The notes under the pieces were generated by a model that searched no databases, had not been told where the DNA came from, and was given only the letters and a program-made list of their open reading frames with translations. Made by a program: the position numbers and the translations under genes. This document shows positions 1 through 64,000 of a stretch of DNA of 64,000 bases, in pieces (position 1 is the first letter of the stretch; each line of letters begins with the position of its first letter). The DNA is from Anolis carolinensis (lineage: Eukaryota). The stretch lies in the NCBI RefSeq assembly GCF_035594765.1, contig NC_085845.1:143546897-143610896 (forward strand), in the 5' to 3' direction.

Positions 1-564
1 TTATGAATTTTTTTATATACGGCAAGAACATCACTACCTAGAACACAATGAACTTAATTCAAGTGCTTGTGAATGTCATCACATAAGGGCATGGTAGAAG
101 TTAAAGATGGATATATGATAGATGAGATAATGGGAATGTATTTAATTGCCTGTCAAGTAGGTCAAAAAGTTCTTAAAATGTCTTCAATGCCCATTCCCAC
201 TACTTTGAAAACTTGGGTTTCAAAAAGTTTAGCTCCCTTTTAAATGTATCACTGCTTCTTTAACCTCTTGTTCCTCCTACTTTTCCATTCGCTCTATGGA
301 TCTCAATTTCTTATTCACTTCTGCTCACAAATCAAATGCTTCCTTTTCTAAAAGAAACTTTGATATCTACGAAATGGTTACATAAAGTTACCCGTAGGAG
401 CTTGAAAGTGCCACAGTTTTGCTATCCATGACCCATTCCTGGAAGTATTTGAAGCAATGTGTAGGAGTAGACATGCAGCTACTCCACATATTAGTGTTTC
501 TCCATATAAAGGGCTACCACCAAGCATAAGCACATTCCATAGGAAATAACTGCACCTGGGGATG

Positions 565-700
565 GACGATAGCTCACAAGTAGATCATGTACTTAGCATA
601 GGTAGTGCACGCAGTTCCTAGAATTTCCAGGTGAAACAATAAAGACTAGAAAAGACCTCTGCCTTAGATGGTGGAGAGTGTCAGTTAATCTGGACCAGTC
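565..700 (+). mobile_element. Degenerate tRNA-derived SINE fragment (Squam2-like)
   Basis: Decayed A-box-like head 'gatagctcacaagtagatcat' and body 'aaaagacctctgccttagatggtggagag...ctggaccag' resemble squamate tRNA-SINEs. Confidence 0.4.
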
Positions 701-1683
701 TTCACAAAACCTTTACTTTCCAGGCATATTGGATACACATCCTCGCTTGATGGTTAACTGGTTCATCTCCAGATGCAGTTATTTTCTATGGAATTCACTT
801 ATGAAAAAATAGATTTACTCAATATCTAAAGACAGGAACAGAATTCAAAAAGATGTATCTAAACTTGAATATTGAGCAGAATAGCTCCATCGCATCATTA
901 TTGAGGACCATGGAACTACAAGGTACAGTAAGGGAGCTGTATCTTGAGAAACGGGGCAGGGAGGAGAGGGGGAACTGCCATCCCACCTCCTCAGACTGCC
1001 TGATGGTGATCCCAGATGTCTGCCTCCACAGTCCCCCATAAATGCAAAGATCTTGATCTTAAAGGAAGATGTGGATCTTTGTGGGTATTTTCCAACCCAG
1101 GTATACATTGATGTTTACCCCAGATTAATGCAACATCTACACTGGATTATCTGTCAGTGCAGATGGGCCCTTGCTAATTGGTGTGCTGTCTCTGTATGTG
1201 TGCTTAATGCTATATGTTTAACCTATTTTTATCATTTCATATCATTTTAACTTTGGTACTTCATTACTTTTTAACTTTAAAAAATATTGTAAGCCACTTT
1301 GAGTACTGAATGAGAAAAAGGTGGGATAAAAATTATTAACAACATAATAGCAACTGTTATTATAATCACCAGCACTATCATGTTAATTATGCAAAAAAAA
1401 AAAGAAGCTTGTTGCTGTAAAGACGGGTACTATGACTTGTAGTTCAATACAGTCATGTTTCCAAGCTCAGATATATACGCGTATACAAAACAAAACATGT
1501 TCAGATGTATCAGACCTTAATTTTTAATAGGTATCTTAAAGGACAGTTCACAAAACAGCATTTCTATTTTGTTTTACACTGTGGGTCAACTAATGCAGCT
1601 TTTAATACACTGATCCAGCAAGAGACCATCATTCTCATTGTAATCTGAAATATAATGCTGAACTAAAATCACTGGTAGAAACA

Positions 1684-1820
1684 TTTAAGCAGAGTCTGGA
1701 CGGCCATCTGTCAGGGCTGCTTTGAATGCGATTTTGTTGCTTCTTGGCAGGGGGTTGGACTGGATGGCCTGTGAGGTCTCTTCCAACTCTATGATTCTCT
1801 GATTTTCTGATTCTATGATT
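1684..1820 (+). mobile_element. CR1 LINE 3' end
   Basis: 'ggggttggactggatggcc...tcttccaactctatgattct' followed by (ATTCTATG)-type tail repeats typical of CR1. Confidence 0.88.
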
Positions 1821-2137
1821 AGGTATAAGTTTCCCCTTGACATTAAGTCTAGTCATGTCCAACTCTGGTTGGTGGTGCTCATCTCCATTTCTAAGCTGAA
1901 GAGCCGACGTTGTCCATAGACATCTCCCAGGTCATGTGGCTGGCATGACTGCATGGAGCGCCATTACCTTACCACTGAAGTGGTACCTATTGATCTACTC
2001 ACATTTGCATGTTTTCGAACTGCTAGGTTGGCAGCTAATAGTGGAAGCTCACCCCGTCCGTGGATTCAAACTGCAGATCTTCCGATCAGCAAGTTCTGTA
2101 GCTTAGTGGTTTAACCCGCTGTGCCACCGCAACCCCT
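1821..2137 (-). mobile_element. Sauria SINE, near full length
   Basis: On the minus strand: tRNA-like head 'gcggtggcacagcgggttaaacc', core 'gtgagtagatcaataggtacc' and ACCT(T)-type tail; homologous to the copies at 55929, 57621 and 61745. Confidence 0.9.
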
Positions 2138-3304
2138 GGTAGAAAATTTGGTGAATCTGAATTAAAAAAAATCCCCCCACCTTGAATTTGAATCAAGCCA
2201 CTATCCCAAACACCTCCTATCATAACCATTTTCAATTCATTTATGCTCTCATGAAAACAATATATAGATTTTGATTACATAATTATGATAAATTAAAACC
2301 TTATATTGAATATAAAGCATGTGTATTATGCGGATGCATGTGTAAATACATGTGTCCATGTTTTCACTCTCTAAGCCAAATACCAACTTTCTAGATGAGA
2401 GAAGATGTCAGTAGGCTTCATCTAGAGTAGTTCCTAAAACTACTCAAATCATTGAGTTTAATTTCAAGCTGTGGGTCAATAAACAAAGCTGTGCAAGAAA
2501 AAATATTAAATCCCAAACATAACTGGGCTGACTGAGACCAAGTCCAGACTGGATAAGATTGATCTAATTTACTTCCTAAGATCAGTAATTGGGGCCAATT
2601 TAGGCTGATTAAGATATTCAGATGTCAACAATAAATGGAGAGAAACCAAGATTGAACTTTCTAACATGACCATATAAAGAAAAGAGAATTGGATTTCATT
2701 CTCTGGCAGGTCTAATATGCAAACTTGGACCAGAATTTTAGCAGCACTTTCCTATCACCTTTCTGAGGTGTCACCATAATGTTATATAGTCAATTATCTG
2801 CAAGTCTAGCACAAATACATATAGCAACTCCAGGGACAGAGGGAAACAGATGCATCATTAGTTACACATCGTTTACAGTTGTAACAATTATTGTTGTTTT
2901 TACTGTTACATCTGATAATTAGTCAAAGTTAATCAATCAGAAGGTAAATCTGTACCAACAGTATAAGTACACATGATGCTATCAGAGAAATGGGGAAATG
3001 CACTTTGTTCCTGGTAAGAGTGGTAAACCTCTTTCATCCTGGGCAAGAGATTTTTTTTTAACAATTACAAAAATGTCAAAACATGTGTTTGTCAAGTTTA
3101 AAGAAATCTTGAAAAAGAGACTCTGGAACTGATGAGAATTGTCATAATTATTCTGTGCTAAAAAAAGGTTTTACACAGAAAACTGCAATTTTTGCATAAG
3201 AAACAGCATTTTTCTGCTGCACAAAAATCACATAAGAATGGTCTTCAAACACTGCATACGTTTTAAATACTTTCTTTCAGAAATAATGAATTAGCTGACA
3301 TTAT

Positions 3305-3900
3305 TTACAGCCTTACAATTCACCAGAAGGACCTCTGTCTTGTCTAGATTCAATTTAAATTTGTTTGCCCTCATCCAGTCTGACACAGCTGCCAAGCACT
3401 GGTTCAGGACCTGCATGATCTCTCCCAACGGCTTCATGTAAATATTAAATAACATGGGGAACAATATTGAGCCCTGTGGGACCCCACAGGATAATGGTTG
3501 CAAGGCCGAGCAGATGTCTCCCAGCAACAACTTCTTGGACCGACCCTCCAGGAAGTAATGGAGCCACTGCAAAACAGTGCCTCCGAGTCCCATACCTGCA
3601 AGGCTTCCCAGAAGGATTCCATGGTCAACAGTATCGAAGGCCACTGAGAGGTCCAGGGGAACCAACTGGAACACACTCCCCCTGTCCAGTTCCTGGCATA
3701 GATCATCTACTAAGGCGACCAAGGCTTTTTCGGTTCCATGTCCCGGCCTGAAGCCGAACTGTGCTGGATCTAGAAAATCAGTGTCTACAAAGAATTCCTG
3801 GAGTTGCGAGATCACCACACATTCCATGACTTTGCCCAAGTATGGGAGATTTGAAACTGGCTAATACTTCACTAATTGAGTGGGGTCCAGTAATGGTTTG
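3305..3900 (-). mobile_element. L2-clade LINE reverse transcriptase fragment with the YADD region deleted
   Basis: ORF 3291-3839 has RT motifs QFGFRPGHGTE, LDLSVAFDTVDH, GVPQGSIL and WMRANKFKLNLDKTE; a stop lies upstream and no YADD motif is present. Confidence 0.92.
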
Positions 3901-5194
3901 GATTGTCATACTCTCAACAATAAATAGTAAATAAAATACTTTAGGGCACAGACAGACTGCAAGTCCTATTGTCTATAGCTGATGCCTACAAATACAATAA
4001 TATTGGCACTATAACATTACTCTATCTGATTTGCTTACTTCTCAGTGTATTATAATAATAATTTTAAAACCCTACACAATAACAGTATCTTTCACAAGTT
4101 TTCAAAATCAGAAAGCATGTTATCCAAGAAGATTTCATTGTGCTAATGAGTATAAGCAGCAGAGTGTTAATGAAGTCTATGAAAGACAAGTATACAATAA
4201 GCAAGGTTAGTGGGATGCTTCTCAGCTCAATTTATGGTATTCATTTGCAATTTGATAAAAGCAGCATTCAAGTGTGTGTGTGTGTGTAAATACAAATATA
4301 TCATATGCAAATGAATGTATAATTTAGTTATTTCTGAAGTACAGCGTGGTTATATTAATTCTATTACTATTGAAAACATGGATGATCTCTTTTTATGCTG
4401 CGTTTTAACAGATGTAGCACCAAAACATTCAGACAGTTTGGTCTTCCAACTTATTTATTTAAACACAGTAAAATGGAATGCATAGAAAGTATGACTTCTA
4501 GTGCTTTTATACATATTTTATTCATTTCTATGCTTTATTTCAGTATTTTTATTGCTGGTGGCATATTATATATCCAGCTTGTGTACAGCTAGTCAAAACT
4601 GCAGTATAACTATAAATTATAGCTAAAACCAAAGCAACTATAAATATCTTCTATTGACTATAAATAATATCATCATGGCTATAAACAAAATAAAATGACA
4701 GACATCATTAATTATTAAGTGCCAAGGTGAATAAAAAAGTTTTCAATGTACAGCTAAAGAGTAATCAGGACTGAAGACTCAAACAAAAATAAAAGTATAT
4801 TGATGATAAATAGCTGTAGTAAGTTAAACAAAAAGTAAAGTAGAGTTAAGGATTCTCAACTCAGATCCAGCTTGGATTGCATTTGGCATCTAGCACACTA
4901 ACACTGCAGTCCTATACATTTAATCAGAAGTAAATGCCATTGACTTTAGTGGGACTTTTTCTTTAGTAAGGTTTTATGGAATTACAGTATAAAAGTCTGT
5001 TTACATTGCTAGTTTTTTCTGGATTTTTTTGGGGTTTTTTAAACCCTCTTTGAGCTGTCATAGTGAGTTGTGTAATCAGGAATCTGAGAAAAGACACGGT
5101 TCAGTTTGGACTCAAATATCTTTCACTTAGAATAGCTAGAGAAGCAGAATCTTTATCCTTGATACATGGAACTTGTGCTGTTATGTGGTGATTC

Positions 5195-5348
5195 CAGCTT
5201 AGATTTTTCTTGGCAAAATGTATTGAGAGTAGGTTTGCCATTTCCTTTCTCTTAAGCCAAGAGAACATGATATAACTAAGTTTACCCAGTGGGTTTCTAT
5301 GTCGGATTTACACTCTGGTCCAGTGCACAACCATATACAATACTGGCT
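5195..5348 (-). mobile_element. Old tRNA/CORE-type SINE fragment
   Basis: 'tttcttggcaaaatg...gtttgccatttcc...acccagtgggtttc...tactggct' resembles a common squamate SINE in reverse orientation. Confidence 0.5.
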
Positions 5349-5517
5349 TTGCATGGTACTTACAGTGTTCTAAAACAGTGAATTTTCTACTCTGATGTAA
5401 TATTTGCTGAACATACTTGTTTGCTTGGTAGTCTTTGGTCAAAGAACTCTAGCACATAAAACCAGGGATTTTTGAGGAATGTATGAGGGAAAGCCAGAAC
5501 ATCAAGCCTCACCAGTT

Positions 5518-5570
5518 AACAACAACAACAACAATCCAAGCACTCCCAACAGATGGCCAGCCAGCCTCTC

Positions 5571-5612
<42 letters not shown>

Positions 5613-5745
5613 TTTATTTTTATACCCCGCCTCCATCTCCCCGGGGGAACTTGGGGAGGCTTACAAATACAGAACAAACATACAATAACATCAAGTACTG
5701 AATAAAAACTCACAAATGTAAATTAAAAAGACATAAAATAAAGTC
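5518..5745 (-). mobile_element. L2-type 3' end with (AAT)n/(AAC)n microsatellite
   Basis: (AAT)n at 5571-5611 followed by 'tataccccgcctccatctcccc...aggcttaca', the reverse complement of the L2 terminal motif. Confidence 0.7.
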
Positions 5746-5771
5746 ACAATGATGTGTGTGCCTCATATCCT

Positions 5772-5910
5772 AGGTAAAGACAAAGGTTTTCCACTGACAT
5801 CAAGTCTAGTTATGTCTGACTCTGGGGGTTGGTGCTCATCTCTATTTCTAAGCTGAAGAGCTGGTGTTTCCCGTAGACACCTCCAAGGCCATGTGGCTGG
5901 CATGACTGCT
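5772..5910 (-). mobile_element. Sauria SINE 3' fragment
   Basis: 'aggtaaagacaaaggttttcc...ggttggtgctcatctc...ccatgtggctggcatgactgc'. Confidence 0.85.
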
Positions 5911-6570
5911 TAGTGCTTAGTCTTACTTTACAAGAATGAAATGAAAGAGTCAGCAAATTGTCAAGGGAGTTTGCCTTTAGCTACTCAGGGAGTCTTGGTA
6001 TGTTCTGAAGAATCTCCATGCTTCTTTGGGAAATTTTCAAAGCCAAAACCACAGAGAAAGACAGTGCTGTATGAACAATCTCAAACACAGATGTGCCCAA
6101 ATGTCAACGTTTTGTGAGACTTTTTAGATTTCTGTTATAAAGCACAGCTATCTGAGCTCCTGATTTTGGCTGTAACACAATTGGTCTTATCACTGTTGAA
6201 ATGTACTGCTATATGAAAGTTGGAAGGTGTGAATCGGCTGAATAATGCTGGGTTAGCAGACATTAGATAATAAAAGGGCAGGATCATATAACCATTGGAT
6301 TACAACTAATAAAATCAGTTGTGAATAATTTACTGATAATAGTCAAGGCTGGCTGTAATTGGTCTGTCATTTTTATCACTTCAGAATACAGTACATTCTC
6401 ATTAGGAAAATCTGCTGTTATAGGGCATTTTCTATCTGCCATAACTTGATTGATTACATCACTTAATATTGTAAACATCATAACATTTATCAGTAGAAAA
6501 TAAAGCAAGTATATCCAGAGTCTAAATTTTCTGAATGGATGTTTTTAAATCAATGTTTTATTGAAGGTTT

Positions 6571-6997
6571 AGGACCCTACCAAACAGGCCAAAAAATATG
6601 GGGCCTGTCACACTTTTACCTAAGGTGTCCAAATGATGTTGCAGGTAAAAGCGAATTAATTTGGAGCAAAGCAGGGAAGGCTATTCTGAAAATTACTATA
6701 TATCTAAATTCTCTGTAACAACGGTTCCCTGGAAAAATTGCTCCGGCCCCCTCTGGTCTCCTGGCACATCACTTCTACATGCCAGGAGGATGGAAGAACC
6801 ACCATAATGGCAGCCAATTTTTTAATTTAAAGTTTGTTTTGGGGGGCTTTGGGGTGGCTGGGTGCCATCCCAGAATGGCATCTAAATACTGCCCCCCTGG
6901 TAAGTCTGGGTTTTGTGGCTTTGTGTGTGAACTTAAAATCATGCCGAAGTAAGTTTTAAAACTTGCTTTAGTTTAAGTTATGTCTAGAAGGATCCTA
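6571..6997. mobile_element. PIF/Harbinger-like MITE (family also at 23247 and ~50950)
   Basis: Imperfect TIRs 'aggaccctaccaaaca' / 'tgtctagaaggatcct'. Internal blocks 'tctcctgg...ccaggagg' and 'gggtgccatccca' are shared with the reverse complement of 23420-23560. Confidence 0.6.
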
Positions 6998-8959
6998 AAA
7001 TGCTTATATCGAGATAACAGTTCTAAAGGATTTTTTTAAGTTGTTAGAGAAAGAAGGTGTGGAAAGAGAAAAGGGAATTCCAGGCCTAAAATTATAGAAA
7101 TCAAATGGTTTGAACAAACAAAACAAATAAAACACTGAAAGGGTGACTTTGATTAAATAAAAGAGAGTGGAGAGAAAAGCATTGTGGTTAATCCATTTTT
7201 ATTACTGAAGAACTGACCCAGTGAAATAATTGGGATTTACTTAAGTGATGGCTCCTGTTCTAGTCAGGAGATCTACTTTAGAGATGACTAAAATAATTTT
7301 AGTCCATTGAGTAGAAGTAATTTTTTTTAAAAAAAAACAAATAATTAAAAGAGTTTAATCACAGCATGACACGAGGAAGTCTTCCCAGAAGTGTTATCCT
7401 GCATGCTCCCCTTTTGTGCTGCACTGTCATATTTTGACATCGCTTCACATCTGGTCACTGGTCTCATCAATTTTGGAGGGTTTTTTTTGTTGGAGGTGGG
7501 ATCTCGGGTGAGTGTAGTGCAAACAATCATATTTGTGGCCATTTTGGGAGGTGTCAGCCAGTTTAGAGACACAAATTGCTGCAAGACCAGCAGAAAAGGG
7601 ACAAAAAAACTTTAGATATTTCTTTCAATTTTACCTAACAATTTCATTTGTTTTAAAAACATAGTACATAGCTGGCATTTGCAAATTTACAAGGATGATA
7701 ATTCAGTTCATAATATAACATAGGGTAAGTGTATGTTTAATGCTTAAGGGCTAGACATATTTAAAGGCACATATCACAGGATTCCTGAGAGATTTGTCTG
7801 CTTGAGTTCAAATTGCTGGATTTAGTTATACCTATGTACATTATCCAGATTTACTTGCTTTATGAAAAAATAATGTCAGCACTTTACAAATACATCAAGC
7901 TTTTCCTTTATTTTGTCCTTTTAAATAATCTACAGATGTGATTTTGATTTAAAAGTGAAAGTGAACTTTATGACTGCACATATAAGTTAATGGGCTAAGT
8001 AAATGAACAACCATGAAATATTTCAAATTTTCCCAATGAAACAATTCCCCAATAAATTTAGGGAATGTGTCTGTTTTCGTGTGAATGGCTGTAGAACAGG
8101 AGCAACCTTTGAACATCCCCTAGAAAATTATCCATTGCAATTTTATTTTACACAATTTACATTGAGTGATAAACATGCATAGCAGAACTTTGGATTAGTG
8201 CAACCATAGAAAGATTGTAGACCCAATCAAATGAATGGCTGTATTATGAAATGCGATGACCACCATAATAATGTTATTTCACACACGTAAACTGTGCTAG
8301 TGCAATATATCCTTGGGTGTAAGTTCTGTTGAGTTCAAAGCATATTAAACCGAGGCTGAAAGGCACAGAACTGCAGCTTACAGGATGATTCATTTGAAAA
8401 CATACTCTATGTGAACTGTTATATTAAAACACAACTACACCAAGATGTATCCAGTATATGAATGTTTTTATTTTGCTATGGAACACTGCCATCATAGTTC
8501 ATGTCTTCTGACTCAGTTGTTTCCCCTATCACTAATATAGTAAGGCTCTCATAACTATGGAACCCTTATCTGAGGTTTCAGCTGCACCCAGGGAAAACTG
8601 CCTTTCTAGACATTTTTAACACACTACGGGCAATTGCTTCCCTTGGAAGTTACTGTTGAGCTGAAGGATGTTAGGAAATGAACTCACAACAATGGTCATG
8701 CTGGGAACATATCCCTATGGATATGGGGTGTTGCTATAGTTTAAACCTCAATTGTACCTTGATAGTTTAAGATTAAGCATGTTACCTGAGACATCACTGC
8801 CTAAGACAATGTGAACAGAAATTCAATAACTGGTTTTTAAAAATTATTGTAAACACAGGTAGAATAATATTAGATTCAGTTACCATTTCATAATACAAAC
8901 AGAATGCTATTATCTAAATTGTTGATTCCACATTTATCTCCTATATGTATCTATCGATA

Positions 8960-10560
8960 TTTTGACCCTTCCTTTTTACTCTTTCTATCCGTCTTCTCCA
9001 TTTCAGATCCCATTTCTTCTTGATTTGGCCTGAGTGTATTTGATTCTTCTTTCCAGAATGCAGTTCTGGAACATGAAATCTGCTAAGTATTCAAACCATT
9101 TTTTGACTTTCCACTTTCTATGTTCTTTCCAACCCAAAGTCATCGTTGCTTGTCCTATATTTTATAATTTCCGCCCAATCTTTAATGTTTTCATACCTAT
9201 CTTCTTTCTGGGTGAAGAATTCTTTTTTATTCAACTCCAATTTATGCCAAATAAATTCTTCCATTTCTTTCTATACCTTGTTTTAGAACATTTATACTTT
9301 GTTACATTCCCATCACATATGCATGTAGGAGCCAATTTCTCTACATCTGTGCCAACATAATTTTGTGGTTGATTTAGTTATGTGAGCCAATTTAATTGGG
9401 GTTCTATACCATTTGGTCAGTATTTTCCTATGTGTTTCTCTGGTCCGTGTATACTTGATTTTTTTAAATTGAATTGATCCCGTGTTCAGTGTTTAACTCA
9501 TTACTATTCAGGTCCTCTTTCCATATCTTGGCCAATGTTTGTTTCAATTTATATTGTTTTCCAACCGATTTCTTGTACATGAAACCCATCAGGCCTTTAT
9601 CCTTTTCTAATTTCCACTTTAAAATTTGATCAGGTCTTTTTCTGGACCTTCCTTTTTCCTCAAGTCAATAATCCTTAGTTTCAACCCATTCCATAAAAGC
9701 CAGTTACATTGACCACAGTTATTCTTTATCTGCTCCTAATCTTTGATTATCCTGTCTGGGTTTAAGAGGTCTCTTATTGGTTTCATTCCATTTTGTTTTA
9801 AATTTGTTACCACTTTGCTGAATATTTGTTCCCTTTTATTGTCTAGAAACCCTATTGGGAGTACATATACTTTATTTATTGGAAGTTTGCCTTGTTATTT
9901 TTCCCAACACCCCATAGAGGAGATCATTAGGGCACCTTTAATATCTTTTAATGCTTTATTGTCCACCCATCCTTTTAAAAATATGCAATGATCCCATTCA
10001 TTTATTGTTTTTTAAATTTTTTTAAATTCTGGTCCATCTTCTTGAATTACTGGAGTCTAGTTTTAACAGTCTTGTTAATTGGCAGATCTCAAAATAGTAC
10101 TGTAAATTGGGTGCTCCCCATCCTTTACTCCTTCTGGGGAGTAAAATATTTAATTGGCAATTCTATTTTTGTTTTCTCCTGCTATCCAAGTTTTTATTGA
10201 GTTGTCCCATGTCTTGGTTGTTTTGTTGGAGATACAATATGGTAAAACTTGGAACAAGAATAAAAAATTGGGGAGAATCATAATTTTGACTATCTTAATT
10301 TTAATTGACACATCCCAATTCTACTTATTCCAGTTATGAATTTGATCATTTACTTTTTTCCATAGGTGATTATAGTTCAATTGAATTGTTTCATTTAAAA
10401 TTTTGGGTATAAAATTTGGATATACTGTATAATATTTTAATTTCTTCTCACCCAATTTTATGCCTGAGATAGCCTGTACTCCTTTTAACCCTTTCAAAAT
10501 CAGATTTTTATGTAGAATTTCTGATTGTTTAATGTTAAAAGGGAATTTGGTTTGTTATCA
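8960..10560 (-). mobile_element. L1 LINE ORF2 3' half, decayed
   Basis: Minus-strand translation gives 'IKIVKIMILPNFLFLFQVLP' and a C-terminal 'HRC..IGSYMHM*WECNKV' CCHC-like motif; T-rich plus strand; many stops. Confidence 0.85.
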
Positions 10561-11499
10561 GTAAATCCCAGTTGTGTTATCAATAAATCCCAACTGGGAA
10601 AGAAATGGCAACTTCAAGTCTTGCAATGACTTTTCCCTTCAGCCAACATAACCTAAATTCACCCTAAGCCAGTTTCAAGTTTACACCCAGCAGTTTTTTC
10701 CACCCTAGTCTCATCCCTAACTAATGAACTCATAATTGAACCTGTTAAATGTCAGTATAGAGAGAGCTTAAAAACACTTCATCCAAACAGAGTTTTAAAA
10801 AAGGAATGGGAAAATGTGATCAGAGGCACATAGTATCCCCAGGGCATCTACCATGAATCTACCATTGTTTGTGTGTATGTATATGTGTGTGTGTGTGTGT
10901 GTATCACTGTTTTAGCAAGTTTTTTGCCCTTCCTCAGTAGTTGAGAAGTAGCCTTTATTTTCCCCTAACCATAGAATAAACTAGAAGTTGAATCAACCCA
11001 CAAAATCCCTAGAACATTCCCTTGTGGATATAAGAAAGAGAAAAGAAAATCTCTCTCTAAACGCATTAACACTAATGCAATTATAGTGCTATTATCCCAT
11101 TTTAACTGACATGATTCCATTAAGGAAGGGGCATTTTGAATTCCTATCCAAAGCACTTAGTGACTCACCAGACTTCAAAACTCAGGTGTGGGCTGGAGAT
11201 TATAATATTGTTAACTTTTCCCCATCTAATATAACTGTAAATAGAATAGAATTTTGTTTAGCTTATTTGCAATTCAACAAATGCATCATTGCTTTTCTAC
11301 TACTTTCCCTATCTGTGTCTTTAGCTTTTTCTGCCTAAGGATGCTGGTAGCTCAACAAACTTCAAATCATACTATGTAGATGCATTGTAAAAGACGTGAC
11401 ACTGATAACAATGTTCTCTTGTTCCCAAAATTTTCACTTGTGAAGATTCAACACTACTGTAATATGTAGGATATGTTCTTCATGACTATTATACAAATG

Positions 11500-11639
11500 C
11501 ATGAAATACAATGCCTGATTTTATTTGTATCATGTAGTGGTTTTTGCAGTTTAATAAACCTTTAATGTTTTTTTTTTATGATAGAACCAATTAGGAAATG
11601 ATGTTTATAACCCAAGAACAAAAATTGTGTTACATAGTG
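11500..11639. mobile_element. DNA transposon terminus (Chapaev/CACTA-like end)
   Basis: Ends '...aaaattgtgttacatagtg' (reverse complement CACTATGTAACA); only one end recognised. Confidence 0.35.
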
Positions 11640-12161
11640 TTATCAATTGTACTGAGGATCAAGGCTAAGTTTTCCTGAGTTGTGTCAATGCAGAGGACAG
11701 ACTCTCTCTTTAGAAATGCTCTGGGGATCTAACGCTTTTGTGTTTACACTTACTGTATTTTTAGAATAAAGCTCTTTCATATGTTGAAAGTTTCCTGTCG
11801 CAGCTCATGATTTTTCTCAAGTACATATCATGCCCAGGTTGGTCACTGGGAGATAAATACAAGCTTAGCTTACAAATCTTAATGCTGAGGCATATAGCCA
11901 TGAGGATATCCTGTTCTAGTTAGTTGCAGGGAACATGCATTCTCCATAATATCTAGTTTGACCTTTTGCCACCTTATAGTCCCAAGGACCAGTTACAAAA
12001 TCTTAAAAACAAGTAGAGCAGAGATGGTTCATTTCATCCAGCTGCTGTTGTAACAAAACTGGAAGTTTGTATTGCTAGAGCTATAATTCCAGATAGAATA
12101 AAACCACTCATTTTGTCATCTGAACTACAAGGAGCACAGCATCTCCATAATAAGACTCTAC

Positions 12162-12416
12162 AGGTGTAGCCACACTACACATTTATAGTAGGTTGCTAAC
12201 AATTTAATTTTCATGGATGTTTCCTATGCATTTCTGGGACCTGTAATTGAAGGAGAGGTTTAGGCTTTTCTGCCAAAACACCCTAATTTGTGGTTCAAGA
12301 GAATGCTGGGAACATTTATATTCCTCACTAAACTACAATTCCAGCATTCCCTCAAAGGGAGCCAAGGTAGTTAAAGTAGTGTCAAACTGCTATAATCACA
12401 CCATGTGAACATCCCC
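12162..12416. mobile_element. Degenerate palindromic Harbinger-like MITE
   Basis: Right arm 'aaactacaattccagcattcc...gtagttaaagtagtgtcaaactgc' matches the copies at 28189 and 51992. Confidence 0.65.
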
Positions 12417-12966
12417 TACATAATTCATTGAGTAATACAGACTTCATTCTTTGGCTATACCGTGCTTGTATTCTGAGAAGCACACAGAGACTGTAAGATG
12501 TTTTTAATTGAGCCAGTCTGACCTTAAGATGGGGCAAATAAACTATTAAAATGATTTGTTTCTATTCCTGTGACAAGCTTATTTGTCAGTTTGGATCTTG
12601 TAATTCGTTCCAGCAATGCAGTTGAATATTGATTTCAGTGTGGTTGCTTGTATCTGAAACTTTGAACTAATGAGATGAAAATTCTTCTCAGCAGGACCAG
12701 TAACCTTATCTGGTGGGAGGAGACCTTGAAAAGGACCAAGGAAATACCCTTTCCATGAAGAACAGTTGGTTTAGTTACTACGTCGGCAGCCCTTGTTAAC
12801 ACGGCTTGTCATGAATATGTGCTTATAATTACTCCACTGCTGATGGTGCTTGCAGTAATACAGTAGTCAGTCAGTTAAGTAACGATAGCAGAGATGAAAA
12901 CTGCAAACTCAGCTGGAGGTCAGCGGGTTTTTTAAATTGTTTCATTCATTGTTTTCTTAATTTAAT

Positions 12967-13120
12967 AGGTAAAGGTAAACGTTTCCCCTGTCATTAAGTC
13001 TAGTCATGCCCAACTCTGTGGGCTGGTGCTCATCTATATTTCTAAGCCAAAGAACTGGCATTGTCCTTAGACACCTCCAAGGCCATGTGGTTGGCATGAC
13101 TGCATGGAGCGCTGTTACTT
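12967..13120 (-). mobile_element. Sauria SINE 3' fragment
   Basis: 'aggtaaaggtaaacgtttcccctg...ggccatgtggttggcatgactgcatggagcgctgttac'. Confidence 0.85.
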
Positions 13121-13944
13121 AATTTAATATCTTCCCTTTAATGTAATATTTCTCAATGCCTTCTCCAATGACTTGGATCTACTTCTCATCAAAGATGGTA
13201 AACCAGTGTCTAGAATACACTTGTCCATAATGCAGATGTGAACTATGCTGGAAGGTTCTCAGGAATTGTGGAAAGGTTATTCTACTGGCAAATGCCAGGG
13301 AAATATCTATGCATTTGCTATGTCAACTAAAGACTTCTTTGTAAAGGGAAGGGGTCATTAATAGAGCGTTGCTTATGCCACTATAGAAAAATGCTTGCAT
13401 TATATGCCTCCTGGAAAAAAAAATAAACTGACATAGTGAGAGTTCAACCCAAGATGGCTCTTCCTCCCCAGTACATAAGAATTGAAGGTTTTCTGATAGC
13501 CAGAAGTCTGAAAGAGGTCTATCAAAGATCAGATTTGGAAAATGGTGGAAACATTTATTTCAGAAAGTTAATTTGACATAAAATTATAGCAGTGTTTGCA
13601 CATTGTAAAGTGACCTGTGCTGGACTTTATAAAGACAGAGTCTTCATTGTGTTCAAAATCTGGTGGAGGATAGAACAGAAATACATTTCCTTCAACAAAG
13701 TTGGACAATTGATTCGCCAGCATGGCCTAATTACTATTGGGATTGCTAAGGATGAAAATTCTCCTTTGCTTTGTATGGAATGTTTAAAGATGGATGGTAT
13801 ACTGTCATTGGATCTCATTTTTATGCCCGAAGAAGCAATCCTTCCTTTAACCTACAGTCCTCTTATGTATATGTACCATAAAAACCTGAAAATCTTCTAG
13901 CATAGCACCACAGCAGGAAGTGAGAGGCAGTTCCAAAATGGATT

Positions 13945-14375
13945 TTGGCAGGTTCAGAGAAGGGCAATGGGGATGATGTGAGGTAGAAAGAACAGAATAT
14001 ATGATGAAATGTTGAAGGAGCTGGGCATGTTCAAGAAAAGAATGAAGACGGATTGCATTCTATACATGCCTCAAGCTGTCACAGAGAGGAAGCAGCAGGG
14101 TTCTTTTCTTTTGCCTCAGATGGCAGGTCTGGGTCTAATGGTTTTATGTTATAGAAGAACAATTTCAATCAAACATTAGAAGGAATATCTTGATGGTGAA
14201 GCATTTTAGCAATGAAACCAATTGACTAGAGAGCTGGTGAGTTCCCCTTCTCTGGATGTCTTCAAAAAGAGACTTGACAGCTACCTAATGGGGAAACTTT
14301 AGCTTAAGATCTGCCTTGAATAGGGAGTTGAATGCAGTGGTTCTTAGACCCTTTCAAATTATATGACTTTATGAA
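13945..14375 (+). mobile_element. Old CR1 LINE 3' fragment
   Basis: 'gttcagagaagggcaatggggatgatg...ttgaaggagctgggcatgtt...ccttctctggatgtcttcaaaaagagacttgacagc' with a decayed tail. Confidence 0.75.
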
Positions 14376-14633
14376 TATGCTGAAAGCACTGTAGATCACT
14401 GGATATGAAAGTATAACATTAAATATTTCCATTGTTGTTGTTTAAAACTGTAGAGGTTTGCACATCCTTTTTTGGCACTGATGGTTGCTTCAATGGGAAC
14501 CTGAGGAGTCCAGAGGCTGAACATGTTCATACATACAAATTCAGATATAAATCTTACCAATTTGGATATTTCCCATTCTGATACCATTTCCGCTGTGCTG
14601 ACATTGAAGTGGTTGGCCCATTAGAGGATCAAG

Positions 14634-15144
14634 ACTGGGCTGTGGCGCAGCTGATTAATCGCCAGTTGCATTAAATCATTACTGACCAAGAGGTCATGAG
14701 TTCAAAGCTAGCCCGGGTCAGAATAAGCTCCCGACTATTTAATAGTCTAGCTTGCTGTTGACCTATGCAGCCGAAAGACAGTTGCATCTGTCAGGTAGGA
14801 ATTTAGGTACCACTTATGTGGGGAGGCTAATTTAACTAATTTACAATGCCATAAAATCTCCAGCAGCGTACAGAAGAATGAGGAAGTATTCCATCAAGGA
14901 CTCGGTGACACAAGTGGACGGTGAAGGGTAGCTCCCCCTGTGGCCAGAATCAAGCATACCCTCATGAAGCTAGAAGCTGGAACATTAAATTGCCTCTGTC
15001 TGTCTATATATGGTTGGCTATATACGTCGTATGTCTAATGGCATTGAATGTTTGCCATGTATATGTGCATTGTGATCCGCCCTCAGTCCCCTTCGGGGTG
15101 AGAAGAGCAGAATATAAATACTGTCAATAAATAAATAAATAAAT
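14634..15144 (+). mobile_element. tRNA-derived SINE with L2-type tail, long form
   Basis: Head 'gggctgtggcgcagctg...gaggtcatgagttcaaag' and tail 'tgtgatccgccctcagtccccttcggggtgagaag...(TAAA)n'; homologous to 42640-42972 and 51455-51681. Confidence 0.8.
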
Positions 15145-17178
15145 ACACCACATTACTGGCTGGCTTTAACTCTAATTCAGATTAAAGTACCAGGACCACA
15201 GGCAAAGCACAGTTTTTAAATGTAAGCCTTCAATTTCTACACTTTCTCCTAACAAAATGGTTTTAAATACTTGCTTTTCAAATGACATTAAACTTTTCTG
15301 AACATTTCACAGACAACAAATTTCAATTAGCTCATGATGTTTTGATGTGTCAGAGGCTACTAATATTGTTATGTGAGAATGCACTGGAAAATCATGTAAA
15401 TTTTGTTTTAAAAGAAATTTTACAGGTACCTTTGCCAAGTATGAAATGCTAATTTATTCCTTTCTATTCCTCTAGTCCAAAGGGAGTATATGCATTTCAT
15501 TGAGCATTATGAATAGGAACTGACATTCAAACTGAAATAAACTTAAGTCATTAGTTTGGTCTTAGAAAAATGTCCCTCATGACTGAAAGCACAGTACAAT
15601 ATCCTGTAATAAAAGTGTTTTTATAGTACATGCATATCAATGTATGCTGTATGTTTAACTTTATTAAGGCACTGGGCATACTTAGAAATGCAACAGTTTT
15701 AAAATGTTTGTGGCTTATAATGTGATCAGTACAATTTCTGTTTATTCCCTGCATATTGTAAATAGATTCTGACATTCTGAAATGAAATGAACATGGTGCT
15801 TACATTTTTCTTTATCTCTTTCTTCTGCATGCCTGAGTTCTGAATTGTTTATCCTTAAAATGGTGAAATGTTCCAATTACATATAATATCTGCATAAAAT
15901 GCAGACTAATAATTCACAATGCAGCTTGAAACTGCCCCCAAGTTACTCAAATGTAGATACACTTTCATTATTTGTTATAGCCACTTTGGTTTTAAATATC
16001 ATTTATGGGAAATCAGAGCTGTGCCTGCTTGATAAAATATTTCCTCACTTCTTAGGCTCCCCAGATAGTTTACAAGTTCAAAGCTACGTAGTAGTTCCTT
16101 TCAGTCATTATTATTAATTTTGATTTTTAGATCATTAATCTCAAGAACCCAAATCAGGTTCTAACATGCATAAAAGTAGATTTGCAATCTAAATTCTAAA
16201 ACAAACATAAAGCAGCATCATAAAATCCTCGTAGTGATTTCAATAAAATTGCCCAAGCAGTACACTCATAGCAATTCAGGGCACACTTGGGGAGAGCAAT
16301 GTCAACAAGATGGTGAATCAGCATTTGTTATTAAGTGGAGTTTTAAAGAAAGTATCCAAGGTAGGAATAGAATTTCAGGAGAGGTTACAGAAGCTTGGAG
16401 AGCTCCTTCAGAGGATTTACTGCCTCATTCAGATAGTAGCCAGCAGACACCACTGTTGAATTATCAATTCAGTTTTATGCATTTGTTAGAGATTGCATGA
16501 TCTAAACTGCTCCTGTGGTCGGATGATATTCTCCCAGCCAGAGTCACCTGATTCTATCTGAAGAACCCATTGGAGAAAAGGATAGTATCATGTATCTTAC
16601 AAAGTGCTCAAGAGACTCAGAATGAATGTTAATCCGGCTATTCTGTTGTAATTAGCCTGATTAATTCCATTTTGACAATAGCTATATCTTGCCATGGCCT
16701 ACATTGTTTTGTTGAACTCTGCAATTTGTGATGTGATAGAAATGCTGTGACTGCAATGTTATGTGTCCAGGGCCATCCCATTGAATCTTATGGGATGTTC
16801 CACACCCTGAGAACATCCTCACAAACAATGAACACTTGCGGGAAACATCATGTGCAGGGGGACTTAGAACTTAGCTAAGAATTAGATATTGCTCATGCAT
16901 GCCTTGATTTTTTTATTCACATCTTGGAAGTTGTATAAAATACTTATATTTGAAATAAGCTGTAGCTGTTTCAACCAGTGATGTTAATAGGTTGGACTGT
17001 AGCAGTACAGTTCCTTTGACCAGCGTTATTGTCTGTTGCCTGTATGCCTTCAGTTTCAGGGCTCATGCTATTTTCATGATTTATATGGAAATATACTGTA
17101 GGGCTAATATTTCAGTCTTAGCCTACAAGAGGACTACAAAACCTTTCCAAGCCTGATTCCAGGAGGTATGGAAAGGAT

Positions 17179-18068
17179 TGTGATGTCCCAGAGACCCTCG
17201 GGTCATGATCCTGTATTCGTTGCGGACCAGAGCGACGAGGATATGGGGTTTATGCCGACTCAACAAGAGTCCGTTCCCTTCCAGATGCTCCCTGTTGACA
17301 GTTCAAGCCCAAAGCTCATTAAAAAAGGCCTTGGGGCCGAGCCTGTTCCCAGCAGTTCCCCTCCCTTTGATAGGAGGGTGTTTTGGGAATCAAGTCGCTC
17401 GGAGAAGGCTAACTTACGGAGGAGCGCGAGATTAGCAGCCAGAGAAACTGCTGACTAACCCGTTTCCCTTGAGAGTTTCCAGGGAGGCTTGCATCTGGCG
17501 AAGATGTTGTCTCTAGCCAGTTTTTCCCTTGGGAAAAGTGTTGGACACCTGTTTTGAAGGGAGATTTGAAGTCCCTTAAAAGTTCTGCGCGCTGGCTAGC
17601 CAGCGCGGTGTCAACGTGTCAGTTGGAGGATTAACTTCGCTTCTAGTTCCTTGTGGCGCGCTACTCTCGAGTAGACCGGGCGATGCGCCTCGCCTTCTAG
17701 TCAAGTCTGGACCACGTTTGGATCCACTATCTTCAGCCTTGCCTTGCCTTGTTTCCTTGCCTTGCCTTGAACTCCTTTGCCTTGGACTAGCTTCCTGAGA
17801 CTCTTGCAAATGACCTGGATTATTCCCCACTCAAACTGCTTGGAAGTTTGAGTGTGTTTCGGTTAATTGGATTTTCATCTTTAAACTCTAATACTGGACA
17901 TTGGACTTTATAATACTGGACTATATTTGACCTTTCCCAGAAGGTCTATTGTTGGACTATATATTCTGTTTATTTTTGTTTCATTTCTTCAATTCTTTAA
18001 TAAAGATATTAGATTGTTTATTGGTTTGGTGTCTGGTTTCCAGTGCTCACGCGGCCTAGAGCATCACA
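17179..18068 (+). mobile_element. Solo LTR, 890 bp, probably Ty3/Gypsy
   Basis: Inverted termini TGTGATG...CATCACA, perfect 5-bp TSD AGGAT (17174-17178 / 18069-18073), AATAAA near 18000, retained CpGs. Confidence 0.88.
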
Positions 18069-18269
18069 AGGATTTCAGGACACACATGGCATCTATTTCA
18101 CTTGGGAAGTGTATGTTTTAATCTAAATTTTATATGATAGGTGCTCAGTCCTATCCACAGAAGTAGGCTCAGCACCTATAAAACCTATAGTAGATTCTTG
18201 GCTATCAGCCATCATTGGATACATATGGGGAGGGGAAAGAAATAAAGTCCTGTAACAATAATGGGCATC

Positions 18270-18487
18270 CACTTGTAAGCCTCCTGTTACCTTATGATGA
18301 CCACATGAATTTCACAGGATTGTTTTAGGGAAGGAAGAATGATAGATTGTTTTGCTAGTTCTTTCCCCTGAAATATAGCTTAGAGCATGTGGTATTCATT
18401 GGTGGTCTCCTCATTGAAGTACTAACTAGAATTGATCCTGCTAGCTTCTAAGATTAGACAGGATCTGGTGCCTTTATGGTATTTTGG
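18270..18487 (-). mobile_element. 5S rRNA-derived SINE (5S-Sauria-like), degenerate
   Basis: Reverse complement 'gcaccagatcctgtctaatcttagaagctagcaggatc...gttagtactt...gagaccaccaatgaatacca' aligns with vertebrate 5S rRNA and is followed by a non-5S body. Confidence 0.75.
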
Positions 18488-20162
18488 TTCCTGAGACTAC
18501 ACCAGAAGAGCTAGGCATTCCTAGAGAGGTAATATTAAACAAATACACGAATGATCAAATATACAAAAGACAAGCCCAAAATATGGGGATGTATGTGGAG
18601 GTTGTAATAGATATGGTATTAGATGAAGAGAAAAAAAGAGCAGTGCACAAGTGAAGCTATTTGTGAGAAAACACGATGCCCTGAATGCCTATTAGAAGTA
18701 TTCACAGATTTTCCATTCATCATGTCATGATAATTTTAATAACAGAAGTTTTTTTAAAAGCCACACACACACATACATATCTATTGGTTAATGTGCCTTG
18801 TACAAGATCGGCTCAGAATCATTCATTTTGTGCATTTTATCTGTACAAAGATAATGGAACTTTAATGCAAGAGTTAAAAATATGTGTTTTCATTTCAAAT
18901 TATGTAAGTAATCTTAAACCACACAGTAGCTTTTATGGGGAATCAGTTTTTAATTATGCTAGATAAATGACTGCAATACGTCCTTGTTAAGAATTTCATT
19001 TCCTCAGATGGAAATCAAATTATATGTAAGGAACAATTTGTGAAAGAAAAAGCCCCTCAGTTTGCTAACATAAAATTTGAGTTCTTTGACTGTTCCTAAT
19101 AACTGTTCTGTGTGAAAATGGTTATTCATAGAAACAGCATAATTTTATGACATGTTATGGCATTTTAAATATATCAAACAGCACAATCCTAGGCATATCT
19201 ACCCAGAGCCAAAGCCTTATTGAATTATATATTGTATTAGAACAAGACTTGGGAACATGTAGCTGCAGTTCTTCCCATCTCTCAGCCAGTTTTTCTAGTT
19301 GAGGCTGATAGGAGCTATAGTCTCAAAATGTGTTGGCACTGCAGCTCCCATTATCCAAACCAGAAATGTTTGCTCAGAGATGGTCAGAACTGCAGTCCTG
19401 CATGTAATCAATTTCTCTTTAAAACAGTTTAAACAGTCACTGGTGTGCTCATATTACACAAACTTTGGGGACACTTTTATCTCCTTAACACTATTTTAGG
19501 ATCATTATTTCTCTTCCAGGAGATGGAAAAAAATGACAATGTTCTATTTCACAAATGAAGGCATCAAAAAGAACAAAGAAAACTGCATTCTCAATGTATT
19601 GTCAAGCATAAGGATACTTAGAGAACTGATAAGTCCAGATTCAACAAAATGTTCCAGAGCAGACCAAAAAAGAATTCAGAAACTATCATTTTAAGAATAT
19701 CCTATTTCAATGAGATATTAGAGTTGGCAGTAATTGAAGTTCATTTGAATTGCATCCCTGGGAAGCTGTATACCATTTGTGCATTACTTGCAAAAGACTA
19801 ATCAAAATGATGTCTACTGTGCTTTGAAAAGCTTATGCTTATTATCTGATCTAAGTCCTTATTCACTTCAATGGGAAAAGTTTATTTTCCTGTGTAAACT
19901 CCAGCCCCGGGCCCTGATATGGACTGAGATTTTTGCAAGAAGCATAGTATTAAACTTCCCTGCCCATGTCGAGGACCAGCTTGGATTAGATCTTCAGTGC
20001 TTCTTTTGATTAAGAAAAAGATGGAAATAGTTTCATTCTAGATACTCAATGTATGCCTGTTTCTGGGTCTCCATCTTCAGCTTTCATGTAGGCCATCCAG
20101 AACTTTGTCTCAAAAAGGACATGTTTGTATAACCATGGCATTAGTGTCCTACTTCTCAACTA

Positions 20163-20485
20163 CAGTAGAGTCTCACTTATCCAACACTCGCTTATCCAAT
20201 GTTCTGGATTATCCAATGCATTTTTGTAGTCAATGTTTTCAATACATTGTGATATTTTGGTGCTAAATTCGTAAATACAATAATTACTACATAGCATTAC
20301 TGCATATTGAACTACTTTTTCTGTCAAATTTGTTGTATAACATGATGTTTTGGTGCTTAATTTGTAAAATCATAACCTAATTTGACGTTTAATAGGCTTT
20401 TCCTTAATCCCTCCTTATTATCCAACATATTCGCTTATCCAACATTCTGCCAGCCTGTTTATGTAGGATAAGTGAGACTCTACTG
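20163..20485. mobile_element. Tc1/mariner (Tigger/pogo-like) MITE
   Basis: TIRs CAGTAGAGTCTCACTTATCC / GGATAAGTGAGACTCTACTG flanked by TA; inverted copy at 61044. Confidence 0.9.
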
Positions 20486-20802
20486 TACATTAACTGTACA
20501 GCATCTTCCAAAGACTAACTTGCTTCAGCCATAAGATGCTTCCGCTAAAGTTTTGCAATTTTATCTCTCATTGAGGGCCAGAACAGACATTAAAACAGAG
20601 CTCTGTAAGGTATTTTTTCTAAAGTGGAAAAGGAGGCAGTTCTCAGAGATTAGATGACATTAGAAGCACTAATACACAAAGGGACTACTTTTGATCTTTT
20701 AACAGCAGCTTCTCAAGACAGTTTTAAATATTCAAATAAGGTTAAACAAAACTGTTCTCCATGTCTAGTCTTGTTCTGAGAAATTCACATTAAAGATAAT
20801 AA

Positions 20803-20932
20803 GGTCTCTTCCACACAGCTGTATAAAATCCACATTGAACTGGATTATATGACAATGTGGACTCAGATAATCCATTTCAAAGCAAATATTGTGGATTATC
20901 TGCCTTGATATTATGGGTTATATGGCTGTATG
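20803..20932. mobile_element. Short Harbinger-like MITE, one end lost
   Basis: Starts 'ggtctcttccacacagctgtataaaatccacattgaac'; reverse-complement homolog at 24158-24296. Confidence 0.7.
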
Positions 20933-22077
20933 GTTACATCACAATATAACTTCGCTGCCACCAATCTAATTGTATTGGTCTACGACCACACCATTCTTCA
21001 GTCTTCCCTGTCCCACTGGCCCACCGACCACCGGCATCAGTTCACAGAGCCACTCAAAAATGAAGGGAAACTCTGATTTAAAGAGTGATGGCTATTATGC
21101 AGACAGGCCCCTATATTGATGCGCAGAAAGGCACACTAAATTCTTGTGGTGAAGTACAAACAGATTTGTGAAGTTTATTCTAGAACAAGAAGGCTGCTCA
21201 GATAGGTTCACACACTGGCCTGGCAAGATAGGCCCATTCCATTACAAAGGGCCCTTACTCAAGTTTTTTCTTCACTTGCTTCAAAAATATTTTGTTTGTT
21301 TGTTATGTGCCATTAAGTATATCATACTTCTGGTATCTTTTCTTTATATTGTTAATTCTTTTTCTATTTCGTTCACCATTCATAATTAGAAACCATGAAT
21401 GATACACCATTTATTGGAGAAAGCTATTGACTTTTGTAGGCATCAGATGGTGGTGATAATTTTAGTTGCAGCAGAACACTTTCTATGTGTGATACTTTTA
21501 TTGCACAGCACATATGCTGACACTATCATTTCATGAGCCACTGTTCTGAGAAGCCACATTTGAAGGATCTTTTGCTTCTGCTGGAAAATATATTGAGAAA
21601 GGTGAAGGTTTATCCCTGTGTTAGGGAATCTTTCACAACCTGTAATGTGTAATTTGCTGTGCCTAACATTTAGAAATAGCTTCCAGATATGTTTAAAGTG
21701 CAGCACATTGAATGCACAAATTGAATACAGCTTTGTCACCTGATGATGTCCTTTAATTTGAATCCCATTATATTATGCATGCATCTATGTTTGTGTAGTT
21801 CATTATGACCATATAACTAAAGAAAACACAATGTGGATATGGACGTGAGCTTTAAACACTGCACTTGCTGTGAACTTTGCAATGTTGTGGATTATATAGA
21901 TTTTAGATGTGAGGGAAGAAGAGAAGGAACAAAAGCAATTTGAATGAAATGCTACTGTTGTAAACAAATTCTAGTAAGATGTACAGATTAAAAAGCACCA
22001 TGTTCGCAAAGAGAATAAAAGGTTGATAAAATTATAATGAGGTGATTGATGGAGGAGTGTGTTTATATGTGTGTATT

Positions 22078-22215
22078 ACTGTGGGCCCTTGGGTATCTGC
22101 TAGGGCTTTGTTCTGATGTCCTTTATGGATACCAAAAACCAGGGATGCTCAATTCCCCTTACAATGGAATAGTAAAATAGAAATTCATATATAAAATGAG
22201 AAAATCAAGGTTTGC

Positions 22216-22255
<40 letters not shown>

Positions 22256-22305
22256 TTTTAAGCCATGGATGGTTGAATGAGGGTGTGGAATCTGACTATG
22301 ACTGT
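22078..22305. mobile_element. Degenerate Tigger-like MITE containing (TG)n
   Basis: 'ggcccttgggtatctgc...ggataccaaaaaccagggatgctcaa...atggatggttgaat'; (TG)n at 22221-22252. Confidence 0.5.
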
Positions 22306-23246
22306 TACTGCCTTTTATCTCTCTTATTGGGATAAAGGAAGACTATAAATGAAATAAGGTGAGATTTTATAGTACAATTATGTCTCCAGTAATTTGCAGC
22401 TTTTGCCCTCAAACCAATTTTAGGCATAGCAATCTGACCGCCCACACCGCAAAATCGGTTTCTCCCAAACCAGTATCAATGTAGAAGGCCCAGGGTGTGG
22501 ATCTGATAGAAAAGGAGACAGTTGACAGAGAGAGGGTTTGGAATTCAAAAAAGGCAGAACAGTTATTCAGAAGGTAAAACTGATTCTGAACATGGAAAGA
22601 GGCAAAAGAATATAATCAAAGGTTCATGTATACTGTATTCTAATAACCATTTAAGATTCCTTTTATAAACTGTCTGGTTGTCTCTATCAAGACAGAGAAG
22701 GAGTAAGACTACATCTAATATATAGAAATCACACAACTACACAGCTATAGGACCCAATCCAGAAAATAGGGAAACAAGGATTACAAGGGTTGGAACTGAG
22801 GAGCCAGCCTGAGAGAAGGAATATGTCACACTTTGGGTATGGGGAACTGAGGCCATTATCCCTCTCAAAAAGAAAGGAAGGAAACAGGAAGAGGAACAAA
22901 CTCCCACCCAAAGAAACTTTCCTCAAAATTCTAACTCTGGAGTAGTTGACATTTTCACTTGAGTATTTCAAAACATCATTCCACAAGGGAGATAGGTTTT
23001 CAAGGGAATGTGAAAACAACAAGTAGTATTCTAGCTGTGAGCAATTTTAAATGTTTCACTCACCACAATGCTTGAAAGTTAGAAACGGAAGGAAAACTTT
23101 ATTATCGAGCAGAATTCTCGCCTGGAGGGGCTACCAGATCTCTAACTGTATTGTGCTATGAGAGTAAACTCAAAAACAAGTGAAAGAGTTTCAGAAATTG
23201 ATAAGTCAATTCCAGTTGCTAAGTTAGCAACAATATTCTAAACTTG

Positions 23247-23778
23247 GGGCCCATCCAGACAGGCTCATATCTTGGCTTTACCGGAGGCATCCAAACAAAT
23301 TGTTCTGAATTAATGAGATTTCCCATTAGATCAAGGTGTTCTTGGTCTAATGGGGTCTTTGGCCTGTGGGGGAAATTCCCCACAAACATTCCACTTCTTT
23401 GGGCTTCCAAAAGTCAGGATAAGTGGGATGGCACCCCACCTCCCCCCAGCCCCCCATTTATCTCTAAAAATTAAGGAAAAAATTTGGTCGTCATAACTTT
23501 TCTCCTCATGGCCTCCTGGTGTGAGGAAATGACACACCAGGAGATGGGGGTTGAAGAGGGATTTTCCTCCCTCTGATCTCCTGGCCCAATATCCCCCCAG
23601 CTCCCGTCTCCTGGTGCACGAGGAGCAAAGTTATGGTGGCCAGGTAAATTGGGGGAGGCCACCCCACCCCCAAGAAAGTCCAGGATTTTTTTATAGGTGG
23701 AGTGGGGATGGGAATCTACATCAAAGCAAGTTTTTAAAATCATTTTGGAGCATATTTTGGCACTGTCTGGAAGAGCTC
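23247..23778. mobile_element. PIF/Harbinger-like MITE
   Basis: TIRs 'gggcccatccagacag' / 'ctgtctggaagagctc'; internal similarity to 6571-6997. Confidence 0.65.
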
Positions 23779-24157
23779 TTAGAAAGTATTCAATGAAGTT
23801 GAATCCTTCATTGTAATAATTTAGTCCTTGTGTTTCTAGAATTACTTTAGCTCAGCATAGATCACGGTACATTAGCTCTGTTTTTGTCAAGGGATATCCA
23901 GTTATTCCATAGCAGAGGTGTGATTCCTCGTTCAAACTTCAATATATTTTCCTCACCACATACTTTCAAAATCAGAATCATGTGTACTGGCTGTTCTGCC
24001 TGATAACTAAATTCGTAGGGTCAGTATAATTCATACATAACTTGAAGATACAATAATCAAATGGGAGGAACACACGCATGGCCATCTCATGGACTATGTG
24101 GCTTCTCTGACCATTTTAGGATGAGGAGCCCTCAGTGGTATAAATGTTTCCAACTAA

Positions 24158-24296
24158 GAACCCTTTCACAAAGCCATATAACCCAGAATATCAAGGCATA
24201 CAATCCACAATATCTGATTGAATTTGATTTTCTGAATCCACACTGCCATATAATTCAGTTCAATGTAGATTTTATACAGCTGTGTGGAAAGAGCCT
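24158..24296. mobile_element. Short Harbinger-like MITE
   Basis: Inverted homolog of 20803-20932; ends 'gctgtgtggaaagagcc'. Confidence 0.72.
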
Positions 24297-25419
24297 GAGT
24301 TACCCTCTGCTCAATCGAGTAGGTGCCAAAAGACAAAGCAAAAGACCAGCCCAGGAACTGAAAATGTGCCTAAAAACTGGAAAACATCAACTCACTATAA
24401 ATGTAGAAAACGATGTCATTGACCATCTTTTTTGGAAAACAAATTTTAAAAATCACTGATCTGTGCTATTTATAAGAAAGCTTAAAGTTATGCTAAAATC
24501 CTCCACAAATTGGCTTAGTTTGGAATGTGTCACCTGTTTTTTAAGCAGCCAAATAAAACCTTTTGCTTCTTCTGCCTGTTTGATAAGATCATTTAATCTC
24601 ATCTTGCTGTTTTCTGAAGACTAGGTCTGAGATAGCCCTTTTGGTAATTAAATTCTGTTGCTTTATTCTTTCCAGATGAGCTTTGGCAAGAATTAAAAAA
24701 TTCCATTTGAAGATTAAAGGTCTCTGTTTCTTAAGGAGTTTGGGTCCGTTCACCCTTTTAATCACAAATCTTCCTTAAGTCTTACTACAATGACAGCAAT
24801 TTCATAATCCTTTGTGATATACCAGATTGTATTCATGATATTTCAGTTCAAAATGAGTCAGATTTTTTCTCCCTTTTCAAAGTAATATTCCATTAATCCA
24901 TTAAGAGTCAAGTAGAAATTATAATTTGATACATAGTCCATATGCGAATTCTGTCTTCTGGAGGCATTTTGATAAATGTAGTGTACTTTACCTTTGCCAG
25001 GCATATGCTTTAATGATTGACAGGGAGCTATTCCTTAAGAAGTCTACCAAGCATTGCAAGAAAGAAAAATTCTGTGCATGCATTCCTACAGCATCAGGTA
25101 CTTCTATTAAAAGTAAGTTAGAGAATTTAAGTTTTGTTAATTTTGTGCAATTTCATTTTTATATTTGAGATTGAAAGAATATTTGAATAGAAGAAAAACT
25201 TGAATCAAGAGATTTTCCCACAAGACCTTTAATGTTTAAAATTCTGATTTTTGAATCCTAGTTTCTTTAATTATGCATAAACTAATGTTGCCACAATTTT
25301 TTATCTGAGAAGCGCCTCATATTTAACATCTATCTAGAAGGCGTATAGCCCACCTGTTATTGGAAATAGCTGTACACACTGAATGTGGCTGATAGAACCA
25401 GATGAGAGGTTTCCAGCAC

Positions 25420-25772
25420 CTGGACCTCCTCTTCTGGGACCTCCGAGGAACAAAGGGAAGGAGGGACAGAGGGAGGGAGGGCCTAAGCAAGCCCCAGGCC
25501 TCAAAACAGCCTCCGTGTGTGTTGACACGGATGTGATGCGCCTCTATTGGCCCCTGCTGAAGAAGAGCCAGAACTTTGCTGTCTACGGGTACAGGACCTA
25601 TGCCATCAGAAGAATAAAAGATGCTTTCAGAGAAAACAAAAACATCAATGATTCAACAGAAATTGAAACACTACTAAACAAAGCAAAAACTAATCTGAAA
25701 ATCATATGCCGGCAGCTAGATATTCTTACCCTGCTCTGTAAGACTGTCTGGAGATTTGGAGTTCTACATTAG
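25420..25772 (+). pseudogene. LYRM4: Processed (retro)copy of LYRM4/ISD11 with lost start codon and non-canonical C-terminus
   Basis: 25506-25715 encodes 'VMRLYWPLLKKSQNFAVYGYRTYAIRRIKDAFRENKNINDSTEIETLLNKAKTNLKIICRQ', which closely matches vertebrate LYRM4 (YRTYAVRRIRDAFRENKNV...NKAK..L..IRRQ). No intron is present. The ATG-equivalent position reads ACA and LYR has become LYW. Confidence 0.88.
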
Positions 25773-27192
25773 CAATGGCACAGCTCTGTAGTTCATTAAC
25801 TAAAAGTTGGGAACTTTTGACTCTGTGTTCAGTCAAAATATAGAAAATAGCCTGAGTTTACTGAGGCTGAATGCACCGAAGCGGAATCCAAGCAAGATGG
25901 AACTGGTATTACAATGAGAGGAACATTTCACCATTTGTCAGTAAGATTGCTGTAACTCCCAGAAGCAGTCCCAATGATCAGCAGTTCTGTTGGATTCAGT
26001 AATGTACTGATATGAAATAAATGTAGAGCCAGGGATATATCCACCCAGTTCAACAGCAGTTGCAATGTCTTAATTCAACTTTTAGTTCCAAGGAAACAGA
26101 TTTGATATTCCACCTTAGCTGGCTTTTAATGACTTAAATATTGATGATTTAACTGATAATTATTGAAATTACATGTTTTAACTTATGTGCACTACAAATA
26201 AAAGTATTATTTGTGTCAATGAGTTTTGAGAACACATTAATTTTGACAAAACACATCATTTTTGTATAAAATAAAATAAAATTGGGTAGCCTTTGCGTGT
26301 GTGCACAAAATGATCCCCAACTGCAAAACGGAAAAGACAAAAAATGCACATAAACACTTGATTTTTTTTCAACAAATGGGAAGAAAGTGTTAGAAATCTT
26401 TTGGTCTGATTTGTGAAAATGAAACAAAAAAATTATATTCCTTATTCTTCCTCTTTCATCATTCCCATCTTTCTCTTTGGTACAGTATGTGTCAGCTTCA
26501 AAATAGTCGTTCATTTGGCCTGAAAAAAAATTAATGGGAACAATAATCTGAGAAGAATTCCCCATCCTGCTTTGAAGGAAAATGTTATATATAACTGTTG
26601 GGTTATCTAGCAATCATGCATGCATTTTCAATGTGGGATGGTTTATGTAGTTAGTTTTGCTTGTTGCTTAGTAACCTGAGCAAAGCTGCATTCCAGAGTT
26701 GATGGCACCATTTTGGGGTTTTTGCATGTGATGTGGGAAATGGGAGTATACTTCTTGGAGACTTACAGGAAGTGACATATGCCTTTAGAATTTGGTGCAT
26801 AAAAGGAGAGACTTTCTTTTGTTCTTCCTCTCTTTGGCTCTTCATGCTCTTCCTGTTTCTTGATCCTGCCATGCCATGCTGATGTTAATTCTTTGTTAAG
26901 AGATATGTAGTATCCTGAACTGTATTCTTTTGGAACGAAGATGTTTTTACCTGTATGACCATCATCATACAAGATTGTGAGTAAACATATTTTTACTATT
27001 TTACTTTTGATGTCTCTGATGCTTATTTTATGTGCATGACTCTTTAAAGGGAAAGGGAGGCTGGCTATTTTTGCTTTTCTCACCTCTGCTCACATAAACC
27101 CCTAGTCTTCTGCGTTTTTGCTACTCTGCACCAATATCTAACCATATTGGTATCATAATCCTAACAGGTTATGAATATATTCCTAATAATAA

Positions 27193-27327
27193 CAGTGGTT
27201 CTCAATCTGTGGGTCCCTAGGTGTCTTGGCCTACAACTCCCAGAAATCCCAGCCAGTTTACCAGCTGTTGGGATTTCTGGGAGTTGAAGGCCAAAACATC
27301 TGGGGGCCCACAGGTTGAGGACCACTG
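27193..27327. mobile_element. hAT (Charlie-type) palindromic MITE
   Basis: TIRs CAGTGGTTCTCAA / TTGAGGACCACTG; internal inverted arms 'caactcccagaaatccca' / 'tgggatttctgggagttg'; no TSD evident. Confidence 0.85.
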
Positions 27328-28188
27328 CCTTATACAAATTTCATTTGCTCAGTTCATCCAAACAAGTGAGTAGAGAAATATGAAAAAGGAGGGGGAAAGA
27401 GCATGCAAGAGCATGTAAAGGAGTACTTTTCAGGCCTCCCATAACAGCCTGAAAAATAGATCCTGAAAGGATGTCTCAAGCTTGGTATCTCTTCATATTG
27501 AGAAAACATTTTCTATTTATCTGAGTTACGCTAATTCTTTCACACCAAGTGCAGGTATTCGTGGGCTCTTATTTTTGGACAGTGTTCATGGCTATGCCAG
27601 CATGTGAGGCTTTAAAAAGACAAATCAAGGAGAAAGATGTTTTTGGGGTTACTGCGAACGTAAGAGCTATTCTGCACATTCATTTTTTGAGGCCTGACAG
27701 TAATCTGTTCTCCTGAGCAAGAAGCAATGTGATAAAGTTTTATGGGTCTGATATGGAATGGGAAGAATTGCAGCAGAAAAGGTTGGGACACTGCATTTGC
27801 TGCTCAGATAAAATCTGACGCGTTACAGCGACAGGATGGCATTTCTTGACATTTGAGGGTGAGTTGCCTTCAAAGTCTCTAAATAGCAAGTCTAAAATAT
27901 TTTGTCTCCTGGCTGTCACAAGTCCAGGTTTGAACAACTGTTACTTCGTGAAATTAATGCATTGAATTCCTTCACTTGCAAGAAAATTTTGAAATTAGTT
28001 TTATATGCCATAGGAACTTTAGAAGCAAACTTCTAGTGACAGTGGGAAAAGGCTGACTACAGAAGTTTCTTTTTTGGGCTATGCTTTTCTGAACAATCAC
28101 TTTGTATTCCCAACTAACTCCATCTCACAGCTGTACAAAATGACTATGAATCAGAGCAATTCTCCAATGGCATTAGTTAATTCTATGT

Positions 28189-28397
28189 GGGTGCATCTAC
28201 ACTTTAGTTAATGCAGCTTGACACTACATGTAATGCCCTGGCTCATTGCTATAGAATTAAGGGAATTATATTTTACAAAGTCTTTACCAAAAAGTTTTAG
28301 TGCTTTACCAAACTTCAAATCCCATGAGTCCATATCATTGAGCCATAACAGTTAAAATGAAGTCAAACTGCTTTAAATCTACAGTGTAGATGCACCC
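28189..28397. mobile_element. Palindromic Harbinger-like MITE
   Basis: TIRs GGGTGCATCTACACT / AGTGTAGATGCACCC with long inverted arms. Confidence 0.85.
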
Positions 28398-28707
28398 TCT
28401 AACTGCCTTCTCTTTTTTGTCACCCTCAAGGAGCACACTTCCTTGAGTTGTATGCTTTTACCAGGAAACAGTGATAATAAGCACAGTATTTATCGAGAAG
28501 TCGTTTATTCTTAGGTGCAAATGAATACCAATTTGCAAAAGCCATAATCCTAACTCTGGACATAAAAACTTCTAGTGTAAGAGACACTTTGAATTCTAAT
28601 ATCTATTTTTGTTGGCTCAGTATAAGATATAAATTATTTCTATCACACACCTGTTTCCTCCATTTTGCCTCCGTTGTTATTTATTCATAGTGATAGAAAT
28701 GAAGCAT

Positions 28708-28709
28708 AT

Positions 28710-28744
<35 letters not shown>

Positions 28745-29292
28745 CATTACTTTTACCCCGCCTTTCTCTCCTAGGAGACTCAAAGCGGCTTACAGTAAAT
28801 AGGCAAAAATTCAATGCCTAAAAACAATGTAAAAACAACAATTCATATAAAACAATCTACAAAACAACAGTTCATATAAAACAGATACCATTACAAAATA
28901 AAAACACATTATATAAAAATTTTAAGAATGTCCAAGATTAAAATCCATTCATCCAGAATCCTCAAGTCTTTGTACAGATCATGTAAAGTCCATGTTCTCA
29001 TTCATTAAAAGCTTGTGTACACAACCATGTCTTTAAGGCTTTCCTGAAGCCTAGGAGAGTTGGTATCTGCCGTATGTTGCTGGGGAGGGTGTTCCACAGT
29101 CGAGGAGCCACCACCGAGAAGGCCCTGTCCCTCGTTCCCACCAGTCTTACCTGCGAGGCTGGTGGGACCGAGAGCAGGGCCTCCCCCGATGATCTAAGAG
29201 TTCTAGAAGGCTCATAGGGGGAGATACGTTCGGACAGGTAAGATGGGCCAGAACCATTTAGGGCTTTGTAGGTCAAAACCAGCACTTTATAA
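28708..29292 (-). mobile_element. 5'-truncated L2 LINE (ORF2 C-terminus, 3' UTR and tail)
   Basis: ORF has 'KVLVLTYKALNGSGPSYL...RAFSVVAPRLWNTLP..IRQ...FRKALKTWL'; (TTTA)n tail at 28708-28745. Confidence 0.92.
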
Positions 29293-30159
29293 TTAAAAGC
29301 TGGAAAAAAGAACCCAGTCTCACAGGAATGTTTCAACTTCTGAAAGGCATTCATGCTCACTTAAGGTGAAGAGACTGTAATTCATTTTATAGATGATAAC
29401 TTAATGTTTCTTAAATAGATTCCCCCCCACAACAGAATCTGCTTACTGTGATAATTAAATGTTTAATTAATGACTTCGGGTACAAGGACACATCTGATTT
29501 TGCTAATGCCTATACTTTTCAAATGCAGGTCTTGCAATTCACAGTTCTCATATTATGGAGAAAATTAATGACTTCACTTATGCAGTTAGCTCTGCTATCA
29601 GTTACGGGAAGAGCATGTTATAGCTGGTGTATTAACAACATCTGTGGTCCATAATTTTCAAGATAACAATGGGTGTTCAGGCACTGTCTTTCTTTTTACA
29701 GCATTTGTGTGATGATATAACTCTTTTTGTTCATGCCTGATACCTGTGGTCCTGAAAGGTAGTAAAATGTAAGAATGTTTAATAATACATGGAATGAGTG
29801 GCACTGCCTGGTCCTGAACAGATCCTGGTGGACTGCAATATGTCGTATACCTTTAATGAACCTGAACATCTGTTGGCAAGCAGCAACTTTGACTTTTAAT
29901 TTTTGTATAATTTTATGATGACATTAATTAAATTAAATATTATATTTAGTACCAAGAGAAGTAGAGTTAACTAAGGCTACACTCCCAAAGGAAAGTCGGG
30001 GCATATGTGGGAACTATCTAAAGCAAAAACCTCTGACCAAAGTTTTACTCAGTTCATAATGAAAAGAAGGGGTTGATGGCAGAACATCAAACTTCCACTT
30101 CCACTATGACCTTCTGCAAGCAGAGGTAGGAAATTAAATTAGATCTTGCCTAAGGTGCA

Positions 30160-30416
30160 TTTTTTTCGTGTCAGGAGCAACCGGAGTTGCTTCTGGAGTG
30201 AGAGAATTGGCCGTCTGCAAGGACGTTGCCCAGGGGATGCCCGGATGTTTTACCATCCTTGTGGGAGGCTTCTCTCATGTCCCCGAATGGAGCTGGAGCT
30301 GATAGAGGGAGCTCATCTGCGCTCTCCCCGGGTGGGATTCGAACCTGGCAGCCTTCAGGTAAGCAACCCAACCTTCAAGTCACAAGGCTTTTATCTCCTA
30401 GGCCACCAGAGGCTCC
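30160..30416 (-). mobile_element. tRNA-derived SINE with Vingi-type tail (Anolis SINE2-like)
   Basis: Reverse complement ends 'gctcctgacacgaaaaaaa'; B-box-like 'ggttcgaatccc'; inverted partner at 30483. Confidence 0.85.
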
Positions 30417-30482
30417 ATGCCTCTGTTTTACAAGGTCTTTAGCTGTCTTTTCCAATATGTGCTGGTGTCTCGCCAAATTACA

Positions 30483-30751
30483 GGAGCCCCCAGTGGTGTT
30501 GTGGATTAAAGCCTTGTGACTTGAAGGTTGGGTTGCTGACCTGAAGGCTGCCAGGTTCAAATCCAACCGGGGGAGAGCGCGGATGAGCTCCCTCTATCAG
30601 CTCCAGCTCCATGTGGGGACATGAGAGAAGCCTCCCACAAGGATGGTAAAAACATCCGGATGTTCCCCGGGCAACGTTCTTGCAGATTGCTAATTCTCTC
30701 ACACCAGAAGCGACTTGCAGTTTCTCAAGTTGCTCCTGACACAGAAAAAAA
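30483..30751 (+). mobile_element. tRNA-derived SINE with Vingi-type tail (Anolis SINE2-like), inserted in a Harbinger MITE
   Basis: Head 'ggagcccccagtggtg', tail 'gctcctgacacagaaaaaaa', TSD CAAATTACA (30474-30482 / 30752-30760); the host MITE continues to 'cagtgtagatgca' at ~30833. Confidence 0.88.
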
Positions 30752-31278
30752 CAAATTACAAATCCTAGCATTTCATAGCATTGAGCCACATCAAAGTGGT
30801 GTTAAATTGCATTATTTCTACAGTGTAGATGCAGCTTTAATTTCACTTCATATTGGGAGTATGACTGGAACCTGCAGAGCTGTATTATCCTTTTGAGTCT
30901 TCTCTCTCTCCACCCACAATCACATCCCCAGCATATTTGTTTTTGGGGTATCAAGAAATCCTCTGTGGTAGCTGGAAGAGACCCAAAGGGGTAGATCAAA
31001 CATCAGATTTCCCCTACAAAAGGGTAGAGCTTCATTAAATATCACCAAATGACTCATAGGAGGATTTCTGCTCCTCCTTTGACCCATGAGATGTATTTTC
31101 AGCAATATACCATAGACTGATTGAAGATTTTAGCTGGTTTGTCTGATATTAATCTTTCTTCAAAAGGCATAAGTATTAGGATTAGACTAAATGAATTCTT
31201 CACCTTATAATATATTTACTATTCATATGAAGTGTTTCATTGTGTGCAATGTGAATCACATGTCTTCTGCTTTCTATC

Positions 31279-31636
31279 GACCTCATCACATCGATGAGGT
31301 CCCCTGTGCTGATTTGCCAGTCTCTGTGGTGAATCGGTGGGGCAACAGAAGAATTCTGGAGCCCCACACCGCACCTGGCTGGCAGCAATACTTTCTCATC
31401 AAATGAGGGTAAGTGTTGCCATGCGGCTTGTCCCCTTGGTAGTCCTGTTGTTCCAAATGGAACATGGAGAGGCCCCCATGTTGGTGGCACAGCATCCTAG
31501 GATGCTGCCTTCCCAGTTGAGCAATGGAGCCCTGCTGGAAGTGAGGCAACATCACGTGATGGAAGGCATGGGGTTCCATCTCTCAACTGGGGCAGCAGCA
31601 TCCTAGGACACTAAAAATTCCTCATGTGATGAGGTC
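31279..31636. mobile_element. MITE with 13-bp TIRs and internal hairpins
   Basis: TIRs GACCTCATCACAT / ATGTGATGAGGTC; internal inverted repeat 31501-31532 vs ~31571-31602. Confidence 0.75.
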
Positions 31637-32289
31637 CTTAGTGACAAATGATCTTGGGTTCATCTAGGACACAGTGCAGAAGAAACTGAGAAGTGCCTGA
31701 ACAGTGGAGACACAGGGAAAAATGGAAAATCTTTCTGTCTAAAGATAGTGGTTATATTTCTCAAAGGAATGCACAAAAAATGTGCATTGATCAAAATCTT
31801 TAATGATTTGGCATTTTGGAAGATTTTTTCTTTTATCTCAGACTGATTGAAACTCTGTCCACCTTGATTCCCATTGTTTTCTCATGGACCTAATGATAGA
31901 GGGCATAAAGGTGGCACCAGTTCTTAATGTAGATGCAGTGGTTTGCAGCAAAAGAGAGTCATATTTTGGATTTTGTTGGTTAGTTTGTTTTACAAACAGA
32001 CTCATTTGTTTCCCCATCCCTCTCCCCATTGCTTCTGAAGAAATTTGTATAGAATAAAAATAATCACAGAGAAAGAAATGTTCAAAGGGAGAGGCACATG
32101 ATGAACTAAAAAATGATGATGCTAGAAAGGCAGCACCCCATCTAGATCCCTTCTGATATGTTGCAGATTGGGTTTCTGGGAAATGATGACTACTATACAC
32201 TTTCATTTGTTGAAAACTGCAGCAGGACTCCAATGTTTTCTCAAGCCATCTCTTTCAAAGTGGCTCATAGTCATCACATTAGCTGGTGA

Positions 32290-32455
32290 TAAGAAGCTGG
32301 ATGGATGGATCTTGACCATTTCTTGGAAAAGAGTTCTATAGCCGAGGTTCTGCTACAGAGAAAGCCATGTATACTTTCTGACAGCTTCTTGGAATGGTGG
32401 AACAAAGTTCCTTCTAAGAATCTCAGAGTTTGGACAGACTCATCAGTCATAAAAT
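32290..32455 (-). mobile_element. Highly degenerate L2 fragment
   Basis: 'gagttctatagccgaggttctgctacagagaaagcc' resembles the L2 segment at 29090-29125. Confidence 0.4.
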
Positions 32456-34254
32456 GTTGGGGGTGGTGGTGGTTACAGAATGTTGGAGTTTTCATTCATA
32501 TTTTATTGTCAGAAGACCTTTCATGTTCTTGTTTTATATTTCTTTCTAACAGATAAGTAGAATGAGATGGGTTTATGGTAAGAATTGCAGAGTGTCTTCC
32601 TATTGACAGGTTTTCTTTGCAAAGAGGTAGGACATTCTTCCTCCTTGTCACCTTTATAAGCAGGCTTTCTCCCTACAGTTATTGCCTGGGCATTCAATCC
32701 TCAGCATCTTGAAATTTGTCATTCCCAAAAGGTGAATGATGAACTGTGAACTAAAATAGTAACATGTAGCTTTTAGGTCTGTTCTGATTTCAAAATAAAA
32801 AAGAGATATCAGAAATGATTGTTGGGTTTAATCATTGCCCGGTGAATGATATCACCAGGATGCTTTTAAAATGAAGCTTGAAAGGGACAAAAATACAATA
32901 AAACTAGGTGTGTTTCAAAAAGCTGAAAAAGGAAGAAAAGAGAGATCTCATCACATATCATTGTGAAAAGTACAGAAAATAGGGGTTGAATAGATGCTTT
33001 CAGTGATCATATTTGATGCTCTTCCTGACCTCTGGCAACGTAACTATGAAATAAAGATAAATGATCCCAATTTTCTTACTATACTTTGAAATGGGATGTT
33101 TCATGAGTTTGAGTAGTTTGGAAATCTATAATAATAGCTTTATGATCAAGAAATAGAAAATAATTAGAGAAAATTATCAACATCTTAACAATTAGGGCTG
33201 GGTGTGTACATGTGGAAGTTTATTTGGAGCTGATGCTTCTTACCAATTGTTCCCCTTTCCAAAAAATAATAATAATCCAGAGGCTTTTAAATAACATTAA
33301 AGCAATGACTATTGCATGTGAAGAATAACGCAGCTGGCTATCAACTGATAAACCATAATACCAAGTAAAGTGAAGCAGAATCTTTTACATTCAGAACAAA
33401 CTGTGAGTATAACCACTAAGTTATAATACTGTAAATCTCTGCAGGAGGGTGTGTAGTGGAGACACATGCAATAGTCCCCCAGGGATCAGTATGACATTGG
33501 GATCTGCTATGAAGTAGAGCTGCAGGAGCTTAGAAAAACCTGCCTGGTGAGCAAAAGCTCTTTAATAAAATCACATTCTCAAAGCTATTAATTCAAAAGA
33601 GTCTAATTAAAGCTTCATGCTGTTCATCTTAAATATACCCAGATGTTTCATATGTTACAGTATGTCAAAGTAAGGCATAAGCATATTTTAATGAAAGCAT
33701 AATTTTTCTTTCCTATCCTTTCTCTCCCATTTTATTTGGCTCTTTCCCTTGAAAAAATGACAGTAACAGAGGAGGATCCAGGGTGGCAAAGCAGAAGGCA
33801 GTGAGGCTTAGTATTTAAAGCACATAGAACCCATTGTGTCACTCTGAGCCATTCATTTTTCTCCCAGTCTAGGAGAGAGCCCACCATCCTTTACATTACT
33901 GTTTTGAGCATAAGGGAAAAGGATGAAAGTCATGTGTCTGACCTTGAATAAAATGGAAGAAAGCCAGGATGTAAATGCAACAAACATCTCTCATCTCCTA
34001 CTTGGCAATCATGTAAAAATTACATTTCCCGTATAATTAAACATAATTCCGTAAATGTATTGAATAAAACCTATCTCTTACCTTACCTTATGCAGAACAG
34101 GGACCTCTTTATCCCCCCTCCACTTCAAGACTGGAAACGTCATTACAAATTAAGAAAACAAAAATGATGACTGCAGATTATTTATATAATGTTTAAGTAG
34201 ATGATAAAGACATTTAATTGATACCACTTTTCCATACTTGGCTGAATCATTAAT

Positions 34255-34742
34255 TGGAATGAAGTCTTCAGGCATGAAATAAGAAGAAGACAAGGACTTG
34301 AAAGGGCAGCTATGATGAAGCTAGGCAAAATTCTCAAGAACGTATCACTGAATACACCTACCAGTGGTTGTAAAACTGAACAGTAAAAAAAAAAGCTGAT
34401 TAGAAGAAATGTGGAGCTGGATAACAGTTATGTGGATACCATGTGTTGTCAAAAATACAAATAAATGGGCCCATGGGAAAATTAGATCCAATTTTCCCTA
34501 GAATCCAAGATGACTAAACTGACACTGTTGTACTTTGGACATATCACGAGAAGACATGACTTTCTAGAATAGGTAGGTAAAGTGGAAGCAATAAGAAAAA
34601 AGATGAAGACTGCATTACAGATGGATAGACTTAATCAGGAAAACCACAACATAAAGCCTGGAAGACTTGAGCAGTGTTCTTGATAGCAGGGTGACCTGGA
34701 AGTCTTTGATCCCTAGCATCATCATGGGTTGAAATTGACTTG
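34255..34742 (+). mobile_element. RTE-clade LINE 3' fragment, decayed
   Basis: 'gaaataagaagaaga...gggcagctatg...tactttggacatatcacgagaagacatgac...agatggatagac' encodes RTE motifs EIRRR, YFGHI.RR and RWID. Confidence 0.78.
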
Positions 34743-35734
34743 TTAGGAAGAAACCACAAAATGCAGAATAGAAGAGTGTGATTTTTGTATGTAAGCATTC
34801 TGAAAAATCTAATTCAGGGTCCAAGTGGTGAAGGAATGTGTTGACTGGACAGGTTCATGTGCCTTTAATGTTAAGCCTTTATTTAATTTCTTCTTCCAGA
34901 AAAACTTCATTTAGTAAATTAGTGTATACCTACTGAACATTTTTACCATATTAGTTTATTTGTTCATTTAATCTAGTATCTTTTACTCTGGTTGACAGTA
35001 GCTCTGTATAATTTCACTAGAAGTATTTCTATCAGCTATTATTTGATACCCAAACTGCTAGATAGAGTGACAGATACAGTACAAGAGGCAAAGGTCTCTT
35101 TTCCCCTCATAAGTTGACAATATGCACATTTTGTTAGAGAAATTTCCATCGTAATTTTGTCACTTTTGCCTACAGATTTCCTATGGAGAGCTGTATGTTT
35201 TATATGAATAATAATTAAAAGAAAGAGGAAAGGGAATGGGGCACTGCATAAATTCATATCACCATTCTGTGTTCTCTTGCTGCTCTGAAATTAATGCAGC
35301 AGTATTAAAAATCTCATGTTGCTAGTTTCATCGAGTGAATGGAATCCAATAACTGAAACTGATGAAAGGACTCCTTTGGAATTCAGAGATAAGCAGACAT
35401 GCATTGCATTTGGCAAAAACCAGGAACATCTACCTGTTCATGAGTGCCCATCAAATCCAATTTTAGGAAGGGAGGGAAAAGTCACTCAGCATTGTATTTA
35501 TACTTCAGTGATCTAAAATTCCACTAAAATAAGCTTACTCATTTTCTTCCCCAGAAGGTCCTTGAATTCACAATTCTGTTGTTCTCATTTGTTCTGCTTT
35601 TTCAAGAAGAGAGTTAGCTCTGATGTTGAAGCAAAGTATCCTTAGTAATTTGTAGTCCTTAAAAATCTAGTGTGCTAATTAAGGCTGCTATTAATATCAA
35701 TCCACTGATTAAAAAATATTTTCAGTAAATAAAA

Positions 35735-36065
35735 GACCTCTTCACAGTGGCTGCTGGAATTATCATGCATTGTGGCAAATCCAGCGATGATACACGCCCT
35801 GTATCTCCCAGCTTACCAGCAGGGCGATCCCATGAGGGAAAGCGTCAATCATCTGGTTTCCCCCCATTGTTGCAAGGCAACACAGAAAGCCTCCCGTGTT
35901 GCTGCTGCAGTGGCATGCTCCACTTTGCCACTCCTTTAAGCACAGAGCCCTGCTGGAAGTAGTAGTGCATAGTTTAATGGGAGCCGGTGGGATTTATTCT
36001 TAAAGTGGCAGTAAAGTGGAGCATGCCACCAATTCTTCCCCATCTGACGTGGTTGAAAGAGATGT
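35735..36065. mobile_element. Degenerate hairpin MITE related to 31279-31636
   Basis: Starts 'gacctcttcaca'; shares 'gagccctgctggaagt'; inverted repeat 'gtggcatgctccacttt' / 'aaagtggagcatgccac'. Confidence 0.5.
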
Positions 36066-36392
36066 CCAATTGAAAAAGTACACAGTTAGAACCTGTATAT
36101 TTAAAAAGTATATCTAAACATGCTTTAGTTGATCTGAAAATCTGCATGACTGGAATATATATGTTTGAAAAAAGTGCACACACTTGTTATTAATTCAACT
36201 GACTTATTGTGATACTATGAATGAGAGATCTCAAAGAGTGTGCCTCCTCAACAGCTCTGTTCAAGTCTCCCAAACTCAGATGTATGTATGTTTGTATTTA
36301 AAGTATTCCTGTATTGCATCACAGCCCACAAAGACTCCCAAAGCAATGAACAATAACATGAATTAAAACAATGCAAAAATCAAATGAAAATA

Positions 36393-36732
36393 CAGTGTTC
36401 CCTCATTACTTCGCGGTTCACTTTTCGCGAGTTCGCTCTTTCACAGTTTTTCAATAAACTCTAAAAAACTAAATTAAAAAAAAAACTACAATTTACAACC
36501 TTAGGAAGGGAGGAAGGAGAAGCCAAAGGGAGAGAAAAGGAGCCCAAGCAGCAACGGGAGGAGAAGGAGGCAATTTATCAACACACGATTGGTTAATAAA
36601 GACTTAAAATATTGTATAACTACTAAAATAATGTATAAATATTAAAATAAATATAGCATCCCTACTTTGCAGATTTTCACTTATTTCAGGTGGTCCTGGA
36701 ACCTAACCCTTGCGATAAGTGAGGGAACATTG
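36393..36732. mobile_element. Tc1/mariner (Tigger-like) MITE
   Basis: TIRs CAGTGTTCCCTCA / TGAGGGAACATTG flanked by TA. Confidence 0.85.
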
Positions 36733-36914
36733 TATATTAAAATTTAAAACACCTAAAAGCAGTCTAAATTAATCCTAGAATCTAGTTTTTGAAATCTCAA
36801 ACATTGAATGTCATGTAGAACAGCACTTGGCTACCTGCCAAAACTTTAAAAATAAAGATGGGACCAGCCTAACTTTCATGGGCAGAGAAGTGCTGCCTGT
36901 TATGTGTACCCACT

Positions 36915-37140
36915 AACATAACAACAACAACCATAACAACAACAACTACTACTAATACTACTACTACTTTATTCTTATATCCCGCCCCATCTCCCTGAAG
37001 AGACTCAAGGCAGCTTACATGGGAACCAAGCCCAGTAATGCAACAATAAAATACAACAACATAAGATACATTCAAATGAATTAATACATAAAAACATATA
37101 AAAATAATAAAAACATAAACTCAACAACAACCAATAACCA
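36915..37140 (-). mobile_element. L2 3' UTR and tail
   Basis: (AAC)/(ACT) microsatellite followed by 'atatcccgccccatctccctgaagagactcaaggcagcttaca'. Confidence 0.7.
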
Positions 37141-39199
37141 GCTGGTCAGAATGGGCATGTTCAAAAATTGAAGGCAAAAAGCGATCCTAATCAACCATGG
37201 CATTGTGATAGAACACAGGGCTAGATAACACATGACTTTGAAGATTTTCCCTTTTTAAAAAAATAAAAAGTAATATGGAGAGGTCAGAGACAAGGCTTTT
37301 CTGTGTAATGGTTCAGAACATGTGTGACAATGGGGGGAAAACTGAAAAACATATGTGATAGGGAGACAGAACATGAAACAGCATGATTGGTATGATTCCC
37401 TTTGCTAAACAGACAGTCCCCAACACTTCTCAAGGCCCATGTGATGAAGTCCTAAAGTGCATTCCACATATTAGCATGTTTAAGAGAACTACTGTTTGTT
37501 TCTGTGTTGTGGGAAAATACTTTAATCCTCTGAATAATTATTAGAGCTTTATGAATCTTCATTTTGGTCCAGTTTATCATTTCTAATCCATATGAATGAC
37601 CTGCCATCTCTGTGCATCAAATCATTAGAAGCAATTTTTACAAATTATACAGTAATTTATTATGGGTCTGTTAAAATCTCTGCATCTATTTGGTGCCTTG
37701 GTTTCAGGCATGATCAGTGTCGATGATTTGACAGAGTTAAATAATTCATCACTGGAAACAAAACAGAGATTGACAAACTGAGAGCTTTTATACTGAGTGA
37801 ATTAATCTTATGAGAGGAGATGTGGTATATCTCTCCAGCAAGGAAATGAGTTGAAGCACTAAGCTATGAAAATTTCAGCTAATGTGCAAGTGACTAAGGC
37901 TGATCTGATCAGTATCGTTAGAAAACAAATTCAATAAAGTTCACATTTCTGTATGAAAAATACATACGTTATATTACATGAAATTGGCAAAGGTACAGTG
38001 ACATCTTGCCTTAATAATTTGTATGTTTTCAATACTTGTGATTTATTTCATAGGGGAAATATTCAGCTCCATGCTCATGCTGTACATCACACTGTGTGGA
38101 AGGAGTTGCTTTTTCTGGGAAAGACCAGGTGACTATATGTTAGACACAGCTGCCTCTGGATGTTGTGCATTGGAGACAGAGTGTGGTGATATTACGCTTT
38201 TCTTTGTTGTTGATTTGTTTTCTCTGTTCATTAGGGAGTTCAAAGGGATTCACCTGCATGTTATGATCATTCAACATTGTGAGAATGACCTAGGTTTGTT
38301 GAAAGTCAAGGTCTTATTCTTCAGGTTCTGTATGATCTTAGGGTCATTGATACCAAATGACTGGAGATATCATTTTTGTTATCTGCCATCTTGCTAACTT
38401 TGGGGAGGTGATGGTTATCAATGTTGCATTGATCAGGAGGTTTAACAGGGAAATCCATAGTCCTCTCTTTAGGGGCTTGGTCATACTATCTTCTACACCC
38501 CAGCATAATATTTTAAAACCTTAAATAGTACAGAGCAGACAGTGTGCACATACACTTAGAAGTGAGAAAGTGAAGGTATGGTATATTACTTTTATGGGAT
38601 GGTTTCAAAATGGTGCCTTCACTCTGGAATCCCACAGCTAAAGATAAGAAAATTAGTCAAAGAATAGTGGAAAAGGATTAATGTATTTATAAACTAAAAT
38701 ATAATTCAAGCTCTTATGGCAGTGGGTGAAAATTTATGCTTTTTGCCTACCATAGCTCATGATTTACCTTACAAAAATAAAAAGTTTCATGATTTTTTTT
38801 GAAACCTACACTTCTTATCCACTTTAATAAACATTGTTCTCTTGCTCTCAGCTTGTCACTCTCTGATAATTCTCATTCTTCAGTTCCACTTTCTTTTACA
38901 GATTGATTCCCATATGGATGCCAGAGACAGTCTTCAAGGTAAAAGTTTGAAAATACAGTTTCTGGGGAAATGAGAAGCCCCTATATAGGATGTAGAAAGA
39001 CCACCTGGATGTAAAGAAGACCCCCTTCCAAGTTGCTCTTATGTCTTCTGCCTTAATTAAATTATAAATTAATATTATAATTTCTCTGTCCTAATAAAAG
39101 GGGAAAGTAGTTTTTCAAAACTGAGAGAATTAGGGTTTTGAAAAAGAATTTTGTGAAAAGCAAATTCCTCCACTCCTCCCCCCTCCCCGACCCCGTTGA

Positions 39200-39760
39200 C
39201 CCAAACACAAAACTCAGGCATGTTCAGTTTGGGATAACAGAGGTCACAACTTGAAATTTTTATGGGTTACAACTGAAATAGGGTTGCCAGACACACATGG
39301 ATCCTGGATCACAGCATTGGATAGCCCGCAGAACTGATGGGAAGCCAATAGGGGGCTTAGTGCAGCCTTCTGTTCAGTGCTTCTTTGGGCTCCCTGCACC
39401 ACCACTCCCCCTGATGCTCAATAGGATGAACCCTCAACTGAGGGCAAACTAGCCAGATCCAGGGCCCATGTGAACCGCCCCCAAGTTATGACAAATAATC
39501 AAAGCCCAAACAGAACAGGTAGTACATCGAAAAGAACAACAAGAACTGAAGGTGGGAGGGAGGGGAACCCTCGAAGGCAACTGAGCTGAAGAGCTGCTGG
39601 GCTGCCTTAAATACCTGGCATGTCTTCCCTCAGGTCCAGTCATGGTAACAAATCAGATTGAACTAGGAGGTTCAATCTGATTGGCTGCTTGTTATGCACC
39701 AGACACCAAAGGAAGATGATAGAGTGCCCGTTCTGCCTCATCCCTGCATGGTAAGTTGGG
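39200..39760 (-). mobile_element. Putative DIRS/Ngaro-type terminal repeat remnant, older copy
   Basis: Collinear blocks shared with 50180-50560, for example 'gggttgccagacacacatggatcctggat', 'gatccagggcccatg', 'agttatgacaaa' and 'ggtgggagggagg'. Confidence 0.55.
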
Positions 39761-42129
39761 CATGGTATTAACAGGGACGTACACAATGTATTGTCTCTTT
39801 AGCACTCTCTTATTTATGTAATTCATAAGCCTGGCTGGCATCCTGTTCAGCAGTTAAAAGATCATAAATTGTTCTCATATTCTTATAAATATTCTGGATT
39901 CGTTGTAGTCAGTGATTGAACATAATCCCAAAAACCTATCTTTGTAGCCTAGCAACATCTTAACAGAGGCAACACTAAAGTACTAAGAAATTATGCCTGT
40001 AGTGCTTTCCCAATTGTGGCATGCATTGAGGCAAGCCATTGGGACACTACCCCAAGAGATCTCTCCAGCTACCTGCTCTTGATAAACCTTGTGATCAGGA
40101 GAGCACTGCACATGTCATTCCACAGTACCTCAAATTGCAGTGGCTCAGAAACATTCAAGTCAAAGTATTTCCAGTCTGGAAAGATAACTTCTCATGGCCT
40201 GTTATTCTCAGACATACTTAGTGACATCACCTTACTTATCAATTTTGGGGACTGAAATTTGGGGCCTGGAATGCCCTGGCAGCTCTATCCTATTATCTGA
40301 TCTAATAAATTGTAATGTAGTAATGACACCCATATAAATCCCAAAAACTGTTGTACATGTGTGAGAAGGACTCAAGGACGTATTTGATTGAATAGCAAAG
40401 TGATACAGGTATAACTATAACCTTCAAATTAGAATACCTTCACCAAGATCATCTTGTGTCAATCACATTATATATGACAAGTTCAACATTTTCTCTGCTA
40501 GCAGATAGAAATATTGACTTCCATGCATGTCATAATCAAATCTTATGTTATTATGCTAGTGGGATTTTCCACTTCATCAATATTCAGTAGAATCCTAGTC
40601 CTTGATTTGCTGCTCCCAAAATACACTTGTGAATAAATGACCATGACCATTATTTCAATTTTACCTTTACAGTCGGCACAACTGTAAAATACCTACTCCT
40701 TGTATTCAGCTGTTTACTTTCTGATTTCAGTTTAATTACTTTCAAAAGTTCCAAAGCAGAAGCAAAAGGAGCTGACTTGGATATCGTTTTAGGTTAGATC
40801 CAGGGAGATGAACAATTTGTGCATGTAGTCAAAAGTGCCTTATCTAATTCTACAGGATAAAAGTATGCCATTCCCGAGATACAATAACTGTTTGAATACA
40901 CACGTTTCTGAAATCTCTGCAGTTATATCCAGAGTAATTTTTCTGCTCCCTTCAAATGATAATTGTTCAATCTTTACAGAGCTAACTTTACATGGGCAAA
41001 GTATAGCGAATGTAATCAAGACTTTTTAGTTCCACTATTTGTTGCTGAAATTTGGTCAGATCTATTATTGTTATTTGTTACACCCAGATATAAACTATAT
41101 CTACTGAGAAGAAAGTCCAGTTGGCTTCCATTGAACATTTCCATGTGTATTTGTTTGTAGACATTCTTTTGATTTTCAAAATAAATTATTTCATATTTAA
41201 CTACGTTCTTTCCATCGGGGCCCATGAGACCATTTTTTATTTGAACTTCCCTCTCATTTTCTTTGGAGATATCAAAGAGCATATTCATAGAACCACATAC
41301 ACACACACCTTGGTAGTGTGGAGGCAGCTGGAAGGTGCCAAGCCTCCCCCCAACTGTTCTCCCACTGCGGCTAAAAGTGAGGGGCTGATGCAACACTCCT
41401 TGGCAGATACCCCCATCAGAGCCTAGGGAATATAAACACAAATAAACCACTGCTGGTGTTTGTGGAACTGGAGTCTTTGAAACTACATGAATCTGAGAGA
41501 TGGCCATGCCATTTCCAGCCGCATTTGTTTCACAGCCCTTGAATTTATGTTCCCTAACATGTATACATTTTGACAAAAAGAAAGAAAGAGAACTGTTTCT
41601 TTATTATTACTCTGACACTATTCTGTAATCTGTATAATTCACTTTCCAGCTAATTTGTATATAATAGCGATTCAGGCCTCTAAATATTTAGAATTCTAAA
41701 TCAGAAAGTCTACAGAGATGAAGGAGCCAAGAAGCACTTAGATTAACAGAGATCTTTATTAAGAAAACAATGCTATAGTCTATCACTCTGTTATTTATTG
41801 TTATAATAAACCTAAGCCTCTGCTGTACACTTCACGATTACATTATAGAAAGCACAGAACAATCTTAATAAGATTCCATAAGGATTAATAGGTGTTTACT
41901 ATATCTATGGTAATGTTTCCTATTAGATTATCATTTGTAAATCTGTAAAATGAATGAGAACACTATGGTATTGAAATCTAGGAAGAAAGATCTTGGGTAA
42001 TTTATCATAAATCATTGCTATTTGATTATTGCCCAGAAGTTGTTGGTGATCAAGAATTGTAAAAAATATCTATGCTGCTGTTTAAGAAGTCTGTCACAAC
42101 ATCTGAGAATGAAATAAAAGCTATTCCTA

Positions 42130-42620
42130 TAATAATAAATAATAAAACTTTATTTATATACCACCCTATCTCCCGGATGGAACTCAGGGCGGTTTCCAAT
42201 CATAAAACAACACATACATTATATAGCAACATAATAACACATTAAGCAAAGTAAAACAATACAATTATATAGCAATAAATAACTTACACGACCTGATCAA
42301 GGGGACGGGAACCATAAACCCAATTCAAATGTATCATTTTAGGCTAGATAAATCTTGTGCAATATATTCAGGCCCAGAAATCGGTGGTATTCCAATGTAA
42401 TTACTCAAAAACCTGCCGACACCACCAGGTCTTCAGTTCCTTACGGAAATTGGATAATGTAGGGGATTGCCTGATCTCTTTTGGCAGTGCATTCCAGAGC
42501 CGGGGGGCCACTACCGAGAAGGCTTGTTCCCTCGTCCCCACCAGCTGCACTTGAGACGGTGGTGGGAGCATGAGAAGAGCCTCCCCGGATGATCTCAAGG
42601 TCTGCACTGGCTCATAGGAG
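42130..42620 (-). mobile_element. 5'-truncated L2 LINE
   Basis: ORF 'LRSSGEALLMLPPPSQVQLVGTREQAFSVVAPRLWNALPKEIRQSPTLSNFRKELKTW' plus terminal motif and tail. Confidence 0.9.
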
Positions 42621-42639
42621 ATGACACAGAGACGATTCT

Positions 42640-42972
42640 AGCTTACTGAGGGTATGCTCAATTCCAGCCACAAGGGGAGCAGCTGCTTCATCATCCACTC
42701 TGGCATCTTGATGGATACTTCCTCATTCCAAACAGGAGCTGGACGAGTTTTATGGTGTCGTAAATTAGTTAAATTTGCCTCCCTGCAGAGCAGTACCTAA
42801 ATTCCTACTTGATAGATGCAACTATCTTTCGGTTGCTTAGGTCAACAACGAGCAAGGGCTATTTTTTTATTTTAATTGTCGGGTGCTCACCCCGGCACAG
42901 GCTGGCCTCAAACTCACAACCTCTTGGTCAAAGTGATTTATGGCAGTTTTCTACTTAACCAGCTGCACCATA
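42640..42972 (-). mobile_element. tRNA-derived SINE, same family as 14634
   Basis: Reverse complement matches 'gttgcatct...gtaggaatttaggtac...aatttaactaatttac...gaatgaggaagta..catcaag'. Confidence 0.78.
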
Positions 42973-42984
42973 GTCACATTCTAT

Positions 42985-43057
42985 TTCTGCTTTGGGCTTG
43001 GCCCCATGTTAGCCACCCTGAGTCCCTACAGGGAGATGGTGGCAGGATAGAAAAATA

Positions 43058-43107
<50 letters not shown>
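42985..43107 (+). mobile_element. L2-type 3' end plus (TAT)n
   Basis: 'gttagccaccctgagtccctacagggagatggtggcaggatagaaaaataaag' followed by (TAT)n. Confidence 0.65.
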
Positions 43108-43108
<1 letters not shown>

Positions 43109-43433
43109 CCCCCATTCTGTATCATTGTATCTACATGGTTGCATCAGAATCTGGATTGCTCCATAGTTACTTCATTCGCTGAGCTTTGTCTAGTCATCCT
43201 AACTTCATAATTAATCATGAATATACTTAATTTATATACAAATCTGAACCGATCCTAATAATATGTAATATGTATGTAATATGTAATTAGTGGTTTAATA
43301 GAAACTGCTGAAGTGAAGGCTCTCATCATGACAGTCCTTAGGTGAAACCTCAAGGAGACTCCAACATGTATGAAGTTGTATTGATTTGTATTTTTAAAAA
43401 GAAAATAATCTAGCAGTTTTGTCTGCAGTAGTA

Positions 43434-43772
43434 CTGTATATACTCATGCATAAGTCTAAAAAAAATCAGTCTAAAATGGTTCAGAAAATCTAGGTCTGCT
43501 TATCCACTGTAACTCAACTCTTATCAAAAACGATACCAGTTCCTTCTCTGAATAGAGTGCCAAATGAAAGCTATTAGTCCATCCTGGGATAACCTAAAAG
43601 AAGCACTGATCCCCTCCACTCTTCTGACATGGATCCACTTCTGGCCTTTTTGAATTCACAGGAAGGACAATGGGGTGGGGGAGGGGGATACATACCAAAA
43701 TTCATACCCCCCCCCCCCAAAAAAACTGCTCTCAACTTATACATGAGGTCAACTTATACAAGAGTATATACA
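43434..43772. mobile_element. Tc1/mariner (pogo/Tc2-like) MITE
   Basis: TIRs 'ctgtatatactcatgcataag' / 'cttatacaagagtatatacag'; a related end lies at 59700-59776. Confidence 0.72.
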
Positions 43773-44852
43773 GTGGGTCTTTTGTACAGAAAATGCATCT
43801 TGGTTACTTAGGATTACAGCAGAAATATTCTAATAATCTATATTACTAGAGTTATAGGAAAATACATTTCCTCTCTTGATACTGTGGTATTGCATCTAAC
43901 TCAGAATGGAAATACTTTGTGAAAGGTATACACAAAGTTATATATGTGGCATAAAGTTGAAACTGAATAGCTGAGGAAGATAAATAGATAATATTTAGTT
44001 TTTGCTTGCAGATAGCAAACCTAAATTGTATCTTCCTTTCCTACTGTGGCAAAAAAAACAAGTATTGATAGTTCCTAAATGATATCACAGTAATATCTTA
44101 AATTTTCCCATTTGTTTCTGATAGCTTGTTGATCAACTATTTCCCATTAAATATATTTAAATATTTAATTTTTCTCTATTCTTCCTCCCCCCTGACATTT
44201 GCATTTTCTCTCATTTCTTTGTATTGTTCACATTTAGTCCTGTCTCTCCCATTATTCATACAAGTACAAGGTGCTTTGTAATTTAAGGTTTGAATCTTAT
44301 TGGCTACTTTGAATTAGAGGAAACATCCTAAATCAATTGTTGGATTGTAAGTCAATGCTAACATACATTCTATTGATCTAATCAGTCTGCTCTGACTAAC
44401 CAGCACAATGAGGTACAGTAATAGTGATGTAAAAGAGCACTAGGTTCACTTCCGGAATGAAATAAGGTATTTTAAAGTCTACATTAGTTTAAATTAGGAA
44501 AAATGCACAAGCAATGTGGTTGATAATAATTTTGCCACTGCATATAAACTATAAAAAGGTTCCCGGAATATCACCGTACCTTGGAATAAGGTATGGAGAT
44601 ACCTTGGAATAATTGAAATCTGATGCCTAGATTTTGATTGATTAGTGATATTCTAACCTGGAAAATCTTATTCAAAAAACAACATTTGTTTTGTTTTAAC
44701 ATTATGAAATAAAGAACTTCTCTGAACTAACACAAGTTTTGGTCCCTCCATGGAATAAATGTAGTCCGGTGACAAGGTGCAAATGACTCCAAGAAGTTTC
44801 AGTAGAAACAATGCCTATTTTATTACTTCATCTAAATTTATCACCCCTAAGA

Positions 44853-45146
44853 CCGGAGCCCCCAGTGGCACAGTGGGTTAAACTCTTGTGCCAGCAGGAC
44901 TGATGACTTTAAGGTTGGGTTGTTCATCTGAAGGTGGCCAGTTCAAATCCAGCCCAGGGAGAGTACGGATGAACTCCCTCTATCAGCTCCAACTCCATGC
45001 GGAGACATGAGAGAAGCCTTCCACAAGGATGTTAAAAACATCAAAACTTCTGGGTGTCCCCTCGGCAACATCTTTGCAGACAGCCAATTCTCTCACACCA
45101 AAAGCAACTTGCAGTTTCTCAAGTCGCTCCTGACACAGGAAAAAAA
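44853..45146 (+). mobile_element. tRNA-derived SINE with Vingi-type tail (Anolis SINE2-like)
   Basis: Homologous to 30483; 13-bp TSD with one mismatch, ATCACCCCTAAGA (44840-44852) / ATCACCTCTAAGA (45147-45159). Confidence 0.88.
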
Positions 45147-47018
45147 ATCACCTCTAAGAAAGAAACTTTAATCATTATTATTCATGGTGATTAGAGTATT
45201 ATCTTAGCACAATATGTGCAAATATTCATGAAGAAGGTGTTTTTTTTTTCCCTTTCATCCATTACATGAGCAAAGTGGGAAATATACTGCATTTCATCAA
45301 TTTTGCTCAAGCAGAATAGCTTTGTTAGCACCTGAATTGCCCCCGATATGTCAATATGAAAGCAGATTAAAAATATGTAAAATTGATTTCTAATCATTTT
45401 GCTTTCAATATTTTAAACATCATCTGATATATAAAACATGCTTATGGTGACTAATTAAGACATGTACACATTCATGTCATTTTATACTGAGTGCAGGGGA
45501 TAATCATATGGCCTTCTTGTTCAGAGCCATTAAAAGCAGGAAATGTTCTTTCAACTCACCTAAAAAAAAATTATTTGTGAGCTAATTGCAAAGTTGTATG
45601 ACAACTCTGAAAGGCTTGTTAGTGCTATTTTTGTTCATTTTGTCAGTCTCTGAAGTTTCCTTCCAGAAGTTAGGGCTTCTACACATATGTAAAACAAAAC
45701 AAAATAAATTTGTTTTGGAATGTGGAATGATTTCAGTCACTTACAGAGACAGAAGGAGAGTGATAATAAGACATTACGATGAAAGCAGCGAACTACATAG
45801 CGGGAAGAGAAAAGAAGCAGGCACCACATTTGCAAACTCCTAGATTGAATATTGGCGACAGAACTTAGATACATCTTTGAACATAGCACATTCATTACAT
45901 TTGCTTTGCAGTGATTGTTTGGTTTGTTTGAGAAAATAGGACTAGTGAATTTAATTATGAATTGAAATTGCAAATACTGAAATACTATATGTTTGTATCC
46001 CAAGATATTTTGCTTCTTTCAGCACATGATGAGATTGATGTTTTGTCTATCATGGTGCTATGGGAAATACAACTTTGGTTGTGCTTTAAAATGGGATCTT
46101 GGTATGAACAATTTACATAGTATATGTCAAAAATTATTTATTTAACTTAATATTTAAATGTAATACAGTGTGACTCATGTATCCATATGACTAGTATCCA
46201 CAATTTCCTTTATCCATATAAAATATGGACAAAATGTTATCTCTTGATCTTTTCTATATTATGTAGCATGATTCTATGCTATTTTGGGGCCATAGACCCC
46301 AGTATGATTCACTATGATATGCAATTTCATATATCCATTAAAAAAAAAACCTGAGAACATATCCTCCTAGATATGACAGTTGTACCATAATTAGTGTTTG
46401 GTCACATTAATCCGGTTAGTGCAGAAAAGTGAAATCTTGAATGAGCTACTTTTAAAAATGAAACTGAGTTATCTAACTGAGTTACAGAGTCAGGGATAGG
46501 AAAGGGAACAACCGTTGAAACTGGACTTGATTGGATTTTTCCTCTAGGAATCCAAGTTTGAGAAGCAGGCCAACATGTTAACAAAAATAGACTGGTCTGA
46601 GATGGCTCGGCCTTGAAATGCTGGAAAGGAGTTAAGATTTTACTTGCTACAGTATATACCATGCTAAGCAGCCGTGAGGGAGATCAGAATTAAATAGTTA
46701 ATAAAGTTTATTGTGATTGAGTGAGCAAATGGTAGGATTAGACCTAGCAATGTGGATGATATAATTTTAAAGAATCCTAGAGGAAACTAAGACTGGAATA
46801 ATTGTGAAAAGTGATTTTTGTGGATGAATGCAAACATTTTCTAGATACACAACTTTATTCATTGTCTAACAATTTAATGTATTTCATGAAATTCATTCCC
46901 ACCTTTTTTTTAGTCATATCTTCATAAACTTGTTCACCCCTCATTTTTTGAAGGTTCTGGTACCATACATACATATTAAGACATTTACAAGTTTTAGCCC
47001 AACAATACTGAAGAAAGT

Positions 47019-47118
47019 AAGGTCTAGAATAATTTTACTTCTGGTATATGGCAGATCTAAAATCATTCTATTTCTGACACACGTCAGACCTAAAATCATT
47101 CTGCTTCTGATGCATATC
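47019..47118. repeat. Degenerate ~33-bp tandem repeat, three copies
   Basis: The units 'ggtctagaataattttacttctg', 'gatctaaaatcattctatttctg' and 'gacctaaaatcattctgcttctg' recur at a ~33-bp period. Confidence 0.7.
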
Positions 47119-48627
47119 ACTTTTGACTGTGTTTTTCCAACGCCTACCTCATTTTGTCCTGTCTTTGTATTAATCCATGAAGTAATTCATTTAAATAAAC
47201 ATAGCAAAAGCACATGGATTAGAATGTAGAATCTATGTATTTTTCTGGGAAATGCAGAGCAGAACAGTTCACAATGAATGTAAAAATATAAAATCCTTCA
47301 AGTACTCCTAGTACTATTTAACATAGTATCATCAGTAATGGTTTATCCAAATGTGAGGACAATATATACAGGTCTGTTTCTTTTCAAGATTCACTGCTGT
47401 TTTTCAAGAGACAATGCTTTTAACAGATACGAGACACATTCTGAAATTAATATTCATTCTTGTCAGTTCTTTTGTAGACAGATGTATTTCTACTCTATTA
47501 CTCCATATAGTTTTTTTGCAGACACCTTTCTCCAATACATCAAAGCAACTATCAAGAAACACTTGCTACCTTGATATCATGTCTTTTCCATGCTTCAGTG
47601 CTCCTGAAAAATAATGCATCCTCCCAACTCTTGATGTCTCTCATTGTGACAGCATTTTTCACTTTGAGATAACTAGTGTGCACTTTAACATGCAAAAGCA
47701 AGAAGCAAGCACTTTACGTCATTTTAAATATAGAGACATCCTGCCCAAATGCTGCAAACAGATTCCAGAGTACTTTGAGGGAAGGGACTGTGCATCAATC
47801 AAATGTAACATGGCAGGAAAACTAGGTCAAGGCAGACTAATTATACACACTCACAATATGTGGCCAAAACAGCCCCAAGTCTGCAACTGAACTTTCACAT
47901 TGTGTTTGAGGGGGAAAACACTTCTTGCTTTCATTTCTTGTGAACTGCAAATCTAAATTTACAAGTTGAAGACCCTCAGGGAATCAAAGAAAGGGGAAGT
48001 AAAGATTCGTGCTGAGTGCTGACTGCTCAGGTTGCCATCTTGTAAAAAAAAAAAAACTTTCCAGTTTACCTCTGTGATTACCTCTTTTTTCTTCTACTGT
48101 TTTCCCACAGTTGAATTTTAGGTTGTAAGTTTCTTGAGACTTTGATACCATGCCCACTGCTGCCGCTGCATGCACAAATCATCCCCATCTGCTCCTGAAT
48201 CTGTTGTACAAGATAAAAAAAGTCTATCATCTAAAATAGGCTTGTCCAACCCATGGCCCAGCATGACTATAAATGCAGACTAACACAATTGTGAACTTAC
48301 TTAAAACATTATGATTTTTTTTGCAATTTTTTTGTAATTCTATTCCATGGTTTTCAAGCATGACCCTTGTAGATGACAATGAAACAGAATGGAATAATCT
48401 GAGTATGTTATGTTCACACGTATCAGTATTATCCTTAATTCACATTATAATTGCAAACAGTTTGGCAAGAAGAAATGAAAAACTGTTAAAATTAACTAAT
48501 GAAATTAAGACCAAAAGAACTCTGTTGCAATGTTACATGAAATGAATTGTGAAAAAAAATTAAAGTGTGTTTTCTGCACCATGCATAAGGCTTTCATGTG
48601 CCATACACTCTCACTGTTTGTAAGCAC

Positions 48628-50080
48628 TAGGGGTGTGCAAAACATCAAAAGTCAATTTCATTTTAAAATATGAATTTTGTATGCCCCCTCGTTTCCTTTC
48701 ATAATTGTTTCTATTCTATCTTGAGAGGTCCATTTTGTTTCAAATTCAAAATTCCAAAATTTTGTTATTTCATTTTGTTACTTTGTCCATTCGTGCTGAT
48801 GGGAACAATTCCAGGGCTCATTTCATCATCATTTTTATGGCCATCAGAATGGAACTTGCTACACATATAGGACACATTTACTACTGTAAGCTCCTCAGGA
48901 TTCAAAATGTTTTGCTCATCCACTGATTTGGGGAATTTTAAACAAGTTTTTATGAACAACATTTTTTTTAAAAACCCTACAAGAGCTATCCCCTTGAATG
49001 TGTCTACAATGACACAACATAAGCAGGGCATCATTTCTCCAAAGTTTCAGAAGGATTTGCACATCCACTGATTTTTAAGGGGTTTTTTTTTGTTCAATTT
49101 CAGCACCTTGGCTGAGTAACACTCTCTCTCAGTCTAGTTTTGACATTGGTTTTCTAATTTTTTAAACAGCTATCAGAATGAAACTTGTCAGTTGTCACAC
49201 TTTTACTACAATAGTACTACAATTGATCCCAAAAATGACAAAAGAAACGAACAGGTAGGTTGGTAGATTAGAATTATCAACTGACCACAAAATATTTGTA
49301 ATATGTCCCTGCAGCAGCTTGCCAAGGGGTTTTCCTCTCAGGAAACAGAAAATAAAGCAAACACTGCAATTTCTAGAATTATACTTTTGAAGCAATAATA
49401 TATATTCAATGTGGGAAAGGAAAGCGAGGAAAGAGGTTGGTAGTTGCAGTTGGTACTTGGTACTACAATTGCCCCAAAATATGGCAAAAGAAAGGAACAG
49501 GTTTGGTAGGTAGACTATAATTAAAATAGAATTAAACAGAAAAGAAAGCAAGCAGTTTGTAGATTTAATTAATTTTAAATTAAAGCAACCAAAGGGGGAA
49601 AAATGGAAAAAACCCCAAATGAATCCTAAAAGGATCCTAAGCTATTGAAGCAGTCAACTGCTAGCTGCTTCTAAAAGGATCCTAAGCTGCTAAGCTAAAA
49701 AGCTACTGCATGCAAATTGAGCTCCTGTGCTACCCTCAATATCCCTCCCAACTCCCACAATGGTGACAGAGTATTTATGTTTCCCTGTATTTAAGGGAAA
49801 CAACAACAGCGACTCTTCTCTTCCCCTCTTCCTCAGTCCTAAAAGGCTAAGAAGAGCATGTGGCATGGCAATTTTGGCTGCGCCTCCCAGGAGGGTTTGC
49901 TTGCACTGAAAAACAAGCTGATTCATGGAAAATTAACAAACTTTTTACGAGAACTTTGTAAATAGGTGATTTGATTCATTTGTGTTTAGTGGGGGTGCTG
50001 CTTTGGCTTTTTAAATTGGGTTGTAAGTACAGATTTATTGAAAAACTTACAACCCGCGTCTGAATTTTTGCGCAGCTCAA
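48628..50080. mobile_element. ~1.45-kb non-autonomous hAT element (TAGGG-type TIR), nested
   Basis: TIR TAGGGGTGTGCAAAA vs reverse complement of the right end TTGAGCTGCGCAAAA (11 of 15 match); TSD GTAAGCAC / TTAAGCAT; internal direct repeats. Confidence 0.65.
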
Positions 50081-50137
50081 TTAAGCATGCATGGTTTCAG
50101 TTTTTAAGGAAGTATGAAGTCCAAGACAATTCTTTTT

Positions 50138-50779
50138 GCCTGGGTATGGGCGACACTCTCCGCTCGGATGTTTTGCAAATAAGGACACAACACATTGCAG
50201 ATTTTTGGGTATAAATTGGCCACAACATTTTATTGGATACAGGAACAAGGGTTGGCAGCCGTGCATGGGTCCCGGATTGATGATCGGTCAGCCCGTTGCT
50301 GCTCGATCCAGAAAGAAATCGCAGGCACGACCGAAACCATATCCGGTAATCGGTACCAACGCGCCGCTCAGTGACCGCGATACTACTCCCTCCTCCTACC
50401 AATGAGGGGGAGGGGAGTAAGCATAGCTGATCTGGGGCCCATGCCACACACCAAAGCCAGAGTTGTGACAAAACGATAATAACGATAACAATAACATGAT
50501 GAACTGTAGGGTGGGTGGGATGGCAAGCAAACGAACGGCCAACTGCTGCTCTTCGCTCCTCGGGGGTTGGGCAGCGGCGGGGGCCCGCCCCTTGAGGAGC
50601 GCCTGGCCAATGGTGGGCAGGGGCGGTCCCGCCTAGGATTGGCCCAGACGCCCCGCGGCGGGAAAGTTTCCCGCCGCCCCAAGGGCCTCTGGGAAGAAGA
50701 ACCCCACCATGGCCTCCATGACCAGGGGGGCGGGGCGCCCTCCCCTGCAACAGGCCTGGCCTGGTGAGTCAGGCCATGC
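50138..50779 (-). mobile_element. CpG-rich putative DIRS/Ngaro-type solo terminal repeat, nested
   Basis: Interrupts the hAT end inside a T-run; minus-strand 'aataaaatgttgtggcc'; GC boxes and CCAAT boxes; homolog at 39200. Confidence 0.6.
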
Positions 50780-50949
50780 TTTTTCTTCCAATGTGGCCCA
50801 GGGAAGTCAAAAGATTGCACACTCCTGATATAAAGGATTGTATCTGAGAGGGTAAACATTGGAGTCAGGGAATGCACACCCACAATACATATCCCCAGCT
50901 CCAATTGTATGCTTTGGAATCCTTTGCCTGGGGAACATTACCCTACCAC

Positions 50950-51362
50950 ATCTGAGGGCTGGAGGCACCCAAACAATGCCTTCAGTAAAAATGAATTAAT
51001 TCAGAACAAACCAAGGTACCCTGAAAGGCCCAGGTCTAATGGAGAATTGGGCTTATGAGGACTCACTACTGGGAAAACCTGGGGATGAGAGCCTCCACTG
51101 CAATCCCACACCTTTTGGGCTCCTGGACTTTTCCAGGAGAACTCAAGGGGAGGGTTTATGGCAGCCAGGAACTATTTAAAGTAAGTTTTAGGGGCTAAAT
51201 TGAGGGCTTGGGGTGGCTTCATGTCATTTGTCTCAGGATAGCATGTAGCCACCCCGCTGGGCAAGCCCGGGTTTGGGTGGGTAGGTGTGGACTGGATACT
51301 GCACTGAAGCAGATTATTTAAATTCTCCTAAGCACGGATTTCAGTCCTGTGTGGAAAGGCCC
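50950..51362. mobile_element. Harbinger-like MITE, family of 6571/23247
   Basis: 'aggcacccaaacaatg...gtaaaaatgaattaatt' is similar to 6622-6662; ends 'ctgtgtggaaaggccc'. Confidence 0.5.
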
Positions 51363-51454
51363 TGGGTTCTGGAGTGGGTGGCAGCTTCAGTATCTCACAA
51401 TTTTCATTTTTCTTAATAGCTTTTCAAATGCGGCCCCTTTGCAGTTCAAAGGGG

Positions 51455-51681
51455 CCCGGGCTGTGGCGCAGGCGGGAGAGCAAGCCAGCTGCAATTAACT
51501 GCAATGAATCACTCTGACCAGGAGGTCATGAGTTTCGAGGCCCGCTCGGAGCCTATGTTTGTTTGTCTTTGTTCTATGTTAAAAGGCATTGAATGTTTGC
51601 CTATATGTGTAATGTGATCCGCCCTGAGTCCCCTTCGGGGTGAGAAGGGCGGAATATAAATGCTGTAAATAAATAAATAAA
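51455..51681 (+). mobile_element. Short form of the L2-tailed tRNA SINE
   Basis: Head and tail match 14634-15144 but the central ~280 bp are absent; (TAAA)n tail. Confidence 0.82.
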
Positions 51682-51991
51682 GAGTCTTTTGTGGGATGGG
51701 GGGTCAATTAGGACTGACAAAAGTACTTACCCACTATCTAATTACTCTTTGTAGTATCCAATGGATTTAGTAGAAACAAGACCTAAAAACCTTAGAGCCC
51801 CATCCTTTACTGGGATGAGAAATTAGTGTTCTCCTATATAATATTCCTTGACCTGATGTACTTTCTTGTTCTGTATTACAATATTTTTGTCAATGGTCCT
51901 CAATATTGTGTTATTTTTAGACAAACGAATGTTTTGGCTCCCATAGGACCATTGGTTAATTTTATTCTTTCCTCCTAACATTCTCAATCTA

Positions 51992-52214
51992 GGGTTACAT
52001 CTATACTGGCAAATTAATGCAGCTTGACAACACTTTAACTACCATGGCATAATGTTATGGAAACATGGAAGTTGTAGTTTGGTGAGACACCAGCACTGTG
52101 TGTCGGAGTAGGCTAAAGAACTTACACATCTACAACTTTCATGATTCCATAGCATTGAGACATGGTAGTTAAAGTACTGTCAAACTGCATTAATTCTACA
52201 GTGTAAATGCACCC
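51992..52214. mobile_element. Palindromic Harbinger-like MITE
   Basis: 'gggttacatctatactg...aattaatgcagcttgacaacactttaact' / 'agttaaagtactgtcaaactgcattaattctacagtgtaaatgcaccc'. Confidence 0.85.
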
Positions 52215-55200
52215 TAGGTCTCTCTTTCTCCATTTCCAAATAAAATCCTCCAGAGATTCATAAATACCAATCTTATCTGTTGGTGAGTCCATTCTGCTTT
52301 TCAGCTGACAAGCACAGGGGCCGACCTGGATAACAACTAATTATCTTAATCAATTGGGAGCTAATAGTTCATAGCACCTGAAACAATATTTTGAAAATAT
52401 TCAAACATAGTATTTTTACATGAAACTAATTATTATTTGTTTTCACAATAATATAATGTAATTAATAAAATTAATATGTCAGGAAGTATTCAAAAGTTAA
52501 TTACAAGATTCATTTTTCATTTCAGTAAAACTGCAGTTAGAACAGAACATTCACAATAAAGGTTTGTGAAAGAAGCCATTGTGAACCCCAGTAATTTCTG
52601 GAACATTTTCTTGGAAATGTCTGGCTCACATTAAGCTTCACTAGTAGGTGAGAAGACTGTTTTCTCCAACAAAAGCTGGTATGAAGACAAATTGCAAAGG
52701 AGCCAATACTTTATTGAAATAAAAGGTGGGAGGGAGACTAGGGAACTGAGTTTGTAATCAAAAGTAATAGGAAGAGAAGGTCAAATGTTTTAGTCATCCC
52801 CATATTTGGACTTCAGGGAAAAGTCTTTCTTGATAAGAAAAACAGAAGAAAGAGGACAAAATAAACTAAGACTTGTCAATGTTTCATAGGAAGTGTTGTT
52901 TCCTGCAACCATACACATACGCCTGTATATTCATATGCACAAAAGGAACACTCTCCGTTTTGGGGGAAAGGACAGTACAATTTTTCAGATTTTTGCACAG
53001 TATTTTGATATAATATTTCATTATTTGTGGAAAAAATCATTATCTGCCAACAAACATCAGAATATAAAATGGATTGTGTTATCAATGAGTACATTCAAAA
53101 GATATTCCAATACAAGTTTAATCAGTCCTCTACAGGTTCATATATTTTGCACAGTCAGGATTACTCATTATTTCTACAACCAGCACTGTAAATGATGCTT
53201 CTGCACAAAAATATCACATATGAAACAATCATTCCCAAACCAAAAAGAGTCTTCTAAAAATTAGGTGTACTGTTCTCACAATGGAACAAAAATTGAAAAA
53301 ATAAATTGCTCTTTCATTCAACAACAACCACCACCACCACCATAATGAGAAATTACAACCCTATTCCTTCTTGAAACATTTAAAAGCTCTGTATAGACCA
53401 ATGATGAAAACGCAATTTTAACCTAAGGGGCTCAATGTTCAAGACTCTCTACCAATCAAGTGTGGGGCAACTGCCCAAAGTGAGGAGAACTATTTTGGAA
53501 CATGCCTTCTCACATATTCATTCTTCACCATCTCTCAATCTTACATGTACATGTTCACATATCTCATTCATACATGGATATCATCTGAGAGAACATTTTT
53601 CATCTTAACTATACTTGGGCAGCTTTAAACTTCAGTTTTGCTCCTCAGCTAATCATTACCCAGGATGCTATCATAGGGACAAAGATAACAGCATTGCTAC
53701 ATTCCCACAGCACACTCTTCAAGAAACTATTCAAATGGCTGCCAGCTGAGGCATTGCTTTGTGGAGAACTCTGGAACTGCCACCAGTTATCTTTCCTCCA
53801 TCCTTCTTAGTAGTATCCACAGTTTCAGTGAGGATGGGAATTTTGGGGGAGACAATCCTTATACATCCCATGCAGATTAAATGTGAAAGCTTTCTCCATT
53901 ACTGATTTAGACACTACTAAGCTAGATGGACTATAATCTCAATTCCAATTATGTCAGAGTCCTGTCCAGTGAGTCTCTGTAAATCAGCCAAACACACAAA
54001 TATAGTCCAGGGGCAGTTTGAGATCAACACATTAATCAATCAACCAAGCAAAATGGGGAAGAGAATAAGCTGTAAGTCTGTTCCAATATTCCAAAGGCAG
54101 GAAATCTCACCAACGTATTTTCCAAGAATAGTTTACAATCCAACAGTCAATTTTTCATGGGTTCAAGGCACAAAGCATCAAGCTGCAGCTAAATACTGAC
54201 GCTGCTACCAGCAACTAGTTATTCTATTCCAATCTCAGCTATTTATGCAGATCTCTCAAGTGATCCCACCTGCTGGCCCTCTTCTCAGGCAAGTGACTAG
54301 ATCTCTGCACTTGAATGCCATCTGTTCTTAATTGTAACCAGTCCAGAATACTTAACCCCTGGTCTCCAACTCAAAGTCTTGATCCTGCCCTTTCTCTGAA
54401 TCCAGAAGAGGGGAAAGTTTTTCATTGTCCACTTCAGGTTGCTGTTGTTCCAAAGTGTGGGGCTCTTCATGGTTTGGCTGCATGTTTTCTTGCTCTGTAT
54501 TTGAGTCCAACTTGAATGTTAGGAGAAGTAATCCTTCCTCCATATCCTTGTCAGCACTAGCAATGTCAATAAGTCAGTTTTTATAGTCTGTAAATTATAT
54601 TTTAATGGAGAAAAATCAAATGAACATGCTAACCTTATTCCATGCATGATTCATCCCAATCATGTATAGGGAATGAAAGTGAAGAGGAGAGGCTCTGCAT
54701 GTGGTCTGGAAAGTGGGATTCCTGATTGCATGGAATTGTAGAGACTCTCCACCTGTTCACTGAGCTAATCTTTGTCTTGCAGTATATATTTATAGAATAT
54801 CTGAACAATTCATAATTTTTCATGTAAAACCAATTATTTTTGTTAAGTAGCAAATTTTAGAGCTGCCCCAGCTGTCCTTCTCTTTTCTTCTCAGAAATGA
54901 CAATCAAATAGCAATGTGAACAGAGAGGTTATTTGATAGCCTTGTTGCTACCAATTGAATCATTGTTTCGCAATGTATTGGGAAAGCTCTACTGCATAAT
55001 GACCTTTATTAAAAAAAGAAATCAAAGGTAAAACGTATGTCAAAAGAGTGCCAATTTAGATTCATAAAATGGCTGTAGTAGTGAACATGTTAGAAGAACT
55101 ACTGGCTTATGAGAAATGTGGAAAGAAAATCAATAAATATATTTTATGTCATCTGATGACTGCAATGATAAAAGGATATCATGACACAGATTCATTTAAC

Positions 55201-55644
55201 CATATAATGATACATTACAATATTTTGCACAATAATACTGTAATGTATTGATGTAACTTAAAGACTTCTTACTCCAGATTATACTGTTGCCAGCGTTGAA
55301 TTATTTTACTATACCTGCCTTCCCACTGTCCACAGTGATGAGAAGTTCAATGGGATATGCTATCTTCACTTTGCTTGTTTCTTATGGAATGGAAGCTTCT
55401 GGAATTTTTCTAACAGCTGAATTGATTAACAAATTCAATATGCAAAGGGATCTTGTAACCCCTTAGAGACTGAGAAATAGAAGTCAGTAACATAAGCTTC
55501 AGAGTAAGTCTTCTTCCTCAGATGCGTGCCTAGATGCTTAGTCAGATTTAGTTTATGAAAGCTTATGCTACAACTGTGTTCTCTCAGTCTCTAAGGTGTT
55601 ATAAGATCCTTTTGCCTTGTTTGACCTGGAAAGGTTTGGTTTCT

Positions 55645-55824
55645 NNNNNNNNNNNNNNNNNNNNNNNNNNNNNNNNNNNNNNNNNNNNNNNNNNNNNNNN
55701 NNNNNNNNNNNNNNNNNNNNNNNNNNNNNNNNNNNNNNNNNNNNNNNNNNNNNNNNNNNNNNNNNNNNNNNNNNNNNNNNNNNNNNNNNNNNNNNNNNNN
55801 NNNNNNNNNNNNNNNNNNNNNNNN
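55645..55824. other. Assembly gap (180 N)
   Basis: Run of N bases. Confidence 1.
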
Positions 55825-55927
55825 AGATAATAATAAGCGCAGGTCAGATAATAAAAACAACAATAATTCTGCACAGATCAGGGAATAATAAGAATAATAA
55901 TGCTACACAGGTCAGGTAATAATAATA

Positions 55928-56213
55928 AGGTAAAGGTAAAGGTTTCCCCCTGACGTTAAGTCCAGTCATGTCTGACTCTGGGGGTTGGTGCTCATCTCCA
56001 TTTCTAAGCCGAAGAGCCGGCGTTGTCCGTAGACACCTCCAAGGTCATGTGGCCGGCATGACTGCCAGAGCGGTACCTATTGATCTACTCACATTGGCAT
56101 GTTTTCGAACTGCTAGGTTGGCAGGAGCTGGAGCTAACAGCGGCCGCTCCCGGGGATTGAACCTGGGACTTTTCGGTCTCCAGCTCAGTGCTTTAACGCA
56201 CTTCACCTCCGGG
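55928..56213 (-). mobile_element. Sauria SINE with internal deletions
   Basis: (AGGTAA)n tail, conserved core and tRNA head. Confidence 0.9.
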
Positions 56214-56215
56214 AA

Positions 56216-56270
<55 letters not shown>

Positions 56271-56272
<2 letters not shown>

Positions 56273-56700
56273 GACTGACAAAGTTCTGGAACACAACACA
56301 CCAGACATCACAGTTGTGGAAAAGAAAAAGGTTTGGATCATTGATGTTGCCATCCCAGGTGACAGTCGCATTGACGAAAAACAACAGGAAAAACTCAGCT
56401 GCTATCAGGACCTCAAGATTGAACTTCAAAGACTCTGGCAGAAACCAGTGCAGGTGGTCCCGGTGGTGATCGGAACATTGGGTGCCGTGCCAAAAGATCT
56501 CAGCCGGCATTTGGAAACAATAGACATTGACAAAATCACGATCTGCCAACTGCAAAAGGCCACCCTACTGGGATCTGCACGCATCATCCGAAAATACATC
56601 GCACAGTCCTAGACACTTGGGAAGTGTTCGACTTGTGATTTTGTGATATGAAATCTGGCATATCTATCTTGTTTGCTGTGTCATAATAAAATAATAATAA
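56271..56700 (+). mobile_element. Dong/R4-clade LINE 3' end (restriction-like endonuclease) in (TAA)n
   Basis: 'HNTPDITVVEKKKVWIIDVAIPGD...EK...YQDLKIELQRLW...VVPVVIGTLG' is a PD..D-type RLE domain; flanked on both sides by TAA repeats. Confidence 0.88.
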
Positions 56701-56809
56701 TAATGCTACACAGGTCAGGTAATAATAAGCGCAGGTCAGATAATAACAGCAACAATAATAATTCTGCACAGGTCAGGTAATAATAATACTACTACTAATA
56801 ATAATAATG

Positions 56810-57287
56810 CATAAAAAACCACAAACAAAGTTACAAACTTGGCATGATGCTAAATGTCCTTTGAGCAGAAGCTGACCACTTGGAGTGCTACACAGGTCAG
56901 ATAATAATAAGCGCAGGTCAGATGGTATCTGGTATCACTGTAAGAAGGTGCATTGTGCATGTGGCTGGGCTCAGACCGCATTGTAGTCAGTGGTCTGTGG
57001 TTTGCTCTTCTCCACACTCGCATGTTGTGCACTCCACTTTGTGGCACCACTTCCTAAGATTAGCTCTGCATTTCGTGATGCCAGAGTGCAGTCTGTTCAG
57101 CGCCTTTGAAGTCGGCCAGCCTTCTGTGTCCCAGGAGAGAATTTATCATCCGGTCTCGGCCACCGATTGAGGTTCCGGGTTTTAGCCTGCCACTTTTGGA
57201 CTCTCGCTTGCTGAGAAGTTTCTGTGAGTAGCTCTGTAAATCTTAGGAAGCTGTGTCTTGATTTGAGACATTGGCATGCTAGCTGAT
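56810..57287 (-). mobile_element. Vingi LINE 3' fragment, interrupted at ~56889-56926
   Basis: Minus-strand 'LKSRHSF...QQARVQKWQ...ALNRLHSGITKCRANLRKW...CECGEEQTTDH' with a C-terminal CCHC motif. Confidence 0.75.
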
Positions 57288-57535
57288 GATCAGCACACAG
57301 GGTACAGTGCCTAAAGACCTTGGCCAGTACTTGAAAACAATTGGTGTTGACAAAATGACCACCTGAAAGCTGCAAAAGGCCACCTGACTCGGATCTGCAT
57401 GCATTATTCGCCAATACATCACACAGTCCTAGACACTTGGGAAGTGTCCAATGTGTAATGCAATACAACTATCAGCATAGTGATCTTGTTTGCTGTGTAT
57501 TAATCTTGTGTATCAACTAACAACAACAACAATAA
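57285..57535 (+). mobile_element. Second Dong/R4 3' fragment
   Basis: Homologous to 56467-56690 ('tgcaaaaggccacc...cagtcctagacacttgggaagtg'). Confidence 0.85.
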
Positions 57536-57579
57536 CCCAAAGGAACCTCAAAGTGGCAAGTTGTATTCTGTAGTTTTCA

Positions 57580-57620
<41 letters not shown>

Positions 57621-57951
57621 GGCCCCTGGTGGTGGCGCAGTGTGTTAAAGCGCTAAGCTGCTGAACTTGCAGACCGAAAAGTCCCAGGTTCAAATCCCGG
57701 GAGCGGAATGAGCGCCCGTTGTTAGCCCCAGCTCCTGCCAACGTAGCAGTTCGAAAACATGCAAATGTGAGTAGATCAATAGGTACCGCTCTGGCGGGAA
57801 GGTAACTGCGCTCCATGCAGTCATGCCGGCCACATGACCTTGGAAGTGTCTACGGACAACATTGGCTCTTCGGCTTAGAAATGGAGATGAACACCAACCC
57901 CCAGGGTCGGTCACAACTGGACTTAACATCAGGGGAAAACCTTTACCTTTT
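57621..57951 (+). mobile_element. Full-length Sauria SINE
   Basis: A and B boxes 'ggtggcgcagtgtg...ggttcaaatccc', conserved core and ACCTTT tail. Confidence 0.92.
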
Positions 57952-57961
57952 TAAAAAATTA

Positions 57962-58140
57962 TTAATAATAATAATAATAATAATAATAATCCACTTTTTC
58001 TCCCCCAAAGGAGCCTCAAAGTAGCTAGTTGTATTCTGCAGTTTCATAGCTCCTAAACCATTGTTGTTGTTGTTGTTGTTATTTGAAACACAACAAAATG
58101 AGTCCACAGCAGACACCGTGCTGGCTGTTGTATTGGATCA

Positions 58141-58181
<41 letters not shown>

Positions 58182-58249
58182 CACTTTTTCTCCCCCAAAG
58201 GAGCCTCAAAGTAGCTAGTTGTATTCTGCAGTTTTCATAGCTCCCAAAC

Positions 58250-58293
<44 letters not shown>

Positions 58294-58361
58294 CACTTTT
58301 TCTCCTCCAAAGGAGCCTCAAAGTAGCTAGTTGTATTCTGCAGTTTTCATAGCTCCCAAAC

Positions 58362-58402
<41 letters not shown>

Positions 58403-58487
58403 CACTTTTTCTCCCCAAAGGCGCTTCAAAGTAGCTAGTTGTATTCTGCAGTTTTCATAGCTCCCACATTATTATTATTATTATTAT
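57962..58487. repeat. Compound tandem array: ~69-bp unit, four copies separated by variable (TAT)n tracts
   Basis: 'ccactttttctcccccaaaggagcctcaaagtagctagttgtattctgcagttttcatagctccca' at 57991, 58181, 58293 and 58402; degenerate fifth copy near 57536. Confidence 0.92.
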
Positions 58488-58583
58488 TTCTTACAATTTA
58501 TCAATAAAAATTATATATGTGTGTGTGTCTTTTAAAACCGTCATGAAAGGAAAGGTCAGCCTTGCATGGCTGGGGCCCCTCAC

Positions 58584-58725
58584 CGGGTGTCTATGGCGAA
58601 GCCCTTGGCGGCAGCGCATTGGCGGAGCTCGGCGAAGAACTCCTGCCGGGGCGGAGGGTGCTGGCGCAGGAGGGCCCGCAGACCTCTTTGGCCACCCAGT
58701 GGTTGGCCAGGATCATGCACTCAGC
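58584..58725 (-). pseudogene. DIS3L: Frameshifted fragment of a DIS3L (RNB exoribonuclease domain) exon with splice donor
   Basis: Minus strand reads [13 protein letters not shown](EVC+2 nt)[31 protein letters not shown]|gtgagg. Recalled vertebrate DIS3L reads [53 protein letters not shown]. Confidence 0.85.
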
Positions 58726-58748
58726 ATTACGAAGGTTGAGAACCACTG
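58722..58748 (-). mobile_element. hAT (SPIN/URR1-like) terminus
   Basis: Reverse complement CAGTGGTTCTCAACCTTCGTAATGCTG. Confidence 0.65.
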
Positions 58749-59091
58749 CCTTAGATTTTGCATTTCGGGCTCCTCTTTCGAGTGCTCAGAATGTATTAGG
58801 TGCTTTATAAGCTGTTAATAATAATAATTAATAATAAATGTCAAAATGGGATGAGATTGTTACTGGCGCCCTCTCACAATTAATTCCCAGTTAATAATAT
58901 AAAAGGCAGAGGCTGTTTTAAACTTTATATAATTCAGCATGAATGAATAATAATGAATTGCGATTAATAAAAAACGACCCTGCCAGTATGGCCTTCTGAA
59001 AACACTGCCTCGCAAAGCTTAACATTGTTATATAAAGACATAATTAAAGAGTCAAAGCATACATACACACACACACTACTACTACTACGTA

Positions 59092-59175
59092 GGCTGTTGC
59101 TAGGTGAAGTGGCCCTCTGTGATGTCACTGGATTGGCTGTTGCTAGGTGAAGTGGCCTTCTGCGATGTCACTGGA
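59092..59175. promoter_or_regulatory. 43-bp tandem duplication with RFX-like, CRE-like and CCAAT motifs
   Basis: 'ggctgttgctaggtgaagtggcc(c/t)tctg(t/c)gatgtcactgga' occurs twice; ATTGG lies at the junction. Confidence 0.4.
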
Positions 59176-59205
59176 GGAAAAAGGGTTTGGCTGCCACTAA
59201 AGGGA

Positions 59206-59490
59206 CTTGTTGAAGGCTTTCATGGCCGGAATCACTGGGTTGCTGTGAGTCTTCCGGGCTGTCTGGCCATGTCCTAGAAGCATTCTCTCCTGACGTTTCA
59301 CCCACATCTTTGGCAGGCATCCTCAGAGGTTGTGAGGTGTTGGAAACGAGGCAAGTGGGGTTTATATATCTGTGGAATAATGTCCAGGGTGGGAGAAAGA
59401 AAGAACTCTTGTCTGTTGGAGGCAAGTATGAATGTTGCAACTGGCCAGCTTGATTAGCATTGAATGGCTTTGCAGCTTCAAGGCCTGGCT
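59206..59490. mobile_element. Penelope-like element terminal repeat
   Basis: 'gaaggctttcatggccggaatcactgggttg...agcattctctcctgacgtttc.cccacatct.tggcaggcatcctcagaggttgtgagg'. Confidence 0.8.
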
Positions 59491-59829
59491 TTGAAGTACT
59501 ATATATCTGTAGAAGAGTTTAACAAATATTTCAGGGGAAATATATATATCTCTTCTTCCTGACTTGCAAGGGTGTCTTTTCATTCCCTTGATAAAGAGTG
59601 AGGGAGGCTTTGGAAAACACACTGATAAGGGAGGGTAAGAGAGGAATAGATCATCTATTGCAAGCAATGGCCTCCAGGTTCTGTTGCCTGGCCTTGACCT
59701 CATTATAAGCCGAGGGAGGCTTTTTCAGCTCAAAAAAAGGGCTGAAAAACTCGGCTTATCTTCGAGTATATATGGTAATATAATAATTGTTATAATATTT
59801 TATTATATATTATTTTATTCTTTTTATGA

Positions 59830-59879
<50 letters not shown>

Positions 59880-60304
59880 TGTGCTAATGGCTTTGCTGTC
59901 CTGCCCCTTCACTGGTCCTGGCCCACTAACGGAGCTCCTCCTTCCTCCCTCCCTCCCTCCCTCTTTCCCTCCCTCCCTTCCTTCCTGGATGTTCCATGCC
60001 TTTGTGATGCGCTGCAGCATCTCCAACTGAAGGCTATCCGTTTCCTTTGGAAGCTCACTTTCCTGTTTACTTCAGGGAGGGAGACAGTTACTGTCTGTTG
60101 GTGTTGGTGTTTCTTGCTGTGGAAGCCTGTGTGTTTTTGGTTTTGGCAGCCTATTGCTGTGTCGCTGGATTTGGTCGGTCAGCATCCTGGTAAGTCTTTC
60201 TTTTTGGCTCCTCATGCGGGGAGGGAAGGGGCCCAGGGACCCGGATGGGGGAGGGTGTCCCCCTTGGTTCTCTTGACCGCTCAGCAGCCTTCCATGCCGT
60301 AGAC

Positions 60305-60476
60305 CAGGGATTCCCAAAGTGGGCGCTACCGCCCCCTGGTGAGCACTGCAGCAATCCAGGGGAGCGGTGATGGCCACAGGTAGATAGATCTTTCTGTTTA
60401 ATTACTATTTAAAAATTTAAAAATATATTTTTTTCTGGAAAGGGGGTGGTAGGCCAAATAAGTTTGGGAACCACTG
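60305..60476. mobile_element. hAT MITE with perfect 8-bp TSD
   Basis: TIRs CAGGGATTCCCAAA / TTTGGGAACCACTG; TSD CCGTAGAC at 60297-60304 and 60477-60484. Confidence 0.9.
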
Positions 60477-60650
60477 CCGTAGACCATGGTATCTTTCTGG
60501 GATGCCTTGTGGAAATGGGACTTGGTGGCCTGTTTAGCAGCGGCTCTGGTCCTTCCTGGAGGTGTTCATTGGTTGTGGGATCCTGCAGGGTTCAGTCTTG
60601 ATGACATGGCTTTTTGGGGGCCCGATGACCCCTTTGGCTTTGCTTTATAG

Positions 60651-60756
60651 CAGTGATTCCCAAAGTGGGTGCTGCAGTGATCCAGGGGGCGGTGATGGCC
60701 ACAGGTGCATTTTTCTGGAAAGGGGGTGGTAGGCCAAATAAGTTTGGGAACAACTG
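60651..60756. mobile_element. Shorter hAT MITE of the same family
   Basis: TIRs CAGTGATTCCCAAA / TTTGGGAACAACTG; TSD CTTTATAG / CTTTATAA. Confidence 0.88.
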
Positions 60757-60779
60757 CTTTATAAGGATAAAGGGGATTC

Positions 60780-61043
60780 TGAGGGTTGTTGTGTGTTTTT
60801 CGGACTGTATGGCCATGTTCCAAAAGCATTCTCTCCTGACGTTTCGCACACATCTATAGCAAGCATCTTCAGAAGTTGTGAAGTATATGGCAAAACTAAG
60901 TAAGGAAGTGTTGATGAAGGCTTTCATAGCTGGGATCACAGGGTTGTGGTATGTTTTCCGGGCTGTATGGTCATGTTCCAGAAGCATTCTCTCCTGACGT
61001 TTTGCCCACATCTATGGCAGGCATCCTCAGAGGTTGTGAGGTA
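60780..61043. mobile_element. Two tandem Penelope-like terminal repeat fragments
   Basis: 'gcattctctcctgacgttt' occurs at ~60826 and ~60984, homologous to 59280. Confidence 0.8.
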
Positions 61044-61365
61044 CAGTAGAGTCTCAGTTATCCAAGCTAAACAGGCCAGCAGAACCTTGGATAAGCGAAT
61101 ATCTTGGATAATAGGGAGGGATTAAGGAAAAGCCTATTAAACATCAAATTAGGTAATGATTTTACAAATTAAGCACCAAAACATCATGTTATACAACAAA
61201 TTTGACAGAAAAAGTAGTTCAATACGCAGTAATGTTATGTTGTCATTACTGTATTTACGAATTTAGCACCAAAATATCACGATATATTGAAAACATTAAC
61301 TACAAAAATGCATTGGATAATCCAGAACCTTGGATAAGCGAGTGTTGGATAAGTGAGACTCTACT

Positions 61366-61366
<1 letters not shown>
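61044..61366. mobile_element. Tc1/mariner MITE, inverted homolog of 20163-20485
   Basis: TIRs CAGTAGAGTCTCAGTTATCC / GGATAAGTGAGACTCTACTG with TA flanks. Confidence 0.9.
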
Positions 61367-61419
<53 letters not shown>

Positions 61420-61421
<2 letters not shown>

Positions 61422-61620
61422 GAGGGTTGGAAGAGACCCTTTGGGCCATTGAGTCCAATCCCCTTCTGCCTTTGTGCATTCTGGATTATCCAATGCATTT
61501 TTGTAGTCAATGTTTTCAATACATCATGATATTTTTGCCCCGACAAGGAGCTCTGGCCTGGGCTGGTCCAGGAGGTCACTAAGAGTCGGAAGCAACTGAA
61601 TGAATAAACAACAACAAAGG
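61420..61620. mobile_element. Mosaic: CR1 3' end (-), inverted MITE fragment, BovB/RTE 3' tail (+)
   Basis: Three segments: 'gggttggaagagaccc...gagtccaatcccc'; 'ttctggattatccaatgcatttttgtagtc'; 'gacaaggagctctggcctgggctggtccaggaggtcactaagagtcggaagcaactgaatgaataaacaacaac'. Confidence 0.7.
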
Positions 61621-61744
61621 TCCCATAGGGTGTGATGTCGGAAGTTATGAGTGGGAAGAGCAAGGTGGTGGGATTGGGGAAATAAGGTGTGTATTTGGAT
61701 GGATGCGATTTTGAAAACTGCCTGTTTCTTTGTTTTACTTCATA

Positions 61745-62057
61745 CAGTAAAGGTAAAGGTTTCCCCTGACATTAAGTCCATTTGTGACCAACTCTGGGGG
61801 TGGGTGCTCATCTCCATTTCTAAGCCAAAGAGCCGGCGTTGTCCATAGACATCTCCAAGGTCATGTGGCCGGCATGACTGCATGGAGCACTGTTACCTTC
61901 CCGCCGGAGCGGTACCTATTGATCTACTCACATTGGCATGTTTTCAAACTGCTAGGTTGGCAGGAGCTGGAGCTAACAGCGGCCTCTTCCGGGGTTTGAA
62001 CCTGGGACCTTTCGGTCTCCAGCTCAGTGCTTTAATGCACTTCACCACTGGGGTTCA
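61745..62057 (-). mobile_element. Sauria SINE with 12-bp TSD
   Basis: TSD TTTTACTTCATA at 61733-61744 and 62058-62069; an empty paralogous site is visible at ~63800. Confidence 0.92.
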
Positions 62058-62156
62058 TTTTACTTCATAGAACGTAATAAAAGTTTTATAGCAGAAAGGG
62101 AAGCTTCGTTGGCACCTCTGCTAACCCTGCTCTTGTCCTTCTTCTTTACAGCCATC

Positions 62157-63704
62157 ATGCCGAGGTGGCTGGAACTCCTGAGGAGATCCAACCGCATCTC
62201 TCCTGCAGAGACAGAGAAGGGGGTGTCCAGCCCACCCTCAAAGTTGAGGAAATTATGGAGAAGGATCAAGAGCAGCATGCTGTCATGCATGAACTCCAGG
62301 TCTGCCGAGGCTGCCAAGCAGAGGAGGAAGGAGGCCTCCACCAAGCTGAAGGAGAGGAGAAGGGGCCACCTGGCCAGCAAGTCTCCTTCCCTCGAGACCA
62401 TCGTGGAGGACTTGGAGGAGGCTGAGGCCCAGGAAGAGCCAGAGGAGCCCAGGATGAAGGAGAGGCGAGGGAGCGGCCTGGCCAGCCTGCCTCCTTCCCT
62501 CGAGATCATTGTGGAGGACTTGGAGGAGGCTGAGGCCCAGGAAGAGCCAGAGGAGCCCAGGATGAAGGAGAGGCGAGGGAGCGACCTGGCCACCCTGCCT
62601 CCTTCCCTCGAGATCATCGTGGAGGACTTGGAGGAGGCTGAAGCCCAGGAAGAGCCAGAGGAGCCCAGGATGAAGGAGAGGCGAGGGAGCGGCCTGGCCA
62701 GCCTGCCTCCTTCCCTCGAGATCATCGTGGAGGACTTGGAGGAGGCTGAAGCCCAGGAAGAACCAGAGGAGCCCAGGATGAAGGAGAGGCGAGGGAGCGG
62801 CCTGGCCAGCCTGCCTCCTTCCCTCGAGATCATTGTGGAGGACTTGGAGGAGGCTGGGGCCCAGGAAGAGCCAGAGGAGCCCAGGATGAAGGAGAGGCGA
62901 GGGAGCGGCCTGGCCAGCCTGCCTCCTTCCCTCGAGATCATCATGGAGGACTTGGAGGAGGCTGAAGCCCAGGAAGAGCCAGAGGAGCCCAGGATGAAGG
63001 AGAGGCGAGGGAGCGGCCTGGCCAGCCTGCCTCCTTCCCTCGAGATCATCGTGGAGGACTTGGAGGAGGCTGAAGCCCAGGAAGAACCAGAGGAGCCCAG
63101 GATGAAGGAGAGGCGAGGGAGCGGCCTGGCCAGCCTGCCTCCTTCCCTCGAGATCATTGTGGAGGACTTGGAGGAGGCTGAGGCCCAGGAAGAGCCAGAG
63201 GAGCCCAGGATGAAGGAGAGGTGAGGGAGCGGCCTGGCCAGCCTGCCTCCTTCCCTCGAGATCATCGTGGAGGACTTGGAGGAGGCTGAAGCCCAGGAAG
63301 AGCCAGAGGAGCCCAGGATGAAGGAGAGGCGAGGGAGCGGCCTGGCCAGCCTGCCTCCTTCCCTCGAGATCATTGTGGAGGACTTGGAGGAGGCTGAAGC
63401 CCAGGAAGAGCCAGAGGAGCCCAGGATGAAGGAGAGGCGAGGGAGCGGCCTGGCCAGCCTGCCTCCTTCCCTCGAGATCATTGTGGAGGACTTGGAGGAG
63501 GCTGAGGCCCAGGAAGAGCCAGAGGAGCCCAGGATGAAGGAGAGGCGAGGGAGCGGCCTGGCCAGCCTGCCTCCTTCCCTCGAGATCATCGTGGAGGACT
63601 TGGAGGAGGCTGAAGCCCAGGAAGAGCCAGAGGAGCCCAGGATGAAGGAAAGGCGAAGGAGCAGCCTGGCCATCCTGCCTCCTTCCCTCCACATCATCGA
63701 CTGA
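62157..63704 (+). CDS. Uncharacterised gene-like ORF with 36-aa Glu-rich repeats (LxxIxE and RRGS motifs); in-frame TGA at 63222-63224
   Basis: Branch point 'gctaac', pyrimidine tract and 'ttacag|ccatcATG' precede the ATG. The ORF runs 355 aa to the TGA, or 515 codons if read through. The N-terminus is conserved in a second copy at 63899. Confidence 0.6.
62346..63704 (+). repeat. 108-bp coding minisatellite, ~12.5 copies
   Basis: One diverged unit, 11 near-identical units (ATG at 62454+108n) and a partial unit at 63642. Confidence 0.97.
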
Positions 63705-63898
63705 ACAAATAAACAACAAACGTCTCAGAGGGTGTGATGTCGGAAGTCATGAGTGGAAAGAGCGAGGTGGTGGGATTTTGAAAACTGCCTGTTTCTTTGT
63801 TTTACTTCATAGAATGTAATAAAAGTTTTGTAGCAGAAAGGGAAGCTTTGTTGGCACCTCTGCTAACCCTGCTCTTATCCTTCTTTTTTACAGCCATC

Positions 63899-64000
63899 AT
63901 GCCGAGGTGGCTGGATAGCCTCAGAAGATCCAACCGGATGTCTCCTTCAGAGACTGAGCAGGTGGTGGCCAGCCTGCCCTCTAAGTTGAGGAGAATATGG
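63899..64000 (+). CDS. Second tandem paralog of the repeat-protein ORF (runs off the window)
   Basis: Same acceptor and ATG context 'ttacagccatcATG'; MPRWLDSLRRSNRMSPSETEQVVASLPSKLRRIW vs MPRWLELLRRSNRISPAETEKGVSSPPSKLRKLW. Confidence 0.6.
   Translation, partial: MPRWLDSLRRSNRMSPSETEQVVASLPSKLRRIW

What the first reader, a model, noticed from the sequence alone, without database searches (positions are those of the whole stretch)
62157..63704. Candidate novel multivalent PP2A-B56 docking protein: 12 tandem LxxIxE motifs, most paired with a PKA site
Seen: after a basic, amphipathic N-terminus, the ORF repeats MKERRGSGLASLPPSLEIIVEDLEEAEAQEEPEEPR. All 12 units contain L-E-[IT]-I-[VM]-E followed by acidic residues, and 10 have an intact RRGS. 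Established: LxxIxE with a downstream acidic stretch is the PP2A-B56 docking motif, and RRxS is the PKA consensus. Inference: this is an intrinsically disordered, lineage-specific scaffold, sponge or inhibitor for PP2A-B56, regulated by PKA, with valency set by minisatellite copy number. I do not recognise it as a known gene.
Basis: partly seen in the sequence, partly recalled or inferred. Interest (0 to 1): 0.85.

Follow-up and report, generated by a model that had tools for sequence, protein, structure and literature searches.

The report
Orphan anole repeat ORF with PP2A-B56 motifs
A green-anole-specific open reading frame built from a recently expanded 36-codon minisatellite really does carry a near-ideal PP2A-B56 docking motif in every repeat, but a stop codon cuts the frame after eight repeats, and nothing yet shows that a protein is made.

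Summary
The repeat is real: a 108-bp (36-codon) minisatellite, 12 full units plus a partial one, follows a 63-codon basic leader. Every full unit has L-E-[IT]-I-[VM]-E and 10 have RRGS.

The intact ORF is 355 aa, with 8 LxxIxE and 7 RRGS.

The motif reading holds on paper. P1 is Leu, P4 is Ile and P6 is Glu, with acidic residues at P2, P7 and P9. A basic patch lies 11-16 residues upstream, as in KIF4A. The closest analogue is the engineered 4x LxxIxE B56 inhibitor.

Whether a protein exists is open:
- No homologue turned up in 1.84 billion representative proteins, Pfam or PDB.
- The one paralogue (two units) also carries a premature stop.
- Between the copies dN/dS is 0.57-0.85, and ORF survival fits neutral drift.
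- The best-conserved part is about 125 bp upstream of the ATG.

In favour:
- An exact 355-aa gene call is on record for the anole assembly.
- Shared array variants are all synonymous.
- The aligned coding region has no indels.
- Small, possibly RNA, contig sets hold the sequence.

Verdict: a young orphan gene or proto-gene. The B56-sponge idea is plausible but unproven.

The parts
61581..61613 (+). BovB-like 3' tail (AATAAA at 61603-61608) that marks the left edge of the duplicated unit
   Evidence: Read. From 61595 it is homologous to 63700-63777. The BovB identity is from my memory of the BovB tail consensus, not a tool result; only one copy lies in the window.
61707..61744 (+). Upstream conserved block, part 1 (38 nt, 100% identical to copy 2 at 63774-63811)
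61745..62057 (.). SINE insertion that splits the upstream block, flanked by a 12-bp target-site duplication TTTTACTTCATA (61733-61744 and 62058-62069); absent from copy 2
   Evidence: Alignment. Other copies lie in the window at 55930-56213, 57632-57950, 12969-13118, 5774-5909 and 1821-2034.
62070..62156 (+). Upstream conserved block, part 2. It holds a TATA-like TAATAAAAG (62075-83), a CTAAC branch-point-like site (62121-25), a pyrimidine tract, AG (62150-51) and CCATC before the ATG. It is either a core promoter plus 5'UTR or the end of an intron.
   Evidence: 5 transitions in about 87 nt against copy 2. The whole flank differs at 6.5% against 14.7% in the ORF.
62157..63224 (+). Uninterrupted ORF, 355 aa plus TGA: a 63-aa basic leader and 8 full repeat units (8 LxxIxE, 7 RRGS)
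   Evidence: an exact gene call is on record in GCA_035594765.1
62346..63701 (+). Coding-register minisatellite: 12 full 36-codon units plus a 20-codon partial unit, with a 3-unit higher-order pattern (units 2/5/8/11 and 4/7 share variants)
63222..63224 (+). In-frame TGA (CGA to TGA, a CpG transition) in unit 9
63225..63704 (+). Rest of the repeat frame after the stop (units 9-12 and the partial unit), ending in TGA 63702-63704 at the duplication junction
63708..63713 (+). AATAAA 4 nt after the terminal TGA, in the BovB-like tail that heads copy 2
63774..64000 (+). Copy 2: conserved upstream block (63774-63898), then an ATG at 63899. It runs off the window. In L001 it has the leader plus about 1.7 units, with TAG at codon 87.
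62060..63697 (-). Antisense ORF of 545 aa, open through the whole array and the leader. It shares wobble positions with the plus frame.

Best explanation
This is a young ORF with no detectable relative outside the green anole (an orphan gene or proto-gene), formed in three steps.

1. An ancestral unit of roughly 130 codons (a basic leader plus about two 36-codon units) was duplicated in tandem. The left breakpoint lay in a BovB-like tail and the right one inside a repeat unit. Copy 1 therefore takes its final stop and AATAAA from that tail.

2. In copy 1 the two units expanded recently, in 3-unit blocks, to 12.5 near-identical units.

3. A CpG transition then put a TGA in unit 9, leaving a 355-aa ORF.

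If the ORF is transcribed and translated, the product is a basic helical head followed by eight acidic repeats. Each repeat carries a basic patch (R-MKERR) that includes an AGC-kinase site (RRGS), an 8-residue linker, and a near-optimal LxxIxE docking site for the B56 subunit of PP2A.

The inferred mechanism is multivalent, competitive occupation of the B56 pocket, as with the engineered 4x LxxIxE inhibitor. The RRGS serines could be both B56 substrates and a charge switch on the basic patch.

Shown: the DNA anatomy, the stop codon, the motif quality and the absence of relatives. Inferred: transcription, translation, B56 binding and kinase control.
For: Anatomy.

A gene with exactly the 355-aa product is on record for assembly GCA_035594765.1, which is the green anole. 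It is the only gene called in 21 kb, although longer ATG-started ORFs lie there.

The ATG is the first one after a TATA-like box. It sits in a roughly 125-nt block that is 96% identical between the two copies, while the ORF differs by 14.7%.

The unit is a multiple of 3. The three array variants shared by several units are all synonymous, and the five singletons are all non-synonymous (Fisher p=0.018).

The copies show no indel in 375 aligned coding nt, against three (3 bp, 35 bp and a SINE) in 199 nt of flank.

Six small contig sets (43-69 Mb) of the same species hold 52-57% of the words, while 250-444 Mb sets hold none. This looks like tissue-restricted RNA.

Motif rules: [LMFI]xx[ILV]xE with Leu at P1, Ile at P4 and invariant Glu at P6, and acidic residues at P2 and P7-9 raising affinity (PMC10970375). 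All of these are met.

A basic patch within about 15 residues N-terminal of the motif aids B56 binding in KIF4A, AIM1, NHS and RepoMan (PMC7108865). Here R/K lie at -16, -14, -12 and -11.

For 1x, 2x and 4x LxxIxE constructs, affinity, stoichiometry and mitotic phenotype scale with copy number. PP2A-B56 also prefers basophilic phosphosites (PMC7327492).

L..I.E survives in both units of the diverged paralogue, as LNKIME and LDIIVE.
Against: An in-frame stop lies in unit 9 of copy 1 and at codon 87 of copy 2.

Between the copies dN/dS is 0.57 for the leader and 0.85 with the first unit, and other frames give similar values.

A neutral simulation gives a mean of 2 stops and P(1 or fewer)=0.40, so ORF survival carries no signal.

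The synonymous pattern in the array fits the minus-strand frame equally well.

There is no relative in 1.84 billion representative proteins, in the word-indexed search, in Pfam or in PDB.

The exact protein is not in the 15-billion protein collection, so the origin of the gene call is unknown and it may be ab initio.

AlphaFold2 without an alignment puts the motif in a helix with pLDDT around 80, whereas known motifs lie in disordered regions.

The neighbourhood is rich in transposons and pseudogene fragments.
Confidence: 0.4

Rival explanations
1. There is no working gene. The locus is a decaying duplicate, or DNA that never coded, in a junk-rich region, and it happens to hold a GC-rich minisatellite. 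The ORF is open because the unit lacks stops in 3 of 6 frames and is a multiple of 3. The LxxIxE and RRGS matches are chance features of one 36-residue unit copied 12 times.
For: Both copies carry premature stops. Divergence is near neutral and ORF survival is as expected under drift. No homologue exists anywhere. Three of six frames are open, and the antisense ORF is longer. The 3' end is an accident of a duplication junction. The neighbours are TAP2 fragments with frame breaks, a LYRM4 retrocopy and SINEs. Strict LxxIxE arises in 6.7% of shuffles of the unit.
Against: A gene call exists. The upstream block is conserved. Shared variants are synonymous only. The coding region has no indels, against three in the flank. 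Small contig sets hold the sequence. Both motifs together arise in only 0.1% of shuffles, and there is also a basic patch at the published distance.
Confidence: 0.4
2. The constrained element is the roughly 125-nt block upstream of the ATG, acting as a promoter or other regulatory or RNA element. The locus gives a non-coding transcript, or acts as a variable-number repeat at the DNA or RNA level, and the ORF is incidental.
For: The flank differs at 6.5% with 11 transitions to 2 transversions. The ORF differs at 14.7% with 23 to 32 (Fisher p=0.011). Synonymous divergence (0.23-0.28) also exceeds flank divergence.
Against: The same pattern would follow from a recent gene-conversion tract. Rfam gives only chance-level SNORA7-like hits (20 bits against a threshold of 100). 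A SINE has been tolerated inside the block in copy 1.
Confidence: 0.12
3. The coding strand is the minus strand: the uninterrupted 545-aa Ser/Gly/Leu/Arg-rich ORF at 62060-63697.
For: It is longer and has no stop. The array variants are synonymous or non-synonymous in exactly the same pattern as on the plus strand.
Against: The antisense strand of an acidic coding repeat is often open. I saw no polyadenylation signal downstream on the minus strand, and nothing upstream of its ATG marks it as a start (my reading). The frame is broken in copy 2. The recorded gene call is on the plus strand.
Confidence: 0.03

Closest known systems
Engineered 4x(LxxIxE) PP2A-B56 inhibitor (Kruse et al. 2020, PMC7327492)
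   Same: Tandem high-affinity LxxIxE motifs separated by spacers. In that work, affinity, the number of B56 molecules bound and the mitotic phenotype rose with copy number from 1 to 4. The anole ORF would be an 8-valent (formerly 12-valent) natural counterpart.
   Different: The inhibitor is synthetic and has been tested. The anole ORF is untested, has a basic head domain, carries a kinase site in each spacer, and its motif lies in a predicted helix.
KIF4A C-terminal tail and other basic-patch-dependent B56 interactors (Wang et al. 2020, PMC7108865)
   Same: The architecture is a basic patch, a linker of about 10 residues, LxxIxE and an acidic tail. The KIF4A patch lies within about 15 residues N-terminal of the motif. 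Here R/K lie at -16 to -11.
   Different: KIF4A has one motif in a conserved motor protein. No sequence homology was found, so the resemblance is in layout only.
BubR1 KARD and RepoMan LxxIxE motifs
   Same: The core L..I.E is the same, and negative charge at P2 and P7-9 raises affinity.
   Different: In those proteins the charge comes from Cdk1 or Plk1 phosphorylation within the motif. Here it is fixed Glu/Asp, and the only phosphosite lies 9 residues upstream of the motif.
Lineage-specific genes with coding minisatellites, and young orphan or de novo genes (general class; from my own knowledge)
   Same: Shared features are a single coding exon, an in-frame tandem repeat of recent origin, no homologues, fast evolution, and a birth aided by duplication and transposon sequence.
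   Different: Membership needs evidence of expression and translation, which I could not obtain.

Membership tests
PP2A-B56 LxxIxE docking-motif proteins | Core motif [LMFI]xx[ILV]xE with invariant Glu at P6 | tested here: met
   LEIIVE, LEIIME or LETIVE in all 12 full units, 8 of them in the intact ORF; rule from PMC10970375
PP2A-B56 LxxIxE docking-motif proteins | High-affinity determinants: Leu at P1, Ile at P4, acidic or phospho residues at P2 and P7-9 | tested here: met
   P1 Leu, P2 Glu, P4 Ile, P7 Asp, P9 Glu (rule)
PP2A-B56 LxxIxE docking-motif proteins | Motif lies in an accessible, intrinsically disordered region | tested here: inconclusive
   AlphaFold2 without an alignment predicts a helix over the SLEIIVEDLEEAEAQE segment (pLDDT about 80), between Pro-flanked low-confidence linkers. 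Single-sequence models over-predict helices in Glu/Ala/Leu-rich stretches.
PP2A-B56 LxxIxE docking-motif proteins | Motif conserved in relatives | tested here: inconclusive
   There is only one paralogue. L..I.E is kept in both of its units (LNKIME, LDIIVE) despite 15% divergence, but the first is followed by a stop. No orthologues were available.
PP2A-B56 LxxIxE docking-motif proteins | Direct, motif-dependent binding to B56 | not testable with these tools
   Needs ITC or a pull-down with LxxIxE against AxxAxA peptides
Basic-patch-dependent B56 interactors (KIF4A type) | Cluster of basic residues within about 15 residues N-terminal of LxxIxE | tested here: met
   R-16, K-14, R-12 and R-11 relative to the Leu; criterion from PMC7108865
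PKA substrates | R-R-x-S/T followed by a hydrophobic residue at +1 (consensus from my own knowledge) | tested here: inconclusive
   RRGS is present in 10 units, but +1 is Gly. The site also fits [RK]xRxxS, so any basophilic AGC kinase could use it.
AKAP-type amphipathic helix that binds the PKA regulatory subunit | Paired hydrophobic residues at helix positions 4/5 and 8/9 (pattern recalled from memory) | tested here: not met
   In the stretch LEIIVEDLE, position 9 is Glu. No register of the unit fits (reading).
Expressed protein-coding gene | Uninterrupted ORF over the claimed span | tested here: not met
   TGA at 63222-63224. Only 62157-63224 is uninterrupted.
Expressed protein-coding gene | Transcript on the coding strand | not testable with these tools
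The run table is only suggestive.
Expressed protein-coding gene | Purifying selection on the protein | tested here: inconclusive
   dN/dS is 0.57-0.85 between the copies. Drift explains ORF survival. Within the array, shared variants are all synonymous (p=0.018), but that also holds for the antisense frame.
Pfam UPF0449 / Neurokinin_B | A single domain match above the family threshold | tested here: not met
   The whole-protein scores are sums over the repeats, and no stretch passes on its own. One unit alone gives no hit at E up to 10.

The most novel reading that the evidence does not exclude
A natural, minisatellite-encoded, multivalent binder or decoy substrate of PP2A-B56 in anoles. Each 36-residue unit would join a kinase-switchable basic patch to a near-optimal LxxIxE site, so the dose of phosphatase sequestration would be set by a fast-evolving, probably polymorphic, repeat number. 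It would be a gene born recently from a duplication junction and a transposon tail.
Probability: 0.15. Interest if true: 0.75.

Novelty: new variant of a known kind. Interest (0 to 1): 0.4.

Why it matters
If the protein is made and binds B56, it would be the first natural counterpart I know of to the engineered tandem-LxxIxE inhibitor. It would also show a short docking motif being amplified by minisatellite expansion, with phosphatase-binding valency varying between individuals. Finally, it would be a dated case of gene birth by tandem duplication, a transposon-supplied stop and poly(A) signal, and repeat expansion.

If it is not expressed, it shows how copying one repeat unit can produce an impressive-looking set of motifs from a single chance match.

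Tried and rejected
Pfam hits to UPF0449 and Neurokinin_B are sums over the repeats, not real matches.

The PDB hits are calmodulin-like matches to acidic sequence at E of 0.09 and above. The leader alone gives nothing at E up to 10.

Homologue searches returned nothing: the word-indexed search with the 355-aa ORF and a full HMMER scan of 1.84 billion representatives with the leader plus two units. Exact look-ups in the protein collection also failed.

I considered a link between the leader and the TAP2 elbow helix, because of a short resemblance around a Trp-Arg stretch and a TAP2 fragment 600 bp downstream of copy 2. I rejected it. No transmembrane-like sequence follows in any frame, and no PDB hit appears.

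I considered a common transposon origin for the unit. Only the inserted SINE has other copies in 73 kb.

I considered a small RNA in the conserved block. Rfam gives only chance-level hits.

An AKAP helix reading does not fit the pattern.

Local scripts read the whole window on the closed machine only.

The exact 86-aa product of copy 2 and the LYRM4-like ORF are not on record as genes.

The scan's other note on this stretch (s1-517407) had already seen the tandem duplication.

Full report
**1. What is in the sequence**

Tandem Repeats Finder reports a 108-bp unit, 12.5 copies, 96% matches and no indels at 62347-63699. In the frame that opens with the ATG at 62157 there is a 63-codon unique leader. 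It is followed by one diverged unit (62346), eleven near-identical units (62454-63641), and a 20-codon partial unit ending in TGA at 63702-63704.

All 12 full units carry L-E-[IT]-I-[VM]-E followed by D-L-E-E, and ten carry RRGS. The leader is very basic (17 K+R, pI 11.7) and the unit is acidic (pI 4.2).

Unit 9 has TGA where the other units have CGA (63222-63224). The uninterrupted ORF is therefore 62157-63224, 355 aa, with 8 LxxIxE and 7 RRGS.

The unit consensus is open in three of six frames. The minus strand carries a longer, unbroken 545-aa ORF at 62060-63697.

**2. How the locus was built**

The sequence CCATCATG plus the leader occurs twice, at 62152 and 63894. The exact 355-aa product is on record as a called gene in GCA_035594765.1, record CM069371.1. 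That assembly is the green anole (PMC11754216). The look-up also gave locus L001, which equals window 52157 to 73224 and so shows 9 kb beyond the window.

Copy 2 has the leader plus only about 1.7 units. It reads through a first unit with LNKIME and hits TAG at codon 87. The frame then continues through a second unit with RRGS and LDIIVE, ending in D-F-L-G-N and a stop.

The spacer after copy 1 (63700-63811) is homologous to the DNA before copy 1 (61595-61744). Homology starts in what I recognise from memory as a BovB-type 3' tail. Copy 1's last unit breaks off in mid-motif (S-L-H-I-I-D) and runs into that tail, which supplies the TGA and an AATAAA at 63708-63713.

The first and last units of copy 1 resemble units a and b of copy 2. 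The interior units are near-identical and show a 3-unit higher-order pattern: units 2/5/8/11 and units 4/7 share variants.

The order of events was therefore a tandem duplication, then a recent expansion from about 2 to 12.5 units in copy 1, then the CpG transition to TGA. A SINE with a 12-bp target-site duplication lies 88 nt upstream of copy 1's ATG and is absent from copy 2.

**3. Is it a gene?**

Evidence for:
- The gene call is the only one in 21 kb, although longer ATG-started ORFs lie there. The caller is therefore selective.
- The ATG is the first one downstream of a TATA-like TAATAAAAG (62075-83). It sits right after a sequence that also reads as a strong 3' splice site: CTAAC, a pyrimidine tract and CAG.
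- The roughly 125 nt upstream are 96% identical between the copies. The whole 199-nt flank differs at 6.5% (11 transitions, 2 transversions), whereas the ORF differs at 14.7% (23 transitions, 32 transversions; Fisher p=0.011).
- There is no indel in 375 aligned coding nt, against a 3-bp indel, a 35-bp indel and a SINE in the flank.
- Within the array, the three variants shared by several units are all synonymous and the five singletons are all non-synonymous, including the stop (Fisher p=0.018).
- Six small contig sets (43-69 Mb) of the same species hold 52-57% of the sampled words, while sets of 250-444 Mb hold none. That is what tissue-restricted RNA would look like.

Evidence against:
- Both copies carry premature stops.
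- dN/dS between the copies is 0.57 for the leader and 0.85 with the first unit, and other frames give values in the same range.
- With 55 random substitutions the expected number of new stops is 2, and P(1 or fewer)=0.40. Survival of the ORF therefore says nothing.
- The synonymous pattern in the array holds equally for the minus-strand frame that shares wobble positions.
- Synonymous divergence (0.23-0.28) also exceeds flank divergence. The contrast between flank and ORF therefore points to constraint or gene conversion on the flank, not to positive selection on the protein.
- The exact protein is not in the 15-billion protein collection. The origin of the gene call is therefore unknown, and it may be ab initio.
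- No listed run is on record as RNA.
Transcription, strand, start site and splicing are all untested.

**4. Relatives**

There are none. The word-indexed search with the 355-aa ORF found nothing. Nor did a full HMMER scan of 1.84 billion representatives with the leader plus two units. The leader alone gave nothing against PDB or Pfam.

The Pfam hits to UPF0449 and Neurokinin_B are sums over repeats with no passing stretch, and one unit alone gives nothing. These libraries hold few annotated squamate proteins, so 'anole-specific' means 'no detectable relative here', not a demonstrated age.

**5. The motif reading**

By the published rules the motif is near optimal. The core is [LMFI]xx[ILV]xE. 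Leu at P1 and Ile at P4 are preferred, Glu at P6 is invariant, and acidic or phospho residues at P2 and P7-9 raise affinity (PMC10970375). The unit has Leu, Glu, Ile and Glu at P1, P2, P4 and P6, then Asp at P7 and Glu at P9.

A subset of B56 interactors (KIF4A, AIM1, NHS, RepoMan) need a basic patch within about 15 residues N-terminal of the motif, which contacts a conserved acidic patch on B56 (PMC7108865). Here R/K lie at -16, -14, -12 and -11, and the RRGS serine lies at -9, at the edge of that patch. Phosphorylation there would reduce the patch's positive charge. That gives a concrete way a kinase could weaken docking.

PP2A-B56 also prefers basophilic phosphosites, and it acts on sites near the docking motif (PMC7327492). 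The serines could therefore equally be substrates.

The same paper built 1x, 2x and 4x LxxIxE constructs. Affinity, stoichiometry and mitotic delay rose with copy number, and the 4x form was a specific competitive inhibitor. That construct is the closest functional analogue.

Caveats:
- RRGS has Gly at +1 and also fits [RK]xRxxS, so it is a generic AGC-kinase site.
- AlphaFold2 without an alignment places the motif in a helix with pLDDT around 80, whereas known motifs lie in disordered regions.
- The 12 motifs are one event copied. Strict LxxIxE arises in 6.7% of shuffles of the unit, and both motifs together in 0.1%.

**6. Surroundings**

The region is rich in transposons and gene fragments:
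- TAP2-like exons lie 0.6-3.5 kb downstream of copy 2 on the same strand (TAP2 residues about 266-292 and 306-356 matched). At least one exon needs a frame change to read through.
- An intronless LYRM4-like ORF at 25383-25772 covers residues 8-74 of 91, with the LYR motif changed to LYW.
- Several SINE copies are present.

This setting suits both a pseudogene graveyard and a fast-evolving MHC-linked region.

**7. Verdict**

My odds:
- About 0.4 for a young transcribed and translated orphan gene whose product carries functional-grade B56 motifs. The specific 'kinase-gated multivalent B56 sponge' reading lies within this, at about 0.15 overall.
- About 0.4 for no working gene.
- About 0.12 that the constrained element is the upstream block and the ORF is incidental.
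- About 0.03 for the minus strand.

Another first-stage note of this scan (s1-517407) had already seen the duplication and the BovB-tail stop. I checked the duplication. I checked the tail's identity only against my memory of the BovB consensus.

Noticed in passing
L001:12639-15584 (about window 64795-67740, beyond the window end): TAP2-like exons lie on the plus strand just downstream of copy 2. They match human TAP2 residues about 266-292 and 306-356, and by eye further exons reach the start of the nucleotide-binding domain. The exon at 12740-12887 needs at least one frame change, so this looks like a 5'-truncated, decaying TAP2 copy. That hints the region is MHC-linked.
   Followed up: partly
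window 25383-25772 (+): An intronless LYRM4 (ISD11)-like ORF matches residues 8-74 of the 91-aa human protein in one frame (E=2.4e-20). It has unrelated sequence before and after, and the LYR motif is changed to LYW. It is probably a processed pseudogene.
   Followed up: partly
window 61745-62057: A tRNA-type SINE is inserted 88 nt upstream of copy 1's ATG, with a 12-bp target-site duplication. It splits the otherwise 96-100% conserved upstream block. Other copies lie at 55930-56213, 57632-57950, 12969-13118, 5774-5909 and 1821-2034.
   Followed up: yes
window 62084-62187 and 63826-63929 (-): Weak SNORA7-like covariance-model hits fall in the conserved block of both copies (19-20 bits against a gathering score of 100, E 0.3-0.8). 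They are at chance level, and the pair reflects the duplication.
   Followed up: no
window 62157-62531 against L001:11743-12117: Between the two copies, transversions outnumber transitions in the ORF (32 to 23), whereas the flank has 2 to 11. I have no firm explanation. It could be adaptive amino-acid change, conversion from a third copy elsewhere, or constraint on the flank.
   Followed up: partly
window about 55590-55800: A run of N (assembly gap or masked stretch), left untouched.
   Followed up: no
window 58142-58488: A 112-bp tandem repeat of 3.1 copies, each unit starting with (ATT)13.
   Followed up: no
They lie inside the stretch that another note (s1-517443) reads as a DIS3L exon fragment.
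   Followed up: no
window 3291-3839 (-): A LINE reverse-transcriptase fragment. A related piece lies at about 60413-60598 (+).
   Followed up: no
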